The notes under the pieces: model-generated | The model's input: only the letters and a program-made list of their open reading frames with translations | Database searches by the model: none | Told to the model about the DNA's origin: nothing | Made by a program: the position numbers and the translations under genes | Sequence record: OV754623 | Direction: 5' to 3' (one strand) | DNA from: Escherichia phage UGJNEcP1 | DNA: 64,000 bases | Shown: one piece after another, positions 1 through 64,000 of the stretch | Layout of the letters: every line of letters starts with the position of its first letter | Position numbering within the stretch: the first letter of the stretch is position 1

Positions 1-104
1 CTAACTTCAGAATCTTTGATGCTCTGGCGTTGCAATCTCATTTTATTCTCCTCTTCACTTTTATTTGATAGGGCTACTATAACATAGCCCTATCTGATTG
101 TACA

Positions 105-509
105 CTACTTTTTAAAAGTTTTTTGCAAAAGTTTGATGATTTCGTCGACGTTGGTTTCATCTACGATACAATGGATTTTTGTTACACCTAAAGTTATACC
201 TTCGTTAGTAGGTTGAGGCTTTTCTAAAGTTACCTCAGTAAAGTACTCAATAAAGTATTTGAACTCGTCAGGATAAATCTCAAAATAAGTTTCAATTTCA
301 CCACCGGCAGAGCATACAGTACCATCTTCCATAGTTACACTTACTACGTTTGACGTATCGCTATCATAATCAGGTTCCATTCCGTTTACAACAAAACTAG
401 GCCCGTGGAGTTCAATCAATTTTAACATCTTAGCGTTATTATGTGGTGCTTCTTGAACAAAGTCGTCTTTAAATAAAGGGTTAATGATATAAGATTTTCC
501 GATTTCCAT
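105..509 (-). CDS. hypothetical protein downstream of gene 32 (frd-region small ORF)
   Basis: 134-aa ORF with SD-like GAGGAAA upstream of ATG; position downstream of 32 as in T4; no recognisable motif. Confidence 0.5.
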   Translation of the reverse strand: MEIGKSYIINPLFKDDFVQEAPHNNAKMLKLIELHGPSFVVNGMEPDYDSDTSNVVSVTMEDGTVCSAGGEIETYFEIYPDEFKYFIEYFTEVTLEKPQPTNEGITLGVTKIHCIVDETNVDEIIKLLQKTFKK

Positions 510-538
510 TTTGATTTCCTCATGTTGTTGATAGGTCT

Positions 539-567
539 ATACTAACACATCCAGGGAAGAAGTAAAC
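539..567 (-). promoter_or_regulatory. T4 early-type sigma70 promoter (minus strand: GTTTAC, 17 nt, TAGTAT)
   Basis: plus-strand gtaaac at 562-567 and atacta at 539-544 with 17-nt spacer, just upstream of ORF 105..509. Confidence 0.45.
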
Positions 568-597
568 AACTTTTTCGGCAATTTACAGATACTCAAA

Positions 598-616
598 AGG
601 GAGACCGAAGTCTCCC
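598..616 (-). terminator. intrinsic terminator hairpin with UUCG tetraloop after gene 32
   Basis: minus strand reads GGGAGAC-UUCG-GUCUCCC followed by UUUUGAG, immediately 3' of gene 32 stop. Confidence 0.6.
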
Positions 617-622
617 GATTTA

Positions 623-1525
623 TTATAGACCAGCTAACAGGTCATCGAGGTCACCATCATCAGAGGATGAGGTAGAGCTCATGAAGTCATCTTCAGTTTT
701 TGCAGAACTAAAGGCTTCCATGTCTTTATCAAAATCGTCAAGGTCAGAAGCAACTTTATCTGCAACAGAAGCTGCGGCAGCTGCTGCACCGCCCAGAGCG
801 GCAGTACCAAGAACCTTAGCGAAAGATTCATTTAATTTTTCAAAGGATTTGAACTGGTCTTTAGCCGTCAAAGTGGTAAGGTCTACCATCTGGTCATATA
901 GTTCTTTCTGGAATGCTTCATCATTAATACGAGGAATTTCAGATTGACCCAAGAATTTAGATTCGTCATAGTTGCTAAAACCAGAAACCTGCTTAGCTTT
1001 CAGAACGAAGTTAGCACCTTCAAATGGACAAGTAACATCAACTGGAGTTTCACCCATTTCGGTATCAACTGCAATCATTGCATTGATTTTGTCCCAAATC
1101 TTTTTACCGAAACGATATTTAAATACTTTACCTTCGTTATCTGGAGCTTGAGGGTCTTTAACAACCAGAATATTAGCCCAATAAGAAGTTTTACGTTTCA
1201 GTTGAGAATATTCAGTTTTGTTGGTATTGTACAGGTCATTTTTAATAATGTACTGACATACAGGACAAGAGTCGTAATCCCCATGTGTAGAAGAGCAATT
1301 TTCAATATACCATTTACCATTTTTCTTGAAACCGTGGTTAACAAGAATTGCAAATGGTAGTGCATCATCAGTTTTTGCTGGCAAGAAACGAATTACCGCT
1401 TGACCATTACCTGATGCATCTAGCTTCAGCTTCCATTCGCCTTTATCTTCTGAAGAGAAACCTTTGTTACCGTTCAGTTTAGCCATTTGAGCAGCGAGGT
1501 CAGCAGTAGATTTACGTTTAAACAT
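623..1525 (-). CDS. 32: single-stranded DNA-binding protein gp32
   Basis: 300 aa; N-terminus MFKRKSTA...[27 protein letters not shown] matches T4 gp32 as I recall it; acidic Ser/Asp-rich C-terminal tail. Confidence 0.95.
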
Positions 1526-1612
1526 TATATTTACCTTTATTTAGATTATTTAATTTATTTACAGTTGGTTGCTACGACACTTATACCTCGTAGCTGGTAT
1601 GTTTTATTTATA
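1526..1612 (-). promoter_or_regulatory. gene 32 leader: AU-rich (U)UAAA repeat operator, hairpin/pseudoknot candidate, and a late-promoter motif
   Basis: minus strand upstream of the AUG reads TAAATAAATTAAATAATCTAAATAAAGG; hairpin GCTACGA-loop-TCGTAGC at 1571-1594; TATAAATA on minus strand at 1605-1612. Confidence 0.5.
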
Positions 1613-1641
1613 AAGTAATTTTAACACGCAAGAAATAAAGC

Positions 1642-2295
1642 TTAATACTTACATGATTTGATTGTTTCTATGAACAATTTCTTAGCAGCATTTCCATCGA
1701 TTTGAAGTATTTTTCGATATGCCTTTAATTTGGTAGAATAATTTTGCCAGACTAAATTGTCGGTAAGTTCGTCATGCTTATCTATAATATTCAAGAATGA
1801 ATCTAACAACAAGAAGGTTTCAAATGAAATTATATTGCTTTGTAGCAATTTAAATATGTAGCTCGACTGAACTTTATTATTATAATCAAATATCTCTTGA
1901 AGCGCACTAACTTCCACTTTCTTACTGAAATAGTAGATGTTACGTACGTCTTCAGCAAACGTCTCCTTGGCTTGTTTGAGACGTCCAATGTATTCCCTAT
2001 AGAAAACTAATGCATCAGCGTCTGATATCTCACCAATCCATGCGTCTTGGTTAGCAACTAAGTTGCTTATGAATATCAAGGTGAGTTCCTTCAATTTATA
2101 TTTCTCTGCTAGTTTTTCAAAGAAATATTTATCTCGGCGTTTTTGATACGCATTATCCGAAACACGCATGCACCAGTTATATTTGATTACGTCATACCGA
2201 CCACCAAAATGGTTTTTGCACATCAAGTATAGTTTATATACTGATTTTCCATTAATATAACGTTCTCCATCAGGAGGCATGCGTATTTTAATCAT
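1642..2295 (-). CDS. 59: helicase loader gp59
   Basis: 217 aa, same length as T4 gp59; position between 33-side and 32. Confidence 0.85.
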   Translation of the reverse strand: MIKIRMPPDGERYINGKSVYKLYLMCKNHFGGRYDVIKYNWCMRVSDNAYQKRRDKYFFEKLAEKYKLKELTLIFISNLVANQDAWIGEISDADALVFYREYIGRLKQAKETFAEDVRNIYYFSKKVEVSALQEIFDYNNKVQSSYIFKLLQSNIISFETFLLLDSFLNIIDKHDELTDNLVWQNYSTKLKAYRKILQIDGNAAKKLFIETIKSCKY

Positions 2296-2971
2296 ATTTC
2301 CATCCGGGCCATTTTGAAGATTTAAGTCTATATGTAACTAAAGACGCAGAAATATTAAAAACATTTGAAACTTCTTTACACGAGGCGTATTTTATACCAT
2401 CAATAGTTATAGGTTTTTGTTTTTTAATAGTCCTTTCTCTAGAATGTGGTTTTGAATTTGCTATTCTAAGAGCTTCTTTAGTGGAATCAGGCATCGCCTT
2501 ATTCGTTTTTCTCCCTTTTCGGACTTTACTCAAGGCCAATTTGTGAGCTTCAGATAGTTTCTTACCCTTATTAGGGGACGGTATTTTTCTTTCTAGTCTT
2601 GTTTTAGATACTTTAGCCTTAGTCTCTTCAGATCTAGGTTTACCTAATTTAGAAAGTGAAATGGCCCTTTTAGCTTCATCACTTTGTTTTTTGCCAGGAC
2701 CACCTTTACCACCGGGAACTAAGTTATAAGTATCATCTCGCAAAACAAAATCTTCATTAACCAATTCTGCTTCTTTTTTATAGGCGTCCTTGTCATTATC
2801 ATATTCATAAAGAATTTCGGTATAAAAATTTTTTAGTCCATATTTAGCTTTGGCCGCTAATATAGCGCGGCCTGATCCAATATACCAATCTTTCTCTTTA
2901 TGTTTTTTATGTACGCCTATATAAATTTTACCATTTATTTTATTGGTAGTTTTATACACAACGTATTTCAT
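2288..2971 (-). CDS. GIY-YIG homing endonuclease (Seg-like free-standing HEG)
   Basis: N-terminal YVVYKTTNKINGKIYIGV GIY-YIG motif; Lys/Arg-rich C-terminal DNA-binding region with NUMOD-like repeats; 8-nt overlap with 59 and 4-nt overlap with 33. Confidence 0.8.
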   Translation of the reverse strand: MKYVVYKTTNKINGKIYIGVHKKHKEKDWYIGSGRAILAAKAKYGLKNFYTEILYEYDNDKDAYKKEAELVNEDFVLRDDTYNLVPGGKGGPGKKQSDEAKRAISLSKLGKPRSEETKAKVSKTRLERKIPSPNKGKKLSEAHKLALSKVRKGRKTNKAMPDSTKEALRIANSKPHSRERTIKKQKPITIDGIKYASCKEVSNVFNISASLVTYRLKSSKWPGWKYD

Positions 2972-3306
2972 AATAAGAAATCTAACGTATTAGTTTTTTC
3001 ACCACGAGCAACTGATGGGCGAAGCATGTTTTCGTCAATTGCTTCGCTTGTAATTTTTTCAACAATTCCTGTAGGAATAAATTTAGCAAATTGTGTTTCT
3101 GGAATAGAATTTTCTTCCAAGAAAGCAGTTGTTGCTTCTAAATAAGACATACCAAATTGTTCAACCATGGATTCAATAATGAATCCGTTTTCTTGCCGGT
3201 CAAGCAATTTAGCGATATCATCTTTATCGTGTTTTACTGCTAATTCTTGTTCAGATAAACCGGCCTCATCAACCGGTTTAATATCACTTAGTGAAAACTG
3301 TGTCAT
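2968..3306 (-). CDS. 33: late transcription co-activator gp33
   Basis: 112 aa; MTQFSL...ENGFIIE...EATTAFLEENSIPETQFAKFIP matches T4 gp33 as recalled. Confidence 0.9.
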   Translation of the reverse strand: MTQFSLSDIKPVDEAGLSEQELAVKHDKDDIAKLLDRQENGFIIESMVEQFGMSYLEATTAFLEENSIPETQFAKFIPTGIVEKITSEAIDENMLRPSVARGEKTNTLDFLL

Positions 3307-3553
3307 AAAGCTCGACTACCTCTTCGTTTTCAGCTTCAAATTGGTCACGAGCATCTTTATGATAAAGAGCTAACAAACGATTAAACATTTTTCCATCAAC
3401 GCCAAGCTCTTCTTTAGCACGAGTACGAATGTCTTTAATCAGTTCATTATAACCAGAAATTTTAAGTTTGTTATCGGAAGCTTCCTTGACTAGTTTAGCC
3501 AGTTCTTCACCATGCACATCTTGATTAAATTCAACTGCTTCTTTCTTAGCCAT
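3284..3553 (-). CDS. dsbA: late-transcription dsDNA-binding protein DsbA
   Basis: ORF 3284..3571; likely start at internal MAKKE giving about 89 aa as in T4 DsbA; synteny between 33 and rnh. Confidence 0.75.
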   Translation of the reverse strand: MAKKEAVEFNQDVHGEELAKLVKEASDNKLKISGYNELIKDIRTRAKEELGVDGKMFNRLLALYHKDARDQFEAENEEVVELYDTVFTK

Positions 3554-3560
3554 GTTTACC

Positions 3561-4478
3561 TCAGAATTCATTAATTACACTTGTTAATTTAGAAAGACCA
3601 GATTTTACAAAATATGAATAAATCTTGCCTTTAGGTTGTTGTTTATATGAGTTATAATACTCTATAATGGTTGAAGCAATATTATCAGGGATATAATCAA
3701 AATCAATGAGAACCAAATTTTCTTGATACCGTTTATATTCTTCTGCACTTAATAATACTTCAGCTTGAGAACGGTCGTTAGCAATTGCTTCAATAATTGA
3801 TGTTTTCATGCTCGGAGTTCGTTCACCTTCAACTCGAGTAAACCAGAAGTCACCACGAACTCGAACAGATGCGACACCATCCTTACGGTCACCTTTAAGA
3901 ATTTTAGTCATGCAATCAATTTCAGCAGAACCATTCTTAATTTTAACCCATTTTTTCTGTGGTGGCGACCACTGTTTAACGTTAGGATATTTGTGTAATT
4001 GTGTAAAGTCACCATCTGATGCAACAATACATACCTTATGTCCAGCTAATGACAAATATTTGGTTAATACACCAATATGGTCATCCGCTTCATACTTGTC
4101 AATATCCATTACAACGTATGGCATGTATTTCTTAATCTCATCAACAACTTGATGGAGTGCAGTAAAATATCCTTCCCAATCCCACTTTGAAGCTTCACGA
4201 TCGGTTTTACGATTTTTCTTGTAATAGTAAGCAAAGTCACGTCGCCAATAACCTGAAGTAGCATTATCCATACACAATACAAATTTTGTATAGCCTTGCT
4301 TACGGAACATCACTACGTTTTTACGAATTGAATTCAAGATTACATGGCGAACCATCGGAACAGTAATTTTATCGCCGTCTTCAAAGTTGTTTAATGCAGC
4401 TGCCAATGCAATGTTACTAAAGTCGGCAAGTGCAATACCTTCTTTGTAATCTTCATCCAACATCATTTCTAAATCCAT
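3561..4478 (-). CDS. rnh: RNase H (FEN-family 5'-3' exonuclease)
   Basis: 305 aa, same as T4 RNase H; synteny adjacent to gene 34. Confidence 0.9.
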   Translation of the reverse strand: MDLEMMLDEDYKEGIALADFSNIALAAALNNFEDGDKITVPMVRHVILNSIRKNVVMFRKQGYTKFVLCMDNATSGYWRRDFAYYYKKNRKTDREASKWDWEGYFTALHQVVDEIKKYMPYVVMDIDKYEADDHIGVLTKYLSLAGHKVCIVASDGDFTQLHKYPNVKQWSPPQKKWVKIKNGSAEIDCMTKILKGDRKDGVASVRVRGDFWFTRVEGERTPSMKTSIIEAIANDRSQAEVLLSAEEYKRYQENLVLIDFDYIPDNIASTIIEYYNSYKQQPKGKIYSYFVKSGLSKLTSVINEF

Positions 4479-4510
4479 ATGAACCTCTTGTTCAGTTAGT
4501 CAACTTGACT

Positions 4511-4540
4511 ATAGTAACACACTCATTTGAAAGCGTAAAC
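4511..4540 (-). promoter_or_regulatory. early-type promoter for rnh (minus strand)
   Basis: plus-strand gtaaac at 4535-4540 with TAnnnT -10 candidate about 18 nt away, upstream of rnh start. Confidence 0.35.
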
Positions 4541-4543
4541 TGG

Positions 4544-4551
4544 TATAAATA
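4544..4551 (+). promoter_or_regulatory. T4 late promoter TATAAATA for gene 34
   Basis: exact TATAAATA about 30 nt upstream of gene 34 AUG. Confidence 0.7.
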
Positions 4552-4581
4552 AGTATTATTGAAACAATAAAGGAAAAACGA

Positions 4582-7500
4582 ATGGCCGACATCAAACGTA
4601 AGTTCAGAGCCGAAGACGGTCTGGACGCCGGTGGCGACAAGATTGTTAACGTAGCATTAGCCGACCGTACAGTAGGTACAGATGGCGTAAACGTTGACTT
4701 CCTGGTACAAGAAAACACCGTTCAAGTATATGATTCTACGCGTGGATATAACAAAGGATTTGTTGTTCTTTATGACAACCGTTTATATCAAGCAATAAAT
4801 GATATCGTGTCTCCTTCAGGGGCATTTAACCTTTTACAATGGCGTGCAGTTCGTACCGATGCACAATGGATAACTGTCGCTTCTGGGACTTATCAACTTT
4901 CTTCAGGTGAATCTATTTCGGTTAACACTGGTGCTGGCAATGATATGGTTTTCACATTGCCAAATGCGCCGGTTGATGGTGATACTGTTGTTTTGGCTGA
5001 TATTGGTGGAAGAACCGGGACAGTTAAAGTACAGATTAACGCGTCTGTGCAGAGTATTTTAAACTTTAGAGGTGAACAAGTTCGTACAGTTTTAATGACG
5101 CGCCCACGTTCACAACTATTGTTTGTGTTTAGTAATCGCTTGTGGCAGATGTATATCATTGATTATGGTAAAGAATCAATCACTGTTACACCTGCGACAC
5201 CATATCAAGCACAAGCAAATGATTTTATCGTTCGTCGTTTTACTAGTGCAGCACCAATCAACATTACACTTCCACGTAATGCTAACAATGGCGATATAAT
5301 CACCCTAGTCGATTTAGATAAATTAAACCCACTGTATCATACAATTGTTAAAACATTTGATGATACAACGTCTATTGGTGAAGTCGGGACTCATATTGCC
5401 GAAGGCAGAAATGACTCTGACGCGTTTTTTGTTTTTGATGCTTCAAATAGTTTATGGCGTATATGGGAAGGCGACCAGAAATCGCGTCTTCGTATTATCC
5501 GTGCGGATTCAAATATTCGTCCAAATGAAGAAGTTCTTATTTTTGGCACAAATAACGCTACATCCGGAACTATTAATCTTACGCTGCCTACAGGAATTTT
5601 GAGTGGTGACACTGTTAAAATTTCAATGAACTACATGCGTAAAGGCCAAACAGTAAAAATTAAAGCTGCCGAAGGTGATACAATTGCTTCTTCTGTTGCA
5701 TTGCTTCAGTTCCCTAAACGTTCTGAATATCCACCTGATGCTCAATGGGTCTCTGTTACTGAACTAGAATTCAATGGCACTACTTCGTATGTTCCTGTAT
5801 TAGAATTAGCATATATTGAAGATACCGATTCCGACACTCATTATTGGGTTGTGCAACAGAATGTCCCTACGGTAGAACGTGTTGATGCTGGAACTGATGC
5901 TACACGAGCTCGTTTAGGTGTTATTGCTCTTGCTACTCAAGCGCAAGCAAATGTTGATTTAGAGAATACTCCAGCTAAAGAAGTGGCTATTACTCCTGAA
6001 ACGTTGGCAAATCGTACAGCAACTGAAGCTCGACGTGGTATCGCTAAAATTGCTACAACAGCACAAGTTAACCAGAATTCCACAGCAACATTTGTGGACG
6101 ATACTATTGTTACGCCTAAAAAACTAAATGAGCGTACAGCAACTGAAACTCGTCGTGGTCTTGCTGAAATTGCTACTCAGGCTGAAACCGATGCTGGTCT
6201 TGACGACACAACGATTATTACACCTAAGAAATTGCAGGCACGTCAGGGTTCTGAAACACTATCTGGTATAGTTAAATATGTATCAACTACTTCTGCTACT
6301 CCTGCTGAAACTCGTGGGGCAGCAGGCACTAACGTTTATAATAAAACCGTAAATAATTTAACTATTTCCCCTAAAGCCCTTGACCAATATAAAGCAACTT
6401 ATGCTCAACAAGGTGCAGTAATTTTAGCTGTTGATAGTGAAGTAATTGCTGGACAATCTCAAGCAGGTTATTCTCACGCTGTAGTAACTCCTGAAACACT
6501 ACATAAGAAAACTTCTACTGATGGACGTATTGGTTTAATTGAAATTGCTACGCAAGCAGAAACTAATACTGGGACTGATTATACACGTGCAGTAACGCCT
6601 AAGACGTTAAATGATAGGAAAGCTACGGAAGGAATATCCGGCATAGCCGAACTTGCTACGCAAGTTGAATTTGATACTGGAACTGATGATACTCGTATCT
6701 CGACTCCACTGAAAATTAAAACTCATTTTGATTCTTCTGACCGTACCAGTGTTAATTCTGATTCCGGACTTATTGAAGAAGGAACCTTGTGGAACCATTA
6801 TACTCTTGATATTTCTAAAGCAAATGAAACACAACGTGGTACACTTCGCGTAGCGACCCAGGCAGAATCTAATGCAGGAACTTTAGATGATGTTCTTATT
6901 ACTCCTAAAAAGCTTTTAGGGACTAAGTCCACTGAAACGTCTGAAGGCGTAATTAAGGTTGCTACTCGGGCTGAAACTGTAACAGGAACTTCTGCTAATA
7001 CTGCTGTATCTCCTAAGAATTTAAAATGGATTGTCCAGAACGAACCAACATGGGCTGCTACTACGGCAATTCGCGGATTCGTTAAAACTTCATCCGGTTC
7101 TATTACATTTGTTGGTAATGATACAGTTGGTTCAACACAACCTTTAGAATCATATGAGAAAAATAGCTATGCAGTATCACCATATGAATTAAACCGTGTA
7201 CTTGCTAACTATTTACCATTAAAAGCAAAAGCTGCTGACGCAAATTTATTAGATGGCCTAGATTCATCTCAGTTCATTCGTAGGGACATTGCACAGACGG
7301 TTAATGGTTCACTAACCTTAACCCAACAAACGAATCTGAGTGGCCCTCTTGTATCATCTAGTACCGCTACGTTTGGTGGATCAGTTTCGGCAAATAGTAC
7401 ATTAACTATTTCTAATACTGGAACGGCAACTCGTCTGATTTTTGAAAAAGGACCTCAGACTGGAACTAACCCAGTACAGACGATGACTATCAGAGTTTGG

Positions 7501-8457
7501 GGAAATCAGTTTGGTGGTGGTTCAGATACAACACGTTCTACCGTATTTGAAGTTGGCGATGAAACGTCTAATCACTTTTATTCTCAACGTAATAAAGCTG
7601 GTAATATAACGTTTAGCATTAATGGTACTGTAATGCCAATAAATGTTAACGCTTCGGGTTCATTGAATGCGAATGGCGTAGCAACATTTGGTAGTTCAGT
7701 TACTGCTAATGGCGAATTCATCAGCAAGTCTGCAAATGCTTTCAGAGCAATAAACGGTGATTACGGATTCTTTATTCGTAATGATGCTGCTAATACCTAT
7801 TTTATGCTCACTGCATCTGGTGATCAGACTGGCGGATTTAATGGATTACGTCCTTTGGCTATTAATAATGCATCTGGTCAAGTAACGATTGGTGAAAGCT
7901 TAATCATTGCCAAAGGTGCTACTATAAATTCAGGTGGTTTAACTGTTAACTCGAGAATTCGTTCTCAGGGTTCTAAAACTGCTGATTTATACACTCGTGC
8001 TCCTACTGCTGATACAGTCGGGTTCTGGTCAGTTGACATTAACGATTCAGCCACTTATAACCAATTCCCGGGTTATTTTAAAATGGTTGAAAAAACTAAT
8101 GAAGTGTCTGGACTTCCGTACTTAGAACGTGGTGAAGAAGTTAAATCCCCTGGTACTTTGACTCAGTTTGGTAATACGCTTGATTCTCTTTACCAAGATT
8201 GGATTACTTATCCAACGACACCGGAAGCGCGTACCACTCGCTGGACTCGTACATGGCAGAAAACTAAAAATTCTTGGTCAAGTTTTGTTCAGGTATTTGA
8301 TGGTGGAAACCCTCCTCAACCTTCTGATATTGGTGCTTTACCTTCTGATAATGCAACAATCGGAAACTTGACAATAAGGGATTTCTTAAGGATTGGTAAC
8401 GTCCGCATTATTCCAGACCCTGTGAATAAATCTGTTAAATTCGAGTGGATTGAATAA
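4582..8457 (+). CDS. 34: long tail fibre proximal subunit gp34
   Basis: 1291 aa (T4 gp34 about 1289 aa); internal repeats of a TPKKL/ATQAET motif; late promoter upstream; first gene of the 34-38 operon. Confidence 0.95.
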   Translation: MADIKRKFRAEDGLDAGGDKIVNVALADRTVGTDGVNVDFLVQENTVQVYDSTRGYNKGFVVLYDNRLYQAINDIVSPSGAFNLLQWRAVRTDAQWITVASGTYQLSSGESISVNTGAGNDMVFTLPNAPVDGDTVVLADIGGRTGTVKVQINASVQSILNFRGEQVRTVLMTRPRSQLLFVFSNRLWQMYIIDYGKESITVTPATPYQAQANDFIVRRFTSAAPINITLPRNANNGDIITLVDLDKLNPLYHTIVKTFDDTTSIGEVGTHIAEGRNDSDAFFVFDASNSLWRIWEGDQKSRLRIIRADSNIRPNEEVLIFGTNNATSGTINLTLPTGILSGDTVKISMNYMRKGQTVKIKAAEGDTIASSVALLQFPKRSEYPPDAQWVSVTELEFNGTTSYVPVLELAYIEDTDSDTHYWVVQQNVPTVERVDAGTDATRARLGVIALATQAQANVDLENTPAKEVAITPETLANRTATEARRGIAKIATTAQVNQNSTATFVDDTIVTPKKLNERTATETRRGLAEIATQAETDAGLDDTTIITPKKLQARQGSETLSGIVKYVSTTSATPAETRGAAGTNVYNKTVNNLTISPKALDQYKATYAQQGAVILAVDSEVIAGQSQAGYSHAVVTPETLHKKTSTDGRIGLIEIATQAETNTGTDYTRAVTPKTLNDRKATEGISGIAELATQVEFDTGTDDTRISTPLKIKTHFDSSDRTSVNSDSGLIEEGTLWNHYTLDISKANETQRGTLRVATQAESNAGTLDDVLITPKKLLGTKSTETSEGVIKVATRAETVTGTSANTAVSPKNLKWIVQNEPTWAATTAIRGFVKTSSGSITFVGNDTVGSTQPLESYEKNSYAVSPYELNRVLANYLPLKAKAADANLLDGLDSSQFIRRDIAQTVNGSLTLTQQTNLSGPLVSSSTATFGGSVSANSTLTISNTGTATRLIFEKGPQTGTNPVQTMTIRVWGNQFGGGSDTTRSTVFEVGDETSNHFYSQRNKAGNITFSINGTVMPINVNASGSLNANGVATFGSSVTANGEFISKSANAFRAINGDYGFFIRNDAANTYFMLTASGDQTGGFNGLRPLAINNASGQVTIGESLIIAKGATINSGGLTVNSRIRSQGSKTADLYTRAPTADTVGFWSVDINDSATYNQFPGYFKMVEKTNEVSGLPYLERGEEVKSPGTLTQFGNTLDSLYQDWITYPTTPEARTTRWTRTWQKTKNSWSSFVQVFDGGNPPQPSDIGALPSDNATIGNLTIRDFLRIGNVRIIPDPVNKSVKFEWIE

Positions 8458-8465
8458 GAGGTATT

Positions 8466-9593
8466 ATGGAAAAATTTATGGCTAAGTTTGGACAAGGATA
8501 CGTCCAAACGCCATTTTTATCGGAAAGCAATTCAGTACGATTTAAATTAAGCATAGCGGGCTCTTGCCCGCTATCAACATCTCCTGCTTATATTAAGTTC
8601 CAGGATAATCCACTTGGGTCTCAGGTTTTTTCCGTTGGATTAAACGTTCGTGTAATAAACCCTACAACAGGTACAGTAGTTGAATCTAAGACATATAATT
8701 TCTCTACTGAAAACGACACCACGTCAAGTGCATTTGTTACTTTCATGGACACATATGCTTCAAATTTTATATTTGCTCTTGTTACTAACGCTAAAACAAA
8801 CTTTCCACCTGAAGTTCTTGCATGGTTTAATAAAGCCGGAAGTTCTGCTATTCCATTAGCTCAACAAGTTTTAAATATAGTGGACATTTCTTATTCGGCA
8901 TTTTATATTTCTGGTAAGAATGCTATAGCACTAGAACATATTAAGTATAGTAATAAGAAAACTTCAACCGACTATAGTACACCACTTGATGTTGTGTATG
9001 ACACAATCGATGATATCGGTGCTACCGGCTTCCCTAGTCGTACGTATGAATCGTCAGACACATTTTTATCTGCCATTGGAGGTACTAATAATGAAATTAA
9101 AAGGATGCCTACAACATCCCTTATTACACCTCTCGCTGGGTATAAATTGAAGCCTGGAGATTTCCTTTATATGAAATTCCAACTAATGGCTGATGCCGAT
9201 TTGTTAGCACAAGGGACGACACGACTTTCTATTCGTTTCTTTAAATCTCCTTCTACTTCACCTATTTCATTTAAGGATACAAACTTTGATGGGGCTGCAG
9301 GTGAATGGAAGATATATGAAGACTACATAGAAATTCCTGCTGGTGCTGACGGGTTCACGATTTATTGTTATCGTACAGCTCCAGTCGGGCAAGGTGGATT
9401 AAGAAACGTTATATTCACTGAAGTATCATGTAATGGAAGCGTTTCAAAACCTGCCGAGTTTGGTATAAATGGTATTCGTGTAAATTATGTTTCAGAATCT
9501 TTAAGTGCCCCAGACATAATGACATTACCTACTCAATCTTCAACTGATACTGGTAAGGTATTTGGACAAGAATTTAAAGAAGCATCAGAATAA
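8466..9593 (+). CDS. 35: long tail fibre hinge connector gp35
   Basis: 375 aa (T4 gp35 372 aa); synteny. Confidence 0.85.
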   Translation: MEKFMAKFGQGYVQTPFLSESNSVRFKLSIAGSCPLSTSPAYIKFQDNPLGSQVFSVGLNVRVINPTTGTVVESKTYNFSTENDTTSSAFVTFMDTYASNFIFALVTNAKTNFPPEVLAWFNKAGSSAIPLAQQVLNIVDISYSAFYISGKNAIALEHIKYSNKKTSTDYSTPLDVVYDTIDDIGATGFPSRTYESSDTFLSAIGGTNNEIKRMPTTSLITPLAGYKLKPGDFLYMKFQLMADADLLAQGTTRLSIRFFKSPSTSPISFKDTNFDGAAGEWKIYEDYIEIPAGADGFTIYCYRTAPVGQGGLRNVIFTEVSCNGSVSKPAEFGINGIRVNYVSESLSAPDIMTLPTQSSTDTGKVFGQEFKEASE

Positions 9594-9598
9594 ATTTA

Positions 9599-9616
9599 GG
9601 GAGACTTCGGTCTCCC
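9599..9616 (+). terminator. hairpin with UUCG tetraloop plus U-tract after gene 35
   Basis: GGGAGAC-UUCG-GUCUCCC followed by AUUUUUG on plus strand. Confidence 0.55.
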
Positions 9617-9623
9617 ATTTTTG

Positions 9624-9631
9624 TATAAATA
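9624..9631 (+). promoter_or_regulatory. T4 late promoter TATAAATA for gene 36
   Basis: exact TATAAATA 25 nt upstream of gene 36 AUG, preceded by the hairpin. Confidence 0.7.
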
Positions 9632-9655
9632 TGGTATACATATAAGGAGACAACT

Positions 9656-10321
9656 ATGGCCGATTTAAAAGCTGGTAGTACAACTGGCGGTGCTGTTATA
9701 TGGCATCAAGGTAATTTCCCTTTAATGCCGGCAGGTGATGACGTCCTGTATAAAACGTTTAAACTCTATTCAGAATATAATAAGCCACAAGCGGCTGATA
9801 ACGATTTCGTTTCTAAAGCTAATGGTGGTACGTATGCCGCTCGAGTAACATTTAATAATGGTGTGCAAGTACCTTATGCCGTAAATAACACAAATCAAAG
9901 TGGTATTTATCCTGGCAATGGCGATGCTGCTACTTTTGATACAGCAAATATTGATATTGTTTCATGGTATGGCATTGGTTTTAAATCATCACAAGGATCT
10001 GCAGGTAGAACTGTTGTTGTTAACACTCGTACTGGTGATATCAGCACTAAAGGTGGTATTTATGCAACTGGTCCTGTCCGTTCTAACGCTACTGCTCCTA
10101 TAGCAGCGAATGACCTTACTAGAAAGGACTATGTTGACGGACGAATAAATATTGTTACGGATAACGCAAATTCCCGTGTATTGCGTAAAGGCGATACCAT
10201 GACTGGTACTTTAACAGCACCAAACTTTTTCTCACAGAATCCGGCGTCTGAGGCTAATCATGTTCCTCGTTTCGACCAGATTGTAATTAAAGATTCTGTT
10301 CAAGATTTCGGCTATTATTAA
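9656..10321 (+). CDS. 36: long tail fibre distal connector gp36
   Basis: 221 aa, same as T4 gp36; SD AAGGAG upstream. Confidence 0.9.
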
Positions 10322-10329
10322 GAGGACTT

Positions 10330-13300
10330 ATGGCTACATTAAAACAGATACAATTTAAAAGAAGCAAAGTGGCAGGAGTTAATCCTACTGCAGCACAATT
10401 AGCCGAAGGCGAATTAGCGATAAACTTAAAAGATCGAACTCTTTTTACTAAAGATGACCTCGGTAATATTATTAGCCTAGGCTTTGCTAAGGGTGGGGAT
10501 ATTAACGGTAATGTAACTCAAACTGGCGATTATTTACAAAACGGCACGTATAATCTCAATGGAAATCAGTTTGTTTATGCAGGAAAATACATTGAATTTT
10601 TACCTAAAACCACTGGAAATGGCGCTTGGGCTAACCAACATTCGAATAAAGCCCCTATCTTTACAGATTTAAGTTCAACTACTTCTGTTTCAGAATACCA
10701 TCCACTGATTAAACAACGCTATAAAGATGGAACTTTTTCTGCTGGTACATTAGTAAACGAAGGTAGTTTTAAATTCCATTATATTGATGAAACCGGGACT
10801 TCAAAATACTGGACTTTTAATCGAAACGGTAATTTTCAAGTTGATTCCGGAAGTTTATTAGTATCTAATGGATATTTAGTTACTCAAAGTAATATTGAAA
10901 CTAAAGCTGGTTCTTTAATTGGTCCTAAAGTTATTACCAAAAATATCAATGTGAGCACTAAATCTTGGGACACTAATATTGATACTGCATATGATTTAGT
11001 TTCATTACCGACTTGGCAGTATACTCCAACCGAAACAGATTTGGATACTAATGGTATAAACTACCTTCGTAAATTCCGCGGACATGTTTCTTCTGCTATT
11101 TTCCATGAAGTTGCTGATGCTCGTTCAGGTAAACCACAGAATATTTCGTATTGGACAGGACGTAATGCTGAAGTTTATCAATGGTCTTATACCACAGATG
11201 GGCGTATGTCTGTTGCTAATTCGATAGGTATAGGTCTTGCTGATGTTGGTGACCAAGGACGTTATCCATTGGTTTCGTTTGGTAAAGGTATTGCAATTGG
11301 TGACAATGATACTGGTATTAAATGGGTTCGTGACGGGGTTATCGATTTAGTTGCGAATGGTATTTCTGCCGGCACTATTCTTAATAACGGTATTAACAGT
11401 ACTAAAAAATTGATGGTTGGTTATAGTCGAGATTCTGGTTCTACTTGGGATTACCCAAATAACAACCAAGCAATGTTTACTGCGCGTACCGATGTTGATG
11501 GTAATAATAACGGTGACGGTCAGACTCATATCGGTTATAGTAGCAATGCCAAGATGTATCACTATTTCCGTGGCACTGGTCGTATGTCCGTTAGTATGGG
11601 TGATGGGCTTCTTGTTGAGCCTGGCATTTTAGATATTAAAACCAGTTCAAATAGGGTTGCTATTAGAGCAGATGGTACATTTGACTCAACCCAACGTATT
11701 TCAATGCGTACTGGGTTATTTTTATCAGGTGATGACAATACCAATGCTTTGACATTTAAAGCGCCTACAGGCGTTGACGGGACAAAAACCATTAACTGGG
11801 ATGCAGGTACTCGTAATGGTCAGAATAAAAATACTGTAACCATTAAAGCATGGGGTAACTCATTTAACGCTGAAAAGGGTAATAGAGAAACTGTATTTGA
11901 AGTATCAGATTCACAAGGTTATTATTTTTATGCTCAACGTACCAACCCGGCTTCTGGTGAAACAGTAGGTCCTGTTAACTTTAAATTTAACGGAACTGTC
12001 GAAACAGGCCATATCATAGGCCTTGGTAATATAAGTGCCTCCGGTACAGGTTCTTTTGGTGGCAATGTTACCATGACTAATGGCCTGTTTGTCCAAGGTG
12101 GTTCTTCTATTACAGGCCAAGTTAAAATTGGTGGAACAGCTGATGCATTAAGAATTTGGAATGCTGAATACGGTGCTATTTTCCGTCGTTCTGAAGATAA
12201 GCTTTATATTATTCCAACCCCGCAGAATGCTGGCGAATCAGGTGGTATTTCTAATTTACGTCCGTTCTATATTACATTAAGTACCGGTAAAGTTTCTATG
12301 GACCATGATGTAGATATCGGTGGTGGAATATTTAAAGTAGAAACTAGTGGAACAACAGCAGGGAAACGTATTACAGTTAATGCGGCGTCAGATGCTATTA
12401 GAATAAATGCCCCAACGCAAGAGTCTTCTAACTTTATTCAAGGACGTAAAGCAGATGTTACAAAATGGTATTTAGGTATTGGCGATGGCGGCAACGTCGT
12501 TCGTATGCATAGTTACACCTATTCACATGGTATTGCACTGAATTCTGATACTGTCGATATTACTAAACCATTAAAAGTTGGTAATGCTCAATTCGGTACT
12601 GATGGTAATATCACTGGTGGTTCTGGTAATTTTGCTAACTTGAATACCACAATAAATAACCTTAAGACAGATATTGTCTCAAGTTATCCAATTGGTGCTC
12701 CGATTCCTTGGCCTACTGATACACCTCCTGAAGGTTATGCCATAATGGAAGGCCAGACGTTTGATACTGACTTGTATCCTAAGTTAGCTGCGGTGTATCC
12801 TTCCGGCGCTCTGCCTGATATGCGCGGTCAAACTATCAAGGGTAAACCATCCGGGCGTGCTGTATTAAGTACAGAAGCAGACGGTGTTAAGTCACATAGC
12901 CATAGTGCAAGTGCGTCAAGCACGGATTTAGGTACTAAGACCACTTCTAGTTTTGATTACGGTAGCAAAACGACTTCAAGCTTTGATTATGGTACTAAAA
13001 CCAGTAATACTACTGGTAACCATAACCATACAGTGAGTGGTAATACTAGTGCCGCTGGTAATCACCAGCACTCACAGACAGGCCCAAGAGGACCTAGTAA
13101 CCAACCGACCGGGATATTTCCTAATGGGGCTACTCTAATTAGTGGGACTCAGGTTATTAGTTTTGGCCTAAGCAACGGTATCGTGCCTGGTACAAGCCAA
13201 TATATTGCAAAGTCGTCAACAGAAGGTAACCATACCCATAGTTGGTCAGGAACTACTAGCGCTACTGGTAACCATGCCCATACGGTAGGTATTGGTGCTC

Positions 13301-13443
13301 ATACCCATTCGGTAGGTATTGGTGCTCATTCTCATACTGTTGCAATTGGTTCCCATGGGCATACAATAACTGTAAATGCCACAGGAAATACAGAAAACAC
13401 TGTTAAAAACGTTGCTTTTAACTATATCGTTCGTTTAGCATAA
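10330..13443 (+). CDS. 37: long tail fibre distal subunit gp37 with His-x-His tip motifs
   Basis: 1037 aa (T4 gp37 1026 aa); C-terminal GNHTHSWSG...[23 protein letters not shown] HxH repeats. Confidence 0.95.
12931..13002 (+). repeat. tandem 30-nt direct repeat within gene 37 encoding (T)KTTSSFDYG twice
   Basis: actaagaccacttctagttttgattacggt followed by agcaaaacgacttcaagctttgattatggt; peptide [25 protein letters not shown]. Confidence 0.7.
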
Positions 13444-13449
13444 GGAGAA

Positions 13450-13463
13450 GGGACTTCGGTCCC
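13450..13463 (+). promoter_or_regulatory. UUCG-tetraloop hairpin between the gene 38 Shine-Dalgarno and AUG (also a possible gene 37 terminator)
   Basis: AAGGAG at 13442-13447, hairpin GGGAC-UUCG-GUCCC, then UUUUUAUAAU-AUG at 13474. Confidence 0.55.
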
Positions 13464-13473
13464 TTTTTATAAT

Positions 13474-14025
13474 ATGAAACTCTATCACTATTATTTTGAC
13501 ACTAAAGAATTTTACAAAGAAGAAAATTATAAACCATTAAAAGGCGTAGGATTTCCGGCTCATTCGACACCAAAAAAACCTTTAGACCCTAAAGAAGGCT
13601 ATGCTGTTATATTTGACGAACGCGAGCAAGAATGGGTATATGTTGAAGACCATCGTGGAAAAACAGTATGGACTTATGATAAGCAAAAAATTGTTATTGA
13701 CACTCCAGGTGCTCTTCAAAATGTTACTACAGAAGAACCTGGTGAATTTGACATTTGGACCGACGACGGGTGGAAGGAAGATGAAGCATATAAACGCGTA
13801 GTTCAACGTGATAAGAAAATTCATGAACTCTATAAATTATTCAGTGTTTTAAGTTCTCTTATTGACGCAGAGGTTGCTAATAGAGAAGAAAAACGAAAAT
13901 TTAAAGAGCTCAAAAAATTCTTTGCCCTTTTAGAAAAACATGAACATCTTGGCGGCGAATTCCCTAAATTCCCTGACCTTGAAAAAAAATCTATTGTCAA
14001 AGCGATTATAAATATCTTTAAGTAA
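13474..14025 (+). CDS. 38: tail fibre assembly protein gp38 (T4-type, short form)
   Basis: 183 aa as T4 gp38; no glycine-rich T2-type adhesin segments; synteny after 37. Confidence 0.85.
   Translation: MKLYHYYFDTKEFYKEENYKPLKGVGFPAHSTPKKPLDPKEGYAVIFDEREQEWVYVEDHRGKTVWTYDKQKIVIDTPGALQNVTTEEPGEFDIWTDDGWKEDEAYKRVVQRDKKIHELYKLFSVLSSLIDAEVANREEKRKFKELKKFFALLEKHEHLGGEFPKFPDLEKKSIVKAIINIFK
14007..14014 (+). promoter_or_regulatory. T4 late promoter TATAAATA for holin gene t
   Basis: exact TATAAATA inside the 3' end of gene 38, about 20 nt upstream of t AUG. Confidence 0.65.
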
Positions 14026-14034
14026 GGAGGTATT

Positions 14035-14697
14035 ATGGCAACACCAAAAGTGTCATTTTCGCCTAGTGATATTCTATTTGGGTTGCTAGATCGTATTTTC
14101 AAAGATAACGCTACTGGAAAGGTTTTAATGTCCCGAGTAGCGGTAATTATTCTTTTGTTCCTAATGGCACTAATATGGTACAAAGGAAGTATTTTGCTGG
14201 ATTATTATGTAAGAGCTAAGTATGATACTTATACTGAAATAATCCAAAAAGAACGAGCTTTACGTTTTGAATCTGCGGCTCTAGAACAACTGCAAATAGT
14301 TCATATCTCATCTGGTGCAGATTTTAGTGCTGTGTATTCTTTCAGACCTAAAAACTTAAATTATTTTGTCGACCTTATAGCTTATGAAGGCAAACTACCT
14401 AGCACAATTTCTGAAAAGTCGCTTGGTGGATTCCCGGTGGATAAAACGGCTAATGAATATATAATTCATTTAAGTGGCCGTCATTTCTCATCTAAATCAG
14501 AATTTGCATTTTTGCCTACAAAATCTAAGACTGCCGAACTTTCTTATATGTATAGTTGTCCATACTTTAATTTGGATAACATCTATGCTGGAACTGTGGC
14601 GATGTATTGGTATAAGGGGAATAATAATATACTTGAGGAAGATCGCTTAGCGGCTATATGCAACCAAGCGATCCGAATACTAGGAAGGGCTAAATAA
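14035..14697 (+). CDS. t: holin T
   Basis: 220 aa; KDNATGKVL.SRVAV and FESAALEQLQIVHISSGADFSAVYSFRPKNLNYFVD match T4 holin as recalled; single N-terminal TM segment. Confidence 0.95.
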   Translation: MATPKVSFSPSDILFGLLDRIFKDNATGKVLMSRVAVIILLFLMALIWYKGSILLDYYVRAKYDTYTEIIQKERALRFESAALEQLQIVHISSGADFSAVYSFRPKNLNYFVDLIAYEGKLPSTISEKSLGGFPVDKTANEYIIHLSGRHFSSKSEFAFLPTKSKTAELSYMYSCPYFNLDNIYAGTVAMYWYKGNNNILEEDRLAAICNQAIRILGRAK

Positions 14698-14970
14698 TTA
14701 GTTGTTAGAATACATCGCTAAATGACGATAAATATTTTCAAAACCTTCATTGAATTCACTAATCAGTGTTTTCTTTTCTTCGGCAGTTAAATTTGTAATT
14801 AGTTTTCTAAAAGAATTCTGATTTAGCTGCCGACCATCTTTTTTAATTCCAATCTCATTCAAGAATCCGATGAAACTTGCTCGGTCTTCAACAATATCTT
14901 CCCTAGAGAATTTAATCAAAATAGAAGCAATAGTAATAATTTCACGTACAATTTCAATATCTTTATTCAT
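14698..14970 (-). CDS. asiA: anti-sigma70 factor AsiA
   Basis: 90 aa; VREIIT.ASILIKFSREDIVE...FLNEIG matches T4 AsiA as recalled. Confidence 0.95.
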   Translation of the reverse strand: MNKDIEIVREIITIASILIKFSREDIVEDRASFIGFLNEIGIKKDGRQLNQNSFRKLITNLTAEEKKTLISEFNEGFENIYRHLAMYSNN

Positions 14971-15016
14971 AACGTTTTATTCATTCTACTTAGTTGATAT
15001 GGATATAGTACCATTA

Positions 15017-15232
15017 TCAGTGTTGATTGTAAACAGCTTTTTCTACGCTTTTAACGTAATTGACGTAGTCTTCCTGTTCGTACGAGTGTAAGGCTAAGAA
15101 CAGAGCTAATAGTTCATTATAGACTAAAGCCTCACGCTCGCGTTCGGCCTCTACTACGTTCTGAAGATTATGGCTCATACCGTTCCTTATAACTATCAAT
15201 ATAGTCCTGTATGTCGAAGAATGACATTTCAT
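15017..15232 (-). CDS. hypothetical small early protein
   Basis: 71-aa ORF in the asiA-motA interval; no motif recognised. Confidence 0.35.
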   Translation of the reverse strand: MKCHSSTYRTILIVIRNGMSHNLQNVVEAEREREALVYNELLALFLALHSYEQEDYVNYVKSVEKAVYNQH

Positions 15233-15467
15233 ATTCTAGGGCATTAAGAGCCCGTTCTTCAGTATAGTCAGAACCAAAGACGATAGTGATTTCACCAGGC
15301 TTCATGTGATTGAAATCAACACTAAAAGGAATACGAGAACATACTTCGTCTGCCATATCTGCAACAACACTACGATACACTTCTCGGTTAACCTGATAAA
15401 GCTCTGCAAGTTCTTCGCATCGAATAACAAGTTCAGTGGCAGGATTTTCTTTGATTTTAGTAAGCAT
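15168..15467 (-). CDS. hypothetical early protein
   Basis: ORF 15168..15554; internal Met at MLTKIKE is the more likely start; acidic. Confidence 0.4.
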   Translation of the reverse strand: MLTKIKENPATELVIRCEELAELYQVNREVYRSVVADMADEVCSRIPFSVDFNHMKPGEITIVFGSDYTEERALNALEYEMSFFDIQDYIDSYKERYEP

Positions 15468-15550
15468 AGTCTTTACCCTTATGTTTTTGTTTGCGTTTAG
15501 ATTGAAGTTCTGATTTCTTCTTGTCCTTATGGACAGAAGCCTTATTGAAA

Positions 15551-15769
15551 TCATGTTTTGCTACAAGATTGTTCATAATGATTTATAACCTCATTTAAGC
15601 ATTTATCGGTAAAAGAAAACTTTTTAGCCACAGAACATTCGATAATGTGCTCTTTCAAATCTTTAGAGTCGGTATATCCCATCTCAGTAATAAAGTGGCG
15701 AATTAAAGCTTTATTCTTATCATTGACAGAATTAAAATAATCTGCTTTAGAATCAATTATTCTCATCAT
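15551..15769 (-). CDS. hypothetical early protein
   Basis: 72-aa ORF, stop/start overlap with neighbour. Confidence 0.4.
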   Translation of the reverse strand: MMRIIDSKADYFNSVNDKNKALIRHFITEMGYTDSKDLKEHIIECSVAKKFSFTDKCLNEVINHYEQSCSKT

Positions 15770-16034
15770 CTAATTTCCTTAATTGATATTGCAACGAGCT
15801 AATAATTTCTTCATTCATTTTAATATACATGTCACACAAGAAAGATTTTAACCCGTCACGAATAATTGCTAACTTATCACCTTTACATAAATTGACCAAA
15901 TAAGGATGATCTAAAGCATCCCAACCAGGCTGATTAGCATACATACCATAGTTTTCTTCCATCATATGATTAAGACGTTTGATATCTTGGATACGTGTTT
16001 CAATAGCATCTTTCTGGAGTTGTTTAATATTCAT
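15753..16034 (-). CDS. hypothetical early protein in the arn region
   Basis: 93 aa; T4 arn (about 92 aa) lies between asiA and motA, but identity cannot be confirmed from sequence alone. Confidence 0.4.
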   Translation of the reverse strand: MNIKQLQKDAIETRIQDIKRLNHMMEENYGMYANQPGWDALDHPYLVNLCKGDKLAIIRDGLKSFLCDMYIKMNEEIISSLQYQLRKLDDENN

Positions 16035-16495
16035 TAATAAAGGTCCTCTGAATAAAGTTCTTTCTCACTTCCGCCACGTTCAATACGTACCTGTCCAGCA
16101 TATGTTGCAATAATCATTGCTTCTTCACGAGTCCAGTAATTAGAGTATTGGTCGATAAAGCCTTGGTCGTCACCACAAACTTGTTGCGAGACTAATTGAG
16201 GACCAACTATATCAAGTACTTCAGCCATATCTTTAGAGTAATGACGAACTCCAGGAATAACCAGAGTTCCACCGCTCTTCAATTTAAACCTATTAGCTGC
16301 ACATACTATAACACGTTGAACTTTTTGGTCATTATTCCAATAGCATGTTTGCCAACAGATTTCAGGAACTTCATTCATTATATCATCAGCAGAATAATTA
16401 TAACCGTAGGACTGGAATTTTTCTGCTAGACTTTCAGGAGTCTCACGAGACAAGGCCAAATCTAATAGCTCTAAACGTTCTTTAAATGATTTCAT
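16034..16495 (-). CDS. hypothetical early protein
   Basis: 153-aa ORF, tight packing with neighbours. Confidence 0.45.
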
Positions 16496-16836
16496 TTAAA
16501 CCATTCCTTAATACGTTGCCAAATAGATTTTTGTGCTTGTTTATTTACACCAATCGAACGAATAACTGGTTGTGACTGCTGATATTCTTTATAATCTTCT
16601 TTATAGATTTCGTAAGCTGCATCAACAAATGAACTGATCGCTGCCATGTAGTTTTTACGAAGACCACCAGGAGCTACTCCATTAGGGAATTCGGAATTTT
16701 CGCGAATAATTAAATATAACCCAGCTTTAACCTTTACAATTGTCCCTAAATAAGCCCCGTGGTACCAAATATCCCATCCTTCCTGAGTAGGTTCTGCACA
16801 TTTACGAAGTTCGTTAATAATATTCAGCTTATTCAT
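16492..16836 (-). CDS. hypothetical early protein
   Basis: 114-aa ORF with ATGA-type overlap to the downstream gene. Confidence 0.45.
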
Positions 16837-16846
16837 TATGTATTCC

Positions 16847-17479
16847 TCACAGTACGTTAGTTACAAGAGTAATGATTTCTTTGGACACATTAGGGAAGTC
16901 AATGTAAGTATATTTACCACCGATCTTAATCTTAACATCATTTTCAAGAGAAGTAAACAGCTTTGATTCAGTTTCTGACATGTTGTATGCAAAGATTCTA
17001 AGAGCGCCATCTCGTCGAATTTCAATTTGGCGAATGCCTAGAACTCGTTTAGCGAATCGAACTTCTAAGTTACTACGGTTTTCACCAATTTCTTTAACTT
17101 CAACTTTATCTTTAATATTTTCAAAAACAAAGTTTGCTAATTCATGCATTTCAGGAGTAACTCCACGTGCTTTTCTAGTGTTACGTTTCTGAAGAAGTTC
17201 TGGAGCATTTTCTTGGGCAAAGAGGTCTGCAGCTTTTTGGATAATATCCATTGCTTCGCCTGTTGCTATAAGTCCATCACCAGATTTTTCGACTAAACCT
17301 TTCTTAATCAATACACCAATGTTAGAGTTAACAACCGATGCATTGTATTCAGCTTCCAGAGCTTCACGGACATTAGCAGCAGTGGTGAAGTTGTTCTTAA
17401 TGATATAAACCATTATTGCAGCAGTTTTTTCATTCAGAGCGTTTTCAGAAGCTTTGATGATGTAAGTAACTTTAGACAT
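16847..17479 (-). CDS. motA: middle-transcription activator MotA
   Basis: ORF 16847..17539; likely start at MSKVTYIIKAS as in T4 MotA; NSNIGVLIKKGLVEKSGDGLI matches T4 MotA as recalled. Confidence 0.9.
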   Translation of the reverse strand: MSKVTYIIKASENALNEKTAAIMVYIIKNNFTTAANVREALEAEYNASVVNSNIGVLIKKGLVEKSGDGLIATGEAMDIIQKAADLFAQENAPELLQKRNTRKARGVTPEMHELANFVFENIKDKVEVKEIGENRSNLEVRFAKRVLGIRQIEIRRDGALRIFAYNMSETESKLFTSLENDVKIKIGGKYTYIDFPNVSKEIITLVTNVL

Positions 17480-17518
17480 TTTATTTCTCCAATTTGGTTG
17501 TTTTGTTTTGATATGTCT

Positions 17519-17547
17519 ATAATACCATGTTTGAAGCAAAAGTAAAC
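17519..17547 (-). promoter_or_regulatory. early promoter for motA (GTTTAC, 17 nt, TATTAT)
   Basis: minus strand GTTTACTTTTGCTTCAAACATGGTATTAT, then GGAG SD and AUG. Confidence 0.55.
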
Positions 17548-17584
17548 TTTATTTTGGGCTCTTTTTCAAAAGCCCTGGTAAAAT

Positions 17585-17800
17585 TTACAAACTCATTTCT
17601 TTAATAAGGCTAATAAGTTTTGCCTTTTTAGAACGAAGCTTTTCTAAATGATGCCCATTTGAACCGCGAACCACTAAAGAATTGATTTCAACTTCTAAGA
17701 AATTTAATTCTTCAACAAGTGCTTTACGGAGAGCATTCATACCAGGTTTAACTTTACCGAAACGAGTAGTTGTGTTTTGAGTTAATTTCATTTTAGACAT
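17585..17800 (-). CDS. hypothetical small basic protein (motA.1 position)
   Basis: 71 aa; begins MSK as MotA does and shares the same promoter/leader sequence. Confidence 0.5.
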   Translation of the reverse strand: MSKMKLTQNTTTRFGKVKPGMNALRKALVEELNFLEVEINSLVVRGSNGHHLEKLRSKKAKLISLIKEMSL

Positions 17801-17839
17801 TTTATTTCTCCAATTTGGCTGTTTTGTTTTGATAGGTTT

Positions 17840-17868
17840 ATAATATCATGTTTGAAGCAAAAGTAAAC
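17840..17868 (-). promoter_or_regulatory. early promoter, near-identical copy of the motA promoter
   Basis: minus strand GTTTACTTTTGCTTCAAACATGATATTAT; about 73 nt near-identical to 17470-17545. Confidence 0.55.
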
Positions 17869-17896
17869 TGTTTTCGTGAGAAAAAAATGCACAAAA

Positions 17897-17912
17897 GGGA
17901 GCTTCGGCTCCC
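17897..17912 (-). terminator. hairpin terminator after gene 52
   Basis: GGGAGC-loop-GCUCCC followed on the minus strand by UUUUGUGCAUUUUUUU. Confidence 0.5.
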
Positions 17913-17988
17913 TAATCATGTTTGTCTAACCAATACAGCCAAATCACTAGTGCAGCTATTGCACCGAGAAATCCTAAGGCTAGGGCAC

Positions 17989-19314
17989 TCAAAGTGCCTC
18001 CAAGTCTTTAGTGTACTCTGTCACAACATCAGTAGACTTCCAATACTCGTTTTCTTCTTTCTTAGCTTTAGCTTCTTCTGCTAGTTTACGTGCTTCGTCG
18101 GAAGTGATATGGAAGATGTTAAGACCTACCAGTTTATCGACATGTTCTTTATACATTTCGATTTGTGCTAGCTCTTCAGTCAAAGCTTTACGAGTCTTGC
18201 CTTGAATCACAATTTCACCGGCAATAACTTTTTTGATGAAGTGTGCCTTAGCAAAAGCAAGTTTAAATGCTTTTTCAGATTCAAGGATTTTGTTGTCAAT
18301 ACGTTTCTGAACGTAAGTCTTACGGACTTCAACAAAATCTTTGATTAAGTCCACTACGTTATCGTAGACCGCTAATTTACCCTTTTCATTAATCACTGTG
18401 ATGTTTTGTGAACGACGTTCGATGAGACTAAAATCTTTCATGATTTTTTCGTGACGTAGCTCTTCATCATCAGGAAGCGAGTACTCTTTACGGAACTTCA
18501 CCTTAAACCCAAAGCCGTGTTCACCACAATCATCTTCCCATGAGATTAGACCTTTGTCTTCCAACGGGTCAAGAACCTTACTCACATACGTTTCACGGTC
18601 GAATTTATATGGGATTTCAGTTATCTGCATTTGAGTGCGAGATGTGAACTTATATGTTCCGTGAATCTCATAACGCCCATCAACTTCATGTACTTCACCA
18701 CGGAATTCCGGGAATTCAACTTTTGGCTTAGTGACATTTTTACCTTGAAGAGCTTGTAATACAGCCTTTTTAACTGATTTAAAACTATGAGGCAGAATAT
18801 TTGTTGCGTAACCGGTTGCAATACCAGAGACGCCATTCAAAAGAACTGTCGGAATAATAGGAAGATAGAATTTTGGTGGAACGTGTTCTTTATCTTCATG
18901 AGCTGGAGCGTATTCAGTATCTTTATAGACATTATAGAAATTTTTACTTACACGAGCAAAAATATAACGAGATGCTGCAGCTTTTTGGACTGTTCTAGAA
19001 CCAAAGTTGCCCTGGCCGTCTAACAGTGGATAGTTGTTGTTCCATGTGTTAGCCATCAATGCACCTGCATCTTGTGCAGAAGATTCGCCATGATGATAAC
19101 CTAAATCTGCAACACCTCCTGCAATTGACGCAAGTTTATGAAATTTTTCTTTATTACCACGAGCCAAATCTAATGCCCGATGAACAACAAAACGTTGAAC
19201 CGGCTTAAATCCATCAATCATGTTTGGGATTGCACGGTTTTCAACGGTGTACATCGCATATGCTAAGGCTTCGTTATCAATAATACTTTTTAGATTACGA
19301 GAATTCAATTGCAT
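17989..19314 (-). CDS. 52: DNA topoisomerase II medium subunit gp52 (GyrA-like)
   Basis: 441 aa (T4 gp52 442 aa); GyrA-like N-terminal region with DGFKPVQRFVVHRALDL and active-site Tyr region. Confidence 0.9.
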   Translation of the reverse strand: MQLNSRNLKSIIDNEALAYAMYTVENRAIPNMIDGFKPVQRFVVHRALDLARGNKEKFHKLASIAGGVADLGYHHGESSAQDAGALMANTWNNNYPLLDGQGNFGSRTVQKAAASRYIFARVSKNFYNVYKDTEYAPAHEDKEHVPPKFYLPIIPTVLLNGVSGIATGYATNILPHSFKSVKKAVLQALQGKNVTKPKVEFPEFRGEVHEVDGRYEIHGTYKFTSRTQMQITEIPYKFDRETYVSKVLDPLEDKGLISWEDDCGEHGFGFKVKFRKEYSLPDDEELRHEKIMKDFSLIERRSQNITVINEKGKLAVYDNVVDLIKDFVEVRKTYVQKRIDNKILESEKAFKLAFAKAHFIKKVIAGEIVIQGKTRKALTEELAQIEMYKEHVDKLVGLNIFHITSDEARKLAEEAKAKKEENEYWKSTDVVTEYTKDLEAL

Positions 19315-19318
19315 ATTT

Positions 19319-19459
19319 TCACCATATTAATGAACGAATAACCATTATAACATCTGAAATGAAAAGCACTACTTGGATTAGTCCAAACATCACACCATAA
19401 TACAGAACCGTAAGCAACAACAAGAGCCCGAAGGCTCCTGCTAAGATTTTCTTAATCAT
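19319..19459 (-). CDS. small hydrophobic protein (52.1 position)
   Basis: 46-aa ORF below the 60-aa track cutoff: MIKKILAGAFGLLLLLTVLYYG...; overlaps neighbours out of frame. Confidence 0.3.
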   Translation of the reverse strand: MIKKILAGAFGLLLLLTVLYYGVMFGLIQVVLFISDVIMVIRSLIW

Positions 19460-19604
19460 TACTCGCCTTTAACACGTTAAGAAGAGCTAAGACCGCTAAG
19501 GTGCCTTGTGATACGGCTTGTTGAAATACTGTTGTTTCGCCTGTAACTAAAGTGTTAACGAATAAAAACAACCAACACAGCAATGCAATAATCCATGATA
19601 CCAT
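19452..19604 (-). CDS. small membrane protein (ac position)
   Basis: 50-aa ORF MVSWIIALLCWLFLFVNTLVTGETT...; position of T4 ac between ndd and 52; below track cutoff. Confidence 0.35.
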   Translation of the reverse strand: MVSWIIALLCWLFLFVNTLVTGETTVFQQAVSQGTLAVLALLNVLKASND

Positions 19605-19656
19605 TTTAATTACCTCAAAAATAAATTAAAGGACTATTAAGCTAGGCCCGTATAAA

Positions 19657-20103
19657 TTAGTAACTCTGCAGAATGAATTTGAAATTATCTGCCAGAAGAC
19701 GGTTCATTTCAGTGAGTGTTTGATATTCTGATGTATGATTGCGAGTGAATGCCAGAGCCAATTGTCCTTTACCATAACCAGTAGTCAGGGGTTTCATGTT
19801 CTTAGCTGCAACAAAGATTACATCATATTCAATATTGTTAGTGCCCATAGTACGGGCTAGTTGTGAACGGCCTTGACGAATGTGAGAAAGAATTGCATCC
19901 AACCCTTGTTTAGAACGTTGACGTCCTACAAAGAATCGTGCTGCTACTTGTCGCCAATCAGATGAACCTTTAACAAAGAAGTAAAAACCTTCACGAGAAC
20001 GAAACTCTTTAGAAACTTCAGAACCGTATTCACCATTACGAACTACTGCAACAACTTCACCGCCAACTGCCAGAAGGTCTTTACGAGTTAAATATTTGGA
20101 CAT
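19657..20103 (-). CDS. ndd: nucleoid disruption protein Ndd
   Basis: 148 aa; [13 protein letters not shown]...[14 protein letters not shown]...[38 protein letters not shown] matches T4 Ndd as recalled. Confidence 0.85.
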
Positions 20104-20179
20104 GCTAATTTCCTCAATTGATTAATGTTTTTGTAATCCATGAGAGCATTATACTCTGCTCTCAAGAGTTTGTACAATT

Positions 20180-20380
20180 TTATTCGGCCATATCAGAACG
20201 TTCAAAAAGCTCTTCAACAGTTAAACATTCAGTGTCATCCTCAATAAAGAATCGAGTCCAACACGTTGGGGCGATACAGTTATGAGTTTGTCCGGCGATA
20301 GAAGCTACACGAATAAGCTGCTGACCGTTATTCAGAACAAATTTTTCACCAATTTCAACATCTTTAAAAAGCTTAGCCAT
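20180..20380 (-). CDS. hypothetical small protein
   Basis: 66-aa ORF in the ndd-denB interval. Confidence 0.4.
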   Translation of the reverse strand: MAKLFKDVEIGEKFVLNNGQQLIRVASIAGQTHNCIAPTCWTRFFIEDDTECLTVEELFERSDMAE

Positions 20381-20630
20381 TTTGTGTTCCTCATGTTTCA
20401 GTAGGACTACTATACCATAATCCTACCTTGTTGTAAACAATTAAATTACATTAAAATATGTTAAAGCCAACCATGTTCCTGTGAACGAACACGCAATGTA
20501 AAAACCCGTATCGCAAATTGTTCTTAGTACAATAAGAAGTGCATTTTTCATAAGTACCTCAATGCAATTGAAAATATTATACAAATCATAGGGATACTAA
20601 GCAACCATATTCCGATCCACATTTTAGAGC

Positions 20631-20894
20631 TCATAGCTCAACTTCCGCCAGTTCCATATATCCTTTGTTGATAGTCTCTTTAAGGTCTTTAGAAAGAATG
20701 ACATTAAAATGGTCGTTCATATGTCCGTTAACTAAACGAGTTATTTCGGCTTCAGATGACATATAAGGCACGTCTGAGTCCCAATGAGATAGTCCCAAAT
20801 GGGTATAAATCATCCCTTCGTCATCTGCAGTGTTGTACATTGAAACAAATTCGCCTGTTACTTTATGTTTTGCGTAGAAAAATTTAAATTTCAT
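20631..20894 (-). CDS. hypothetical small protein
   Basis: 87-aa ORF with an early promoter upstream. Confidence 0.45.
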   Translation of the reverse strand: MKFKFFYAKHKVTGEFVSMYNTADDEGMIYTHLGLSHWDSDVPYMSSEAEITRLVNGHMNDHFNVILSKDLKETINKGYMELAEVEL

Positions 20895-20920
20895 AATGTT
20901 ATCCTCTTTTAGATAGGACT

Positions 20921-20950
20921 ACTATAACATAGTCCTACTTAGTTGTAAAC
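20921..20950 (-). promoter_or_regulatory. early promoter with a palindrome spanning the -10 element
   Basis: minus strand GTTTAC-AACTAAGTAGGACTATGTTATAGTAGTCCTA; inverted repeat taggacta/tagtccta around the -10. Confidence 0.45.
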
Positions 20951-20962
20951 ACTTTTATGAAA

Positions 20963-21520
20963 TTAAAGATGAAGATACCACCCGTTGTAGTTGCTCTTGC
21001 GGACGATTTTCTTTAGGTCTTCATGGTCTCCCACAAACTTTATAGAATAAGAGAAGACGTCAGGTGAGGTTTCTTTGACATCTAATATAATAATGCAATC
21101 TGCGACTCGATGATTCAAGAAGGGCCCTATATTGATTCCATTACCACCCGGATAATCACCGCTGTATCCTGTGGTAACCGAAATCCATTTAGAATCTATC
21201 TGATGGGTCTTTACTTCTACGCGTAGACCACAGTACTTAGGATGAGCTAAAACGTCCCACGCATACGTGTACGGGTCTTCTACGTCTTCAATACCTTTAT
21301 TAACATATCCGTCTAGCCAATTTGCTACTACGTACTCTGCAAAGACCGCAACCTTACAACGTCGAACTACATCTTCTTTGTTTTGGTCAGGATTTTGGCT
21401 CAGGGAATACCGAGCAGTGTCAGCAATCTTCACCTTCATTTCACTAGTCAAAAACTCATTCGACAGGATAAATGTCGGAAGATTCTTCAGTCTCAACAGT
21501 CCCAAGTTCGTCTTTACCAT
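20963..21520 (-). CDS. denB: endonuclease IV (DenB) candidate
   Basis: ORF 20963..21583; start at internal MVK gives 185 aa, the T4 DenB length; synteny between ndd and rIIB; sequence identity not verified. Confidence 0.5.
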   Translation of the reverse strand: MVKTNLGLLRLKNLPTFILSNEFLTSEMKVKIADTARYSLSQNPDQNKEDVVRRCKVAVFAEYVVANWLDGYVNKGIEDVEDPYTYAWDVLAHPKYCGLRVEVKTHQIDSKWISVTTGYSGDYPGGNGINIGPFLNHRVADCIIILDVKETSPDVFSYSIKFVGDHEDLKKIVRKSNYNGWYLHL

Positions 21521-21743
21521 AGATACCTCTGATGTGTAGTTCGCCAAAATAAATGCGGTCACCTTCTTCAAGATATTCAGCATCTACAGATGGAATTTCA
21601 ATAACAACTTCGTCGCATTCTAACCAGCCGTAGTGTGCATCACCAGGATGTTTTACCAATTTAGCACAATAAACTGATTTACACTTATGATGACCACGAA
21701 GATTAGCAATTTTGGATTCTGATACGTCAAATGGATGAATCAT
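21456..21743 (-). CDS. hypothetical protein between rIIB and denB
   Basis: 95-aa ORF with several Cys/His; overlaps the N-terminus of the denB ORF. Confidence 0.4.
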   Translation of the reverse strand: MIHPFDVSESKIANLRGHHKCKSVYCAKLVKHPGDAHYGWLECDEVVIEIPSVDAEYLEEGDRIYFGELHIRGIYGKDELGTVETEESSDIYPVE

Positions 21744-21763
21744 AATTACCCCTAAAGAAAAAA

Positions 21764-21779
21764 GGGGACCGAAGTCCCC
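21764..21779 (-). terminator. UUCG-tetraloop hairpin terminator after rIIB
   Basis: minus strand GGGGAC-UUCG-GUCCCC followed by UUUUUUCUUUAG. Confidence 0.6.
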
Positions 21780-21784
21780 AATTA

Positions 21785-22732
21785 TTATTCTGCAAATAAT
21801 TCAGTAACGTCTGAAATTACTTCATAACGACATGTACGCATCTTAGCATCACCATAGTCAACTGGGATGGATACAACATCACGTGGATGAACTTTAACCT
21901 TAACAACTTTATCTGAGCTAGAACCAAAGTAACGAATATATGATTTAGCACAAACGTGGAGACCGCGAGAACAGGTTTGTGTATCATCGTCGTTAACTCG
22001 AGTACGAGGCATTGAAACAACTTTACCAGGCGAGTTATCAAATGTGCCACTATAGCAATCTAAATAGTCTTTACGAACTACTTTCCATGCATAGAAATAC
22101 CCATCTTCAGTGATTTCAATATCGTTTGCAACCAAGAAGTCGAATAAACGTTGTACAGCTTTTTCGCTTGGGTTTTCTAACAGGTTTTCAAGGAATGGCA
22201 GATAGAATTTAAAGTCTTCACCTTTTTCCATGGAATCAATAATACGGTTAACCAGCCCTGAACGAATCTCTATACCTTGATAAAATAAACTACCACCTTC
22301 AATAGTAACATTACCGTCAACAAACTTACTAATAGCTTTCTTGATGTTAATAAGTTCGACAGCTTTACTAAGGTTTCCTGCGACCAAATTAGCTTTAATT
22401 TCTTCAAAATTTGCATGACTTGATGGGGTCGCATTGTATGCTACGCGTCCTTCAATGATTGAAATAAATTTAGATGACGCGTTCCATATGATTTCAGGAC
22501 GATGTCCGCCGATAATAGGTTCATCATTTTCTGGAACTTCTTCGATTACATAAGAGGCATCGTTTGCTTCAGGGACAACGCCTTCAGCTTTAAAATTCTT
22601 AACAATCTTACGAAGAGTATCTGTTGAAATGTCGAAGTAATCGGCAATTTCTTTACGAGTCCATTTGCCTGATTCAACCAGGCCGTAAGCTTCTAACTGT
22701 TCTTCTTGGGACAAGCATTTGATATTGTACAT
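21785..22732 (-). CDS. rIIB: rIIB protein
   Basis: 315 aa; MYNIKCL..., IIWNAS.KFISI, GGSLFYQ.IE.RSGLV.RI.DSMEKGE.F.FY.PFLENLLENPS.KAV.RLFDFLVANDIEITEDGYFYAWKVVR match T4 rIIB as recalled. Confidence 0.95.
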   Translation of the reverse strand: MYNIKCLSQEEQLEAYGLVESGKWTRKEIADYFDISTDTLRKIVKNFKAEGVVPEANDASYVIEEVPENDEPIIGGHRPEIIWNASSKFISIIEGRVAYNATPSSHANFEEIKANLVAGNLSKAVELINIKKAISKFVDGNVTIEGGSLFYQGIEIRSGLVNRIIDSMEKGEDFKFYLPFLENLLENPSEKAVQRLFDFLVANDIEITEDGYFYAWKVVRKDYLDCYSGTFDNSPGKVVSMPRTRVNDDDTQTCSRGLHVCAKSYIRYFGSSSDKVVKVKVHPRDVVSIPVDYGDAKMRTCRYEVISDVTELFAE

Positions 22733-22741
22733 AATGTTTCC

Positions 22742-24955
22742 TTATTTGGCCGCTTCCACGGCCTTCATGAATTTAACGATTTGAGCGACCTGTTCTTTTG
22801 AAAGAGTACCACGTCGTCCCATGTATTCTGACACAATATGATAATTGGTTTCAAATTCAATAACCATTTTATCATCATTATCGTAAGCATTATCTTTAAG
22901 CTTATCGAAAATTTTAGCACACAATTCTAACTTCCTGTTCAGGTCTGTATTAGTAGCACCTGCGAATCGATTCCATCCCCAGCGATTATTTACTGTTGAG
23001 AGTTTTGCAAAGTCTTTACTGATTTCTTTGTTCTTAGAGCTAAAATACTTACTAAGGAAGTTAAGCTCTTCATTACGAGTAATATGATTCAAATAAGGCT
23101 GTGCTCTACGACTTGGTGATACATACTCATCATAATCTACTTTATCGATTAGCATAATATAGTCATTAATTGATTTTTCAAACAAACATTCTACTTCACC
23201 AAGTTTACGAACTTTCTTAGCAATCTGTGGGCGAACTACAGTGAACTCTTTAATACCTGACAAATCGGCAATACGAGTCAAGAAATTAGAATCATAGTTC
23301 AACCAACCTTTATCTGCGTCAAGACATTCAGCGTTAGAACGATTACGAATTACAACATAACCTTGAATCTCATCAGCTTTACCGGCCGGAATAAAGAGAT
23401 CTTCTGATACCCAAACATCGTTTTCATTCTTAAAGAACCGATGAGCACTCGGCGATTTAGGACGAGGCTGCGATGAACGTTCTTTAACTTCAATCCACGG
23501 TTTAACTAATGCAAGAATTTCAGATGTCTTATAAAATTTAAGGCTATCACCAGCGAAAATAACCTTTAATCGTTCCAGAAGTTTCATTGCAACTTCATCT
23601 TCCGGGTTAATGAATAATACGCTACTACCCCATCCGGAAGGAACCTTATCAACGAGTGTTGATGCATCGGTGGAAGTCAAAGCATCGTTCAGAGCACGCA
23701 TCATTGGTACGCGGCCTTTCACATCGTCAATAACGATATCAATATGCTTACGACTAATACCTAGCAGGCTATTAATTGAAATAGTTGCAGACGAGCTTCC
23801 GCTTTCACGAATACGACGAAGTCGTGGGTCTGAAACGATATCATATACAACGCCAAGGTTGCACCATTCAGGTCCCATTTTAAAACGTTTGTACAACTCA
23901 GAATAAGTTAGTTGTTCTTTAGAGTATTTCAGTGATTCAATATTAGAACCGGCTTTTTCCATATATTTACGAGCAGAGTAACCAAGAGAATCGATTTCAC
24001 GGAATACATGACGTGGATATTCACAATCAATCCATTTCTTAGAATCTTCAGCAAATAATTTTGCATCGATTTCTGCAACACGTTTATGGATATTTGCTAC
24101 TGTACGTTTATCAAATGACAATGCTTCACGAGACGGGGCTACATCTAGTTCACCCATAGGGAATTTAATATAAGCTGTAGTGCATCGCGTCATCATCCAT
24201 GTTTGTTCTTTAATAACACTTCCGATTGGATATACAATACCGCCATAAACAGCCATGATATTACCACGTTCACCCCATGGAGCTTCCTTGGCCAAATATA
24301 CATCGTCAAATTCAGGAAAGTATTTAATATCTTTAACACCGCGAACTTCTGCAATATCACCTAGAGGACGCATAACATATGCAATTTCAGATGCGAACTT
24401 TTCAAAATCTTCTGGGTTAACAGGTACAACTACTTCTACACCCGTACGGTCATCAGGACCCATCTTATCTACAAAGGTTGGCTTAATCTGTGGACCACTG
24501 TCATCTTGGTAGATTACGTAACCACGAACTTCACCGTTGTGATAAGACGTAAGGTTAAACGTATCAGTATATGCTAGCGGAGCTTTAGAGCCGAGTCCGA
24601 ATCCACCAATGAAATCGTTACTCGATGTTTTAGTTGAAGCAAAATATGAGTTATAGATTCCTGGCTCTTCGTCATTACCTCGAATGGTGAAATCACTCAT
24701 ACCAGGACCAAAGTCTCGAACTACAAAACGTGGGTCTAAACGACCTGGTGCCTGAACAATAAACTTATCAGTGCAACCATTAAGAATTTGTCCATCGATA
24801 CAGTTTGTGATTAATTCACGTACACAAGCCAATTCTTTGTTTGTATAAAGGTCATTAGACAAAATCTTATAAACTTTGCTATTGCCTTGAATAGTAAATG
24901 CTGTGCTCTTACCGCCTGAACCAATAATCGTTTCTTTAGCCGTTTCAATAATCAT
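22742..24955 (-). CDS. rIIA: rIIA protein
   Basis: 737 aa (T4 rIIA 725 aa); synteny directly upstream of rIIB. Confidence 0.95.
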   Translation of the reverse strand: MIIETAKETIIGSGGKSTAFTIQGNSKVYKILSNDLYTNKELACVRELITNCIDGQILNGCTDKFIVQAPGRLDPRFVVRDFGPGMSDFTIRGNDEEPGIYNSYFASTKTSSNDFIGGFGLGSKAPLAYTDTFNLTSYHNGEVRGYVIYQDDSGPQIKPTFVDKMGPDDRTGVEVVVPVNPEDFEKFASEIAYVMRPLGDIAEVRGVKDIKYFPEFDDVYLAKEAPWGERGNIMAVYGGIVYPIGSVIKEQTWMMTRCTTAYIKFPMGELDVAPSREALSFDKRTVANIHKRVAEIDAKLFAEDSKKWIDCEYPRHVFREIDSLGYSARKYMEKAGSNIESLKYSKEQLTYSELYKRFKMGPEWCNLGVVYDIVSDPRLRRIRESGSSSATISINSLLGISRKHIDIVIDDVKGRVPMMRALNDALTSTDASTLVDKVPSGWGSSVLFINPEDEVAMKLLERLKVIFAGDSLKFYKTSEILALVKPWIEVKERSSQPRPKSPSAHRFFKNENDVWVSEDLFIPAGKADEIQGYVVIRNRSNAECLDADKGWLNYDSNFLTRIADLSGIKEFTVVRPQIAKKVRKLGEVECLFEKSINDYIMLIDKVDYDEYVSPSRRAQPYLNHITRNEELNFLSKYFSSKNKEISKDFAKLSTVNNRWGWNRFAGATNTDLNRKLELCAKIFDKLKDNAYDNDDKMVIEFETNYHIVSEYMGRRGTLSKEQVAQIVKFMKAVEAAK

Positions 24956-24967
24956 ATTTTTCTCTCA

Positions 24968-25168
24968 TCACAAGTTACGTTTAAAAATTTCTGCCACTTC
25001 GAGAAGTTCTTCTTTAGTAGCTGTATCGGTTTGTATTTTATATCGAATTTCTTTAAAGCGTTCTTTAAAGGACTCTGCTGACTCGATATCAAAAAATCTT
25101 TGGATAAGCCGGAATTCCCGGAGCACTGCTTTATCAAAAAGTTCCAAGTCCACGTTATATGTTCTCAT
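24968..25168 (-). CDS. hypothetical small protein (rIIA.1 position)
   Basis: 66-aa ORF immediately upstream of rIIA. Confidence 0.5.
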   Translation of the reverse strand: MRTYNVDLELFDKAVLREFRLIQRFFDIESAESFKERFKEIRYKIQTDTATKEELLEVAEIFKRNL

Positions 25169-25260
25169 AATATTCTCTTCAGTAGATTCCTAGGGCACTA
25201 TTACTAAAGACCATATAATCTATCATCTTATGTGTAATAGTGCCTCAGGCTATTCAGGAT

Positions 25261-26361
25261 TTACGCTGTGAAGATTTTATCCCACATCGCAACAACTGCA
25301 TCTCGGTTATACTTCTTCCATACTGCTTCAGCACGTTTAACTCGAGCTTCGTATGTGTCAGTGAATTCTAATACAGCTTTTGTGTAAAGCGCAACTACTT
25401 CTTTCTTAGGAGTAGAGGAATCAATTTCTACACGCACAGTATCTGGGTCGTATTCGAATGTCGCATGAGGATAATCCTTAAAAACTAACTGGATTACAGG
25501 GACACCTTTAGAGATGGCTTCAATAGAACTATTCTCTACAGTACCTGTGTCAGGACACGTATTAATAAGTGCTTTAGCTGTTTTAAGACGTTCCATAATT
25601 TCACTGTGTGGAGCATCAATAATAACAGGATATTTAGCTGGTGGCGCCCATTTGCTTGGACAGTATCCTGCACCATTTTCGCCTAGTGCTTTAATCGCTT
25701 CAAGAGCAACATCAGTACGACGCATTTTAGTGTCATAACGTTGTGCACTAATAATCAGATCCGTCGCCGGAAGAACTTCTGGCTTTTCAGTCAAACAAAT
25801 AACCGGATAATCTTCGGCTTCAAACAACGGATTTGCTCGCCAATAATCATAATCAATTTTGTCAGTCAGACCTGAAGTCATATAACAATATTTGCGTTCA
25901 AATTCACGGAAGGCTTTAGTAGGAGCATAACTCTTACCACCATTCTTATGAATTTGAATAGTCTGGTCCCAAATTTGAACAATGCCACGAGATACCGGTT
26001 CAAATGGTGTTGCCATAAAATTCTTATGAACTTTAGAGAGACCTGCGTCTTTAATTGCCTGAACGGTTAGTTTAGTCGGTTCCATAGTAACAACAAAATC
26101 GTATTCATGGATGCCGGCTAGTTCAACAATCTTACGAGCCATAGTATAACTCATACCTAGACTGAATTTAGTCAGATGACCAACAGGATGATGATTAACT
26201 TTCCAATCACCAAATGTGTCATTATCAAAACCGATATAATCAATATCAGCACCGATGGACACAAGATATTTCAACACGTTCAAATGAACCGCTTCAAGAC
26301 CACCTTGTACACGGTCAGGATTAAATGGGACTGCACGAGATGGGATAAACATAACTTTCAT
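25261..26361 (-). CDS. putative GT4-like GT-B glycosyltransferase; candidate DNA sugar transferase
   Basis: 366 aa; N-terminal RVQGGLEAVHLNVLKYLVSIG resembles the GT4 GG.E..V..L...L...G motif; C-terminal TGTVENSSIEAISKGVPVIQ resembles the GT4 EGFG...EAMA.G.PVI donor-binding motif. Confidence 0.65.
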   Translation of the reverse strand: MKVMFIPSRAVPFNPDRVQGGLEAVHLNVLKYLVSIGADIDYIGFDNDTFGDWKVNHHPVGHLTKFSLGMSYTMARKIVELAGIHEYDFVVTMEPTKLTVQAIKDAGLSKVHKNFMATPFEPVSRGIVQIWDQTIQIHKNGGKSYAPTKAFREFERKYCYMTSGLTDKIDYDYWRANPLFEAEDYPVICLTEKPEVLPATDLIISAQRYDTKMRRTDVALEAIKALGENGAGYCPSKWAPPAKYPVIIDAPHSEIMERLKTAKALINTCPDTGTVENSSIEAISKGVPVIQLVFKDYPHATFEYDPDTVRVEIDSSTPKKEVVALYTKAVLEFTDTYEARVKRAEAVWKKYNRDAVVAMWDKIFTA

Positions 26362-26387
26362 AATTAAGCCTTATTAAAATTAAAATG

Positions 26388-26405
26388 AAGCTCCCGAAGG
26401 AGCTT
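26388..26405 (-). terminator. UUCG-tetraloop hairpin at the 3' end of gene 39
   Basis: minus strand AAGCUCC-UUCG-GGAGCUU overlapping the gene 39 stop. Confidence 0.4.
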
Positions 26406-28221
26406 AGGACATCCATTCTTTACGAAGTTCTGAATCATCACCCATCAACATTTCAAAGAGTTCTTTCCAATTTTCAGGAAGTTTAACTACGTCGTACACA
26501 GGGTTCTGAATCATTTCACGATATTCTGACTTTTCAAGGGAGCCTAATCCCTTGATGTATCTAATACTATGCTTAGGCAGTGTATCTTTAACTTCTTCAT
26601 ACTCAGCTACAGTATAAAACCATTTTTGAGTTTTGCCAATTTGTGCAATAATTACAGGCGTTTTAACAAAACGAATACGTCCTTGTTCAAACAATTCAGG
26701 CCAATTACTAAAGAAAGCAAGCAAAGCCGGATAGATACTTCCAAGACCGTCGTGATCTGCATCGGTCATAATTGCAATATTACGATAGTTCGTATTCTCT
26801 GCCTTTTCACCAAGAATAAGACCTGTGATAGCACAGATATCGAAGAGCTCTTTGTTCTTCATCATATCGGCATATGACATACCCCAGCTATTCATCACCT
26901 TACCACGTAATGGGAATCCACCGTGTAGTTCACGGTCACGAACATCAATGAGATAACCAATTGCCGAATCACCTTCTGTTAAAAACAATGTTGTATCTGC
27001 ATCTTTACCGCATTGGTTAGCTTTAATATGCTTATGAACCTTAGCTTTAGTTGCCTTTTTAGCTGCTTTAGTTTCTGCAGCCTTTTCTGCCGCCAATTTA
27101 CGAGCTAATGCTGCTTCAACAATAGGCATAATCAAGGCTTCGTTTTTAAGAAGTGCCTGAGCAATTTTCTTAGCATCTAATTGGATATGATTACGAATAT
27201 CACCGTACGTTGACGTTAAACGCTCTTTAGTCTGAGAATCAAAACGCATGTTGCTCATGTCTCTAATAAACATCAACATTGTGAGACATTCTTTAACACG
27301 AGCTTTAGTGACTTCAATACCCTTATATTTCTTTTTAATACCTGGCAAAAGATGTTCACAGATATCATCCATTACACATTCAACATGATGACCACCATTT
27401 TTAGTATGGATGTTATTCACATAAGTTAAATGACGGAAGCCATCTGGTGATGTTGTGAATGCTATAGAAACTTTATCATTTTCTTGAATGATGTTATCTT
27501 CACCAAATTGTTTAGCAAATCGTTTAAAATTACCATCAACCTTTTTACCATTAAATGTGAACTTGATATCAGGATAAACGACTGCCAATGTTTGAAGTCG
27601 GTCTAAAGTAATATCTAAATAAATTTGAGATAAATTGTGCTCTTCAAACGAAGAGAAATCAGGAGTGAAGATTACTTTAGTGCCTTTACCTTTAGATTTC
27701 TTAGAAGACCATGATTTGTTTTCCATTCCATTTGAACAGTTAACAGTGATTTCATTTTCGCCATCTGACGTAATGCCTGTAAACAACGTAGAGAAGATAT
27801 TAGTTAAACTACTCCCGACGCCATTCATACCACCAGTCTTGCGTTCAGAGTCATCACCAAAGTTACCACCGGCCTTTGGAATAGTCCAGGCTGCTACAGG
27901 CCCAGGAATTTGTTCACCTGTTTGGTCGGTAACTAAACCTTGAGGAATACCACGTCCGTTATCTTCCACCGAAACTTGATTATTTTTAATTTGCACATCA
28001 ATTTTATTTGCAAACTTAAATGATGTACGAATAGCTTCATCAACCGAGTTGTCAATAATCTCATCGATTAATTTAACCAGACCAGGAACATATTCAACTT
28101 GTTGATATTTACCAAACAAAAAACGCTCATGTGCTTCTTTAGCTGAAGAACCAATATACATACCACTGCGTTTCTTAATATGTTCTACATCCGACAATAC
28201 CTTAATTTCATTTTTAATCAT
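26404..28221 (-). CDS. 39: DNA topoisomerase II large subunit gp39, unsplit (GyrB-like, includes the T4 gene 60 portion)
   Basis: 605 aa single ORF with GHKL ATPase and TOPRIM regions; T4 splits this into 39 and 60. Confidence 0.9.
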   Translation of the reverse strand: MIKNEIKVLSDVEHIKKRSGMYIGSSAKEAHERFLFGKYQQVEYVPGLVKLIDEIIDNSVDEAIRTSFKFANKIDVQIKNNQVSVEDNGRGIPQGLVTDQTGEQIPGPVAAWTIPKAGGNFGDDSERKTGGMNGVGSSLTNIFSTLFTGITSDGENEITVNCSNGMENKSWSSKKSKGKGTKVIFTPDFSSFEEHNLSQIYLDITLDRLQTLAVVYPDIKFTFNGKKVDGNFKRFAKQFGEDNIIQENDKVSIAFTTSPDGFRHLTYVNNIHTKNGGHHVECVMDDICEHLLPGIKKKYKGIEVTKARVKECLTMLMFIRDMSNMRFDSQTKERLTSTYGDIRNHIQLDAKKIAQALLKNEALIMPIVEAALARKLAAEKAAETKAAKKATKAKVHKHIKANQCGKDADTTLFLTEGDSAIGYLIDVRDRELHGGFPLRGKVMNSWGMSYADMMKNKELFDICAITGLILGEKAENTNYRNIAIMTDADHDGLGSIYPALLAFFSNWPELFEQGRIRFVKTPVIIAQIGKTQKWFYTVAEYEEVKDTLPKHSIRYIKGLGSLEKSEYREMIQNPVYDVVKLPENWKELFEMLMGDDSELRKEWMS

Positions 28222-28271
28222 GTTGTCTCCTCGTTATGAAGGTATTCTATCATCCGAAATCTAAAGCAAAA

Positions 28272-28285
28272 AGGGCCGAAGCCCT
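28272..28285 (-). terminator. UUCG-tetraloop hairpin terminator
   Basis: minus strand AGGGC-UUCG-GCCCU followed by UUUUUGCUUUAG. Confidence 0.5.
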
Positions 28286-28728
28286 TATTTAAATTTAATT
28301 TTCTGAAGTGCATCAATTGCAGCTAAACGCCCTTGTTCACTTTTAACTGTAATGACCACATCGCCTGATACGATCACCGAACCATCAACAAATTCTATAG
28401 AGCCTTTTTTGAAATCGACAGCTGTATCTGGTTCCGGAACTTCTTCAAAGAATTTAAATTCTGCACCATAAATCAGAATATCACCTTGCATACTAATGAT
28501 TGTACGTCTAGGTCCATCGGTTTCAGCGGCAATCATTGAAACACCATAACCAATCATCTCTTCTACAATAAAATCTCTTGATAATAAAACTGTATGCAGA
28601 GTAGTGTTAAGACGTTTACCAGTTGTATTAAGAATTCTCAAGAAATTATCTTCTTGACCTTTGATAATACGATATTTCTTACCAACTTCAAAACCTTTAA
28701 AACCTTTAAAAGCCGTATTAAAAGCCAT
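28285..28728 (-). CDS. hypothetical protein (goF/39.x region)
   Basis: 147-aa ORF; no motif recognised. Confidence 0.45.
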   Translation of the reverse strand: MAFNTAFKGFKGFEVGKKYRIIKGQEDNFLRILNTTGKRLNTTLHTVLLSRDFIVEEMIGYGVSMIAAETDGPRRTIISMQGDILIYGAEFKFFEEVPEPDTAVDFKKGSIEFVDGSVIVSGDVVITVKSEQGRLAAIDALQKIKFK

Positions 28729-28730
28729 AA

Positions 28731-28910
28731 TTAACCCTTCTTAAGTAAGTCGTAAAAACCACCGTTCACATGTTTAGGAGCAGAAACCCGACGAGTAGAC
28801 AGACGATGACATTCAGGGCAAACATCGTTTTCTCGTTCAGAAATCCTTTTAATTTTTTCATATTCATGACCACAATCTTCAGATTGACATTTATAGTCGT
28901 ATAACGGCAT
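28731..28910 (-). CDS. FmdB-family zinc-ribbon protein
   Basis: 59-aa [24 protein letters not shown]...CPECH matching the FmdB zinc-ribbon pattern; TAATG overlap with upstream ORF; below track cutoff. Confidence 0.5.
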   Translation of the reverse strand: MPLYDYKCQSEDCGHEYEKIKRISERENDVCPECHRLSTRRVSAPKHVNGGFYDLLKKG

Positions 28911-29341
28911 TATTGTTCCTTAAAATGTGCTTTCAACATTTGATACAAAGACCATGCCTGGTCGTTATTTTCGATAGTAATCGTCATCACAGGAAATTCA
29001 GACAATTCGTCAAGTTCATCAGAATCTTGCTCTTCAGACGCTTGATATGGATTTCCAACTTCGTCAAAGAACTCTGCTTCATTCGTGGAGAGCCAGATAA
29101 AGTTTTCATCAAGGATATCACCGCCTGTTGCGTATCCAACCGTGCCAGTAGATGTTAAAATTTTAGTAGGACGTCCGAGATGGTCAACATCTAATACTTT
29201 AAATGGTTCCATGCCAAGACGTCGTGCATAAATCCCATTATCAGTGTGGTCTTTAATAAACTCTTCTTGGGCACGTTTATCTATAAATTGATACCATGAG
29301 TTAACGCGGAATTTATTAGCCATTAGTAAGTTTCCTTCCAA
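28910..29341 (-). CDS. hypothetical acidic protein
   Basis: 143-aa ORF with acidic C-terminal stretch. Confidence 0.45.
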
Positions 29342-29595
29342 TAAGTTGTACCATTTTCAGTGATTTCACGGAAGATACCATAGATAGGCATTTCATCGCC
29401 GAGTTTTTCGTAAACGTAAACCACTTCGGTGTAGCATAAAAATTCAGTCCAGTTTTTCTGTACAACAACTAAATCAGGATTAAACAGAACATCTTCAAAC
29501 TCATCGATGTTTGAATCGGTAGTTACGTTTTTAATGATTTGACGTTTCATAATATTCTCCTCTTGTTTTGATAGGTCTATAGTATCATAGACCAT
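29323..29595 (-). CDS. hypothetical small protein
   Basis: 90-aa ORF, possibly starting at internal MKRQ. Confidence 0.4.
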
Positions 29596-29607
29596 AGTTG
29601 TTGTACA

Positions 29608-30132
29608 TCATTTTAGCAAAATAAAATCAACTTGTTCTGCCAATGAACGTCTGAACATTAATTGACAACTTCCAAGGATGAAATCAGGTGCTTCATAGAC
29701 CGCGATGTAGTATCCTTTAGCTTTCAAGAGTTCAACATCCACCTGGTCATCAAACCATGCATAGACCGCGTCAACACTTTCAAATCCAAAATAGAACTCT
29801 TGAGCCCAATCTTCGCTCAATTCAAATGTGTGCTCAATTCTATGGTATCTTAAGGTATTTTGTTCAAGGAGTTTGTCTTCATTTACTGTAGGACGATTAG
29901 GGACATTATAGTTGTCGCCATGATGGTAGAAGTTACCTGAGAGTATTCCATGCTTATCAAGGAACTCCCATGTTTCTTCAGAGTTGTCGGTGCCCGACCA
30001 ACCGTATGGCGAACGAGGTTCTTTATTCCAAGAGGTTTCCCAAATTCTGACGGCTTTACCGTCTTCAATAGCAATTCCTGGTAATGATTCACGTTGAGTA
30101 CAAAAACTACGTTCTACTCGGTAAACTAACAT
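29608..30132 (-). CDS. hypothetical protein
   Basis: 174-aa ORF with an early promoter upstream. Confidence 0.5.
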   Translation of the reverse strand: MLVYRVERSFCTQRESLPGIAIEDGKAVRIWETSWNKEPRSPYGWSGTDNSEETWEFLDKHGILSGNFYHHGDNYNVPNRPTVNEDKLLEQNTLRYHRIEHTFELSEDWAQEFYFGFESVDAVYAWFDDQVDVELLKAKGYYIAVYEAPDFILGSCQLMFRRSLAEQVDFILLK

Positions 30133-30158
30133 ATTATTCTCCTCTGGTTGATATGGTT

Positions 30159-30187
30159 ATAATATCAAAACCAGAGGAGAAGTAAAC
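30159..30187 (-). promoter_or_regulatory. early promoter flanked by an inverted repeat
   Basis: plus gtaaac 30182-30187 and ataata 30159-30164; arms cctctggtt/aaccagagg flank the -10 region. Confidence 0.45.
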
Positions 30188-30191
30188 AACT

Positions 30192-30611
30192 TTATGCAAA
30201 AGATGCTGGACAATATTTTTTGATTTGGAACTCAGGAACTACCATGAACTGACCAGCAAAAACAATGTTATAAAGCTTGACGCCATCTTCAACCCATTGG
30301 TCACTGATGAACCCAGCGACTTGATTCGTTGTCCACGGTGTTCCGTCTGTCGCAGAGGCAATGGTGAACTTGTGGTCTTTTACAACTAAAACCGATCTGC
30401 ACAGTTTCCATTTGAACGCTTTTTCTTCCGGTTCAATGAATTGGCTTTTAACGTAACCAATGTTACCATCGGCGTCACGAACTTTAATTTCGTTACGTCC
30501 AAAAACAGGATCACTCACATAAAGAACTTCAACCAACTTCCCGGCAACTTTAGAGCGAGAAGCATCCGATACGTGTACATAATCACCAATAGAGAGATTT
30601 GCAATATTCAT
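30192..30611 (-). CDS. paralog A of a three-member tandem family (shared C-terminal DQW.EDG domain)
   Basis: 139 aa; C-terminus GFISDQWVEDGVKLYNIVFAGQFMVVPE shared with the two upstream ORFs. Confidence 0.6.
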   Translation of the reverse strand: MNIANLSIGDYVHVSDASRSKVAGKLVEVLYVSDPVFGRNEIKVRDADGNIGYVKSQFIEPEEKAFKWKLCRSVLVVKDHKFTIASATDGTPWTTNQVAGFISDQWVEDGVKLYNIVFAGQFMVVPEFQIKKYCPASFA

Positions 30612-30620
30612 AATAATTCC

Positions 30621-31085
30621 TTAAGCTTTACGAGGAGACACATAGCGAGTGATTTCAGATTCTTCAACAACTCGGAAGTCACCTAAGAATACAATATTGT
30701 ATAGCTTTTTACCATCTTCAACCCATTGGTCGCTGATGAAGCCGCACATAGTATCAGTTTTGCTTGGATAACCGTATTCGTCGATGTAATCAAATTCTTT
30801 ATCGGTTATAAATTCAACGCCTTTGCAAAGGGCCCATTTGAACTGTGTAGTAGGCTCAACGATATCGCTTGAAGCAAATTGGACTCGTATATGTTTTTCC
30901 AGGAATTTAGGACTTACGTAAGCATACTGGGCATCTTGTCCGCCAAAACTCGGGATGATTCGAACTTTAACTTCTTTAACACGTCCCATGCCGTTAGTAC
31001 GAAGCCCTGCTACTTCAACCAGACGACCTGCAGCTTTAGAACGAGAAGCAGGAGATACACGAAGGATTTCACCAATAGTAATCAT
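30621..31085 (-). CDS. paralog B of the tandem family
   Basis: ORF 30621..31148; likely start at MITIGEIL; N-terminus parallels paralog A and C-terminus GFISDQWVEDGKKLYNIVFLGDFRVV. Confidence 0.6.
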   Translation of the reverse strand: MITIGEILRVSPASRSKAAGRLVEVAGLRTNGMGRVKEVKVRIIPSFGGQDAQYAYVSPKFLEKHIRVQFASSDIVEPTTQFKWALCKGVEFITDKEFDYIDEYGYPSKTDTMCGFISDQWVEDGKKLYNIVFLGDFRVVEESEITRYVSPRKA

Positions 31086-31115
31086 AATTTCTCTCTCTTT
31101 GTTTAAATTGAATTC

Positions 31116-31144
31116 ACTATACTCCATCCATCCTTGGATGTACA
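31116..31144 (-). promoter_or_regulatory. early-type promoter in front of paralog B
   Basis: minus strand TGTACA-TCCAAGGATGGATGGAG-TATAGT; spacer nearly identical to the promoter in front of paralog C. Confidence 0.4.
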
Positions 31145-31147
31145 ACA

Positions 31148-31642
31148 TTAATTAAGGATATTAACCACAGCACTACGTGGAACAACACTAAAATCACCAG
31201 CATGAACAACGTTAATAAGTTCAACACCATCTTCAATCCACTGGTCAGTTACCCATCCACTCACTGGACCTGCGAACGGACGTCGAATTGAAACGGCTTT
31301 ACACAACAAATCAGTAGGCTCAATAGGCTTAATCAGAGTACCGTACATACAAGCGATGTCCATATCAAAGTGGAGACCATCTTTAACAGGTGCTTCTTCA
31401 ATCAACAGTTCAAAGTCTGTGCTTGGAAGGGCGGTAGTAGAAATTGTACCGTATGAATTTTTAATTTCTAAGAATAACCAAGGGCCTTCAGCTTGTTTGA
31501 TGAAGTTAACAATAGTGAAACTATTACCTTGAGTGGCACCTAAAATTTCACAAAACTTTTCATAAGCTCGCACTGAAGCACCGTACCAATTGATTTGTTT
31601 TTCGTCTTTCAGGATGTAAGTAGCCGTAGTATTGATATTCAT
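31148..31642 (-). CDS. paralog C of the tandem family
   Basis: 164 aa; distinct N-terminus but shared C-terminal GWVTDQWIEDGVELINVVHAGDFSVVPR. Confidence 0.6.
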   Translation of the reverse strand: MNINTTATYILKDEKQINWYGASVRAYEKFCEILGATQGNSFTIVNFIKQAEGPWLFLEIKNSYGTISTTALPSTDFELLIEEAPVKDGLHFDMDIACMYGTLIKPIEPTDLLCKAVSIRRPFAGPVSGWVTDQWIEDGVELINVVHAGDFSVVPRSAVVNILN

Positions 31643-31673
31643 AATGTTTTTCCTGTTTGGTTAAGATAGAAAG

Positions 31674-31703
31674 ATTATACTCCAACCATCCTTGGTTGTA
31701 AAC
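31674..31703 (-). promoter_or_regulatory. early promoter in front of paralog C
   Basis: minus strand GTTTAC-AACCAAGGATGGTTGGAG-TATAAT. Confidence 0.5.
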
Positions 31704-31707
31704 TGTT

Positions 31708-32385
31708 TTATCGCTGTTTTACACTTAACGGGTCAGGATTCTCAGGGACATCTTCAAGGCCAAGCGCATAACGCTGGGCATATTTTAACATCAAAATATC
31801 TTTAGCACAATCATGAATACTATCATGGGCAACGAATCCTTTTAGCGTACCCATCGGTAATGGACACATACTTAATCCTCGTGTCAACGAGTAAGCTTCG
31901 ATTGCCGTACGAATATCACGTTGAGCCCAGAATTTAACAGGTTCTAATTTATCAGTATCAATATCTGGTTCAAGAACACCTTCATCACGATAGAGGTCAC
32001 GAATCAAATCGACCAAGATTGGGAAGTCAAAGCTCATACCACGACACCACATCTGTGATTTCCATTGGTCAACTTTATTAGCTCGACAATAATCTAAAAA
32101 GATTTTAATGCCTTCAAGCGTAGTGACATCGTCTTCAGACGGAGCCAAGTTTTTACGTGCTTCAGCCGATTGTTCTTTCCACCATTTCATAGTTGATTTA
32201 GCGAAAACTCGCTTCCCTTTCTGAGAAGCTAAATTAAATTTAATTCGCTTACCTCGTTGAACAAGTTCTTCGAATGATTCAACAACTTCAGGGTCGGAAT
32301 TATATGCAATAACCGCAAGGTCAATAACGGCCGCTTTTGATGTATTGCCGAATGTTTCAAAATCTATAATAACATCAGTGCTCAT
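31708..32385 (-). CDS. dexA: exonuclease A (DEDDh 3'-5' exonuclease)
   Basis: 225 aa (T4 DexA 227 aa); IIDFETFG Exo I motif and C-terminal H..D motif; synteny next to dda. Confidence 0.8.
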   Translation of the reverse strand: MSTDVIIDFETFGNTSKAAVIDLAVIAYNSDPEVVESFEELVQRGKRIKFNLASQKGKRVFAKSTMKWWKEQSAEARKNLAPSEDDVTTLEGIKIFLDYCRANKVDQWKSQMWCRGMSFDFPILVDLIRDLYRDEGVLEPDIDTDKLEPVKFWAQRDIRTAIEAYSLTRGLSMCPLPMGTLKGFVAHDSIHDCAKDILMLKYAQRYALGLEDVPENPDPLSVKQR

Positions 32386-32394
32386 AATTTTCTC

Positions 32395-33708
32395 TCAAAT
32401 AAAATGGACGTCAAACCGACCACGAGTTGTGCCGACATACAATAACTGTTTAGCTAATTCTGAATCGGCATAATGGATACACGGTGTATAAACAAAGGCC
32501 GTGTCAACAGACATACCCTGGGCCTTATGGAAGGTTGATACAGGTAGTGCCTTCACCTTAGTGAACATACGTTTAGCATCCCAGAATTCGCTCCATGGAG
32601 CTTTACCACCTTTATTCCAGAATTTGTATGTTTCTGCGGTCTTAGCCAAAAACAAATTGAATTTATAAAGCTCTTCTTCAGAAGAAATAACCTTTATATC
32701 TTCGCGGATGTATTCTTCATCATCCCCATATGTTTCTACTGTAAGATTCCAGTATCGTATCATATATTCGCCTGAAACACCACGTGCTTTAACGAATGTA
32801 GACGTTTCTACAGCATCTCGAATACGAACGAATTGCCCGTTATTGAAAAGCATTTCAGTCATATTTTTGCCATCTAGCTTGTACGTCTTAGTAAATGGCT
32901 CTTGTAGAACAATGACTTCGTCTTTAATAAATGGTTTTTCTGTTTCAAGAAGTTTTCGGCGAATAATTGAATTTAACTTGTCCACCGACTTATTTGTGAA
33001 TGCCATCATTCGATTTTCGAAAAGGTCTTCAGGAGTTTTAACGACGTTAAAATAGTTCATCATATACGATTTAAGGTCTGTATATCCATGAACACCGTGT
33101 CCATCAACTACTTTATCGTAAATCCATTTGCCATTACGAATATCAGTCGCAACATCAATAATTGGTGCATTGCTACGTTTAACTTCTGTAAGGTTGCATT
33201 GCACGAAGTCTTTGTGAGTGAAGAAAGGACTTAGATACGCAGTTGATTCGCCTGGGTCTACCGGACGAATCTGGCATCGGTCGCCGATTCCAATTACTGT
33301 ACACCATTTAGGGATACTAGCTAACATTATTTTAAACAGAGAACGGTCGCACATTGACGCTTCATCAAATAACAGTACACGACACAAGGCTAAGTCGGGA
33401 ACCTTTTTCTGTTCAAACAATACGTTTTCTTCGTATGTAGTTGGGTTGATTTTAAGAATGCTATGAATAGTCGATGCTTCTTGACCCGCAAGTTTGCTTA
33501 GAACCTTTTTAGCAGCATGTGTAGGGGCTGCTAAAATAATACCTGATTCTCCAGAAGAAATAAGGGCTTCAACGATGAATCTAGTAAGGGTTGTTTTACC
33601 TGTACCAGCAGGTCCATTAATAGTTACATGATGTTTCTTTTCTTTAATAGCTTTCATAACAACGTTGAAGGCGTTTTTCTGGCCTTCAGTCAAATCATCA
33701 AATGTCAT
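32395..33708 (-). CDS. dda: Dda DNA helicase (SF1B)
   Basis: 437 aa; MTFDDLTEGQKNAFN.VMKAIKEKKHHVTINGPAGTGKTT and downstream motifs match T4 Dda as recalled. Confidence 0.95.
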   Translation of the reverse strand: MTFDDLTEGQKNAFNVVMKAIKEKKHHVTINGPAGTGKTTLTRFIVEALISSGESGIILAAPTHAAKKVLSKLAGQEASTIHSILKINPTTYEENVLFEQKKVPDLALCRVLLFDEASMCDRSLFKIMLASIPKWCTVIGIGDRCQIRPVDPGESTAYLSPFFTHKDFVQCNLTEVKRSNAPIIDVATDIRNGKWIYDKVVDGHGVHGYTDLKSYMMNYFNVVKTPEDLFENRMMAFTNKSVDKLNSIIRRKLLETEKPFIKDEVIVLQEPFTKTYKLDGKNMTEMLFNNGQFVRIRDAVETSTFVKARGVSGEYMIRYWNLTVETYGDDEEYIREDIKVISSEEELYKFNLFLAKTAETYKFWNKGGKAPWSEFWDAKRMFTKVKALPVSTFHKAQGMSVDTAFVYTPCIHYADSELAKQLLYVGTTRGRFDVHFI

Positions 33709-34016
33709 CGTAAAGTCCCTGCAATTGGAATACTAACAATACGGCCTGTGTCCAGAATTCGTTGATACAATCTTTGCGTCTCCGCATCTAGTTTAACGTG
33801 TTTCATTTCAAGCTTATTAAACCAGAACTTACGCGGAGTTTCGACCATTCTTAGAGCTCCCATTTTTAAATCTGTTTTATACTGTGTTTTCAAAGTATCG
33901 AAAACTTTATCTGCAATATCCTTTCTAAAAAATACTGCAGGACGATGCTCATCAAGTGGAACCGGGACAGTAAATCCTTCCATATCTCGATAAACTATTG
34001 CATATACATAAACCAT
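33705..34016 (-). CDS. hypothetical protein (dda.1 position)
   Basis: 103-aa ORF with ATGA overlap with dda. Confidence 0.5.
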   Translation of the reverse strand: MVYVYAIVYRDMEGFTVPVPLDEHRPAVFFRKDIADKVFDTLKTQYKTDLKMGALRMVETPRKFWFNKLEMKHVKLDAETQRLYQRILDTGRIVSIPIAGTLR

Positions 34017-34018
34017 AA

Positions 34019-34765
34019 TTAACCTTTAATCAGTTGGAATAATGATGCGCTAAGTGGTAAGCCACGTTTCAATTTTAATTTACCAATGAAACCAATCTTT
34101 TCAAAACGTTGCAGACCTTGGATAACTTTATCATATGTATCGAAAAGCGATTCAGCGTCAGTTAATTTAGTTTTAGTTTTCCAGTCAGAGCCTTTAAGAA
34201 GAACGTTGAGTTTAGTAAGTTCATGGCCTTCTGCTTGATGTGAGCCGTTAATGCGTGCTTTCAAAGCAACAATTCTAAGTTTAGATTCGTTAGATAAAGG
34301 TTGATTTTTCATCATGTTCGCCATATGCTTAACACGATTTTCACGTTTTGCTCGGATTTTTAAAATAGTACCATAAACCTTTTTAATTTGGGCCCATTTC
34401 TTCTCGTCGAGATTAAGTTTCTCTACTTTACGAACAGAAGGATTAGCGATACGTCTTGCAATAGCATCACGTTTCTCAATAAGTTCTTCTAATGTTAAAT
34501 CAGAACGAGCCGTGTTATATTTTTTCTTAACTGGGATAACATTACCTTTAATGTAGCCTATATCATTATTAAAACGTTCTAAGGATAATTTCTCACCTTC
34601 AACAGAGTTATTGAAAGATTCACCTGAGTAAGCGCAGACCTTTTGATCAAGAATGTTTTTAAGGTAATTAAAGTCTAAGTTAAAATCCTTAGAGCGTCTC
34701 TTCGCAGAAGCTCTGGTGTGGTCAAGACGACGATTGATTTTGTTAATTTTATTATTTGATAACAT
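34019..34765 (-). CDS. hypothetical basic protein (srd position)
   Basis: 248 aa, Lys/Arg-rich; T4 srd (about 250 aa) occupies this slot; identity unverified. Confidence 0.5.
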   Translation of the reverse strand: MLSNNKINKINRRLDHTRASAKRRSKDFNLDFNYLKNILDQKVCAYSGESFNNSVEGEKLSLERFNNDIGYIKGNVIPVKKKYNTARSDLTLEELIEKRDAIARRIANPSVRKVEKLNLDEKKWAQIKKVYGTILKIRAKRENRVKHMANMMKNQPLSNESKLRIVALKARINGSHQAEGHELTKLNVLLKGSDWKTKTKLTDAESLFDTYDKVIQGLQRFEKIGFIGKLKLKRGLPLSASLFQLIKG

Positions 34766-34918
34766 AATATTTTCCTCTGTCTTACGGACGTTAAGGTCAT
34801 TTAGCTGATAAGCTTATAATATCATGCCCTCAGGTAGTGTACACTCTTTTTTCATGAAATGCTTTAATTTTTTATGTGTTATAATGGTTCTGAGTTCCAT
34901 CCGGTTATTCCAATTCAG

Positions 34919-35527
34919 TCAGTAACTGACAATAGACAGATTCCAGATTGTATAACGTCCATCCTGAATAATAGAATCTACACACAGTGTAGTCCCTATA
35001 GGGAGCATAAATTCACATTCGTCAGATATAAGTCTAGCATTAGACCGTCTTGTCGCTTCAGGGAAAGCTCCATTGAACTCACAAGATGGCGCAGCCAGAA
35101 TCATGTTAAGCATATGTTCACGGAAGTTGAAAGCAAATGGTGCATCTTTGATGCAGAACATATTAAATGTTCCGTAAAAATTATACGAAGCAAAGTTACG
35201 TGCTACACCGAACACTGGGCTGAAGCTCATTACTCTGTCAAATTTAATAATACTACCAATGCCTTTATCATCGAGTGTGGCCATAGTTTTCTTAGAGATT
35301 CCACGATACATTGTCTCAGGAACAGAAGACGTCCAATTTCTACGAACGATTGAACTTAACTCCTGTTGAATACAGTCTGGCTTGTTTTCCATACACTGCC
35401 AAAGGACACTTTGTTCAATGTCGCTGAATTGACTATCAATTTCGTACTGCAATACATCTTGATATTCGGGGTTTTGAGCACGACGAACCATTTCTTCAAT
35501 TTCACACTCGTTATACGGCATAAACAT
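34919..35527 (-). CDS. modA: ADP-ribosyltransferase, ModA/ModB family
   Basis: 202 aa; R-S-E-type ART motif candidates MYRGI, FSPVF, SDECEF; tandem with a paralog; T4 modA/modB lie after srd. Confidence 0.6.
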   Translation of the reverse strand: MFMPYNECEIEEMVRRAQNPEYQDVLQYEIDSQFSDIEQSVLWQCMENKPDCIQQELSSIVRRNWTSSVPETMYRGISKKTMATLDDKGIGSIIKFDRVMSFSPVFGVARNFASYNFYGTFNMFCIKDAPFAFNFREHMLNMILAAPSCEFNGAFPEATRRSNARLISDECEFMLPIGTTLCVDSIIQDGRYTIWNLSIVSY

Positions 35528-35584
35528 TTTGGTTTCTCCTGTGGTTGATAAAGGTATAGTATCATCATCGGAAGAGTTTGTACA

Positions 35585-36166
35585 CTAAAAATTCAACATT
35601 TTCAAATGAATGATTTTGTATAATCGAGATAAAGGGTCATACTCTAACTCTTCGATTTCCACAATCTCAAATCTAGAGATACTTGAAACCATGTACTCTT
35701 GTTCAGATTCAATCATATCTAGGACATCAACACGTGTTTCTTCCATAACATGCTTAGGGTTCTTTCCGGCGAGTACAATATTAACCATGTTTTGGTAGTA
35801 ATCAAAAATGAATGGAGCATTCCTGAGACTAAGAATAGTGTACGTCTGATATTCCCATCTCCCAGAGAATTGACGAGCTGTACTGAAATCAGTTGTGAAC
35901 GATGTTACTCGTCCAGGAGACCAATGGCATCCAACAGAAAGAAGTGAAAGACGTTCTACTTCTTCTGGAGTTACACCACGGTAAAGTTCTACTGGTACTG
36001 TAGAAGTCATATGCTTACGAACAAGATGGTCTAATTCATAGTGGAAATCCGGGTCTTCCTTAGAATCGGTGCAAGCCCAGAGAATGTTTTGTTCTTGGCG
36101 GGTGAATTTGTTATCAATAAGATTTGTTAGGTATTCACGTTCTTGAAGTTCAGATTGACATGTCAT
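35585..36166 (-). CDS. modB: ADP-ribosyltransferase, ModA/ModB family (second paralog)
   Basis: ORF 35585..36199; LYRGV, FSTA, ESEQEY motif candidates; paralogous to the adjacent ORF. Confidence 0.6.
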   Translation of the reverse strand: MTCQSELQEREYLTNLIDNKFTRQEQNILWACTDSKEDPDFHYELDHLVRKHMTSTVPVELYRGVTPEEVERLSLLSVGCHWSPGRVTSFTTDFSTARQFSGRWEYQTYTILSLRNAPFIFDYYQNMVNIVLAGKNPKHVMEETRVDVLDMIESEQEYMVSSISRFEIVEIEELEYDPLSRLYKIIHLKMLNF

Positions 36167-36383
36167 GATAGACCTCCATTTAAAGATAAAGCCTATCATA
36201 ACACGAGAGGAGGGAATGTAAACTACTTTTTAAGCTTTCCTACTAAAGGACCATCAGGACCAGGTTGTTCTAACATGAATAACGATGCTTTAAAAAGCAA
36301 TGTCAACCCTTTCACCATTCGATACCATGTCTCAAAGTCTTTTTCCTTAATTTCTAGTAAGAATTTCTCTTTAAATTTCTCTT

Positions 36384-36572
36384 TCATTTCCAAGGACTCC
36401 ATGGTGGAGGGTCGTCATAATAAGATGCAAGGTCTTTCAGGGCTTCAACAGGTAAACTAAAGCCATGACGCTGTATAATACTATCTAGTTCATCAACAAG
36501 TTCACTACGATGCACTTTAGGAGCCTCAACTTCAGGCTCGTCAAACATACTCATAAGGTCCATATTATTCAC
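36384..36572 (-). CDS. hypothetical small acidic protein
   Basis: 62-aa ORF. Confidence 0.4.
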   Translation of the reverse strand: MNNMDLMSMFDEPEVEAPKVHRSELVDELDSIIQRHGFSLPVEALKDLASYYDDPPPWSPWK

Positions 36573-37029
36573 CTAAATAAAAACTAGGCTGCTCGGAGAA
36601 TGTTTCTAGCGCTACACCTTTTGTCTTAAAAAATTTCCAAATAGCTCGTTGCAAATGGATTAAATCTGCTAATGATGTAATAAAGTATTTTTTGGCAAAA
36701 TATTTATGGTCTCGCTTTTCAAACAAGTCTAAACGCTTTTCAGGATTCACATAAACGGCATTTTCCGTAGATTCATAACCTAAGTCCTTTATGCCTTCTT
36801 CAAGACTAAACGGAGAATTTTTAGAACGAGTAATAGCTCCAACTCGCTCTACACGAATTTTGTAACCTTTAGGAATCTGCAATTTGCAGAATTCTTCTAC
36901 GATATATTGCGGATTATTTAGACTTTTGTTAATGAGAATAGCTATTTCTAGTGGAGTCTTATCTTCCACTGGTATATGTTTAAATGACTTGGCTTCAAGC
37001 AAATACATTTTAAATAACATAGCATCCAT
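36565..37029 (-). CDS. hypothetical protein
   Basis: 154-aa ORF, overlapping start/stop with neighbours. Confidence 0.5.
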   Translation of the reverse strand: MDAMLFKMYLLEAKSFKHIPVEDKTPLEIAILINKSLNNPQYIVEEFCKLQIPKGYKIRVERVGAITRSKNSPFSLEEGIKDLGYESTENAVYVNPEKRLDLFEKRDHKYFAKKYFITSLADLIHLQRAIWKFFKTKGVALETFSEQPSFYLGE

Positions 37030-37208
37030 TATAATTTCCTCGATGGTTCACCCATATAAAGTTTTACAATACGTTCGCCTTCATCTTCGACGAGCTTTTC
37101 TTCATGTTTCTGGAATTCTTTAGCCATATTCTCTTCAAGAACATCCAGCCAATCTTCTGGACCGACACCATCGTCCCAGCTTTTAAACCATTTAACTATC
37201 TTGTTCAT
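37029..37208 (-). CDS. hypothetical small protein
   Basis: 59-aa ORF MNKIVKWFKSWDDGVGPEDW...; TAATG overlap with downstream gene; below track cutoff. Confidence 0.4.
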   Translation of the reverse strand: MNKIVKWFKSWDDGVGPEDWLDVLEENMAKEFQKHEEKLVEDEGERIVKLYMGEPSRKL

Positions 37209-37393
37209 TCGCAGCTCCCTGAGCTTGAATCACAATCAGAATAACTTGACCCAGAATCACCAGACCAAGACGATACATATGAATGATTATAACTTGAAGA
37301 GTTTGAAGCAGACTTAGGACGAATAACTTCTTCCATCATTCCGTCACCGATATATTCCCAACTTTTTTCGTGTGTATCAGGAATAGGCATCAT
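37205..37393 (-). CDS. hypothetical small protein with Ser/Tyr-rich tail
   Basis: ORF 37205..37516 trimmed to internal MMPIP start to avoid overlap; C-terminus SSYNHSYVSSWSGDSGSSYSDCDSSSGSCE. Confidence 0.3.
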   Translation of the reverse strand: MMPIPDTHEKSWEYIGDGMMEEVIRPKSASNSSSYNHSYVSSWSGDSGSSYSDCDSSSGSCE

Positions 37394-37406
37394 ACCTTCG
37401 CCTGGT

Positions 37407-37634
37407 TTAACAGCAAACAACTTCTTCAGTATCGTAAGCATTAATTGTTCCTCGAACAAAACGAACACCACCATTATCCCAGCGGATTTCGGCATTAAAT
37501 TTGACGTCTTCACCATCCATCATGAATGAGTGTACGACTACATCATCGTAATATCCAAGACCGTATTTCAACGAAACTTCTTGAGCAATCAAAGCACCTA
37601 ATGTGTTATTAGGTTTAATCCAACGATTTAACAT
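37407..37634 (-). CDS. hypothetical small protein
   Basis: ORF 37407..37703, likely start at internal MLNRW. Confidence 0.35.
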   Translation of the reverse strand: MLNRWIKPNNTLGALIAQEVSLKYGLGYYDDVVVHSFMMDGEDVKFNAEIRWDNGGVRFVRGTINAYDTEEVVCC

Positions 37635-37712
37635 ATTGTTCTCCTCTTGAGTAAGTAAGAATATCTTAACACAGTTTTTAGCGGTTGTAAACTGTAGAAA
37701 CAAAAAAAAAAA

Positions 37713-37730
37713 GGAATCCCGAAGGATTCC
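37713..37730 (-). terminator. UUCG-tetraloop hairpin terminator after soc
   Basis: minus strand GGAAUCC-UUCG-GGAUUCC followed by a run of 11 U. Confidence 0.7.
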
Positions 37731-37738
37731 TAAATTAT

Positions 37739-37975
37739 TTAACCACTTACTGGTGTAGGGGTAAACATTGCAGCGTTCTTAGTTTTCCAGTCAGCTGCAT
37801 CAGAAACTACAGTAGAATAAGCTGCCTTTTCAGAAGGAAAGGTCTGATAATGAGAATCTGCAATCCGATGTTCGTTTGAATAAATCTCAAACGGTACAGA
37901 AACTTCCATACCTTTAACTTCTTTGCCTTCACCAGCCGGACGTGTAAAGGTTTTGATATTAACGTAACCACCCAT
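37739..37975 (-). CDS. soc: small outer capsid protein Soc
   Basis: 78 aa; GYVNIKTF and HYQTFPSEKAAYSTV match T4 Soc as recalled. Confidence 0.85.
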   Translation of the reverse strand: MGGYVNIKTFTRPAGEGKEVKGMEVSVPFEIYSNEHRIADSHYQTFPSEKAAYSTVVSDAADWKTKNAAMFTPTPVSG

Positions 37976-38020
37976 AATTAACTCCTTTGTTGTTTAATTA
38001 CAGGTGTATTTATAACTTAA

Positions 38021-38557
38021 TCAGTAACCATTATCCTGACGTTCAAAGTTGTGTTGGTTTTTCAAGTAGTAAAGTTTAAAGATTTCTTCTGCAGTGAGTC
38101 CAAGACCCTGGAACATATTCAGAACAAAGTGGAGGATATCAATCATTTCAAATTTAATTTCAAGCTGGTCTTCAGGAGACAGTTCATCGATACGACGATT
38201 TCGATATTCAGCATGTTGTGCTTTCCAAGGCTTCCATACAGAGCTAGCGGCTTTTTCACCATTGCTCATACCACCGAGTGAAGTCAGCAGTTCACGGAAT
38301 TCATCATCAATATAATCTTTCTGATTACGCAGCCAATCAACAACATCACCAGCAGTGGCCAATTCATCAGGATGTTTGTTATGTTCAGGCTTGTCATTTG
38401 CCAGACGAACCTGTAAAGATTTCTGCATATCAAGCATTACCTGCAGTGGGTCTTTATCTTCGTGAATCAGAGCATTAAAATAAGCTTCTTCCGCTTTATC
38501 AACACCAGAAATAAGTTGTGAACATTCGTTAAAGTGTGCCATTATTTTTCCTTTCAA
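38021..38557 (-). CDS. 56: dCTPase/dUTPase gp56 candidate (all-alpha NTP pyrophosphatase)
   Basis: 178 aa (T4 gp56 171 aa); acidic E..E....E..D-like pattern; synteny between soc and 61. Confidence 0.55.
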   Translation of the reverse strand: MKGKIMAHFNECSQLISGVDKAEEAYFNALIHEDKDPLQVMLDMQKSLQVRLANDKPEHNKHPDELATAGDVVDWLRNQKDYIDDEFRELLTSLGGMSNGEKAASSVWKPWKAQHAEYRNRRIDELSPEDQLEIKFEMIDILHFVLNMFQGLGLTAEEIFKLYYLKNQHNFERQDNGY

Positions 38558-38630
38558 TTCAGTATAAGAGAGTTAATTTTAACATTAATTTTATAAAGCG
38601 TAATAAATAATAGGTAACTAAGGAGATATT

Positions 38631-38828
38631 ATGTTTAAACTTCCATCGTTAATCAACGCTATTAAAGGCAATAAAAAGAAAACTGCTATCGCTGCAATAG
38701 TTGTAGGTGGCATTATTTCATGGAACTTCGGGATTGCACCATTGTTAGTTGCCCATGGTATTATAGTTCCTTCTGTTCCATTGGATACTGTAGTTGATTT
38801 GGCCTTTGCTATTATAGGGCTTGTTTAA
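38631..38828 (+). CDS. hypothetical small membrane protein on the plus strand
   Basis: 65 aa, two hydrophobic segments; AAGGAG SD 7 nt upstream of AUG; opposite orientation to its neighbours. Confidence 0.35.
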   Translation: MFKLPSLINAIKGNKKKTAIAAIVVGGIISWNFGIAPLLVAHGIIVPSVPLDTVVDLAFAIIGLV

Positions 38829-39847
38829 ATCTTCGAATAACGAGATAATCTCATTTTAGCATGCAACCCACTTGAAATATTCTGTTTCATATATTCTAAA
38901 ATTTCTTGTGGTGTTGCATTTTCTTTCATTACCATATCATTCACATCCTTTGATCTCCACGGAGCTCGGTCCCAGAACATGACACGTTCGCCTGCATCAA
39001 CTAATCGCTTCATGCGAGCTATAGTATCCGGATGCCTAGGTTCATTATCCATTACCCATACCCGACGTTCTTTAAATGGTACCACATCTAAATCTATTGA
39101 GCCGCCTGTAATAGCGATTGCATTGGGTATGAATAAACTATCAATAGGGCCTTCCATTACCCAGACGTCTCCTTCCTTAACACGTTCAACACCATAAATT
39201 TTTGTTGCAGACTCAAACGCTTTAATAGTGATATATTTCTGAGGAGCATCTTTACGAAGTGCACGTCCTTGGAATGACTCGGCCTTACCATCTTTATTAA
39301 AAATAGGAATCACTAAACGTGGTTCGGGAATCTCTTTCTTGTACGTACCAGGTTGAATCTTGTTGACCAATTTAGGCCATTCTAATGTGAACCATAATCT
39401 GTTCCATGATTCTTTAGGAATACACCGAGACTTGACATATTTCACAATAGGATGCTCTTCAGGCAACTTGTCCAGACGAGAACAAGACGGCAAAGAATTT
39501 ATAGTCTTTTTCTCCGGTTCTGGTTTATGTTCAGGAACCTTTTCAATTTTTGGTTCCATTCTAGCTTTTTCTTTACGAACTTCCATTAGATATTCGCGAT
39601 AAAGCTCTTCATCATACTCTTTTAAGTATCCAGAAATTGTATTATGGTATTGACAGTTATAGCAATGTACATTACCAGGAGTACCGCCATAATACCATCC
39701 GCGAGCTTTCATTGCATCTGTCTGGGAGTCGCCACAAACTGGACAACGAAACGTTAATTTAAATGTGCTTGAATTATTGATTTGTCTAAAACGAGGGAGG
39801 TGAGAAAACGCACGATAAGCAAATTCATTATCTATCCATTCAGCCAT
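38825..39847 (-). CDS. 61: DNA primase gp61
   Basis: 340 aa (T4 gp61 342 aa); N-terminal zinc ribbon CPVCGDS...CYNC and TOPRIM-like region. Confidence 0.9.
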   Translation of the reverse strand: MAEWIDNEFAYRAFSHLPRFRQINNSSTFKLTFRCPVCGDSQTDAMKARGWYYGGTPGNVHCYNCQYHNTISGYLKEYDEELYREYLMEVRKEKARMEPKIEKVPEHKPEPEKKTINSLPSCSRLDKLPEEHPIVKYVKSRCIPKESWNRLWFTLEWPKLVNKIQPGTYKKEIPEPRLVIPIFNKDGKAESFQGRALRKDAPQKYITIKAFESATKIYGVERVKEGDVWVMEGPIDSLFIPNAIAITGGSIDLDVVPFKERRVWVMDNEPRHPDTIARMKRLVDAGERVMFWDRAPWRSKDVNDMVMKENATPQEILEYMKQNISSGLHAKMRLSRYSKI

Positions 39848-39886
39848 AGTATTCTCCAGAGGCCTTAAATTAATAAGGCCATCATA

Positions 39887-40381
39887 TCACAACTTATTAA
39901 TATTTACTTTAATTCGCTTTCTTTTCTTGGAAGGAATTTGTTCTGGACCTTTATTTACGACTGCACCTGAAGTAGTTCCTGATGCAATAGCTTGAGGACT
40001 GCCACCTGAATCACCAGCAACCATATCCTCAAATAAAGGGAGTTCTTTAAATATTTCTTTCTGTTGTTCTTCCGTAATGTTATAGCGTGAAGCTACAGCA
40101 CTCCAGGCAGACATCATTGAGGCCATTCCATTAAGACCTGGAACAGTGCTCATCATTCGCTTCATTGAACGAACTGAAGCATGAAAAGGTGTATAAGCCG
40201 CTTTCTCTTCAGGAGTGGAAGGGCGTTTAAGAACACTTCCACGTTCATCGATGATTTTGGCTTCATACGCTTTCCATTCGGTAAAAGGTTTTTGCATTAG
40301 TCGAATAAACTTATATGCGTAAACAGAATCTATTGCAGTGTTAATAATACCCATAGGTACCTCCTGAGTATATTTAATCAA
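39887..40381 (-). CDS. hypothetical protein (61.1 position)
   Basis: 164-aa ORF. Confidence 0.5.
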   Translation of the reverse strand: MIKYTQEVPMGIINTAIDSVYAYKFIRLMQKPFTEWKAYEAKIIDERGSVLKRPSTPEEKAAYTPFHASVRSMKRMMSTVPGLNGMASMMSAWSAVASRYNITEEQQKEIFKELPLFEDMVAGDSGGSPQAIASGTTSGAVVNKGPEQIPSKKRKRIKVNINKL

Positions 40382-40571
40382 TTACAAAGATTGCTTTGTC
40401 ACCATTTATATCTGTGACTTCATATGTAGTGCCTTCATACTGTGGAATATTCCAAATTACACCATCATTAGCTTTTACGCTAATATGGCATTGGTGTTTT
40501 GAAACAACTTCATAATCTTCAAAACTTGTAAAAACACTAATTTTAGAACCAGTGCAAATTGCAGTAGTCAT
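40374..40571 (-). CDS. hypothetical small protein
   Basis: 65-aa ORF with overlapping start/stop. Confidence 0.4.
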   Translation of the reverse strand: MTTAICTGSKISVFTSFEDYEVVSKHQCHISVKANDGVIWNIPQYEGTTYEVTDINGDKAIFVID

Positions 40572-40572
40572 T

Positions 40573-41232
40573 TTAACCTCGATTCATAAATGCATTAAAT
40601 ATTTGGTCATCAACAGAAATTTCTAATTCGACTTCAATTGCTTCAGCCTTTTCTTCAGGCGGTAATTCGTATCCACACACTACAATTTTTTCATCGATAT
40701 CAAAATATACAGAAGCAATATGATTAATGTTATTTTCAGTTAAGTCCAAATCAACATCAACATCTTTTTGACCTTCACTTAAAGGATAACTAATACGGGT
40801 TATTTTATTATCTTTAACAAAGAGTCCGCCAACATACTCTGTACTACGTTTGAAGTTTACACGTTTCCGAATTGAAAGATATGATGCATCTTTACCGTGA
40901 GCTCGGCTCATAGGACATAATGAATAGCTAGAATAAGAGATGTCAAATCCTACACCTTCAATATGAGCCAACGTATCATGATTAAACCAATTATAATCAT
41001 ATGCCAAATCCATTATATTGTAATATGTGAAAGGCACAGGATTAACATCATATGTTGTACCTTTAAAATCCGCCCATGCAACGATTTCGTTATCTTTAAC
41101 AATTACAAAAATTACACCAATATGGTATCCATTATTATTTTCATTCGGCGTTATATTATAACATTGTGCATTAGGAAATTTACCATATTTAAATGGCGCA
41201 TTTTTGTGCATATAATAAATCATATTATTCAC
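40573..41232 (-). CDS. hypothetical protein (61.2 position)
   Basis: 219-aa ORF. Confidence 0.5.
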   Translation of the reverse strand: MNNMIYYMHKNAPFKYGKFPNAQCYNITPNENNNGYHIGVIFVIVKDNEIVAWADFKGTTYDVNPVPFTYYNIMDLAYDYNWFNHDTLAHIEGVGFDISYSSYSLCPMSRAHGKDASYLSIRKRVNFKRSTEYVGGLFVKDNKITRISYPLSEGQKDVDVDLDLTENNINHIASVYFDIDEKIVVCGYELPPEEKAEAIEVELEISVDDQIFNAFMNRG

Positions 41233-41518
41233 CTGTGATTTCGGTTACGATATCTTTGTTATCGAAATTAGGGTCACAATACAAAACATAGTTGTACTGC
41301 ATGATACCGCCAGACTTAAGTTGTTCAACAACTTTATTAACCATATTAGGACGGTCTCGTTTAGTGATGTTCATGATATCAGAGAAGATTTGTTGTTCAA
41401 CATCTTCTTGATTTGCAGTCATTGACCACTCACAGAGGTCTTTATCATAACCTGCCGTAACTGGAGCCGGTGCACATGATACTGCAAGTAAGATTGCTGC
41501 CAATGATAACTTTTTCAT
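41225..41518 (-). CDS. sp: Spackle (Sp), periplasmic superinfection-exclusion protein
   Basis: 97 aa with signal peptide; GYDKDLCEWSMTA, IMNI.KRDRP, QLKSGG.MQYNYVLYCD match T4 Sp as recalled. Confidence 0.8.
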   Translation of the reverse strand: MKKLSLAAILLAVSCAPAPVTAGYDKDLCEWSMTANQEDVEQQIFSDIMNITKRDRPNMVNKVVEQLKSGGIMQYNYVLYCDPNFDNKDIVTEITGE

Positions 41519-41581
41519 TTTAACTCCTTAGTTGATTTGATAGGACTACTATACTATAGTCCATCTATAATGTAAACAAGT

Positions 41582-41830
41582 TTATTCTTTTTCGCGAATA
41601 ATAATTACTTGTTGAGGCTGCTGAGCAGATTTCTTTTCGGCAACGATAGACCAAATTAAAGTTCCAATCCAACCAACCATCGTCCAGTTAAAGAGTAAAG
41701 ATACAAAGAAGATTGCTGCTGTGCTTTTTGTGCCACGAATAAGTGCGATTACCCAAGGCAACATGTAAATGATGATTGAACCAATACCTGCGATTAAAAC
41801 TGCTACTGAACTAGCCACGAATAATTCCAT
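41582..41830 (-). CDS. small inner-membrane protein (two TM segments), immunity-like candidate
   Basis: 82 aa, two hydrophobic helices; adjacent to sp; function unverified. Confidence 0.45.
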   Translation of the reverse strand: MELFVASSVAVLIAGIGSIIIYMLPWVIALIRGTKSTAAIFFVSLLFNWTMVGWIGTLIWSIVAEKKSAQQPQQVIIIREKE

Positions 41831-41891
41831 GATAATTTCCTCTTGATTTGTTATGTTTATAGTATCTTATTTTAACTTTGGTGTAAACCAA

Positions 41892-42260
41892 TTAATTAAA
41901 TTTGTTTAAACGTTCAATACACTGGACGTAGTTATTCGCGATTTGTTTCTGGGTAGGCTCTTTACCAGTTGTTTCAACATAGCGAATGAATGCGATTTCA
42001 GTAGCCTGTAAGCAATGTTCTTTAACGCGTTGTTCCTTTGACAATGCTACAGTATCAGAGTCACGATAACGTTGAGCATGAGCGTCAGCTTGAATCATTC
42101 GATTACCTACAGTAACCGGGTCTTCCACTTCAACTTTAGGTTGTTCATATTGTTTAACATTCGGATTGTAAATCAGTTGGCCAACGTTATTAGGGATAAA
42201 GCCATGAGCACCACATCCGGTTAATCCGAATACCATTGCTAAAGCGATTAATTTTTTCAT
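41892..42260 (-). CDS. putative lipoprotein
   Basis: 122 aa; signal peptide with lipobox LTGC. Confidence 0.55.
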   Translation of the reverse strand: MKKLIALAMVFGLTGCGAHGFIPNNVGQLIYNPNVKQYEQPKVEVEDPVTVGNRMIQADAHAQRYRDSDTVALSKEQRVKEHCLQATEIAFIRYVETTGKEPTQKQIANNYVQCIERLNKFN

Positions 42261-42320
42261 TTCAATTTCCTCTGTAGTTGATAGAAAGATAGTAACACAG
42301 TATGTGGTGCTTGTAAACAG

Positions 42321-42578
42321 CTATTTTAAACTTTTGCGAAATTTGCGTTTTTCTTGACGAATCTGTCGTTTAGTCGGACGTACAGCAAATTTAACGAAGT
42401 CCACTTTGCCGTGTGGAAACTTTTCAGATGCTTCACAATCCATCATTAGTTCCCATCCTTCCAAAATAAGAGCTTTCCATTGGGTAGTTGATGCAAATTC
42501 GTATGTTGATGGTTTAAACACAGTTGAATACATATTAACCTCTGAAGTCTGCTTCAAAAACTTTCTCATCATTAACAA
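42321..42578 (-). CDS. hypothetical small basic protein
   Basis: 85-aa ORF. Confidence 0.4.
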   Translation of the reverse strand: MLMMRKFLKQTSEVNMYSTVFKPSTYEFASTTQWKALILEGWELMMDCEASEKFPHGKVDFVKFAVRPTKRQIRQEKRKFRKSLK

Positions 42579-42726
42579 ATGCTTTAACTAATGCATTGTT
42601 CACTTCAGCAAGTTGTACCGCAACCCACTCGATTTCTTCGCGATCACCTGATAACATGATATCTTTAGTGAACATCTCACCGCTTTTAAACCAACCGATA
42701 AAAGTAACTTTAGTTAATTTGCTCAT
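42535..42726 (-). CDS. dmd: Dmd antitoxin (inhibitor of RnlA/LsoA-type toxins)
   Basis: ORF 42535..42747; start at internal MSKLTKV gives about 63 aa; V.F.GWFK...MFTK.I and AEVN.ALVKAF..D.KV.E.D.RG match T4 Dmd as recalled. Confidence 0.75.
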   Translation of the reverse strand: MSKLTKVTFIGWFKSGEMFTKDIMLSGDREEIEWVAVQLAEVNNALVKAFVNDEKVFEADFRG

Positions 42727-43040
42727 ATTTCCTCGCAAAATGCCCATTCAGCGTGATAAACTGTAGCGCCTTTAGTATCATTCATTTGAACTACATCTAC
42801 CGGAGAAATTACTCGATAGAGACGTGGTTCACCTCCATAAGAGCGTGCTGCTCGTCCTGCATAAATCTTTGCTAAACCGATATCTTCGGTAAAGAATACA
42901 CGATCCAAGTTTTTCTTACGTCCTGTTTCAGACAGAACTCCTGTTTCTTCAGGAGGACAAAGCATGTTTTCGATGTTAGCTGAACTACTTGAACCGTGAT
43001 AAAAAATCTTAAATTCTGCTTTACAATCGATGGTTTTCAT
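42723..43040 (-). CDS. hypothetical protein
   Basis: 105-aa ORF. Confidence 0.45.
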   Translation of the reverse strand: MKTIDCKAEFKIFYHGSSSSANIENMLCPPEETGVLSETGRKKNLDRVFFTEDIGLAKIYAGRAARSYGGEPRLYRVISPVDVVQMNDTKGATVYHAEWAFCEEI

Positions 43041-43095
43041 TTTGTTCTCCAGTAGTTGATAGGTCTATAATAACACAACTACTGGAGAAGTAAAC

Positions 43096-43470
43096 TTAAA
43101 AACGTAATTTAGATATATCTGCGTTGATTTCGTTTTGGTTTGCGTCGTATGCAATTAAACGAACCGCTTTAGATGGGTCATTCAATGCATAGAAATGATG
43201 GAACATTGCTCGAACGATATCACCATTTACGAGTTCTACCTGGATAGGAGAACCTTTTTCGAGTTGGAAATGTTCATAAGCTTTGATGGTTCGTAGATAA
43301 TCAAGTTTTTGATTTCCAGCTCCAACTATTTGTACGATACGTTTGCCCATGTTTTCCATACGAGATACAATAGTTTTAGGAGCAAGAATAACGTAGGTTG
43401 CCAGCGGAGAAACTACTTCAACAGTTGTGTTTTCGGTGATTGCAGTAAAAATTGCTTGAGACATATTCAT
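43096..43470 (-). CDS. hypothetical protein
   Basis: 124-aa ORF downstream of gene 41 with a promoter-like sequence upstream. Confidence 0.5.
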   Translation of the reverse strand: MNMSQAIFTAITENTTVEVVSPLATYVILAPKTIVSRMENMGKRIVQIVGAGNQKLDYLRTIKAYEHFQLEKGSPIQVELVNGDIVRAMFHHFYALNDPSKAVRLIAYDANQNEINADISKLRF

Positions 43471-43535
43471 AATGTTTTCCTCTTGGTTTGTGTAAGTGCA
43501 TCATATCATGCCTAGAGGAAGATGTAAACCCCGAA

Positions 43536-43553
43536 AGGAGACCGAAGTCTCCT
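43536..43553 (-). terminator. tetraloop hairpin after gene 41
   Basis: AGGAGAC-loop-GUCUCCU; U-tract on the plus side, GTTTAC promoter element follows on the minus side. Confidence 0.4.
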
Positions 43554-43558
43554 TTTTA

Positions 43559-45001
43559 TTAAAATTTTAACTCATTGGCTAAGCTATCTAGGTCAGCACG
43601 TGTTGCTTTGGCTTTACCTACGCGTTCCGTACGATTCACCTCTGCCTGACGCATCTGAGCACCTGCGTTTTCATTTACTGTGTTAGGTGTGTTCATGCCT
43701 TCTTGCTCAATCTCAATCCATTTCTGGTTGCCTTTACGTACACCCATCAGGAATTTATTCCACTTATTCTTATCACCATAACGTGATTTGATTTGTTTGA
43801 TAAGTTGTTGTTCGGCTTGTGCAAGTTCTTCGGTTTCAATTACAGCCAACATGAAATCTGCCGTTGCTGGTAAACCTGCTGATTCTGCGATATCACTCAT
43901 GTTCATGTCTGAAGCATCCCATGCTGCACGTCCTACTTGAGCTGCAGTCCATAGAACTGTTTCAGATTCTACTGCTAATGCACGAAGTTCTTCTGCGATA
44001 GCTTTAACTAATGTGTAGCTATTTTCAGTGTAAACTCTGATACGACAAGACCCACAAATACCTAAGTAATCAACCATGATTACAGATGGCACAAAGTTCT
44101 TCTTAAGTTTTAACTCATTAAGCAATGCACGGAATGTATTAGCATTAGCTCCACCAGTAGGATACTGTTTAACTACTAAACGTCCTAATGTGGATTTTGA
44201 ACGCCATTTTTCCATCTTGGCTTTATATTCAGCATAAGATACGTTACCATCATCGATATCATCGAGTGATACGTCAAGCATGTTTGCATCTATACGCTTA
44301 GCACAAACTTCTTCAGCCATTTCCATGGAAATATAAAGAACATTATGTCCTGTTTGAAGATAATCTGCAGCAAGTGAACAAAGGCCTAAAGATTTACCAA
44401 CGTTAACACCTGCCATTAAAACGTTTAGTGTACCAGTTTCAGCACCGCCTTTGGTGATTTTATTCAAAATGTTTAATTTGAACGGGACCTTACGTGCTTT
44501 GTTCAGATAAGAAAGCCAGCGTGCTTCGTAGTCTTCCATCCAGTCATGTCCAACATAACTATCGAACGAAATTGAAAGTGCTTGACGCATAATATCAGGA
44601 ATAGCTCCTACATCAGGCATTTTCTTGTTACGTTGTTCTGGAGGTAGTTCAGCATTAGACTGAATCTCAATGATTTTGGACGTAGCATTATACATCGCTT
44701 TTTGCTGGACATATTTCTCAGTTTCTTTAACCAACCATTCGTGGTCTTCAGGAGTATCAGCCAATTTTTCAATTAGGTCTGAAGTTCCTTTATATTCGGC
44801 TTCAGTTAAAGAACTGTTATCTAAAGCCACCTTTAATGCATTGATAGATGGCATTGCATTATATTCGTTAACGTGGCTCTTTATAATTTTAAAGACATTT
44901 TTTGCCGGTCCACGCTCAAAGTAATCAGAATCCATATAAGGCCAGACCTTAGAAAAATAAGCCTGGTCATATACTAGATGAGACAAAATAATTTCTACCA
45001 C
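43559..45001 (-). CDS. 41: replicative DNA helicase gp41 (DnaB-like)
   Basis: 480 aa (T4 gp41 475 aa); Walker A GVNVGKS and DnaB-family C-terminal domain. Confidence 0.95.
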   Translation of the reverse strand: MVEIILSHLVYDQAYFSKVWPYMDSDYFERGPAKNVFKIIKSHVNEYNAMPSINALKVALDNSSLTEAEYKGTSDLIEKLADTPEDHEWLVKETEKYVQQKAMYNATSKIIEIQSNAELPPEQRNKKMPDVGAIPDIMRQALSISFDSYVGHDWMEDYEARWLSYLNKARKVPFKLNILNKITKGGAETGTLNVLMAGVNVGKSLGLCSLAADYLQTGHNVLYISMEMAEEVCAKRIDANMLDVSLDDIDDGNVSYAEYKAKMEKWRSKSTLGRLVVKQYPTGGANANTFRALLNELKLKKNFVPSVIMVDYLGICGSCRIRVYTENSYTLVKAIAEELRALAVESETVLWTAAQVGRAAWDASDMNMSDIAESAGLPATADFMLAVIETEELAQAEQQLIKQIKSRYGDKNKWNKFLMGVRKGNQKWIEIEQEGMNTPNTVNENAGAQMRQAEVNRTERVGKAKATRADLDSLANELKF

Positions 45002-45010
45002 GATAACTCC

Positions 45011-45373
45011 TTAAAAGAATTTAAATTTTTTCTTGGCCCGTTCATTAAAAGCTTGTTGTACTTGCATTGTAACACATTTTTCAACATGTGGTGCAAGTTC
45101 TGCTTTTCTGTCCTGGTCAAGAACTGCAAAGTCCATTACGATTTTACCATCAACCCAGTCTAGTTTTGTAATATAGACTATATGATGGGAACCATCTTCA
45201 AGTGTAATCAGAATCTCTTGAATGACATTTTCCATTGCTGAACGGATAATTTTAAGAGATTCATTAAACACTCGTTCTTTGCGAATGTCTTCCCCTTCCG
45301 AAGAAGGGGATTCATCAACGATTTCTAGATTTAAATCATCGAGATTATTCATCGAAATCTTCCATTTCGTCAA
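45011..45373 (-). CDS. 40: gp40 candidate (head vertex assembly chaperone)
   Basis: 120 aa (T4 gp40 114 aa); synteny between 41 and uvsX. Confidence 0.55.
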   Translation of the reverse strand: MTKWKISMNNLDDLNLEIVDESPSSEGEDIRKERVFNESLKIIRSAMENVIQEILITLEDGSHHIVYITKLDWVDGKIVMDFAVLDQDRKAELAPHVEKCVTMQVQQAFNERAKKKFKFF

Positions 45374-46517
45374 GGTCGTTTTCTATATCTGCTGCAGACG
45401 GAGCATCAGAAGTTTTAACCGGAACTTTAGTTGTTGCTTTGCAATTAATAAGGTCATTAACAGCGTCATCAACTTCTTTAATAGAAGAGATAGCACCTAG
45501 TTTATATTTAGTTTCAATTGCATCTCGGAAAGGTTTGTGTTTAAACAAAGGTCCCCAGAATTCTACACAATCAGTAGCTTTAGCACGCCATGATTTTTCT
45601 TCACGAATCATTTCACCTGTTTCTTCGTCAAGGAATTCGCGAGCATACCAACCGGCTTTAGGCTTAACTACAAAACCAATTTCAGTTGCCATTTCTAACA
45701 AGCCACTGAATGGGTCAATACCGCCATCAAAATTAACCGTGATTGGGAAAGTAGATTTTTCTTTAACGGTGCGAGATTTTTCTGCTTTCAACGTGAAGTC
45801 ATAACCGGTCAATTCTGTACCTTCTTTAACCTGACGTTTAGAGATAAAAAATACCGTGTTGGCAGAATAAAGAATACCTGTACCACCGCCCATAATCTCT
45901 TTAGGATACAATCCGCCAATTTCCATTGCGGTATGGTTGATTGCAACACATGGAATATCTTTAATAGTCAGATAAGGAGTCACAATACGGAACAGAGATT
46001 TAAGTGCCTTAGCACGAGACATATCACCTACAACTTTCTCGTTCAACGCATCTTCGGTTTCTTTCTTAGATGCAGTATTACCGATTGAATCGATAAAGAT
46101 AATAACTTTATCACCGCGTTCAATCGCGTCAAGCTGATTAGTCATATCAACTTTAAGTTGTTCGACTGACTGAATTGGTGTATGAACTACACGGTCTAAA
46201 TCAACACCCATTGAACGAAAATAAGATTCTGAAGCACCAAATTCTGAATCATAGAACAAACAAATTGCATCTTTATATTTCTTCATATATGCTGCAACCA
46301 TAGTTAGTCCAAACAACGTTTTAAAGTGTTTAGAAGGAGCAGCAAAAATAGTCAAGCCTGATTGCAATCCTGCATTCAGAGCACCACCTAATGCAATATT
46401 CAACATCGGAATACGAGTAGGGACTTCATCACGATTATTAAACAGCTTAGACTTAGTCAAGTCTGCAGTCATTTTAGAAGTAGAAGCTTTAATCAGACGA
46501 GATTTTAAATCAGACAT
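45345..46517 (-). CDS. uvsX: UvsX recombinase (RecA-like)
   Basis: 390 aa (T4 UvsX 391 aa); RecA-fold Walker A region and acidic C-terminus. Confidence 0.95.
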   Translation of the reverse strand: MSDLKSRLIKASTSKMTADLTKSKLFNNRDEVPTRIPMLNIALGGALNAGLQSGLTIFAAPSKHFKTLFGLTMVAAYMKKYKDAICLFYDSEFGASESYFRSMGVDLDRVVHTPIQSVEQLKVDMTNQLDAIERGDKVIIFIDSIGNTASKKETEDALNEKVVGDMSRAKALKSLFRIVTPYLTIKDIPCVAINHTAMEIGGLYPKEIMGGGTGILYSANTVFFISKRQVKEGTELTGYDFTLKAEKSRTVKEKSTFPITVNFDGGIDPFSGLLEMATEIGFVVKPKAGWYAREFLDEETGEMIREEKSWRAKATDCVEFWGPLFKHKPFRDAIETKYKLGAISSIKEVDDAVNDLINCKATTKVPVKTSDAPSAADIENDLDEMEDFDE

Positions 46518-46615
46518 TGTATTTTTCCATAGGCATCATTATATTTTACTCATGTTTAAAAGATAAGATGATTATATACTAAGAGTTATACAGCATTTAA
46601 AACTTTAAATGGCTC

Positions 46616-47164
46616 TTAACGAGCCCATTTAATGATTTCTGTAATCAAATTATTACGTTCGCTTGCATTAAATCCTATAACTTTGTTAGAACCATCATGA
46701 TTAAGTAATTGATACGTTTGGATTTTGTTATGAATTGCAAACTCTTCAAAATGTGAAATGACTGTATTAAAACCGAATGAAGACAAAGTAATAAGGTCGT
46801 CTTCAAAACTTTCAGTCATTTCGTTACGTGTTAAAATAATTGTGAACACATCATGGTTTTGGCAAAGACGAACATAATCCTGTTCATAAACGTCAAGAAC
46901 CGAGTCCGCATCTTGTCGAATACGTCCATAAACCCAGTTACTAATATATCCACGGTCTAATAGATAAATCTTAGTAGGGTCTAAATAATTCAACATCGTT
47001 TCGAAACAGCCAACTTCATTTCGAGACTTAACATCGAAACGCCCATCAACTGTTCGTTTAGGGAAATCAATCTTTACATATCTTTCACTAATTTCCATTA
47101 TATCATTAATGAAAGTTGTTTTACCAGCATTATCCGGCCCGTCTACTAAAATAATTTTAGCCAT
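46616..47164 (-). CDS. P-loop kinase (thymidylate/deoxynucleoside-kinase-like fold)
   Basis: 182 aa; Walker A GPDNAGKTT and downstream LLDRGY (DR motif); occupies part of the T4 beta-gt slot. Confidence 0.6.
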   Translation of the reverse strand: MAKIILVDGPDNAGKTTFINDIMEISERYVKIDFPKRTVDGRFDVKSRNEVGCFETMLNYLDPTKIYLLDRGYISNWVYGRIRQDADSVLDVYEQDYVRLCQNHDVFTIILTRNEMTESFEDDLITLSSFGFNTVISHFEEFAIHNKIQTYQLLNHDGSNKVIGFNASERNNLITEIIKWAR

Positions 47165-47165
47165 T

Positions 47166-48065
47166 TTATTCCTCGATTACGACATCTTCGTATTTAGGTA
47201 TATTATACGGTGAAGAAATTAAAGCATTAAAGTAGATGAACTCACCAAGACCTGGATGGAATACTTCTTCAGGATTTTCGAAATATTGAATCTTCGGACG
47301 TCCTTTAAGAATTTGATAGTACTCAGTTTTAGTTGGATTAAAAATTCGAATCAGCGCTTCTTCAGGATACTTATTTCTGTCGAAACTATTATTTGGATCA
47401 GTTATATAAAGCGGTTGACCTAATTGAATTGCGCATTCAACCACTTGTTCAAAACGATAGCATGGGTCACTAATTCGAAATGGATGAAAAATACCATCTA
47501 GATGAATAGGAGCCAAATCACCTACAAGACGCTGCATGACGGAAGGACGTATAACTTTCTGCGTTACGATAATCTTATTACCATCTGCACCTGCGTTAAC
47601 CAGCACTTCTTTTTGACGTTCATTCAACATAGTAGTTTGAAGTGAACGATTAACAGACAACATGTCGGTTTTTAAGAATTCATCAATATAAAAACGTGGT
47701 TTATTAGGGTCTGCAGTGATATTGAAATTGAATTCTACATCAAAAGCGCCGTCATATCCAGTGATATCTGTGATTAGAAAATCACAATCATAATAAGCAA
47801 TTAATGAATCAACCACAAATTCATTTTCAGACCAAAAATATTTACGAGTGTTATACGCGTTATCTTTATACCATAATGGAACAAACTTAAATTCTGGGAA
47901 AAGACGTTCACATTCTTTAATATCAGATGCATTACGTGGATATGTAATCACATCACCCGGATTAGCACGGTGCAAATGAAGTTGGAAGTTGCCATCCTTA
48001 AGGATAGCATACTGTCCAGTTTCATAAGACCGCATACTCAAGATAGGTACGCGGAAAATAGCCAT
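47166..48065 (-). CDS. hypothetical protein in the beta-gt slot (candidate transferase)
   Basis: 299 aa; no confident motif; positional replacement of T4 beta-glucosyltransferase; stop/start abutting neighbours. Confidence 0.5.
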   Translation of the reverse strand: MAIFRVPILSMRSYETGQYAILKDGNFQLHLHRANPGDVITYPRNASDIKECERLFPEFKFVPLWYKDNAYNTRKYFWSENEFVVDSLIAYYDCDFLITDITGYDGAFDVEFNFNITADPNKPRFYIDEFLKTDMLSVNRSLQTTMLNERQKEVLVNAGADGNKIIVTQKVIRPSVMQRLVGDLAPIHLDGIFHPFRISDPCYRFEQVVECAIQLGQPLYITDPNNSFDRNKYPEEALIRIFNPTKTEYYQILKGRPKIQYFENPEEVFHPGLGEFIYFNALISSPYNIPKYEDVVIEE

Positions 48066-48781
48066 TAGTCAAGGAATCCTTTAACATAATCAAAATCACG
48101 TTCAAACACATGGGCACTTACCATGGTATGAGTATAATCACCAACTTCTACACCACATTCGTTAGCGATATAATGAAGTAATTTTCCTTGGAGATAAAAA
48201 TCCAACTGCATAACAACAGCACAGTTCTGGGAACGCATATGACAGTGGGTATAAAGCTTACCATCACGAATATAATAAGTCACTGAGTCAGTACATGGAT
48301 ATTCAAGCGTTTCGTCCGAATCAAGCAAAGCCTGATCAGAACTTTCTAGAATTTGGAACACAACTCTTCGGGAGTTAGGCTTCTCTTTAAGTTCTTTTAG
48401 AAGAGCTGGTAATTGAGCCGCAATGCGAGGGCCATAGAAAGTGTTGAAGTTCGCCGGCAAAACATCTGATTTTGGTTTAGAAATAAATTTAGCGACATTA
48501 GGATATGCCTTAAACGCTTCTTCTGCGTTGGTACCACCAGAAATCATAAACTTCCAGAAGTCTTCGGCATATTCATAAGAGATGCGGTTAATACGTGGGT
48601 CGGTCATTTTGAATGATGATGGAGTGTCAACAACCACTGTCATAGACCCAATTTCATTACAACGTCCAATACGAGAATCAGTTACGAATTCCGGGTTTTC
48701 TAAAATTTCACGATTGACTGCTTTAAATGCGGCTTGAAAATCTGCGGCTTTGATATATTTCATTGTGTTATGTTTTCCCAT
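48065..48781 (-). CDS. 42: thymidylate-synthase-fold pyrimidine C5-modifying enzyme, probable dCMP hydroxymethylase gp42
   Basis: 238 aa; YPCTDSVTYYIRDGKLYTHCHMRSQN has the catalytic-Cys and R/S motifs of the TS/dCMP-hydroxymethylase fold; synteny. Confidence 0.65.
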   Translation of the reverse strand: MGKHNTMKYIKAADFQAAFKAVNREILENPEFVTDSRIGRCNEIGSMTVVVDTPSSFKMTDPRINRISYEYAEDFWKFMISGGTNAEEAFKAYPNVAKFISKPKSDVLPANFNTFYGPRIAAQLPALLKELKEKPNSRRVVFQILESSDQALLDSDETLEYPCTDSVTYYIRDGKLYTHCHMRSQNCAVVMQLDFYLQGKLLHYIANECGVEVGDYTHTMVSAHVFERDFDYVKGFLD

Positions 48782-48823
48782 GTTTACCTCAATACAATTT
48801 ATTATATACTCAATTCGTAAAGC

Positions 48824-49063
48824 TTATTTGAATTTCTTGACAATGTTGATATAACGTAAAGCTTCAGCATCGATACTTCCAAGAACACTATGAAGAAATG
48901 CATCAGCGTAATATTCTAGTTGAACAGGTTCTTTAATCACTTTAGCCGCTTTAGTTTCAAACAGGCCCATCAGGGCCTTTTTAAGAATTTGTTCGTTAGT
49001 GTTCAGTTTAATAGTCAAAATCTCTTCGTTAAGTTGGTGGTTAAAAGTTTTTCTAGAAATCAT
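48824..49063 (-). CDS. hypothetical small protein
   Basis: 79-aa ORF with ATGA-type overlap with the upstream gene. Confidence 0.45.
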   Translation of the reverse strand: MISRKTFNHQLNEEILTIKLNTNEQILKKALMGLFETKAAKVIKEPVQLEYYADAFLHSVLGSIDAEALRYINIVKKFK

Positions 49064-50220
49064 TCCGGGTACCTCAAAGCGTCATCAGAGTTAGTTATAT
49101 CAATAATAGATATAGAGTTTTCTGCTAACCCGTTTTTAGATAATTGACGTTTATAATATCTTTCACAATATGTACACGTCGTCCCGCAGATTTCATTAGC
49201 ACAATCGAAATCTGGATGTCTGAACCACCTTTTTTCTAAAAAGCCATCTAACAAAGAGGTTTCAATATTTACTGTATGTGAAAACTCAGTTTCGTTTTCA
49301 AGAGTGAAAATAGTCTCTAAAGGCTTCCACAGTTCTAACAAATTACCTTCAAACTTTTCAGAAGCGTATGCTTCAAGAACTTTCAAAATGTAGTCTGTGC
49401 TACCTGTACGTCCTGAAACTTTGAATTGAGTGATACCAATATCATTATAAAGTTTCAAATCTTGAGGACGAACAAAACGAGTTCTCAACCAGTTAAATGG
49501 GTCTGTATCACGAGCTTTAATACAGTGCTGCATAGGATATCCGTTTAAGGATTTAGCATCATCGGCTGTAACATCAGTACTATGGAAAATATAGCAAGAG
49601 TCACGATAGCTACAATGTGTTGTATACCCTTTACCAGCATTAGAACAGAACTCATTTACAAGAACTTCAAATATTATATTGTTCTTATTGCAAAACTCTG
49701 CTGCACGCTTCAGGAAAGAAACTGAACGGTTCTTATGAATTCCACAGCAGACCTTTTTGATATTATATTGGTCATGCAAGTATTTGATTTGAGTTACAGC
49801 ATCGACATGTAGAATTGTTGAAACTTCAATCTCAATGTCTTTATTGACTTCACGAACAATTTCCATAACAACAGGGTTAGCGATAGTAATACGCCATACG
49901 CCTATTGACCAAAGATACTGAACATAATCCTGAATAGCTTTCTTCTTCCACTCAACTAGTTCTCTTTTTGAACCAGGATTTATCGTGTTGAGTGTATAGT
50001 TAAAGCAAATACCTAATTCGTTACAACGTTTAACGTAATCTTCTAACATCTTTTTGTCAACGTCAGGAAGCCTAAAATCAGGTCTGGCTGCTACAAAAGC
50101 CATTTCTCTTGTAGAGCCGTATACTTCATTTATCAAGCTATTAGGATAAGTTTTATTGAGCTCTACGATTTTATCAAGAAGAGCTAAATCAAAATTCGTT
50201 CCGATTTTAAAAGTATTCAT
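49060..50220 (-). CDS. U32-family (collagenase-like / Fe-S hydroxylase-like) enzyme candidate
   Basis: 386 aa; NYTLNTIN and VLVNEFCSNAGKGYTTHCSY resemble U32 TIM-barrel motifs (partial match to the E.F..G..C....G.C..S signature); C-terminal C-x4-C-x3-C-x2-C cluster. Confidence 0.45.
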   Translation of the reverse strand: MNTFKIGTNFDLALLDKIVELNKTYPNSLINEVYGSTREMAFVAARPDFRLPDVDKKMLEDYVKRCNELGICFNYTLNTINPGSKRELVEWKKKAIQDYVQYLWSIGVWRITIANPVVMEIVREVNKDIEIEVSTILHVDAVTQIKYLHDQYNIKKVCCGIHKNRSVSFLKRAAEFCNKNNIIFEVLVNEFCSNAGKGYTTHCSYRDSCYIFHSTDVTADDAKSLNGYPMQHCIKARDTDPFNWLRTRFVRPQDLKLYNDIGITQFKVSGRTGSTDYILKVLEAYASEKFEGNLLELWKPLETIFTLENETEFSHTVNIETSLLDGFLEKRWFRHPDFDCANEICGTTCTYCERYYKRQLSKNGLAENSISIIDITNSDDALRYPE

Positions 50221-50274
50221 TTTTTACATCTCGCGTTAATTGATGCGATGGTTTTTTTGCAGGTCTTACTTAAA

Positions 50275-50679
50275 TTATTGTAGATTCGGTTTATATGATT
50301 TAAATGTTTCGAATTCGCCTTTATTCATAAGAGCTTTGAATTCGTCAGGACGCATAGCTTTGTCGTCGATAATCCAATCATATACTGGTTTATGTGTTAG
50401 CAAATTATGGTACTTCAAGCCAATGTTTGCCAAGTTCTGAATCAGACTTGGGAGAATGTCAATTGCTATACGACCAGGACCTACTGACTTCATACCGCGA
50501 GCAGTGTAAAGCGTTATGGTATGCCCTGCATCATACAGGGCATTAATGGCAGACACCATTTCGACGTCTGGTTTGAAGTTCACGTAATCACGATTGTTAT
50601 TCCACTCTGTTATACAATCATCGACATCAAAACAAAGATTAAGCATGTTTTCTACACGGTGCATTAGATTCGTTCCCAT
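50275..50679 (-). CDS. HAD-superfamily phosphatase-like protein
   Basis: 134 aa; LCFDVDDCIT (DxD motif I), TLYTARG (motif II), IIDDK (motif IV). Confidence 0.55.
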   Translation of the reverse strand: MGTNLMHRVENMLNLCFDVDDCITEWNNNRDYVNFKPDVEMVSAINALYDAGHTITLYTARGMKSVGPGRIAIDILPSLIQNLANIGLKYHNLLTHKPVYDWIIDDKAMRPDEFKALMNKGEFETFKSYKPNLQ

Positions 50680-52349
50680 TGATGAGTGATATCGCCACCG
50701 ATTGGACGATAAGAAACACCAGTTTCTTTATCAGTTAGTACCCATTTACCAGGATTTTTTGTAATCAGAGTAGCCGTTACAGGCTCTGCTACGTCATAAC
50801 TAATAGAGCCGTCTTGAAGTACACGGCCCATGTTACGTAATTGCTTAGTCAGAAGTTCCATACCTTTATAATATGCGGCTACCGCTTTAAGTGGATTATT
50901 CTTGAAATAACCACCTAATGCAATCCAGATAATTGCCACCGCCAAATGATGATACTCGTTAAACGAACTCATCTTTCCATATTTGTAAATTAATGGATTG
51001 ATGTTAATAGTCACATTACAAGTTGTTTCATCAATAGTAAACTGTCCCCAGGTCGGATTAGCATTGAATTCATCATAACCTGAAACAGCATAAAGCACTT
51101 TAGCTTCATCGTACAATTTTGGCCCGTAAATCTTGGTTTCGCCAAAATATCCACGAGGGTCGATAAACTTGACTTCGCCGTTATCAGTAATCATAGTATT
51201 ACTGAAGTTCGGGTCACCGTGAATAACAGAGTACTGTCCCTGAGAACGGTTATGATAACGAATAAGGTGTTCTAAAGCTTGTTTCAGCATTGGCTTCAGA
51301 CGTCCAATCTTAGTGTAGTTCACGTGTGTGATTTTACCAAATGAATCAATCAATGGTTGAATGCTTTCACAACGATCAATAACTTTCGTATAGAATTCTT
51401 TAGTGAAATCACGACGAACAGTTTCAGGACTTACAAAATAAGTGTCTGTGCTGAATTTCAGTGCATCTAAAATTGCATCAACAATTTGTGGACGAGCAAG
51501 ACTTGATTTGGATTTAATATATTCAAATGCCGGCTTACCTTTAATGCGTTCCATTTCAAAGTTATTTTCATTAACAGAAACTAACTGAGGAACTGAATCT
51601 GATTTCACTTTAAGATACCATGAAATCTCATCTTTCTGAAGAGCTCGGCCCTGTTCGGTTAATGCGAATTTAGTTACAGTTTCTTCACCAATTTCAACTG
51701 CATTAAAACTACGATTAAGTTCACGAACTTCATGAGCCTTTTCAAGTTTAGGCATATCACCTAAATCAATTAGATTCATAAGCTCTGATTTATTGAATGC
51801 ACTCCCGTAAAGGAATTCTACAAAATCACGTCCTTTGCAATATTCGTGAATTTCCTCATCAGTAGAACCCATGTAGAATTCCCAGTCTTTGAACTGATAA
51901 ATTCCTACAACATTACCACCTGTTGAACCTACGTTAGTGATATTTTCACCGTCGAAATTATATCGACATTCGTCACCCTTAACATAGATTGCGTTAACAT
52001 TCCAAGACCATGAACCAAAATCAGGAATAATATCACACCAGTTAACAATTACGTTATGGCCGTCTAAATCTTTGTGTAATTTAGCAAGAGCATAAGCAGA
52101 ACCATACGCTTCATCAACTGTACGAATAGTCACATTGAACCCTTCTTGCTCACAATAAGCTCGAACAGTTTCAGCAAATTTTGAATGAACTACTACAATA
52201 ATTTCATCTGCGCCAAGGTCAGAATAAATTGTATACAAATTGCTCAGAATAGTGTCTTGTTTATAGTTAACAAGCACCTTAGGAATATGATGCGTTATTG
52301 GATACAAACGAGTTGCCAGTCCAGCACCAAGAATAACAGCTTTTTTCAT
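50664..52349 (-). CDS. bifunctional sugar-1-phosphate nucleotidyltransferase / APH-like sugar kinase
   Basis: 561 aa; N-terminal MKKAVILGAGLATRLYPITHHIPKVLV (nucleotidyltransferase G-loop); C-terminal VIHGDPNFSNTMI...FIDPRGYFGE (HGD...N and ID motifs of the aminoglycoside/choline-kinase fold). Confidence 0.75.
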   Translation of the reverse strand: MKKAVILGAGLATRLYPITHHIPKVLVNYKQDTILSNLYTIYSDLGADEIIVVVHSKFAETVRAYCEQEGFNVTIRTVDEAYGSAYALAKLHKDLDGHNVIVNWCDIIPDFGSWSWNVNAIYVKGDECRYNFDGENITNVGSTGGNVVGIYQFKDWEFYMGSTDEEIHEYCKGRDFVEFLYGSAFNKSELMNLIDLGDMPKLEKAHEVRELNRSFNAVEIGEETVTKFALTEQGRALQKDEISWYLKVKSDSVPQLVSVNENNFEMERIKGKPAFEYIKSKSSLARPQIVDAILDALKFSTDTYFVSPETVRRDFTKEFYTKVIDRCESIQPLIDSFGKITHVNYTKIGRLKPMLKQALEHLIRYHNRSQGQYSVIHGDPNFSNTMITDNGEVKFIDPRGYFGETKIYGPKLYDEAKVLYAVSGYDEFNANPTWGQFTIDETTCNVTININPLIYKYGKMSSFNEYHHLAVAIIWIALGGYFKNNPLKAVAAYYKGMELLTKQLRNMGRVLQDGSISYDVAEPVTATLITKNPGKWVLTDKETGVSYRPIGGDITHQWERI

Positions 52350-52390
52350 GTTGAAGTCCTCATTGGTAAGTAGGAGTATTGTACACTATT

Positions 52391-52534
52391 CTAGTTAAAG
52401 CATTCATACTTTGCTTGTAGTCCAATCATAATCCATCCGATTATAAGAGTCGGAATCATTACCGGAGCCGTTAAGCTCCAGTAGATAGTCATGACAAGCA
52501 TCAATAGTAAAAGTCCTATTGTTATTGCTTTCAT
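52391..52534 (-). CDS. small hydrophobic peptide
   Basis: 47-aa ORF MKAITIGLLLLMLVMTIYWSL...; ATGA overlap with the SIS gene stop; below track cutoff. Confidence 0.3.
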   Translation of the reverse strand: MKAITIGLLLLMLVMTIYWSLTAPVMIPTLIIGWIMIGLQAKYECFN

Positions 52535-53166
52535 TGTTCGCCTCGTAACATGGCACCTAGTGCACCGCCTGGATGGAACTTAAGGAAGTCATTAGAGGTA
52601 AATCCACGTTCAGACGAAAGGTTGATAGCAAACGTATCGATAAGCGCTAACAACAATGTAGTGGACATAGTCGGAGCCAGAGAATTCTCATCAACCTCTA
52701 CCGCGATGCCTGTACAGAAAGAGTAATCAAAAAGGGCTTCATTTTCTTGCGGAATGTCTGGGTTACAATGCAACAGAATCTGTTTGACGTTCGGTCGAAT
52801 CATTTTAAGATGCTTAGCCACGCCTATCATTTCTTCAGTTTTACCAGAACGACTAATATGAATCAACACATCATTAGGCGCAATGAATCCTGCGTCACCG
52901 TGAGAATAATGTCCAGTGTTCAAGTACATACTCGGGATACCGAGTGAAGCAAATGTCTCAGAAGCTTTAGTTGCAATATTAGCATTCTTACCAACACCTG
53001 TAATAATTACTCGGCTTTCATAATTACTAAGTCCAGGGCGTCGAAGAGTTTCTAGAATAGCATTATAACGAGCAGGGTTTTGACTAATTACTTTGGCCAT
53101 AGCGGCCAAAGAAGAAGCTTGTTTTATGATTGCGTCAATAGCGATAGTAATAGGAGTAGTTTTCAT
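52531..53166 (-). CDS. SIS-domain sugar-phosphate isomerase (arabinose-5-phosphate isomerase / GmhA-like)
   Basis: 211 aa; ITGVGKNANIA and HISRSGKTEE are canonical SIS phosphosugar-binding motifs; no CBS domains. Confidence 0.75.
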   Translation of the reverse strand: MKTTPITIAIDAIIKQASSLAAMAKVISQNPARYNAILETLRRPGLSNYESRVIITGVGKNANIATKASETFASLGIPSMYLNTGHYSHGDAGFIAPNDVLIHISRSGKTEEMIGVAKHLKMIRPNVKQILLHCNPDIPQENEALFDYSFCTGIAVEVDENSLAPTMSTTLLLALIDTFAINLSSERGFTSNDFLKFHPGGALGAMLRGEQ

Positions 53167-53206
53167 ATTTCTCTCATTTAATTAGTTTACCGTCCATGGC
53201 ATTATA

Positions 53207-55918
53207 TCAAAAATCGAACATATCGAACAGAGATGCTTTCTTCTCGTAATCGAGTTTCGCTGCTGATGTGAATCCTTCAAGTGGTTTAATAAATGTCTTC
53301 TCAAGGAGAACAGTGTAGTCCATCCAATGAAGTACGTCGTCTTTAATTAAATCTGTGATTTCCGTACCAGAAGGCCATGCGATACATTTATCACCGAATG
53401 GGTTTCCATCACGTAAAGGCAGAACGTATACCTTTTCGCCTTCTACAACTTGTGGAGCATCAATATTACCTTTGATAGCTCGGTTATATGTCAGAATTCC
53501 ACGAATATGGAACGGGCATTTAGGTCCTGGATATCCACCTACATCATATTTAGCAATGTTATTCGCAGAAGATACCGACGCGATGCTAATATAATTCAAT
53601 TGACGGAATTCTTTTTCAAACTCTTTAAAATATTCTTGTAATGATTCTTCACCTTCTTGAAGCATACGACGAATACATTCTTTAAGAGCTTTCTGTACTG
53701 CTTTAGGAGTCGAAGATTTCTGAGTCTCTAGACCCATGATTTTGAGTTTAGGCTCAGCGTAACGAGTACCTTCCATATCCCACACGTTTAATGCATAACG
53801 TTTCTTACCAGTCCAGAATCCACCAATACCTTTAGAACCGAGCGGAGGTCCAGCGATAGCTTCTCGGTCCATGAACATTAAGTGTTGTTTATTGTTCATG
53901 TATTCACACATTTCACGGAAACCTTTATCAATAGCTGGTTCCATACGTTCACGTGCAAACTTATCTAAGAAGTCTACCCAATGGTTGGTATCACGGAATT
54001 TAGATTCACCAACCTTATCGATAATTTTATCAGCAGATACGTAAATAGAGTCTGTATCACCATAAAGAACGAAAGCTTCACCTTCTGTGCCACAAACTTC
54101 ATTCAGATATTCATTAACTTTACGTTCAATCCACTGTAAAGCCATTTGACCAAATGTTGTGATTGCAGTTGCATTACGCAAATCGTAATAACGGAACCAA
54201 ACGTTGCCAAGTGCACCATAAAGCGAGTTGATGAGCAATTTACGGTTAATCTGTGCAGTCATACCTGCAACTTCAGTACGTTGAGCTCTAAACAACATTT
54301 CATTAAGAGATTTAGCAGACAACTTTTTAATCTTTTCTTTAATCTCATCGCTGAAGTCGAAACGATAATCAACATCTAATGGTTCGTCAACAGAAAGATT
54401 AGGATTATGCAATGCCTCTTTAATTATTTCACCATTACGTTGAGCTGCAAGCATGTAACCTTTATGTTCTTTACGTTGATTAAAGACCTTAGTTATTTCA
54501 GTTGGAACTACACCATCACGGTCTTTATAATACATCATGCCGTTAGGAGAACAACTGTACACATCTGAAGGACGTTCAGCGATTGCGTTAATATAATCAT
54601 GCAATGGAGCTACTTTAAACGTTCCTGCTATTGTTTCCGGGCTAATATTCACTTGGCGAATAATACTTGGATACAGAGATGTAAGGTCGAAACTCATTAC
54701 ATATTTGTATCGATTTGGAATAGGTTCCTTAACAAAAGCACCCGGGTAAGGTTGAACTGGATGCGAACGACCTTGTGGAATCACCTTGTTTTGTTCTTTA
54801 AGGCTATTAAAAATAATAGCGTCCCAAGTTTTAATTGGACTGAACACAGATTGAATCTGAATTTTAGCATAATAACCCATGTCCAAACTCAAGTTGATGA
54901 ACTGACGCTTAGCATCAATTTGCAATACACGATACACGTCGATAATGTTATAAGAAATATATCGTTGGTGATTGCTTTCACGAAGCTTAGAAATAGGGCC
55001 GTCATATTTCAGTTTACCAACGTTCAATTCAAATTCTGAAATGTAATCCAGAGAATACGACGGTTGATTAGTAAAAGAGAATTTTTTGTAAAGGTCGATG
55101 TAATCAAGAACAGAGATACCGAACAATGTAATGATTTCACGAGAACCATACATGTTTTCGATAACTTTAACACGAGTTTTACGATGTGGTGATAAACGTT
55201 TCGCAGTAGATTCGCCAAAAATATTCTTGATTCGGTTATACACATATGGAATATCAAATGACTCAACGTTCCATCCGGTTAAAATGACAGGAGTTTTCTG
55301 TTGCCAGAAGTTGAGATATTCCATCAACAATTCTTTTTCGTTATCGAACGGCATATAAACGATTTTATCGATAATTTCAGATGGAACCTCATCACCACCT
55401 TGTTCTTGAAGCTTAGCAGCGATTTCAATAGACCATTCTTCTACATTACCGTATGGAGAATTCAATAGATCAAATACGTAGAACCTGTCGTCAATTGAGT
55501 CATAATGGGTGATAGCATCAATCGGATGTTTTGCTTGTGACGGCTCAGGGAACCCGTCCGGAGATGTTACTTCGATGTCGAAGTTAGCCACACGAATTTT
55601 TGTATGGTCGTATTTGATTTCATAGTTATAAGTGTCAGACAAATACGCCAATTTGAAATCGTCCATGCCAAGTGCTTCAAGTCCGATATCTTCCATGCGT
55701 TTAATCCATTGGGAGGCATCACGCATATTAGCGAACAACTTACGAGTACACGGCTTACCGTAGATATCGAAATATTTCGTAGCCTGACTTTCCGGACAAT
55801 GAGCAAACAGTGATGGTTTATATTCTACTTCACGAGTACGTTCACGGCCATTAGAATCGATGTAACGTTCAAAAATTGAATCACCAATCTGTTCAACCGT
55901 TAAGTAAAATTCTTTCAT
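53207..55918 (-). CDS. 43: DNA polymerase gp43 (family B)
   Basis: 903 aa; N-terminus MKEFYLTVEQIGDSIFERYIDSNGRERTRE matches RB69 gp43 as recalled; exonuclease FDIE and polymerase YGDTDS motifs. Confidence 0.97.
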   Translation of the reverse strand: MKEFYLTVEQIGDSIFERYIDSNGRERTREVEYKPSLFAHCPESQATKYFDIYGKPCTRKLFANMRDASQWIKRMEDIGLEALGMDDFKLAYLSDTYNYEIKYDHTKIRVANFDIEVTSPDGFPEPSQAKHPIDAITHYDSIDDRFYVFDLLNSPYGNVEEWSIEIAAKLQEQGGDEVPSEIIDKIVYMPFDNEKELLMEYLNFWQQKTPVILTGWNVESFDIPYVYNRIKNIFGESTAKRLSPHRKTRVKVIENMYGSREIITLFGISVLDYIDLYKKFSFTNQPSYSLDYISEFELNVGKLKYDGPISKLRESNHQRYISYNIIDVYRVLQIDAKRQFINLSLDMGYYAKIQIQSVFSPIKTWDAIIFNSLKEQNKVIPQGRSHPVQPYPGAFVKEPIPNRYKYVMSFDLTSLYPSIIRQVNISPETIAGTFKVAPLHDYINAIAERPSDVYSCSPNGMMYYKDRDGVVPTEITKVFNQRKEHKGYMLAAQRNGEIIKEALHNPNLSVDEPLDVDYRFDFSDEIKEKIKKLSAKSLNEMLFRAQRTEVAGMTAQINRKLLINSLYGALGNVWFRYYDLRNATAITTFGQMALQWIERKVNEYLNEVCGTEGEAFVLYGDTDSIYVSADKIIDKVGESKFRDTNHWVDFLDKFARERMEPAIDKGFREMCEYMNNKQHLMFMDREAIAGPPLGSKGIGGFWTGKKRYALNVWDMEGTRYAEPKLKIMGLETQKSSTPKAVQKALKECIRRMLQEGEESLQEYFKEFEKEFRQLNYISIASVSSANNIAKYDVGGYPGPKCPFHIRGILTYNRAIKGNIDAPQVVEGEKVYVLPLRDGNPFGDKCIAWPSGTEITDLIKDDVLHWMDYTVLLEKTFIKPLEGFTSAAKLDYEKKASLFDMFDF

Positions 55919-55978
55919 TTAATTTCCTTTAGACGAGTTATTGTCTTTTGTTTGTTGATGAACTTATTATACTCCAAA

Positions 55979-55994
55979 TGGGACCGAAGTCCCA
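55979..55994 (-). terminator. UUCG-tetraloop hairpin between regA and gene 43
   Basis: minus strand UGGGAC-UUCG-GUCCCA followed by UUUGGAG and a TATAAT element. Confidence 0.45.
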
Positions 55995-55999
55995 TTGCT

Positions 56000-56368
56000 T
56001 TAATTACCAATTGTATATTTTGCTTTCAAAGTCCAGTCATCTTTCTGTTTAAAAGAGATAACACGGAAGTTATTAGTCAGGCCAAACAGATCTTCACGAG
56101 CAGAGTCTTCAATAACAATCAAGCCCCAGTCTTCAAGCAACTGAGCAATCGAATCACGTCGCTGATAGTCTTCACCATCAATATCAACCTGACGTCCGTC
56201 CATACGCAGCATTTCTTTAAAGTGGACGATGTAGTATTTACCTTGCTTTTGGAGGATATGACAGGACTGATAAAGGACTTTATCCTTGTTATTAGCGATG
56301 CCCATACGGGTCAGAGTCTCTTTGACTTTCAGAAAATCTTCGGGGTTCTTCAATTTAATTTCGATCAT
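56000..56368 (-). CDS. regA: translational repressor RegA
   Basis: ORF 56000..56377, start at MIEIKL gives 122 aa; PEDFLKVKETLTRMGIANNKDKVLYQSCHILQK matches T4 RegA as recalled. Confidence 0.9.
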   Translation of the reverse strand: MIEIKLKNPEDFLKVKETLTRMGIANNKDKVLYQSCHILQKQGKYYIVHFKEMLRMDGRQVDIDGEDYQRRDSIAQLLEDWGLIVIEDSAREDLFGLTNNFRVISFKQKDDWTLKAKYTIGN

Positions 56369-56370
56369 TT

Positions 56371-56934
56371 TTACCATTCCAATGCTAATTTTTTAAATTG
56401 TTTTTGTTCTTTCACATTTTTTGTAACTTCTTTGAGAAACTCATCAGTGACCATGGCCTTCAGTTCTTTAAGGACTATTGGCAACTTGTTATTTTTTTCA
56501 AGGAGCCGCTTATACTCGGTAGCATCATTCATGTTGATTGTGTAATGTTTCATCAACAGTTTGATAACTAGTAACTCTGAAGTGTCTTCGACTAGTTTAG
56601 CCCATTTAGAGAATCGACGACCACGCGGAATTGCCGCCATCATATAGTTGAAGTGCGCTTCATCACTTAATTCAGAACCGACTAAGTTCATCATGTAAAC
56701 AGCTGGCATACATTCTGGGAACTGGGATAATGAGTTCTCAACCATAAATTTTGAGTAGTCGACCTGAGCAATTGACATAGGTTTCTTTTCATTAATAGCA
56801 TTAATGATTTTAAAGAATTCGTTCTCAGGTTTTTCTTTAAACATGTCAGCGCATTTTTGAATCGCATCAGCGTCGTTAGACTTCCATGCGATTTGGTGCT
56901 CGTTAAGTTGGACGTCATCATCAAATAAGTTCAT
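56371..56934 (-). CDS. 62: clamp loader small subunit gp62
   Basis: 187 aa as T4 gp62; synteny. Confidence 0.85.
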
Positions 56935-56935
56935 A

Positions 56936-57898
56936 TTATTTCCAAGTCAATTCACAAGTCAATTGAAGAAGCATATACATAACATGTAATTCAATATTAC
57001 TAGCTAGTCCATGAAACTTATTATTTTCACCTGCAATTTCATAAAGCGAAATAATACTTTTACCAGGTGCAACTTGGTCATAACATTCTGAAACTAATTT
57101 ATCGATGAACCATGAATAATCTGCAGCGTATTTTGGAGCTAATGCACGAAGTTGTTTGATATCTTTGTTCTTCATTGCTTCGATAACATCAGAGACTGTG
57201 CCACGGTCATTAGTTACGATAGACAGAATACCTGCATCAAGAACACCTTTAGACGAGTACTGGTCTAATTGACCAATTGTACGACGAAAGTCCGGGAAGT
57301 TCTTTTTAACAAGAGCTGCAACAACTTTCATATCAGCGATTTCAATATTTTCGTTCTTACAGATTTCAACCATACGATGAATCATTTTCTTCATCATTGA
57401 GATTTTATCTTCTTCGGTTGGACGTCCGAATTCGATAACTCGACAACGACTACGTAACGGTTCGATAATTCCATCGATGTTGTTGGCAGTAATAATAATA
57501 GAACAGTTACTAGAGAATTCTTCCATGAATGTACGAAGGTGTCGTTGTGATTCAGCAAGGCCACTACGGTCAAATTCATCGATAACGATAACTTTCGGCT
57601 TGCCTTCCATTGAGACTGAACGAGCAAATGCAGTTAACGGACCACGCACAAAATCAATCTTACAATCAGAACCGTTGACGAACATCATTTCGGCATTGAT
57701 ATCATTACATAATGCTTTTGCTACGGTTGTTTTACCGGTACCAGGAGATGGAGAGTGTAAAATAATATGAGGAAGTTTTCCTTTAGATACTAAAGACTTG
57801 AATGTTTCATGGTCATACGCAGGCAGAATACATTCGTCAATGGAAGAAGGACGATATTTCTGTTCTAGAATGTGTTCTTTGGAATTGATAGTAATCAT
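56936..57898 (-). CDS. 44: clamp loader large subunit gp44 (AAA+)
   Basis: 320 aa; Walker [11 protein letters not shown], Walker B VIVIDEFD. Confidence 0.92.
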
Positions 57899-57973
57899 GT
57901 AATTTTCCTCATTATCATTAAACTGGAGGATTTCTCCTCCATAATCGTATCACAATAAATGTAAAGCTTTGAC

Positions 57974-58660
57974 TTAGAAGTCGTGAGTAGAATCGGCTTC
58001 CATCGCAATAACATAACTTACTTGAGAGCTTTCAAACTTGGCTGCAACTTTATCACCAGCTCCCCACAACATTACTTTATAGTTACCTGGCTGGATTTTC
58101 ATATTAGCCATATTGATTACGAAGTTAAAGTTGTTAGAACCATCATAATCGGTAAGAGTTAAAGAATACTTAGGACGAGTTAGTCCAGAATCTTCAACTT
58201 TATTATAGCCATTGATAACAATTTTACCATCTTTATTTGTAATAGCAATTGTATCAATCTGAAGACCACGTGAAACTCGAAGCAATTGTTGAAGGTCTTC
58301 AGCTTTAATTTCAGTAATCACAGAAGCCACTGGGAATTGAATTGGCTTATTAGGAAAAACAATAGTGCTCTTGTCAGCGGCAGGCCAATAAACTGTGGAA
58401 CGTGTATCTGCAATTTTAATATTGCCATCGGTGTGCATTGAAATTTCAGCATCATCAGACACTAGACTCAAAATGCTTAAGAAGCTATTCAAATCATAAA
58501 GTGCTACGTCAAAATCAATTTCATCAGAGATATTTGCTTCCGCATAAGTGGTGCCATTAACTGCACGAGTCATAATAAATTTACCTTGACTCAGCAGAAT
58601 GCCAGAGTTAATAGAGGCAAAGTTTTTCAGAATAGCGATAGTATCTTTAGACAGTTTCAT
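57974..58660 (-). CDS. 45: sliding clamp gp45
   Basis: ORF 57974..58675, start at MKLSKD gives 228 aa as T4 gp45; synteny. Confidence 0.88.
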   Translation of the reverse strand: MKLSKDTIAILKNFASINSGILLSQGKFIMTRAVNGTTYAEANISDEIDFDVALYDLNSFLSILSLVSDDAEISMHTDGNIKIADTRSTVYWPAADKSTIVFPNKPIQFPVASVITEIKAEDLQQLLRVSRGLQIDTIAITNKDGKIVINGYNKVEDSGLTRPKYSLTLTDYDGSNNFNFVINMANMKIQPGNYKVMLWGAGDKVAAKFESSQVSYVIAMEADSTHDF

Positions 58661-58702
58661 TTTATTTCCTTTCAAGACAATTCAAAGTTTATAACAAATT
58701 TA

Positions 58703-59119
58703 TTATGCAGCAACCATCTGCTTTTTAATAGCTTCAGGCAGTGATTCAATATATTCTGGAATTTTAGAAGCAACAATTTCGCCAGCTGCAATTAGTTGTT
58801 CGTCGGCATCAACACAATAGAAATCTTCCAGACGCTCAGAACCGTCTTTATCAAGAACGATTTTTCCGCCGGCTTCAATAGAATCTTTATAGTGCTTACG
58901 CATCAGATGAATCCACATATCAGATACATCGTTATCAATAAAACCATAAATCATAAAACGAGTTTCTTGTGGCAAAGATTGGAGTTTTTTAGCACTTGCG
59001 TCATCACAATGCAGGACCCATGCTTTACGAACACGATTATGGTTATGTGGGTTAGCGTCAGTACGGATAGAAGTAACTTTCAGATCAGCAGCAGTGAAAC
59101 CTTTAGCAGTAGTAAACAT
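58703..59119 (-). CDS. rpbA: RNA polymerase-binding protein RpbA candidate
   Basis: 138 aa; synteny between 45 and 46. Confidence 0.55.
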   Translation of the reverse strand: MFTTAKGFTAADLKVTSIRTDANPHNHNRVRKAWVLHCDDASAKKLQSLPQETRFMIYGFIDNDVSDMWIHLMRKHYKDSIEAGGKIVLDKDGSERLEDFYCVDADEQLIAAGEIVASKIPEYIESLPEAIKKQMVAA

Positions 59120-59131
59120 ATTATTTCTCTC

Positions 59132-59332
59132 TTATTCGTAGAAGTCGGTAACTGTCCATGCGGAATTGCGATTAGACATTATTTTATTATACTCATCTTT
59201 AAAAGCAGATTTGAGCATTTGTTCAGTAACAATATGTTCTTCACCTGAAAACGTATTGGTCAAAACATATTTTTTAATTTCAGGGACAACGAGAAGATGT
59301 TGGCCAGTTGAATACTCCATGTTGTTCTCCAT
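59132..59332 (-). CDS. hypothetical small protein (45.2 position)
   Basis: 66-aa ORF. Confidence 0.45.
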   Translation of the reverse strand: MENNMEYSTGQHLLVVPEIKKYVLTNTFSGEEHIVTEQMLKSAFKDEYNKIMSNRNSAWTVTDFYE

Positions 59333-59374
59333 TTAATTTGATGTGGTCATTATAACCACATCGTGTTAAAGCGT

Positions 59375-61063
59375 TTATGAAACAGTCATTACAGTAAATC
59401 GTCCAACTTTGCTCATTTGAAGATGTTGTCCATAACGTTGAGGGTCATGGTCTCGATGAGAGATAATGAACACATTAGTATTTTGTAAACTTCCAAGAAT
59501 GGTATCTATAGCCTTAACAGCCTCAGAATCGACAGCCCCGTCAAAAACCTCATCAAGAATCAGAGTGTTGATTTTAACGCCAGAGACCTTTTCAGCAATA
59601 TCTCGCCATGTAAACAACAATGCGATATCGATACGTGCCTTTTCACCTTGACTAAATGAAGCGTAACTAAAATCTTCACGACCACGTGATTTTATAGATT
59701 CATTGAATTCTTCGTCAATAGAAAACACGTAATCAGCTTCCATGATTTTAAGATAATGGTTAATCTGCTTGTTAAACAGAGGCACATATTTTTTAATGAT
59801 AGCACCTTTAATACCAGAATCTTTTAACATATCTGTGATAATACCACGATGGTATTTTTCAAGAACGATATCCGATTTTGTCTTAATGATTTTATCAAGT
59901 TCTTTTTGAAGCAAAGCTATCTCATCAGCATGGTCGATAAATTCTGCTGAGGCTTGCTCTATTGCAGCTTTAACTTTCTTAGCTTTATCAATAGTGGCAA
60001 TCATTGCTTGTTTCTTGGTACGAATATCAGATGCAAGGTCCTGTTTAGTCTTAACATTAGCTCTATATTCGTCCACTAGGACACTCAGATTATCTCTGTG
60101 ACATGTAAGTTGCTCGAATGAGTGATTACATTCGTGAAGCTTATCGGTAATCTTAGAGACAATAGGATCACCCTGGTGCAACTGTGATGCACAAGTAGGA
60201 CATGTACCGCCATCGTGATACATCTTAATAACTTTGTTATATGAGTCAATTTTAGATTTAATCAAGAACGCTTCTTGTCCTATCTTGTTGAATGCCTCAG
60301 TAGGGTCCTCATCAAGAACGATATTAAGTAGTCGCTCATTAGCTTCTTCGATTTCTGCTTTTAATGAACGAGCTTCTTTGGCTAGGTCGTCATACATATT
60401 CTGTAGACGCGCTACATTATCACCAGATAATTTCTTTTGACGTTCGATATTCTCGTTATAAATCTTAATTTGTTGGATAATACCATCTTTCTTGGCATCG
60501 AGAACTTGTCCCTGGGAATTAAGTTCTCGAACTTGAGCCTTATTGATTTTATCCATTTCAGCGAGTGTGCCGACTTCTAAAAGGTCTTCGACAAGTTTTC
60601 TACGAGCAGGGGTGCTAAGAGCCATGAAAGGGGTATACCCTGCCGTCCCAAGCACAACGATTTGTTTAAAAGACGCGTATGACATTCCGATGCTACGTTC
60701 AAATTCTTCTTGGAAGTCACGACTGCTGGCAGATTCATCAAGACGAACACCGTCAACGGAGATTTCGAAAATATTGGGCTTTTGGCCGCGTTTAATGAAG
60801 TATTTTTTACCATCGAATTCCATCCAAAGCTCAACTAAGAGCTCTTTCTTGTTCGTGCTATTAATGATTTGTCCTTTCTTAACATCACGAAATGGTTTAC
60901 CGAAAAGTCCGAAAGTAATGGCTTCTAACATCGTAGATTTACCGCCGCCGTTTTTTCCAGTGATTAATGTCTTTTGGACTTTATCTAATTGGATATCAAT
61001 AGGATTCCCACCTACCGACATGATGTTTTGATAACGAACACGATTTAATTTAAATGATTTCAT
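59375..61063 (-). CDS. 46: recombination nuclease ATPase subunit gp46 (Rad50/SbcC-like)
   Basis: 562 aa; Walker A GKNGGGKST, coiled-coil middle with CPTC zinc hook, C-terminal signature/Walker B LILDEVFD. Confidence 0.93.
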   Translation of the reverse strand: MKSFKLNRVRYQNIMSVGGNPIDIQLDKVQKTLITGKNGGGKSTMLEAITFGLFGKPFRDVKKGQIINSTNKKELLVELWMEFDGKKYFIKRGQKPNIFEISVDGVRLDESASSRDFQEEFERSIGMSYASFKQIVVLGTAGYTPFMALSTPARRKLVEDLLEVGTLAEMDKINKAQVRELNSQGQVLDAKKDGIIQQIKIYNENIERQKKLSGDNVARLQNMYDDLAKEARSLKAEIEEANERLLNIVLDEDPTEAFNKIGQEAFLIKSKIDSYNKVIKMYHDGGTCPTCASQLHQGDPIVSKITDKLHECNHSFEQLTCHRDNLSVLVDEYRANVKTKQDLASDIRTKKQAMIATIDKAKKVKAAIEQASAEFIDHADEIALLQKELDKIIKTKSDIVLEKYHRGIITDMLKDSGIKGAIIKKYVPLFNKQINHYLKIMEADYVFSIDEEFNESIKSRGREDFSYASFSQGEKARIDIALLFTWRDIAEKVSGVKINTLILDEVFDGAVDSEAVKAIDTILGSLQNTNVFIISHRDHDPQRYGQHLQMSKVGRFTVMTVS

Positions 61064-61314
61064 ATGTATTCTCTTCGAATGAAGTCCTCTACATATTTTA
61101 ACATGTCATCTCTATCAGCAAAATATTCATCTAGTTCTGCATACATGACAACACCTGGTGCGTACTCACAGGTAACATACATTGTTCCAAAGAAACGAGG
61201 AGTTGTCTCCTCGTAATTCTCAGTCCATTCAACGATACCAATATAACCGTCACCAATACTAAATTCGTGACGATGGATTTCATAATCAGTCTTCGTCATT
61301 ATACGCATCCTCAA
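61060..61314 (-). CDS. hypothetical small protein (46.1 position)
   Basis: 84-aa ORF with ATGA overlap. Confidence 0.5.
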   Translation of the reverse strand: MRMRIMTKTDYEIHRHEFSIGDGYIGIVEWTENYEETTPRFFGTMYVTCEYAPGVVMYAELDEYFADRDDMLKYVEDFIRREYI

Positions 61315-61543
61315 TACACGCTTCGGCCATTTTAAGAATAGAGCCAGGAGTATCGTTGTCCATTATATTAAAGCTAAATTCAATAGCCCAGTCAGTGCAG
61401 ACATGAACTGCTTTAACTTCATTGCCTTCAACGCGTAATGGCTCAATCCAATACTTGATAGTGTTCTCGAATCCATCATCATCTTTAACGTCCATTTCAA
61501 CTTCAAGCCTGAGTCCAGCATTGTTAAATTCATCTAAAGTCAT
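61286..61543 (-). CDS. hypothetical small protein (46.2 position)
   Basis: 85-aa acidic ORF. Confidence 0.5.
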   Translation of the reverse strand: MTLDEFNNAGLRLEVEMDVKDDDGFENTIKYWIEPLRVEGNEVKAVHVCTDWAIEFSFNIMDNDTPGSILKMAEACIEDAYNDED

Positions 61544-62559
61544 TGTGTTGCCTCAACATAAAGTTCGTTGGAATATTTGACCAGCGCTTCTCTGTCTTCA
61601 TCTGAGATATCCGGAATCGCGTCAATATATTCTTTAATGATATCTTGAAGCGATTTAATCTCGATTTCCTGGTCGTCATCAGATTCAACACTGTTATCAA
61701 CTTTAGAAACCATGCGAAGAGAGTGAACTACTTTTTCAAGTTCAGATTCAAACTTAGTCAACTCTGAATCAATTTCTGATACTATAACACGTACGGCTAG
61801 ATTAGTATAATCAGAATAATTGATTTTGCCTTTAAACGGATAAGTGATTCGTCGATGCCATGTTGTTTCATTAGGAATAAATTCCATACGTTCAACATCA
61901 GTGTCAAATACCCAGAATCCGCGAGGGTCGTTCTCATCACCTGCAGTAAGGGTCCATGGTGTCCCAATATATTTGACGTTAGCAGCTTCAGAGATTGTGT
62001 GGAAGTGGCCAGAACAGACTTGTTTATAGGTCTTTAAGAAATCAGGTTCAAGCCCATGAGACTTCATTCCTTTATAGAAATAAAAGCCATTCAGTTCCCA
62101 GTGCCCAACACAATACGCTGCGGAAGAAGTCTTGATGTGCTCTAAGATTTCACCTGTATTTTCTTCACACATCCATGGAACGATATCAATCAGACATCCA
62201 TCAAAATCTACAGTAGTTGGATGCTCATAAATAGTAAAGTTTTCAAATTGAGTTAACAATTCAGAAACAGTGTTAGGTGTTATTGTATTCTTAAACGCCA
62301 TGTCATGGTTTCCTACCGTGACATGAACGTGAATGCCTGCTTTAGAAATCATATCAACGATTTCACGATTGAATTCCATCGTACGATGTGTTATTGCTTT
62401 ACGGACGTCAAACCAATCACCGCACTGAATCCAAGTTTTAATCCCGTGTTTCTTAGAGTATTCAATTGCTTGACGAATACCATCACGTTGAATGTCTTGA
62501 ACCCATGGGTCGTCTTGTTTGACTCCGATATGGAAGTCGCCTAAGTACAAAATTTTCAT
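61540..62559 (-). CDS. 47: recombination nuclease gp47 (Mre11/SbcD-like)
   Basis: 339 aa as T4 gp47; phosphoesterase motifs LGDFH, GDWFD, GNHD, GHFH. Confidence 0.93.
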   Translation of the reverse strand: MKILYLGDFHIGVKQDDPWVQDIQRDGIRQAIEYSKKHGIKTWIQCGDWFDVRKAITHRTMEFNREIVDMISKAGIHVHVTVGNHDMAFKNTITPNTVSELLTQFENFTIYEHPTTVDFDGCLIDIVPWMCEENTGEILEHIKTSSAAYCVGHWELNGFYFYKGMKSHGLEPDFLKTYKQVCSGHFHTISEAANVKYIGTPWTLTAGDENDPRGFWVFDTDVERMEFIPNETTWHRRITYPFKGKINYSDYTNLAVRVIVSEIDSELTKFESELEKVVHSLRMVSKVDNSVESDDDQEIEIKSLQDIIKEYIDAIPDISDEDREALVKYSNELYVEATQ

Positions 62560-62610
62560 ATTATTTCCTCATTAGTTAATTCATTTTATCATCCGTTTAT
62601 AAAGCAAAAA

Positions 62611-62628
62611 AGGAACTCCGAAGAGTTC
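62611..62628 (-). terminator. UUCG-tetraloop hairpin terminator upstream of gene 47
   Basis: minus strand GGAACUC-UUCG-GAGUUCC followed by UUUUUUGC. Confidence 0.6.
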
Positions 62629-62841
62629 CTATCCACATAGTACACCATACAGAGGCTCATTTGAACTTTTAAATCGAATGGGCTTGTATGTAATAGTTCC
62701 TTCGGCTTTAGCTTTATCATAAGACTCTTTAAAACGTCTCATTCTTTCTGCTTTGCCTTTACGGATTTTATCGAAATTTTCAGAAGTCGGGATGTTCGTC
62801 ATGCATAAGCACCTCTCAGAAAATGCCTAAATCAATTTCTC

Positions 62842-63063
62842 TCATCGTTTCCACCATTTCTTAACTTGAAATGAATCGACCCACACGAGTTGTTTTGGGT
62901 CTGCCTTTACAATAGGCGGACAAATTTCTGTAATAGAACCGTCGTGATATTCCTTTTCAGAAATTTTAACACAAAGAGGACCTCCCAATTTAAGGGTGAA
63001 CCCTGCGTTCAGCTTCAGACGTTTAAACTTTGTTTGAACTAGCGCCATTAATGATGTCCTCAA
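62842..63063 (-). CDS. hypothetical small protein
   Basis: 73-aa ORF in the 47-55 interval. Confidence 0.4.
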   Translation of the reverse strand: MRTSLMALVQTKFKRLKLNAGFTLKLGGPLCVKISEKEYHDGSITEICPPIVKADPKQLVWVDSFQVKKWWKR

Positions 63064-63346
63064 TAGCCTGACGAGTAGTAACCCACTGGATTTTAATTAA
63101 CTTGTCATTATATGGTTGTCGTAGAATATCCCGAGATTTCTTAATAGCATATTCGTAAGCTTCGAAGTTGTTTTGAATTGCTGCTTCTTGAGCGTGAGCA
63201 TAAAGACGGTTTAGTTCAAAACGATTCTTTTTAAGAATCTTTTCGGATTTTTTACGTGCTTCAGCTTCATTTTTCTTTTGGATTTCTTGTAGCATTTTAG
63301 CTACTGCATCTTCTGCTTCTTTATTTTCAATAATCTCGGTAGTCAT
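63023..63346 (-). CDS. hypothetical protein
   Basis: 107-aa Lys/Glu-rich ORF. Confidence 0.45.
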   Translation of the reverse strand: MTTEIIENKEAEDAVAKMLQEIQKKNEAEARKKSEKILKKNRFELNRLYAHAQEAAIQNNFEAYEYAIKKSRDILRQPYNDKLIKIQWVTTRQAIEDIINGASSNKV

Positions 63347-63347
63347 A

Positions 63348-63563
63348 TTATCTCATTAAATTAAAATAAAAACGTCCATCCTCTTCAATACAGAACTCAT
63401 ACTCAACCGGAGTCCCATTTATCGAAAATGACACGTCGTGTGGGTTCAAAGGGTCGATGTCAAAATTAATTTTAAATTCACGACCCAACAGTTTTACCAA
63501 ATAAGGGATTGCTTCGTCAAAAGGTTCTTCTAAGTAGTTAGAGATGTCAATTGTCGTCCTCAT
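63348..63563 (-). CDS. hypothetical small protein
   Basis: ORF 63348..63641, trimmed to internal MRTT start to limit overlap with gene 55. Confidence 0.4.
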
Positions 63564-64000
63564 ATAAAAAATCCAAACTAGGCGAATCGCTAACAACTTC
63601 CTTCTTTTCAGCCCCAGGAGCTTTATAAGCGGATTCTTCATAATGCGTCATTTTATCGTAGATGTCTTGAATAAACGTTTCATCTACCAACGCTACCATA
63701 TCATCGTCATGACTGTCGTAGACATTATGAACGAAGTAACTATATTTCTTTGCAACTTCCTTACGTTCTTTTTTGATACGTTGGACAAAAGCATTAAAAC
63801 AAGCTCGAGTTATGTATGCATGTGGGTTATTGTACTTAGTTTCGTCGAAATTATGAAGTCCCTTAATAGAGGCTTCAATCCCATCTGCAATCATCTCCTG
63901 CTTCCAAGACTGGGTATATCCTGAAAAGTTGAAACGTTTAGACAGGCCTTCGGCAATAAGCATAATTGCTAAACCGATGGTATCATTCTGACGAATAATT
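63547..64000 (-). CDS. 55: late sigma factor gp55 (N-terminus beyond window end)
   Basis: [41 protein letters not shown] and downstream sequence match T4 gp55 as recalled; ORF continues past position 64000. Confidence 0.9.

Follow-up and report, generated by a model that had tools for sequence, protein, structure and literature searches.

An unsplit topoisomerase II large-subunit gene without the T4 mobA/bypass cassette in the RB69-like Escherichia phage UGJNEcP1

The type II topoisomerase of phages T2 and T6 consists of two subunits, whereas the T4 enzyme consists of three (PMC11461880). Moreover, Huang, Wei and Casjens (1985) showed that gp39 of T6 is equivalent to gp39 plus gp60 of T4. The premise of the initial annotation of the DNA studied here, namely that the GyrB-like subunit of T4 is split into genes 39 and 60 by the insertion of a homing endonuclease and that gene 60 harbors a 50-nt translational bypass, is borne out by the T4 record and the literature. 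The mobA insertion is covered in reviews, and both the GenBank record of RB69 and the record of PhAPEC2 note the T4 insertion that splits the subunit. Structures of the split and the unsplit enzyme were released in 2024, with the unsplit T6 enzyme determined by cryo-EM (PMC11461880), and ATP-dependent relaxation and decatenation in conjunction with gp52 have been shown biochemically for T6 and T4 (PMC11461880).

MobA/bypass cassettes have been described in 28 genomes that fall into six clades, each of which comprises near-identical 'parental' relatives devoid of the cassette (Manning & Atkins, bioRxiv 10.1101/2022.08.31.505936). The genus Mosigvirus is not named among these 28 genomes, and the terms RB69 and Mosigvirus do not occur in the text of that study. 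We found the T4-type insertion, consisting of mobA and the bypass, in 43 out of 50,697 phage records, and each of the 43 is T4 or a close Tequatrovirus relative. As is already known, T4-like phages normally have the unsplit gene, and the split-and-bypass arrangement of T4 is the exception.

The stretch of DNA analyzed here, referred to as the window, comprises 64,000 nucleotides (64 kb) of the ~170-kb genome of Escherichia phage UGJNEcP1 (OV754623). The gene under study and the positions therein that correspond to the two interruption sites of T4 are as follows.

26404..28221, minus strand: gene 39, topoisomerase II large subunit, unsplit, 605 aa (six-frame ORF listing).
26797..26802, minus strand: equivalent of the T4 gene 39/mobA insertion point, codons 474-475 (Ala-Glu, ...LGEKA/ENTNY...), in a continuous frame.
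26743..26748, minus strand: equivalent of the gene 60 take-off/resume site, Gly492 (GGT) and Leu493 (CTT), which are adjacent (coding gap 0).

The open reading frame starts with ATG and contains no internal stop codon in the six-frame ORF listing. On the DNA level, it is 100% identical to gene 39 of Escherichia phage UGJNEcP2 (OV877511.1), a Mosigvirus to which the window is likewise 100% identical, and ~98% identical to the gene of many other Mosigvirus (RB69-like) phages, where it is annotated as DNA topoisomerase II large subunit. We estimate a probability of about 97% that 26404..28221 is an intact gene 39 from a T-even phage of the RB69 type, encoding the GyrB/ParE-like large subunit of the phage type IIA topoisomerase, which is translated conventionally.

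For the comparison with T4, gp39 (516 aa) and, after removal of the 50-nt gap, gp60 (160 aa) were built from the T4 reference record and aligned to the ORF by BLASTP. Residues 1-473 of T4 gp39 align to residues 1-474 of the ORF with 79% identity (E = 0), and residues 27-159 of T4 gp60 align to residues 473-605 with 87% identity (E = 4e-88). The two alignments tile the ORF from residue 1 to 605 with an overlap of two residues, and the gene is likewise colinear with the unsplit gp39 of T2 and RB69. Thus, the initial annotation, which had described a single unsplit gene of 605 codons covering both T4 parts, stands with regard to position, length and coverage, and the region equivalent to gp60 is present at the C-terminus. 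Nothing in the ORF corresponds to the last 43 residues of T4 gp39 (474-516) or to approximately the first 26 residues of gp60 (1-26); these T4 residues are the insert-derived C-terminal extension (CTE) of gp39 and N-terminal extension (NTE) of gp60, respectively (bioRxiv 10.1101/2022.08.31.505936).

At the first interruption site, multiple alignment indicates that T2, RB69 and the window gene are all uninterrupted across the T4 gene 39/mobA split point. The position of this site, codons 474-475 in the window gene, agrees with the published insertion site at residues 466-473 in RB14 numbering (Manning & Atkins, bioRxiv 10.1101/2022.08.31.505936). At the second site, the window gene reads GAC GGT CTT GGA and T2 reads GAT GGT CTA GGA, whereas T4 reads GAT GGA [TAG...50 nt...GGA] TTA GGT. 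Accordingly, the window gene contains neither a stop codon nor a 50-nt gap nor a matched GGA pair at the bypass position, since Gly492 (GGT) is directly followed by CTT GGA AGT. Neither strand of the 64-kb window contains the 50-nt coding gap of T4 or the core of its hairpin, TAGCCTTCGGGCTA.

RNA folding is in agreement with these observations. A segment of 101 nt centred on the bypass site of the window gene yielded z = +0.72 relative to shuffled sequences and did not form a take-off stem-loop, and the equivalent site of T2 yielded z = +0.22. The T4 positive control yielded z = -2.48, and the take-off stem-loop GGAUAGCC-UUCG-GGCUAUC was recovered. Rfam evidently holds no model for the bypass RNA, since the T4 control itself gave no match at the gathering threshold; the window gave one sub-threshold snoRNA-like match (E = 0.99), which we regard as noise. 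Likewise, tblastn with the intact 272-aa MobA protein of HY01 against the 64-kb window gave a best E value of 2.3, and the corresponding searches with the T4 CTE and NTE returned nothing, with best E values of 0.2-2 (MobA included). Taken together, the take-off and landing codons, the stop codon and the hairpin are all missing at the site, which confirms the claim of the initial annotation that no bypass element is present. With a colinear gene and no element of the cassette in the 64-kb window, this genome does represent the uninterrupted state, as had been proposed.

Alternatively, the single ORF could result from a 'hit and run', in which a MobA cassette once split gene 39 of this phage and was later excised, so that the ORF was re-formed. 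Such a re-fusion, with CTE and NTE retained, has been proposed for a clade of Aeromonas phages (Manning & Atkins, bioRxiv 10.1101/2022.08.31.505936), and in AV118, a sister Mosigvirus, a different HNH endonuclease located beside gene 39 indicates that endonucleases do visit the locus. However, the product of the window gene and T2 gp39 are equal in length (605 aa), and the multiple alignment with T2 and RB69 gp39 reveals no indel over residues 460-505. The same junction is found in close relatives, as a probe of 161 nt that covers both interruption sites of T4 matched 162 phage records, all of which (162/162) are uninterrupted and carry the region in a single piece. Moreover, similarity to the T4 CTE and NTE occurs nowhere in the window, which argues against hit-and-run excision, where both would remain. 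We therefore consider a former insertion to be very improbable and favor an intact gene 39.

This reading is further supported by the domain composition of the predicted protein and by the presence of its partner gene in the window.

27808..28062, minus strand: GHKL ATPase motifs, placed by the positions of the N-box (EIIDNSVDE, aa 54-62), G1 (DNGRGIP, aa 87-93) and G2 (GGMNGVGSS, aa 130-138).
26962..26976, minus strand: TOPRIM catalytic-Glu motif EGDSA, aa 416-420, counterpart of T6 E415.
26749..26763, minus strand: TOPRIM acidic, metal-binding motif DADHD, aa 487-491, directly 5' of the T4 bypass position.
17989..19314, minus strand: gene 52, topoisomerase II medium (GyrA-like, DNA-cleaving) subunit, 441 aa (tblastn with T4 gp52).

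An N-terminal GHKL ATPase domain is indicated by the Pfam model HATPase_c, which matches residues 47-189 with 44 bits (cut-off 26.4), and a transducer domain by DNA_gyraseB with 53.4 bits (cut-off 27). In addition, the window protein matches the T6 gp39 chain 8ylu_C across residues 1-605. Since both Pfam models pass their cut-offs and the T6 chain is matched over the full length, the ORF is a real homologue and not a chance product. The artificially fused T4 gp39-gp60 chain 8yo3_C is matched as well, and the matches to eukaryotic topoisomerase II, ParE and GyrB are far weaker than those to the T6 and T4 chains. The model TOPRIM_C scored 27.8 bits, slightly under its cut-off of 29, and Toprim-core was not reported for the window protein; the assignment of a C-terminal TOPRIM domain is therefore based on motifs and on the full-length chain matches. 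EGDSA provides the catalytic Glu and DADHD the DxD(xD) signature, the latter corresponding to D486/D488/D490 of the T6 enzyme (PMC11461880), and PLRGK, another TOPRIM motif, is likewise found in the window protein.

The QTK loop is present as QTKERL at aa 330-335. Next to this loop, at codons ~326-328 of gp39, the T4 reference (NC_000866) reads NMRLIRQTKE, whereas T2, RB69, AV118 and the window read NMRFDSQTKE. On the DNA level, CGATTGATTCGTCAA in T4 as compared to CGATTTGACTCTCAA in T2 resembles a compensated pair of -1/+1 frameshifts, and the T4 version may either go back to an error in early sequencing or be genuinely peculiar to T4.

The ortholog of gp52 is 88% identical to T4 gp52 over 441 aa (tblastn), and its gene is located ~7 kb from gene 39. 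That the gene instead encodes a host-type topoisomerase IV subunit ParE, as the parE and gyrB names in OV877511.1 and several other automated annotations would have it and as the type IIA B-subunit fold family common to both proteins might allow, is even harder to credit than a re-fusion, given that T6 gp39 scores 1161 bits against 168 bits for bacterial ParE (E = 4e-48), that the protein is 79-96% identical to gp39 of T4, T2 and RB69, and that the T-even synteny rIIA - rIIA.1 - 39 - goF - cef - motB is kept around a gene whose partner is the phage gp52.

From these features and by analogy to the solved T6 enzyme, we propose how the window gene may work. A single gp39 polypeptide would combine the N-terminal GHKL ATPase, the transducer and the C-terminal TOPRIM domain, and would assemble with the gp52 encoded in the window into a (gp39)2(gp52)2 heterotetramer that carries out ATP-dependent DNA strand passage. 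What sets T4 and its closest relatives apart is a MobA homing-endonuclease cassette of ~1.05 kb in the TOPRIM region, the insertion of which divided the gene into genes 39 and 60 and introduced the 50-nt coding gap bypassed by ribosomes. The gene in the window presumably never received this cassette, or retains no trace of it, and would thus be translated conventionally. Judging from the identity of 82% to T2 gp39 and the full-length T6 match, the window gp39 is predicted to relax and decatenate DNA together with gp52.

The gene is flanked by several potential regulatory elements, and further genes lie in its neighborhood.

28227..28232, minus strand: Shine-Dalgarno-like GAGGAG, 5 nt before the ATG (read from the sequence), which may serve in ribosome binding.
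28244..28270, minus strand: middle-promoter-like element consisting of the MotA-box-like TTTGCTTTA, 12 nt and TAGAAT (read by eye).
28271..28286, minus strand: upstream GC-rich UUCG hairpin with a T-run, terminator-like, between the ORF005c-like gene and gene 39 (terminator scan).
26388..26405, minus strand: downstream UUCG hairpin, terminator-like, overlapping the stop codon of gene 39 (terminator scan; equivalent to a PhAPEC2 terminator).
25261..26361, minus strand: ORF003c-like gene, 366 aa, between gene 39 and rIIA.1 and immediately 3' of gene 39, 99% identical to RB69 ORF003c.
28285..28728, minus strand: counterpart of RB69 ORF005c, 147 aa, upstream of gene 39 in the place of T4 39.1, with no Pfam match.
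28731..28910: zinc-ribbon 39.2/FmdB-like protein, 59 aa, next after the 147-aa ORF.
30192..30611 and 30621..31148, minus strand: tandem ORFs of 139 aa and 175 aa, MotB-like according to the RB69 and PhAPEC2 annotation.

The consensus of T4 MotA-dependent middle promoters fits the arrangement TTTGCTTTA-N12-TAGAAT upstream of gene 39. The motifs GCTTTA and TA.AAT show no variation among the window, RB69, T4 and T2, and the sequence suggests that the arrangement is a putative MotA-dependent middle promoter. A scan for sigma-70 promoters yielded 14 sites as compared to 15.2 expected from shuffled sequences; since this count is not above the shuffles, no sigma-70 site is claimed. A terminator is annotated in PhAPEC2 at the same position as the upstream hairpin, and T4 and T2 preserve the hairpin through compensatory changes. 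The stem is GGGC...GCCC in Mosigvirus and GGCC...GGCC in T4/T2, and pairing is retained. The block 28244..28286, comprising the hairpin, GCTTTA and the TA.AAT -10 element, is shared by Mosigvirus and T4/T2 despite a different upstream gene.

RB69 ORF003c has been proposed to encode an arabinosyl-hmC DNA transferase (PMC6024577). Its counterpart at 25261..26361 gave no Pfam match, and no gene occupies this position in either T4 or T2. The two MotB-like ORFs of 139 and 175 aa have the C-terminal block GFISDQWVEDG.KLYNIVF.G.F.VV.E in common and are apparent tandem paralogs.

The 162 uninterrupted Mosigvirus-like records raise the possibility, which we regard as unlikely, that this genus is effectively immune to MobA and not merely unexposed to it. 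According to Manning & Atkins, the site in gene 39 of T2 that MobA nicks lies within the homR region, ~20 nt 5' of the point where the bypass is inserted. Over the 40 nt upstream of this insertion point, the window is 82.5% identical to T2, with seven differences that are all synonymous. One route to immunity could be these seven synonymous differences in the stretch that contains the nick site. According to published reports, phages of the RB69 type do not recombine with those of the T4 type and carry arabinosyl-hmC in their DNA; a second route could be that this DNA modification and the recombinational isolation from T4-like phages block homing. It is tempting to speculate that the adjacency of ORF003c together with recombinational isolation explains why the cassette is not seen in the genus. 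If immunity did apply, the target of MobA would be represented in the window by a naturally resistant allele of gene 39.

A different arrangement is found in AV118 (OR352948.1; L007 1778-4799). In comparison with 26410-28221 of the window, the flanks are 94-96% identical and gene 39 only 80%. The AV118 gene is unsplit and encodes 607 aa; it is preceded by a 135-aa ORF with NPFYG-type repeats and followed by a 116-aa HNH endonuclease ORF and then an ORF of 143 aa. The arrangement has the appearance of an exchange of the entire gene 39 allele associated with a homing endonuclease, which would be another way for an endonuclease to exploit the locus.

As a discovery, the correct reading of the window gene carries little weight, since an unsplit gene 39 is the standard T-even-like state and has long been documented. 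The value of the gene lies solely in adding another 'parental' comparator to the study of the MobA/bypass mobile element and in a correction of its name. In OV877511.1, gene 39 bears the label 'parE: DNA topoisomerase 4 subunit B'; elsewhere it is called 'DNA gyrase subunit B'. Such automated parE and gyrB names are misleading for an ortholog of the phage gp39, and the label 'parE / topoisomerase IV subunit B' of the source record is to be corrected to phage gp39.

The region from gene 39 to gene 60 comprises 2871 nt in T4 as opposed to 1818 nt for the window gene. The additional 1053 nt of T4 consist of the 43-aa CTE on gp39, the mobA (pseudo)gene, the ~26 unique N-terminal residues of gp60 and the 50-nt gap. 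This gap is accompanied by the GGA-UAG take-off site, the stem-loop and the GGA landing site. None of these T4 parts occurs in the window. Common to both phages are the catalytic motifs and the hairpin and promoter elements upstream of gene 39.

The gp39 of T2 is unsplit, has the same length as the window protein and is 82% identical to it from end to end; on the DNA level the identity is ~75% overall, and neither sequence is interrupted at the bypass position. Unlike the window, T2 and T6 contain no ORF003c-like gene downstream of gene 39. The T6 protein represents the unsplit large subunit for which structures are available (8YLU, 8YOD and others), and it is the 8YLU chain that the window protein matches. 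The gp39 of the Mosigvirus RB69 (NP_861694.1) is also unsplit and, from end to end, 96% identical to the window protein on the amino-acid level. With 606 aa in RB69 and 605 aa in the window, the two proteins differ by a one-residue indel and otherwise by point substitutions only, and the gene order of the window, rIIA, rIIA.1, ORF003c, 39, ORF005c, 39.2-like, goF and cef, is that of RB69.

Follow-up and report, generated by a model that had tools for sequence, protein, structure and literature searches.

T4 gp31 and RB49 CocO are phage-encoded GroES-like co-chaperonins, and gp31 replaces GroES as the lid. A further T4 product, gp39.2 (NwgI), is a protein of 58 aa that was described as a subtle modulator of host GroES/GroEL (Ang and Georgopoulos 2012, via PMC5153855 and PMC4396842). 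Genetic and biochemical data suggest that gp39.2 shifts GroEL toward an 'open' conformation, to which GroES-type co-chaperones of host and phage alike can bind (PMC5153855). On certain groEL mutant hosts, deletion of 39.2 from T4 led to a complete block that the wild type did not show (PMC5153855). The summary of the GroEL result in PMC4396842 agrees with this account, and the functional statements on gp39.2 made below rest on these two secondary sources (PMC5153855, PMC4396842). The theme common to gp39.2 and gp31/CocO is that T4-like phages adapt host GroEL for the folding of their own proteins; however, gp31 and CocO are unrelated to gp39.2 in sequence and fold, and gp39.2 is reported to bias the conformational equilibrium of GroEL (PMC5153855). 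A search of the literature on gp39.2 returned nothing that adds mechanism or structure after 2012, and neither a structure of a GroEL-gp39.2 complex nor a direct binding site was found by a PDB sequence search or by the literature search. The T4 39.2 transcript has been classed as early, and the T4 protein was undetected by mass spectrometry in the same work (Class_P = NA; PMC9697503 Table S2).

Genomic setting of the ORF

The window analyzed here is the whole 64,000-nt stretch of the Escherichia phage UGJNEcP1 record OV754623, which belongs to a T4-like Mosigvirus of the RB69 type. The ORF list and the window sequence place an ORF of 59 aa, closed by a TAA stop, on the minus strand (Table 1). 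The 1.7 kb around this ORF shared 99.3% identity with Escherichia phage UGJNEcP2 and 96-98% identity with many Mosigvirus genomes, such as JK36, JS09 and ATK47. The neighborhood lies on one strand in the order dexA ... motB ... cef, goF, the 59-aa ORF, a 147-aa ORF and gene 39, which is the classic T-even early block. A promoter scan returned 21 candidates against 19.5 expected in shuffled sequence, and no promoter was assigned.

Table 1 Features of the 39.2 locus in the UGJNEcP1 window
Feature	Coordinates	Strand	Description and basis
Gene 39.2 (NwgI) ortholog, CDS (near certain)	28731..28910	-	59 aa + TAA; RB69 ORF006 59/59; Zn_ribbon_8 E = 5e-13; dN/dS 0.01-0.11
Predicted zinc-ribbon core, residues 1-42	28785..28910	-	Ligands C8 + C13 (CX4C) and C31 + C34 (CXXC); Pfam match, AlphaFold2, alignment
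C-terminal tail, residues 43-59	28734..28784	-	Conserved motif A44-P45-x4-G50-G51-F-Y-D54
Shine-Dalgarno AAGGA	28917..28921	-	6 nt 5' of the ATG, within the last goF codons; sequence reading
TAATG stop/start junction, goF/39.2	28908..28912	-	Sequence reading
goF ortholog, upstream gene	28910..29323	-	137 aa, ATG at 29323; position relative to JK36_00007 'mRNA metabolism modulator' and RB69 goF; phrog_622 and goF PHROGs
cef ortholog	29323..29550	-	Pfam T4_Cef E = 5.5e-34; JK36 annotation; TAATG junction with goF
147-aa ORF, downstream	28285..28728	-	Starts 2 nt past the 39.2 stop; positional counterpart of RB69 ORF005 and JK36_00005
Terminator-like hairpin AAGGGCTTCGGCCCTT + T-run	28265..28286	-	Consensus scan and sequence; ends the cef-goF-39.2-ORF block before gene 39
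Gene 39, DNA topoisomerase II large subunit, unsplit 39+60 form	26404..28221	-	605 aa; ORF list; JK36, RB69 and ECD7 annotations; synteny anchor

The ORF is a conserved protein-coding gene

The original prediction had noted that the ORF falls below the 60-aa cutoff of the ORF track supplied with the sequence. This was confirmed, and the unlisted status reflects that cutoff only; the counterparts JK36_00006 and RB69p006, among others, are annotated publicly. The length of the ORF is not significant by itself, because many ORFs of 30-100 aa arise on the non-coding strand of the window, which has a GC content of 37%. That a chance ORF was read here, with no gene behind it, could be argued from the short length and from the many chance ORFs of comparable length that the AT-rich window carries on its opposite strand, as well as from the one study that did not detect the T4 39.2 protein by mass spectrometry (PMC9697503). 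We give this reading next to no credence, as the ORF gave a strong Pfam match (described below), is preceded by a good Shine-Dalgarno sequence, and has a T4 ortholog with a published deletion phenotype (PMC5153855). In addition, tblastn matched the 59-aa protein in 955 phage records, with at least 80% coverage in 912 of them and at least 99% identity in 134.

The pattern of substitution was assessed in seven colinear orthologs. Of the 54 variable columns, 11 fell at the first codon position, 7 at the second and 36 at the third, and pairwise dN/dS ranged from 0.01 to 0.11. The ORF is under strong purifying selection, and a chance ORF is excluded by the conservation pattern. The Pfam match, the conservation across 955 records and the substitution pattern therefore establish a real protein-coding gene. 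Two alternative-frame ORFs, 28766..28873 on the minus strand and 28770..28904 on the plus strand, were rejected as chance ORFs; the substitution pattern fits the 59-aa frame. Candidate tryptic peptides of the 59-aa protein are CQSEDCGHEYEK, ENDVCPECHR and HVNGGFYDLLK.

Orthology to T-even gene 39.2

The window protein was identical to RB69 ORF006 (5972..6151) at 59/59 residues, and the two DNA sequences differed at two synonymous sites. Compared with the intact 58-aa ORF of T4 GT7, identity was 82.5% over residues 1-57. In T4, goF is followed immediately by 39.2, and the order cef-goF-39.2 is present in T4, RB69, JK36, T2 and VR26. In Bp7, cef lies directly upstream of 39.2, and the 39.2 ortholog is kept upstream of gene 39 in Krischvirus, Pseudotevenvirus and Moonvirus. 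The records of Bp7, VR26 and ECD7 explicitly annotate the ortholog as similar to T4 gp39.2. Because of the identity to the RB69 and T4 proteins, the gene order and these annotations, the ORF can be assigned with near certainty as orthologous to T-even 39.2 (NwgI). The window protein has the features of the gp39.2/NwgI orthologous group, namely sequence orthology, position, a length of about 58 aa, four ligands and an AP..V.GGFYD tail. It shares with RB69 ORF006 and T4 gp39.2 the length class of 58-59 aa, the strand, the site between goF and gene 39 and the early region. The differences are not substantial: goF is one codon longer in the window, and the gene that lies between 39.2 and 39 differs from T4 39.1. 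Ang and Georgopoulos reportedly first picked up the gene as RB69 39.2, and the T4, RB43 and RB49 homologs are said to have behaved similarly. RB69 39.2 is presumably the exact protein encoded in the window. The gene is thus already known: it has been named, is annotated in hundreds of genomes, and its function has been studied since 2012.

The goF/39.2 junction

Read along the minus strand, the goF/39.2 junction is AAG GAA CAA TAA TG CCG, in which the final A of the goF TAA (28912..28910) is also the A of the 39.2 ATG (28910..28908). A one-base stop/start overlap with the upstream gene had been predicted with no strand given, and it was found as described on the minus strand. The AAGGA is likewise present in RB69, T4 and T2. 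In these three phages goF ends one codon earlier, leaving the order TAA, 2-nt gap, ATG; the additional codon that goF has in the window, relative to RB69 and T4, replaces this 2-nt gap by the TAATG overlap. The gap between goF and 39.2 is 7 nt in VR26, and in other genera a different gene lies upstream, namely dexA in ECD7 and, in Muldoon, a MazG-like gene. The conserved features are close packing and the AAGGA; the TAATG overlap is not one of them.

The same arrangement was found at other places in the window. A TAATG joins cef to goF as well, 400 nt upstream. The window has 58 minus-strand ORFs that are 100 aa or longer; the next ORF started at a 1-nt overlap in 4 of them, at a 4-nt overlap in 7 and after a gap of 0-10 nt in 9, so that 20/58 are followed by a start within -4 to +10 nt. 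The TAATG junction is therefore routine gene packing in this genome. The overlap proposed in the original prediction is real, and coupling or re-initiation between goF and 39.2 is plausible; the emphasis placed on translational coupling was overstated, because 39.2 has its own Shine-Dalgarno sequence, the overlap is peculiar to the longer goF (RB69 and T4 have the 2-nt gap), and close spacing is routine. Translation of 39.2 probably starts from its own Shine-Dalgarno sequence, with re-initiation from goF as a possible addition.

The N-terminal region matches the FmdB zinc ribbon

Residues 1-42 of the window protein matched Pfam PF09723 (Zn_ribbon_8) with E = 5e-13 and 49.3 bits, compared to a gathering score of 34.4, and the NCBIfam model TIGR02605 (CxxC_CxxC_SSSS, FmdB family zinc ribbon protein) was matched with 48 bits, compared to a cutoff of 31.3. 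By these curated thresholds the protein is classed as a member of the FmdB/Zn_ribbon_8 family, as had been proposed from the sequence pattern. Orthologs were then compared from thirteen phages, which covered Mosigvirus, Tequatrovirus, Dhakavirus, Gaprivervirus, Krischvirus, Pseudotevenvirus, Moonvirus, Muldoonvirus and Nanhuvirus and included one Ackermannviridae and one Vequintavirinae phage. All orthologs in this set began with MP.Y.Y.C and kept the four metal-ligand positions. The spacing varied: the first pair of the window protein has the non-canonical CX4C, and CxxC, CxC, CxxH and CX4-5C were seen elsewhere, with His in place of the second Cys in the Krischvirus and Muldoon lineages. Loss of the four Cys in relatives, named in the original prediction as part of what would count against it, was thus not observed; the ligand positions are kept, with Cys or His as the second ligand.

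In an alignment of 20 sequences of the phage-type subfamily, C8, C34 and P45 were invariant, and P2, Y4, Y6, R26, C31, A44, G50, G51 and D54 were at least 90% conserved. Both the ligands and the tail are kept across eight virus genera or families. The AlphaFold2 model generated from this alignment contained four short strands (residues 3-8, 16-20, 28-30 and 37-40) with a pLDDT of about 82, which is consistent with the predicted zinc ribbon. A Foldseek comparison of the model with the PDB gave no match at E <= 0.001, the best being generic small zinc modules at E = 0.39, and a PDB sequence search returned only insignificant matches to bL31 zinc knuckles (E >= 0.32).

Many GenBank and RefSeq records, and the family phrog_1076, carry the label 'FmdB-like transcriptional regulator', by which the protein would act on DNA or RNA polymerase in the early phase of infection. 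The gene sits among early genes that include motB-type transcription modifiers, and the fold matches, weak and non-significant as they were, included the RNA-polymerase-binding protein RbpA (E = 0.39-1). However, the label is inherited from the family name and has no DNA-binding evidence behind it. Pfam found the zinc ribbon only and no DNA-binding domain, with Ogr_Delta and others far below their cutoffs, and no fold match reached the E <= 0.001 level. Moreover, the literature search gave no usable experimentally defined function for FmdB zinc ribbons, and GroEL modulation is the only function that has been assigned to an ortholog by experiment (PMC5153855, PMC4396842). A role as a transcriptional regulator is accordingly regarded as very improbable.

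Homologs of gp39.2 were also observed beyond the Straboviridae, in Klebsiella phage KZag1 (Ackermannviridae, 2501..2746) and Enterobacter phage F5M1E (Vequintavirinae, 2501..2677). Both have the same N-terminal ribbon and a related tail, and both lie in unrelated gene neighborhoods. This distribution suggests that the small 39.2 gene has spread horizontally among large virulent enterobacterial phages.

The C-terminal tail is shared with bacterial FmdB proteins

Beyond the Pfam match, which ends at residue 42, the motif A44-P45-x4-G-G-F-Y-D was as conserved as the ligands in the 20-sequence alignment. From residue 41 on, the AlphaFold2 model had a pLDDT of 53-58, and the tail is probably flexible. 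The wider family was surveyed for this motif. A word-indexed homolog search returned only 8 close relatives, and the wider family emerged when 1.84 billion cluster representatives were scanned exhaustively with HMMER, which gave 252 clusters at E <= 0.001. The tail survey covered 156 sequences, made up of the 150 listed clusters of these 252 and of earlier matches. By the motif pattern, 23/156 sequences carried the tail, most of them 55-68 aa long with the phage-type tail and a few of them looser matches. Most of the remaining sequences were of the bacterial FmdB type with 'AP...(F/L)KG(S/G)GWY.TDY', often followed by low-complexity sequence. In several bacterial matches, such as P0080, P0100 and P0107, the phmmer alignment reached query residue 54-55 and placed GGFYD opposite GGWYE, and therefore the tail looks like an ancestral feature of the whole FmdB family.

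The mostly bacterial FmdB family thus shares with the window protein the MP.Y.Y.C start, the two ligand pairs and a G-G-aromatic-Y tail after 'AP'. The two differ in the first ligand pair, which is CXXC in the family and CX4C in the window protein, and in the region past the motif, as bacterial members commonly have a long low-complexity extension rich in Ser, Gly and Ala, whereas the window tail is short (GGFYDLLKKG) and has no such extension. They also differ in that a function has been assigned experimentally in the phage gp39.2 subfamily, whereas none was found in the literature searched for the bacterial family, whose members are described at most as 'putative regulatory'. The search for experimental functions of FmdB zinc ribbons, bacterial members included, returned nothing usable, and its results were swamped by unrelated acronyms.

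The correspondence between the conserved AP..V.GGFYD tail and the bacterial FmdB KGxGWY tail, read from alignments, appears to be new here, if only mildly so. Because the phage tail aligns with 'AP...KGxGWY.TDY', bacterial FmdB proteins may modulate a chaperonin as well. In its full form this conjecture holds that AP..V.GGFYD contacts GroEL, that the bacterial FmdB proteins are also chaperonin modulators and not transcription regulators, and that gp39.2 is a captured and minimized host factor; we consider it decidedly improbable as a whole. The tail motif common to phage gp39.2 and bacterial FmdB offers an inexpensive starting point for testing what this large orphan bacterial family does.

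Proposed function in GroEL modulation

Very likely, the ORF encodes a 39.2 (NwgI) ortholog that is an early zinc-ribbon protein of 58-59 aa with a flexible tail and that acts on GroEL rather than on DNA. In the proposed mechanism, a four-ligand N-terminal FmdB/Zn_ribbon_8 ribbon and a short, conserved, flexible tail would together form gp39.2. By transfer from the T4 ortholog, the protein would act on the host GroEL chaperonin and not on DNA, and it would move GroEL toward an open state able to bind GroES or the phage co-chaperonin. The phage would thereby be helped to fold GroEL-dependent proteins in hosts with unfavorable groEL/groES alleles. That 39.2 works as a GroEL modulator that widens the range of usable host chaperonin alleles seems likely, because the genetics and biochemistry of the T4 ortholog have been published and the RB69 sequence is identical to that of the window. 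More speculatively, the zinc ribbon might serve as a scaffold and the AP..V.GGFYD tail as the contact element. The original prediction had suggested, from the small zinc ribbon in a phage early region, a regulator or inhibitor of host proteins; that guess agrees with the published GroEL modulation of the ortholog, although T-even gene 39.2 had gone unrecognized.

The protein could also be a zinc-ribbon adaptor whose primary host target is another protein, with the GroEL phenotypes being indirect or one of several effects. The reach of the family would fit such a reading, since members occur in Ackermannviridae and Vequintavirinae phages as well as in a bacterial family that is very large and has a related tail. 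Such breadth points to a partner that is general and conserved. In addition, the GroEL effect was termed 'subtle' and comes from genetics and biochemistry with no structure reported (PMC5153855). The deletion phenotype, however, is specific to particular groEL mutant hosts (PMC5153855), and no other partner was reported in the literature searched. We regard a different primary target as unlikely and favor action on GroEL.

Annotation of 39.2 in related genomes

The identification of the ORF has corrective value for public records in two respects. First, the labels 'FmdB-like transcriptional regulator' and, in T2, 'kilA anti-repressor' conflict with the sole experimental function that has been reported. 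The T2 ortholog (AP018813 1501..1677) is annotated in full as 'kilA anti-repressor protein', an evident mis-annotation from another record. Second, a single-base difference truncates the T4 RefSeq model of 39.2 to 45 aa, and this short form is the one given in the T4 omics table.

In T4 RefSeq NC_000866 the 39.2 CDS is only 45 aa long (region 5640..5845 compared with GT7 KJ477686 601..777). One extra T (GCTTCC compared with GC-TCC) shifts the frame, and six substitutions lie within the same stretch of about 200 nt. T4 GT7 has an intact 58-aa 39.2 ORF, which is the published size, and this ORF was left unannotated. The truncated model is carried by UniProt Q01434 as well as by the T4 omics table, in which 39.2 is listed at 5702..5839, that is, as the 45-aa form (PMC9697503 Table S2).

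Shortened versions of 47 aa were observed in Shigella phage vB_SsoM_113 and Salmonella phage Manna (P0007 and P0008), in which the frame shifts just past the third Cys. These versions end in the hydrophobic sequence ...VCLLVGLLLLSM, and the fourth Cys, the last zinc ligand, is lost. The alternative frame that they enter corresponds to 28766..28873 on the minus strand of the window. They are either sequencing errors or natural knock-outs.

Other features of the locus

The 147-aa ORF stands between 39.2 and gene 39, where T4 has 39.1. It matched phrog_622, which is the PHROG of goF (E = 3e-19); a direct BLASTP comparison of goF and the 147-aa ORF for paralogy was insignificant (E = 0.089), although both match phrog_622. 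The hairpin AAGGGCTTCGGCCCTT begins within the stop codon of the 147-aa ORF, is GC-rich and is followed by a T-run, so that it resembles an intrinsic terminator, and several related records annotate a terminator at this stretch. Gene 39 is fused (39+60) as in RB69 and T2 and, unlike in T4, has no mobA/60 insertion or translational bypass element. A second, near-perfect hairpin, GGTCTATGATACTATAGACC, was observed at 29574..29593 on the minus strand, just 5' of the cef Shine-Dalgarno sequence in the short gap after a motB.2-like gene, and could represent a structured RNA element or a processing site.

Follow-up and report, generated by a model that had tools for sequence, protein, structure and literature searches.

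A motB.1, motB and second motB gene cluster in an RB69-like Escherichia phage and its shared C-terminal module

The closest described relatives of the genes analyzed here are motB and motB.1 of bacteriophage T4. [quoted passage not shown] It derepresses H-NS-silenced genes (PMC6070864, PMC7827196) and alters H-NS footprints, with 75 host genes up, of which the H-NS regulon accounts for about one third (PMC7827196), and knockdown of motB barely changes the T4 transcriptome (PMC6070864, PMC12152347). A conserved C-terminal domain is common to MotB and MotB.1, whose N-terminal domains differ (Patterson-West et al. 2021, PMC7827196). According to the same authors one of the two genes probably arose by duplication of the other, the homologs can be sorted into categories by distinct N-termini, and RB69 possesses two motB genes, one motB.1 and one 29-aa peptide (PMC7827196). 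HHpred placed the C-terminal domain of T4 MotB in the cold-shock/eIF5A OB family and it was stated that either domain could bind DNA (PMC7827196). A KOW-motif assignment has been published for the N-terminus of MotB. For the N-terminus of MotB.1 an LSm-like barrel with kinship to GoF and Frd.2 has been described (Kim et al. 2025, PMC12152347), and neither deletion nor amber mutation of T4 motB.1 changed burst size, latent period or plating efficiency (PMC12152347).

Here, we describe the corresponding locus in Escherichia phage UGJNEcP1 (sequence record OV754623), using a stretch of 64,000 nucleotides (the window) that is 100% identical to Escherichia phage UGJNEcP2, an RB69-like T-even phage of the genus Mosigvirus. 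A sequence-only reading had drawn attention to three adjacent minus-strand ORFs (A, B and C, Table 1) with similar C-terminal segments, and both the ORFs and the peptides quoted from them are present exactly as written there. With high confidence, sequence comparison identifies this trio as the motB.1, motB and second-motB cluster of RB69-like T-even phages. The family is already known and the arrangement already published; the sequence-only reading did not recognize it. At a probability of roughly 85% we consider the locus to be an RB69-like cluster of motB.1, motB and a motB paralog that encodes early modular beta-barrel proteins, with B MotB-like and with transcription from early promoters.

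Table 1. Coordinates of the genes and of the promoter-like sites in the window.
Feature	Position	Strand	Description
ORF C	31148-31642	minus	164 aa; intact MotB.1 ortholog
ORF B	30621-31085, longest ORF to 31148	minus	154 aa (175 aa as annotated); T4 MotB ortholog
ORF A	30192-30611	minus	139 aa; MotB paralog equivalent to RB69p010
D (motB.2 ortholog)	29608-30132		next gene downstream of A
Promoter-like site upstream of C	31674-31702	minus	sigma-70-type (T4 early-type); TTTACA-17-TATAAT, 11/12 consensus, spacer CCAAGGATGGTTGGAG
Promoter-like site upstream of B	31116-31144	minus	sigma-70-type; TGTACA-17-TATAGT, 9/12 consensus, paralogous spacer CCAAGGATGGATGGAG
Downstream cluster boundary, promoter-like site in hairpin	30137-30186	minus	TTTACT-16-TATTAT

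Members of the cluster and their genomic setting

All three proteins exceed the gathering threshold of the Pfam family PF17613 (MotB), which is 25 bits for the whole-protein score, with 81.7 bits for A (E 7e-23), 126.8 bits for B (E 9e-37) and 36.8 bits for C (E 5e-9). The match of C is confined to profile positions 82-153, i.e. to the C-terminal module. Among the PHROG families A and B are placed in phrog_1671 (MotB-like; E 8e-52 and 1e-61) and C over its full length in phrog_2333 (E 6e-81). BLASTP aligns A with B at 42% identity over 148 aa (E 4e-31), A with C at 62% over 29 aa (E 1e-10) and B with C at 44% over 36 aa (E 3e-9). Pairwise alignment and profile scores thus bear out the tandem paralogy that had been proposed, and together with the predicted beta domain described below they demonstrate that the shared C-terminal segment is real and its similarity far above chance; the N-terminal block SRSKAAG.LVEV common to A and B and the different N-terminus of C were confirmed as well. 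At the nucleotide level the module cores constitute a three-copy direct-repeat family (71% identity between A and B and 62% between A and C over 94 nt) and for the N-terminal blocks of A and B the identity is 72% in a stretch of 67 nt. A tblastn search of the 64-kb window detected the module exactly three times, with no fourth copy of it, no further copy of either domain and no counterpart of the RB69-like 29-aa peptide. The similarity is not of the low-complexity kind, the module being a confidently folded beta domain in the models, and the family is not absent from relatives, as 757-778 phage records match.

The gene order dexA-motB.1(C)-motB(B)-motB'(A)-motB.2(D)-cef is common to the window and RB69, in contrast with dexA-motB.2-motB.1-motB-cef in T4. 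Since motB.2 is located downstream of the cluster, the motB.1 gene of Mosigviruses directly follows dexA, which differs from T4. Orthologs of T4 MotB are characterized by their location between dexA and cef in the early region, and the cluster lies there. In the RB69 cluster (motB.1, ORF012, motB and ORF010; NC_004928) the gene order and the three paralogs are the same, with C at the motB.1 position, and this trio was also present in every Mosigvirus locus examined. Some annotations label D as “MotB”; it was rejected as a fourth family member, with no Pfam match, placement in phrog_1106 and no similarity to the module. D is 33% identical to T4 MotB.2 and is the ortholog of this protein from an unrelated family.

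Full-length similarity together with an N-terminus of the type I.IGE..RVS..SRSKAAG.LVEV and a module of the type FKW...DQWVEDG.KLYN, by which we define MotB orthologs, is found in both B and A. B aligns with T4 MotB over its full length at 45.5% identity (156 aa, E 1e-40) and resembles it in having the same N- and C-terminal domains, the same dexA-cef neighbourhood and an early-type promoter-like site ahead of the gene. It differs from T4 MotB in the length and sequence of its linker and in charge, B having an acidic module and T4 MotB a near-neutral one. In the ORF annotated with 175 aa (start at 31148) the first 63 nt contain the promoter-like site of B itself, and because indels of 2 and 5 nt put this 5' extension out of frame in related phages it appears to be non-coding. 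The most likely start codon is therefore ATG at 31085, giving a protein of 154 aa that begins with MITIGE (MIINIGE in T4 MotB).

A, the more divergent of the two MotB-type proteins, is 38.5% identical to T4 MotB over 161 aa. Compared with T4 MotB it represents a second member of the same architecture with an acidic N-terminus and without linker, and it has no counterpart in T4. B and A are separated by 9 nt in which no promoter-like site was found. A does have a Shine-Dalgarno sequence to itself, and as it lacks a separate promoter-like site the two genes probably share one transcript. About 207 phage records contain copies of the A type with at least 80% identity. A further 571 records match at less than 60% identity to A, and those of them that were sampled match MotB itself.

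C shows 38% identity to the reference T4 MotB.1, 46% to the intact 143-aa T4 form P0110 over 99% of the length, and 46-50% to intact MotB.1 proteins of Tequatroviruses over 98-99% of the length. It combines a MotB.1-type N-terminal domain with the PTDLLC...GWVTDQWIEDGVEL module. The likeness to T4 MotB.1 (PHROG 2333; “Category 2” of Patterson-West et al. 2021; LSm-like fold family of Kim et al. 2025) extends to the N-terminal type, which has been published as LSm-like in MotB.1 (PMC12152347), to the longer module signature PTDLLCKAV...GWVTDQWIEDGVEL(I/L)NVVHAG and to the location directly upstream of motB. On the other hand the linker of C is 21 aa longer (HFDMDIACMYGTLIKPIE), an extension that is absent in T4 and present in TOPO13-type Tequatroviruses.

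Near-identical promoter spacers had been reported ahead of B and C, and this observation holds: the 20-nt sequence CCAAGGATGGNTGGAGTATA occurs only at 31118-31137 and 31676-31695, that is twice against 0.01 occurrences expected by chance, and the upstream regions of B and C are 75% identical over 48 nt. The promoter-like site of C is kept in all Mosigvirus loci examined and is annotated as promoter in NBG1, and that of B is conserved across Mosigviruses; the overall count of promoter-like sites across the region equals the shuffle expectation. At the downstream boundary of the cluster a conserved predicted hairpin (dG -24.5 kcal/mol, z -5.0, with 0 of 200 shuffles folding as well) would sequester the Shine-Dalgarno sequence of D, which it holds in its 3' arm, and has the -10 element of the promoter-like site of D in its loop. 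A hairpin with a different stem sequence is located at the same place in T4-type phages.

Domain architecture and modelled fold of the shared module

The module common to A, B and C comprises about 55-75 aa with the motif DQW(V/I)EDG. In B it occupies residues 81-154 and is preceded by a basic N-terminal barrel (aa 1-63) and a variable disordered linker (66-79). C consists of an N-terminal domain with beta strands and helix (aa 1-83), a disordered linker with the motif D.D.A.MY...KP (85-107) and the module (109-164; nt 31151-31318). A has an acidic N-terminus of the MotB type (net -2), nearly no linker and the module at residues 63-139. The AF2 models, which were calculated from shallow family alignments of 25 and 12 sequences, have a pLDDT of 82 for B and 77 for C, and the block means for the shared segment are about 88-95 in B and 83-87 in C. 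The model of B shows a beta domain at residues 1-63 and a five-stranded C-terminal beta domain at residues 81-154, and the model of C a five-stranded module at residues 116-163. The sole helical element of the module is a turn of 3 residues between strands 4 and 5. In an OB fold the helix lies between strands 3 and 4, and a helical turn between strands 4 and 5 is the SH3-like arrangement.

The module hence models as an SH3/Tudor-like barrel and not as an OB fold; it does not display the combination of a five-stranded Greek-key barrel, a helix between strands 3 and 4 and CSD or eIF5A-C similarity that is typical of OB-fold or cold-shock domains. Its resemblance to small SH3-like beta-barrels (Tudor, chromo, PWWP and KOW domains of the “royal family” type; Sm/LSm) is restricted to the fold level, with 6-22% identity among the matches listed and no Pfam match. 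A Pfam scan of the isolated domains at E up to 10 returned PF17613 and noise (PT-HINT, Island, HK620_9_C) and no KOW, Tudor, LSm or OB domain. Because a sequence search of B against all PDB chains gave no match at E up to 1, there is no solved structure of the family. Among predicted viral structures significant matches were essentially confined to MotB and MotB.1 of T-even-like phages, and there was a weak match to GoF.

Domain charges vary considerably. The N-terminal domain of B carries +5 (pI 10.3) and its module -4 (pI 4.7), giving +1 overall, and the respective values are +5, +1 and +6 for T4 MotB. In A the module carries +2 and the net charge is 0, and in C the values are -4 for the N-terminal domain, -2 for the module (pI 4.9) and -8 overall (pI 4.7); T4 MotB.1 is acidic as well (overall pI 4.6).

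If the shared module itself is the DNA-binding domain, as the published OB-fold-like assignment and the statement that either domain could bind DNA would allow (PMC7827196), all three proteins would be non-specific nucleoid-associated-like proteins that act in a redundant or additive manner. It would agree with such a role that conservation within the family is highest in the module, with 31 of 39 invariant columns of the MotB.1-type alignment at residues 109-158. Nevertheless, the acidic module of B and C, the strongly acidic overall character of C and T4 MotB.1, the acidic signature motif DQW.EDG and the lack of any Pfam OB or CSD match at E up to 10 all speak against it, so that we regard this explanation as rather unlikely. 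Since the module is acidic and SH3/Tudor-like in the models, the likely DNA-binding determinant of MotB shifts to the basic N-terminus. The domain charges suggest that this N-terminus is the main determinant of non-specific DNA binding by MotB and that the shared module does something common to all paralogs, e.g. docking or self-association, although the argument from charge is not uniform as the T4 MotB module is slightly basic. Our confidence in such a division of labour between the domains is moderate to low. In a more elaborate and more speculative version the module would be an acidic barrel of the Tudor/SH3 kind that serves docking or self-association and recruits varied N-terminal nucleic-acid-binding barrels (basic and KOW-like in MotB, LSm-like in MotB.1, a third type, and stacks of two or three) to one target, e.g. 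H-NS/StpA-DNA filaments or each other, and A, B and C would form a combinatorial and possibly hetero-oligomeric nucleoid-remodelling set; we consider this still less likely than DNA binding by the module.

In the preferred reading of an early modular beta-barrel family, each protein would consist of an N-terminal barrel, a flexible linker and the shared C-terminal SH3/Tudor-like barrel, C would be transcribed from its own sigma-70 early promoter, and B and A from the promoter ahead of B. By homology with T4 MotB, B would be made early and in abundance, bind DNA non-specifically, coat host and phage DNA together with H-NS/StpA and shift the H-NS binding pattern, and it may derepress some silenced genes, leading to a modest rise in burst size. 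The shared barrel could be a platform common to the three proteins, used for docking or self-association or for weak binding of nucleic acid. The binding target of each paralog would depend on the exchangeable N-terminal domain, with the basic N-terminus of MotB giving most of the non-specific DNA affinity, and A and C may have undergone sub- or neo-functionalization through their N-terminal domains on the common module. The host-interaction role that the sequence-only reading had envisaged is plausible by analogy with the DNA binding of T4 MotB, its copurification with H-NS and StpA and its derepressing activity (PMC6070864, PMC7827196).

Age of the paralogs, selection and module exchange

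With Kanagawavirus-type proteins as root, a neighbour-joining tree places the A clade outside the MotB proper of Tequatro-, Mosig-, Dhaka- and Gaprivervirus-type phages, and the duplication that separated A from B therefore appears to be old, with a long-branch artefact possible for the A clade. Selection was analyzed by pairwise Nei-Gojobori (NG86) dN/dS on 7-9 orthologs for whole genes and per domain. The ratios are 0.13 for A (dS 0.44, 9 phages), 0.20 for B (dS 0.34) and 0.12 for C (dS 0.17), to be compared with 0.04 for dexA (dS 0.08), 0.045 for cef (dS 0.15), 0.08 for motB.2 (dS 0.11) and 0.14 for goF (dS 0.17). According to these values A, B and C are under purifying selection, and positive selection is ruled out at the level of pairwise NG86 ratios for whole genes and domains.

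The sequence-only reading had seen in the trio a recent duplication of diversifying genes, in its strong form a tandem duplication under positive selection in the style of an anti-defence arms race. The tandem layout with shared promoter spacers, a divergence among Mosigviruses that exceeds that of the neighbouring genes (dS of A and B against dexA), the variation of N-terminal modules between phages and the linker of B with its indels and the highest ratio (0.40) would fit such a history. However, neither “recent” nor “diversifying” can be maintained: A and B are just 42% identical as proteins and 71-72% at the nucleotide level in their best-conserved blocks (62-72% for the conserved cores of the trio), in the tree A lies outside MotB proper for every genus sampled, RB69 and every Mosigvirus locus examined have this same trio, and the ratios among orthologs (0.12-0.20, with no pair above 0.27) are those of purifying selection. 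High dS combined with low dN/dS in A and B fits recombination that exchanges old alleles, and points to it; an example is the B+A pair of ESh18, a phage annotated as Tequatrovirus that has this pair in the Mosigvirus type at about 90% identity (89.9% for its A copy). We therefore consider a recent diversifying origin very improbable. An equally low probability is assigned to A being a redundant and decaying motB copy without function of its own. It is true that A is shorter than B, has neither linker nor a promoter-like site of its own, has lost the basic charge of the N-terminus and that T4 manages without it, but its ORF is intact with a constant length of 420 nt in 9 of 9 phages, evolves at low dN/dS in spite of its high dS, has its own Shine-Dalgarno sequence and is retained in the numerous phage records mentioned above. 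Least probable of all is concerted evolution, in which the tandem copies would keep their C-termini alike by ongoing gene conversion in place of old ancestry and constraint. A short block with nearly identical nucleotides, TCTTCAACCCATTGGTC(A/G), is common to A and B, but there are no long identical tracts, on which ground gene conversion between the paralogs was rejected, and the 94-nt cores have diverged. Moreover the module of C reaches up to 86% protein identity with MotB.1-type modules of Tequatroviruses as compared with 60% with the module of A, and the module subtypes have therefore been kept distinct across genera.

The domain shuffling that had been proposed is borne out, since A and B have the N-terminus of the MotB type and C that of the MotB.1 type on the same module, and other phages contain further combinations. 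From the sequences compared, swapping of modules between phages is real and richer than first noticed. In many Tequatroviruses (e.g. APTC-EC-2A, 181 aa) a third N-terminal type is followed by a module with up to 86% identity to that of C. Two or three stacked N-terminal modules parted by the linker motif D.DVA.MY...KP occur in P0127 and P0203, and in Kanagawavirus IME523 and in P0157 an N-terminus of the MotB type is joined to a module of the MotB.1 type. The copy number of the module is one in IME523, two in T4, APTC-EC-2A and TOPO13, and three in Mosigviruses.

Reference records and significance for the family

The T4 reference sequence (NC_000866/AF158101) contains an extra G inside the DQW-EDG codons of motB.1, which leads to a 119-aa “13.8-kDa” protein, and the remainder of the module can be read without interruption in the +1 frame. 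In contrast with this protein, which is cut by a 1-nt difference, C is intact. Among the matches listed, 11 other T4 records as well as RB55 and RB59 align over 260 nt at 99.6% as compared with 261 nt at 100% for the reference itself. Record MT984581 was checked directly; it is without the extra G and annotates a 143-aa MotB.1 that is identical to P0110 and found on 256 contigs. Neither of the MotB papers mentions the extra G, and PMC12152347 cites 13.8 kDa and NC_000866.4 and is without the words “frameshift” or “truncat”. In RB69 the 29-aa peptide (RB69p012) is the tail of motB.1, cut off by two 1-nt insertions relative to the window; the reference gene is split into ORFs of 132 and 29 aa where the window has one intact ORF of 164 aa. 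Judged from these comparisons the 119-aa T4 reference MotB.1 and the 29-aa peptide of RB69 are 1-nt indel artefacts or variants.

That the modular MotB/MotB.1 family can be recovered by reading raw sequence is evident from the present case, in which the observation was correct and already published. For workers on these proteins the correction is that intact MotB.1 comprises 143-164 aa with a complete C-terminal module. Functional work on MotB.1 that followed the NC_000866.4 annotation would, if done with the 119-aa ORF, have dealt with a protein missing half the module. As to the second copy, A is to be seen as a conserved MotB paralog of long standing in which the N-terminal domain is no longer basic. 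Its age and the purifying selection on it make a separate function probable for this additional motB copy of RB69-like phages.

Reading frames of motB.1 and of MotB

The 29-aa peptide RB69p012 of phage RB69, classified as 'Category 3', is the C-terminal tail of motB.1. Compared with the window, RB69 motB.1 carries two 1-nt insertions of T, which break an otherwise intact gene of 164 aa into ORFs of 132 and 29 aa. In the classical reference record of T4, NC_000866.4, one surplus G occurs within the codons of the DQW-EDG motif of motB.1 and cuts MotB.1 to 119 aa. Among the matches listed, those of 11 other T4 records and of RB55 and RB59 fall one nucleotide short, spanning 260 nt with 99.6% identity. 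Direct checking of MT984581 revealed that it is without the extra G and codes for an intact MotB.1 of 143 aa, identical to the family protein P0110 that is found on 256 contigs. Published work on MotB.1 cites a 13.8-kDa form and NC_000866.4 (PMC12152347).

In B, the MotB ortholog, database annotation and many gene callers place the start at ATG 31148, giving a protein of 175 aa that overlaps the stop of C, the MotB.1 ortholog. This 5' extension contains B's own promoter, and its reading frame is not preserved in related phages. The same spurious N-terminal extension is probably present in many database entries of 165–197 aa.

Coordinates of the described features (L, locus of a related phage)
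Feature	Source	Position	Strand	Remarks
motB.1/RB69p012 region	RB69, NC_004928	L004 3001-3497		
motB.1 with extra G	T4, NC_000866.4	L003 1643-2151 (record 7142-7650)		
Intact motB.1	T4, MT984581	L014 606-1037		
Hybrid protein, Kanagawavirus type	IME523	L007 2902-3357		
motB and motB-paralog pair	Shigella phage ESh18, ON528728	L012 2073-3020		
goF ortholog	window	28910-29323	minus	downstream of A-B-C cluster
cef ortholog	window	29323-29550	minus	downstream of A-B-C cluster
Strong hairpin	window	30137-30186	minus	dG -24.5 kcal/mol, z -5.0
5' extension of B	window	31086-31148	minus	

The hairpin ahead of D

The 3' arm of the hairpin includes the Shine-Dalgarno sequence of D (motB.2 ortholog) and its loop a promoter-like -10 element. 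The ribosome-binding site of D would be hidden in read-through transcripts and exposed in promoter-proximal ones. T4-type phages possess a hairpin at the equivalent place but with a different stem sequence.

Barrel architecture and exchange between genera

The family members P0127, P0203, P0126 and similar proteins of about 250 aa show two to three N-terminal barrels ahead of one C-terminal module, with a recurring D.DVA.MY...KP linker motif between the stacked barrels, and in Kanagawavirus-type proteins a MotB-type N-terminus is fused to a MotB.1-type module. An LSm-like barrel was reported as common to MotB.1 and the N-terminus of GoF (PMC12152347) and C gives a weak Foldseek match with GoF (E 0.027); thus small-barrel early proteins are abundant across the whole dexA-to-gene-39 stretch.

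ESh18, annotated as Tequatrovirus, has T4-type dexA.1/dexA.2, motB.2 and motB.1 together with a Mosigvirus-type pair of motB and its paralog, the copy of A (motB paralog) being 89.9% identical; RB9 (KM606998) likewise has an A copy of high identity (89.2%). The composition of ESh18 indicates that the cassette of motB and its paralog has been exchanged between genera by recombination.

Follow-up and report, generated by a model that had tools for sequence, protein, structure and literature searches.

The DNA analyzed here is a stretch of 64,000 nucleotides from Escherichia phage UGJNEcP1 (OV754623), called the window at its full length. The phage is a Mosigvirus. An interval of the window, 41225-42747, contains sp, imm, imm.1, 61.4 (tifA), and dmd on the minus strand, with 61.2 (adfA) adjoining it on one side and ORF040c on the other. 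The locus is 100% identical to that of Escherichia phage UGJNEcP2 and 98.3% identical to that of RB69 (over 3.1 kb), and sp, imm, imm.1, 61.4, and dmd are annotated in the same order in the RB69 record (NC_004928, RB69p035-p039). Genes, order, and spacing are alike in the two phages, with 0-2 residue differences per protein and essentially no difference inside the interval; the neighboring AdfA has His164 here and Arg164 in RB69. The interval is very probably the RB69-type (Mosigvirus) version of the nonessential early-gene block flanked by genes 41 (helicase) and 61 (primase). Since the RB69 annotation covers all genes of the interval, the block is already known, and overall the finding is an ordinary one. 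It also matters little, given that experimental characterization exists for Sp, Dmd, TifA, and AdfA and that the region is already called an anti-TA island.

Four ORFs had been claimed within the interval by a first-pass annotation, and these are real, lie on the minus strand where they had been placed, and each match their families far beyond chance. A ribosome-binding site is present before every gene of the block, and a search of 40300-43700 for tRNAs and noncoding RNAs found none. The window has 13 T4 early-type promoter motifs (GTTTACW-N16/17-TAYNRT), every one on the minus strand, compared with 0.22 expected; five of the 13 fall within 2 kb (41548-43529), one per intergenic gap. The promoter upstream of sp (41548..41577, minus strand) has GTTTACA and TATAGT elements separated by a 17 nt spacer. 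Those upstream of imm (41859..41888) and imm.1 (42289..42318), also on the minus strand, each have GTTTACA, a 17 nt spacer, and TACTAT, while the one preceding ORF040c–dmd–tifA (43067..43095, minus strand) has GTTTACT, a 16 nt spacer, and TATTAT. Minus-strand transcription would run through ORF041c, ORF040c–dmd–tifA, imm.1, imm, and sp–adfA, in this order, as units driven by the five T4 early-type promoters.

Sp, Imm, Imm.1, TifA, and Dmd all match Pfam families above the curated cut-offs, and nothing was found that contradicts any of the gene identities. The functions of these genes would be those carried over from their T4 and RB69 orthologues. The sp gene (Spackle, gp61.3; 41225..41518, minus strand) encodes 97 aa and matches PF25676 with an E-value of 1e-42 (145 bits, cut-off 27, positions 1-96 of 96). 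The protein falls into phrog_1586 ("spackle periplasmic"), matches PDB entries 6x6o and 7cn6, and is 66% identical to T4 Sp and one residue different from RB69 Sp. The signal peptide that had been attributed to it is present: residues 1-22, which begin with MKK followed by a hydrophobic stretch, end in PVTA before the mature GYDKD, and the cleavage context VTA-GYDKDLCEW parallels AMA-GYDKDLCEW of T4 Sp. In the mature protein, Cys29 and Cys81 are conserved. The signal peptide also contains a lipobox-like A-V-S-C15 (L-A-S-C in T4). However, Sp was rejected as a lipoprotein because N-terminal sequencing of T4 Sp places cleavage after residue 22 (PMC7650644). The target of T4 Sp is the lysozyme domain of the tail protein gp5, which it binds and inhibits (PMC7677548, PMC7650644). 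By analogy with T4, the Sp protein here would be exported to the periplasm, lose its 22-residue signal peptide, and inhibit gp5, the tail lysozyme, in phages that arrive later.

The imm gene (41582..41830, minus strand) encodes the 82-aa two-helix membrane protein of the first-pass annotation. Two hydrophobic segments are indeed seen, at about residues 3-31 and 38-63, within hydrophobic windows that span 1-34 and 38-64, with a short basic loop (R-G-T-K-S at 31-35) between the two transmembrane helices expected of an inner-membrane protein. The protein matches PF14373 (E 4e-15, 55.8 bits, cut-off 27.9) and phrog_1039 (E 2e-30), and it is 64% identical to T4 Imm over its full length (82 of 83 aa, E 4e-37); a profile search of the PDB gave no credible match. 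The sequence match identifies it as the orthologue of T4 Imm, and the RB69 GenBank record names the same gene imm. T4 Imm blocks DNA entry of a superinfecting phage, for which the evidence is genetic (PMC6832632). From these T4 genetics, the Imm protein here would reside in the inner membrane and stop incoming DNA from reaching the cytoplasm.

Directly upstream, imm.1 (41892..42260, minus strand) encodes a predicted lipoprotein of 122 aa. Its N terminus has MKK, a hydrophobic stretch, and a lipobox, L-T-G-C with Cys16 (MKKLIALAMVFGLTG immediately before C16), as the earlier annotation had noted; the signature sought was a basic N-terminal region, a hydrophobic region, and [LVI][ASTVI][GAS]C among the initial ~25 residues. 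Two more cysteines, 83 and 114, are conserved. The protein matches PF17578/DUF5481 (38.2 bits, cut-off 27) and phrog_1754 (E 6e-29), and it is 33% identical to T4 Imm.1 (E 3e-19), which also has the lipobox. Thus identified, it is the orthologue of T4 Imm.1, and the same gene is labeled imm.1 in the RB69 GenBank record. Of 28 family members examined, 27 keep the lipobox Cys; the exception is the homologue P0002. At +2, Imm.1 has Gly in this phage, while its homologues have V, S, A, or Q there. Since Asp never occurs at this position, the predicted lipoprotein is probably sorted to the outer membrane. An AF2 model of the protein is poor (pLDDT 63), the confident part being only a C-terminal helical hairpin (residues 75-120); a profile search of the PDB gave no credible match, and the papers searched report no function for Imm.1 or DUF5481.

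The first-pass annotation had identified no confirmed T4 counterpart of the membrane protein and the lipoprotein. Taken at face value, they would be novel envelope genes that form a new superinfection-exclusion module beside sp. T4 imm and imm.1 do not adjoin sp, and the T4 61.x region would not show them. Nevertheless, this reading is refuted: when the suggested comparison with the T4 61.x, sp, and imm genes is run, both supposed orphans turn out to be ordinary homologues of T4 Imm and Imm.1, given the identities above, the PF14373 and PF17578 matches above curated cut-offs, and the names that the genes already carry in RB69.

The remainder of the interval is directed against bacterial toxins. 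The dmd gene (42535..42726, minus strand) encodes a 63-aa antitoxin that matches PF17587 (E 2e-20, 73.1 bits, cut-off 27), is 55% identical to T4 Dmd, and resembles the solved Dmd structures PDB 5i8j (E 9e-37) and 5hy3_B (E 4e-17), the latter of Dmd in a complex. The identity of Dmd thus stands as first proposed, while its start has been corrected from 42747 to the ATG at 42726, which has a GAGGA ribosome-binding site, an ATGA overlap with the stop codon of the upstream ORF, and an alignment to T4 Dmd (60 aa). The ATG at 42747 shows no such ribosome-binding site, overlap, or alignment and was rejected. T4 Dmd neutralizes the toxins RnlA and LsoA (PMC5308261), and by analogy the Dmd here would do the same. 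Separated from dmd by a 1-nt gap, 61.4, or tifA (42321..42533, minus strand), encodes a basic protein of 70 aa that matches PF23945/DUF7279 (E 3.5e-20, 72.1 bits, cut-off 24.5) and is 57% identical to T4 gp61.4; besides the sequence match, it has the basic central/C-terminal cluster and the position just after dmd that are expected of TifA. RB69 TifA, to which it is 100% identical, inhibits the ToxN toxin experimentally (PMC9391042), and TifA here would likewise neutralize ToxN, the tested RB69 protein being identical. Finally, adfA (61.2, anti-DarT factor A; 40573..41211, minus strand) lies 13 nt downstream of sp and matches PF23813 at E 1e-119. Three residues differ between this AdfA and that of RB69, among them R164H. 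PMC11257639 deals with the role of this residue, and AdfA, present here as the His164 allele, would neutralize DarT1. As a compact superinfection-exclusion and anti-defense islet, the region was therefore read correctly in general, although tifA had been missed and the adjoining adfA went unmentioned.

The name "anti-TA island" has already been given, in T4-like phages, to the stretch with dmd, tifA, and adfA (Srikant et al. 2022, PMC9391042; LeRoux et al. 2022). Like other such islands, the one here has dmd and tifA translationally linked across the 1-nt gap under one early promoter, with adfA nearby. It differs in being split by imm.1–imm–sp and in being extended upstream by ORF040c and ORF041c, which T4 lacks.

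ORF040c (42723..43040, minus strand, 105 aa) opens the ORF040c–dmd–tifA transcription unit and overlaps the last 25 nt of the interval. It shows an ADP-ribosyltransferase-type fold, while searches of Pfam, NCBIfam, and PDB sequences gave no match that would place it in a curated family, and a Foldseek search returned nothing below E = 1. Compared with the small ADP-ribosyltransferase-fold enzymes AcrIF11, Arr, and Tpt1, its 105 aa cover only the NAD-binding lobe, with no Pfam or PDB sequence match. The idea that ORF040c is invariably coupled to dmd was rejected: an Acinetobacter phage has ORF040c in its 41–61 interval with no Dmd family match recorded among the neighbors. Two metagenome contigs that carry the protein of Proteus phage Pm5461 have it in a different context. 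The papers searched report no function for RB69ORF040c. Highly conserved in RB69-like phages and transcribed with dmd and tifA, ORF040c is, with its ADP-ribosyltransferase fold, a reasonable candidate for a further counter-defense enzyme.

The superinfection-exclusion proteins of T4 and those here share the signal peptide and cleavage context of Sp, the two transmembrane segments of Imm, and the lipobox of Imm.1. The only real difference from T4 is the position of imm.1–imm. In T4 the order is 43 > imm.1 > imm > 42, about 6 kb from sp, and imm also directly follows gene 43 in Gaprivervirus VR20, Dhakavirus dhabil, Gelderlandvirus STML-198, and Jiaodavirus Merci. Here, imm.1–imm lies between tifA and sp, and consequently the envelope-directed exclusion genes are all contiguous. 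A trace of the T4 42–imm spacer is found at 52401-52513 of the window (72% over 115 nt, E 2e-10), and the same spot in the RB69 record is annotated "similar to T4 42-imm intercistronic region". The arrangement that prevails among the other genera, together with this one 115-nt trace, suggests that the rearrangement was out of the 43–42 site.

Selection could have favored this placement as an operon dedicated to exclusion, with co-regulation or joint transfer as the benefit, rather than its being a by-product of remodeling at the 43–42 site. The contiguity of the three envelope genes, their regular 60-63 nt spacers with an early promoter in each, and the fixation of the arrangement across about 154 Mosigvirus genomes speak for selection. 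However, each gene retains a separate promoter, which makes co-transcription unnecessary, and the arrangement is limited to one genus, sp being beside imm in only 2 of the 22 T4-like IMG/VR loci, both RB69-like. The old 43–42 site of RB69, filled by sugar-metabolism genes along with the leftover spacer trace, is equally compatible with incidental displacement. On this evidence, a selected operon is unlikely.

The imm.1–imm gap here is 61 nt, on the same strand. Searches with Imm.1 itself yield few matches, only 3 proteins by word index and 8 cluster representatives by exhaustive HMMER search; the Imm.1 family is therefore small or fast-evolving, and its synteny was surveyed via Imm. All 22 T4-like Imm loci from IMG/VR have an Imm.1-family lipobox protein directly adjacent on the same strand, while an adjacent lipobox ORF is present at only 2 of 58 non-T4-like Imm loci. 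The genes are also adjacent in the reference phages T4, STML-198, VR20, dhabil, and Merci, where Imm.1 was confirmed as phrog_1754 in the first four and gp211 of Merci was recognized by its lipobox and a shared motif. In three metagenomic cases, an Imm.1 homologue precedes a PF14373 gene by 7-14 nt, and one of these cases represents a third genomic context. Together, the 22 IMG/VR loci, 5 reference phages, and 3 metagenome contigs provide 28 distinct Imm.1-family genes, and 28 of 28 are directly beside imm.

This pairing is a modestly new point and suggests that Imm has an uncharacterized lipoprotein partner. Because the two genes always travel together, Imm.1 would work with Imm. A fuller proposal, tentative and given somewhat less than an even chance, is that Imm.1 is an unrecognized component of T4-type superinfection immunity, an outer-membrane lipoprotein that faces the periplasm and cooperates physically or functionally with Imm, so that the tail tip or the DNA of a later phage is led astray; imm.1–imm would then be a mobile cassette of two genes present throughout the Tevenvirinae. 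Since imm is invariably paired with a lipoprotein gene, the product of that gene is a concrete candidate partner in the block of DNA entry. Against this, the Imm family is widespread without Imm.1 (1213 phage records versus 656, and the 58 non-T4-like loci), and thus Imm does not generally need Imm.1. Cloned T4 imm by itself is also reported to have conferred exclusion (Lu & Henning 1989). The homologue P0002, in which the lipobox Cys is absent, and the poor AF2 model of Imm.1 weigh against the proposal as well.

The fact that Imm homologues work in many phages without Imm.1 also favors a different and rather unlikely explanation, in which Imm.1 acts independently of Imm and the adjacency reflects joint inheritance of early envelope-directed accessory genes. 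From the periplasmic side, Imm.1 might then bind an outer-membrane receptor or other envelope target, much as T5 Llp binds FhuA, or it might aid resistance to lysis from without. A small protein with two conserved cysteines and no Asp at +2 fits an outer-membrane lipoprotein, and no protein of the block diverges faster than Imm.1 (33% identity between the T4 protein and the one here, 55-85% for the neighboring proteins), as would fit an arms-race interface. Like Llp, a blocker of the FhuA receptor (PMC9586334), Imm.1 is a small, early, phage-encoded lipoprotein, here with conserved cysteines; the analogy is a functional one only. However, the 28 of 28 adjacency extends over at least 3 genomic contexts and both gene orders, which makes hitch-hiking a poor explanation in such mosaic genomes. 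In addition, Llp acts at the receptor, whereas T4-type exclusion acts after adsorption (PMC6832632). T4-infected cells still adsorb secondary phages, as is needed for lysis inhibition, and this speaks against a receptor blocker (PMC6832632).

Every gene of the region around 41225-42747 is encoded on the minus strand, and the block is flanked by gene 61 (primase, 38825-39847) on one side and by gene 41 (replicative helicase, 43559-45001) on the other. Over a 3.1-kb stretch around this interval, the window is 100% identical to UGJNEcP2 and 98.3% identical to RB69, both phages of the genus Mosigvirus. The four ORFs described in the first-pass annotation (Sp, a two-helix membrane protein, a lipoprotein, and Dmd) are present, each with a curated-family match far beyond chance. 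However, a fifth gene inside the interval, 61.4, had been overlooked. Apart from small errors in the coordinates and this one missed gene, the observation holds. Its interpretation is right in outline, since an exclusion and anti-defence islet is a fitting general label that is already in the literature, but the claim that made it interesting, namely that the membrane protein and the lipoprotein have no T4 counterpart, is wrong.

The membrane protein (82 aa, 41582-41830, minus strand) is Imm. It matches PF14373 (Imm_superinfect) at 55.8 bits (cut-off 27.9) and shares 64% identity with T4 Imm across the full protein (E 4e-37). The lipoprotein (122 aa, 41892-42260, minus strand) is Imm.1, matching PF17578/DUF5481 at 38.2 bits (cut-off 27) and T4 Imm.1 with 33% identity (E 3e-19); the lipobox LGLAGC also opens the T4 protein. 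Both gene names are already given in the RB69 GenBank record. The counterparts were missed because the T4 copies do not lie near sp. Imm.1 diverges fastest in the block, with 33% identity between T4 and UGJNEcP1 versus 55-85% for its neighbours. The predicted envelope signals were borne out by a simple hydrophobicity and motif script, which finds a lipobox in Imm.1 (N-terminus MKKLIALAMVFGLTG-C16), two hydrophobic segments with R-G-T-K-S between them in Imm, and a signal peptide in Sp that begins with basic residues, continues with a hydrophobic run, and has its cleavage site between ...VTA and GYDKD. Every gene belongs to an established family and has been annotated in RB69 for two decades; experimentally established functions exist for four of the six.

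Sp, or Spackle (97 aa, 41225-41518, minus strand; PF25676, E 1e-42), is 66% identical to T4 Sp and is matched by the solved Spackle structures 6x6o and 7cn6. Spackle acts on the tail protein gp5, whose lysozyme domain it binds and inhibits [PMC7677548, PMC7650644]. By N-terminal sequencing, 22 residues are removed from T4 Sp [PMC7650644], and the cleavage context in the window is the same. A lipobox-like A-V-S-C15 in the Sp signal peptide (residues 12-15; 41474-41485), which is L-A-S-C in T4, precedes the point of cleavage established by experiment, after residue 22; this motif is probably incidental, and a minor lipid-modified form of Sp may occur. Directly downstream of sp, at a spacing of 13 nt, lies 61.2, now adfA (anti-DarT factor; 40573-41211, minus strand; PF23813, E 1e-119). 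Residue 164 of AdfA is His in the window and Arg in RB69. AdfA with Arg164, as in RB69, fails to neutralise DarT1; the neutralising allele, evolved or natural, is R164H [PMC11257639]. Consequently, UGJNEcP1, unlike RB69, is predicted to resist DarTG1.

The overlooked gene 61.4 (42321-42533, minus strand; DUF7279, E 3.5e-20) has since been renamed tifA, and its protein product inhibits the type III toxin ToxN; direct tests showed the RB69 version to be more potent than T4 TifA [PMC9391042]. The TifA of the window and that of RB69 are 100% identical. Dmd (63 aa, 42535-42726, minus strand; PF17587, E 2e-20) was correctly named, being 55% identical to T4 Dmd and matching the structure 5i8j (E 9e-37) and the Dmd chain of 5hy3. 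Its start is placed at 42726, rather than at 42747 as first annotated, because a GAGGA ribosome-binding site serves this ATG, which overlaps the stop codon of the ORF before it, and because the resulting protein aligns with the 60-aa T4 Dmd. Together, dmd, tifA, and adfA have been proposed as an "anti-TA island" [PMC9391042].

The T4 early-promoter pattern GTTTACW-N16/17-TAYNRT has 13 matches in the 64-kb window, versus 0.22 expected by chance, and all 13 are on the minus strand. Five of these fall within 41548-43529, one per intergenic gap (before ORF041c, ORF040c, imm.1, imm, and sp). The gaps are regular (55-63 nt), and a ribosome-binding site precedes every gene in the block. On this consensus-level evidence, the block is predicted to carry early-type promoters. 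The spacing of ORF040c, dmd, and tifA, with an overlap of 4 nt and a gap of 1 nt, suggests that they form one unit. Elsewhere, two near-identical copies of the pattern occur at 17519-17547 and 17840-17868, with a similar pair at 20409-20438 and 20921-20950.

In T4, imm.1 follows gene 43 and is itself followed by imm and then 42, some 6 kb from sp; in the window the imm.1-imm pair lies between tifA and sp. Placement of imm directly after the DNA polymerase gene 43 is seen in T4, Gaprivervirus VR20, Dhakavirus dhabil, Gelderlandvirus STML-198, and Jiaodavirus Merci, and also on two metagenome contigs. Among 80 Imm-family loci sampled from IMG/VR, sp adjoins imm in just two, both RB69-like; in T4-like and VR20-like loci it lies 5.3-5.9 kb further on. 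The RB69 43-42 interval contains sugar-metabolism genes and a small ORF annotated "similar to T4 42-imm intercistronic region". The simplest account is that imm.1-imm departed from the ancestral 43-42 site within the Mosigvirus lineage and was inserted between tifA and sp. The contiguity of exclusion genes that resulted may be selected or incidental; against selection stand its restriction to a single genus and the separate promoter kept by each gene. The non-coding 42-imm spacer of T4 matches window positions 52401-52513 (72% over 115 nt, E 2e-10), a trace kept at the ancestral site although imm has moved, and RB69 annotates a tiny ORF there. Its retention hints at a regulatory element.

The only, modestly new, point is that Imm.1 always travels with Imm. 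No function is assigned to Imm.1 in the literature searched, in which one paper lists it as a T4-group marker [PMC5885020]. Its family, phrog_1754, also takes in imm-flanking genes of STML-198 (upstream, E 2e-45), VR20 (downstream, E 3e-47), and dhabil (downstream, E 2e-52), and Merci gp211, upstream of imm, has the lipobox and the family motif. With an HMM built from nine imm-flanking sequences, an Imm.1-family member with a lipobox Cys was found adjoining imm on the same strand in all 22 T4-like IMG/VR loci, versus any adjacent lipobox ORF in only 2 of the 58 non-T4-like loci. In three independent metagenome homologues the spacing to a PF14373 gene downstream is 7-14 nt, and one of these represents a third context, following a Frd3-family gene. 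In the phage collection, Imm.1 was detected in 656 records, about equal to the 655 with an Imm at least 60% identical to the query. Since adjacency is constant while position and internal order vary, the imm.1-imm pair acts like a cassette of two genes. The position directly after the lipobox Cys holds G, V, S, A, or Q but in no case Asp, so that sorting to the outer membrane is predicted, and two further conserved cysteines (83 and 114 in the window) suggest a periplasmic disulfide. Imm.1 could thus be the lipoprotein partner of Imm, a tentative assignment that we rate somewhat below an even chance, yet a modest and testable lead. Caution comes from the many Imm homologues in phages that lack Imm.1, one homologue without the lipobox Cys, a poor AF2 model (pLDDT 63), and cloned imm, which on its own was reported to exclude T4. 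PDB profile searches found no solved relatives of Imm or Imm.1. A 198-aa predicted protein from an ENA metagenome, in which a DNA polymerase A fragment runs into the C-terminal 28 residues of the exact window Imm.1, is most probably an assembly chimera.

ORF040c (42723-43040, minus strand), with which the dmd-tifA unit begins, has no counterpart in T4. Of its 135 homologues, an aligned subset of 37 shows 60-88% identity to the window protein; T4-like phages infecting Enterobacter, Pantoea, Proteus, Serratia, Pectobacterium, Erwinia, and Acinetobacter are among the sources of this subset. H14-G15, Y59, and E102 never vary, and at least 90% of sequences carry S16. Pfam, NCBIfam, and PDB sequence searches gave no family match; the AF2 model is confident (pLDDT 88), and two GenBank records label homologues "ADP-ribosyl transferase". 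Linkage to dmd is not kept in more distant phages. ORF040c is a plausible, putative further counter-defence enzyme. The next gene upstream, ORF041c (124 aa, 43096-43470, minus strand; phrog_10668), has its own early-type promoter and no Pfam or NCBIfam match; T4 lacks it, and RB69 encodes a 100% identical protein. It is a further candidate in the anti-TA island. At the other end of the block, a single 164-aa ORF (39887-40381, minus strand) matches phrog_2086 over its full length where the RB69 record has two ORFs, gp61.1 and ORF032c, reflecting either a frameshift in RB69 or an annotation that splits one gene.
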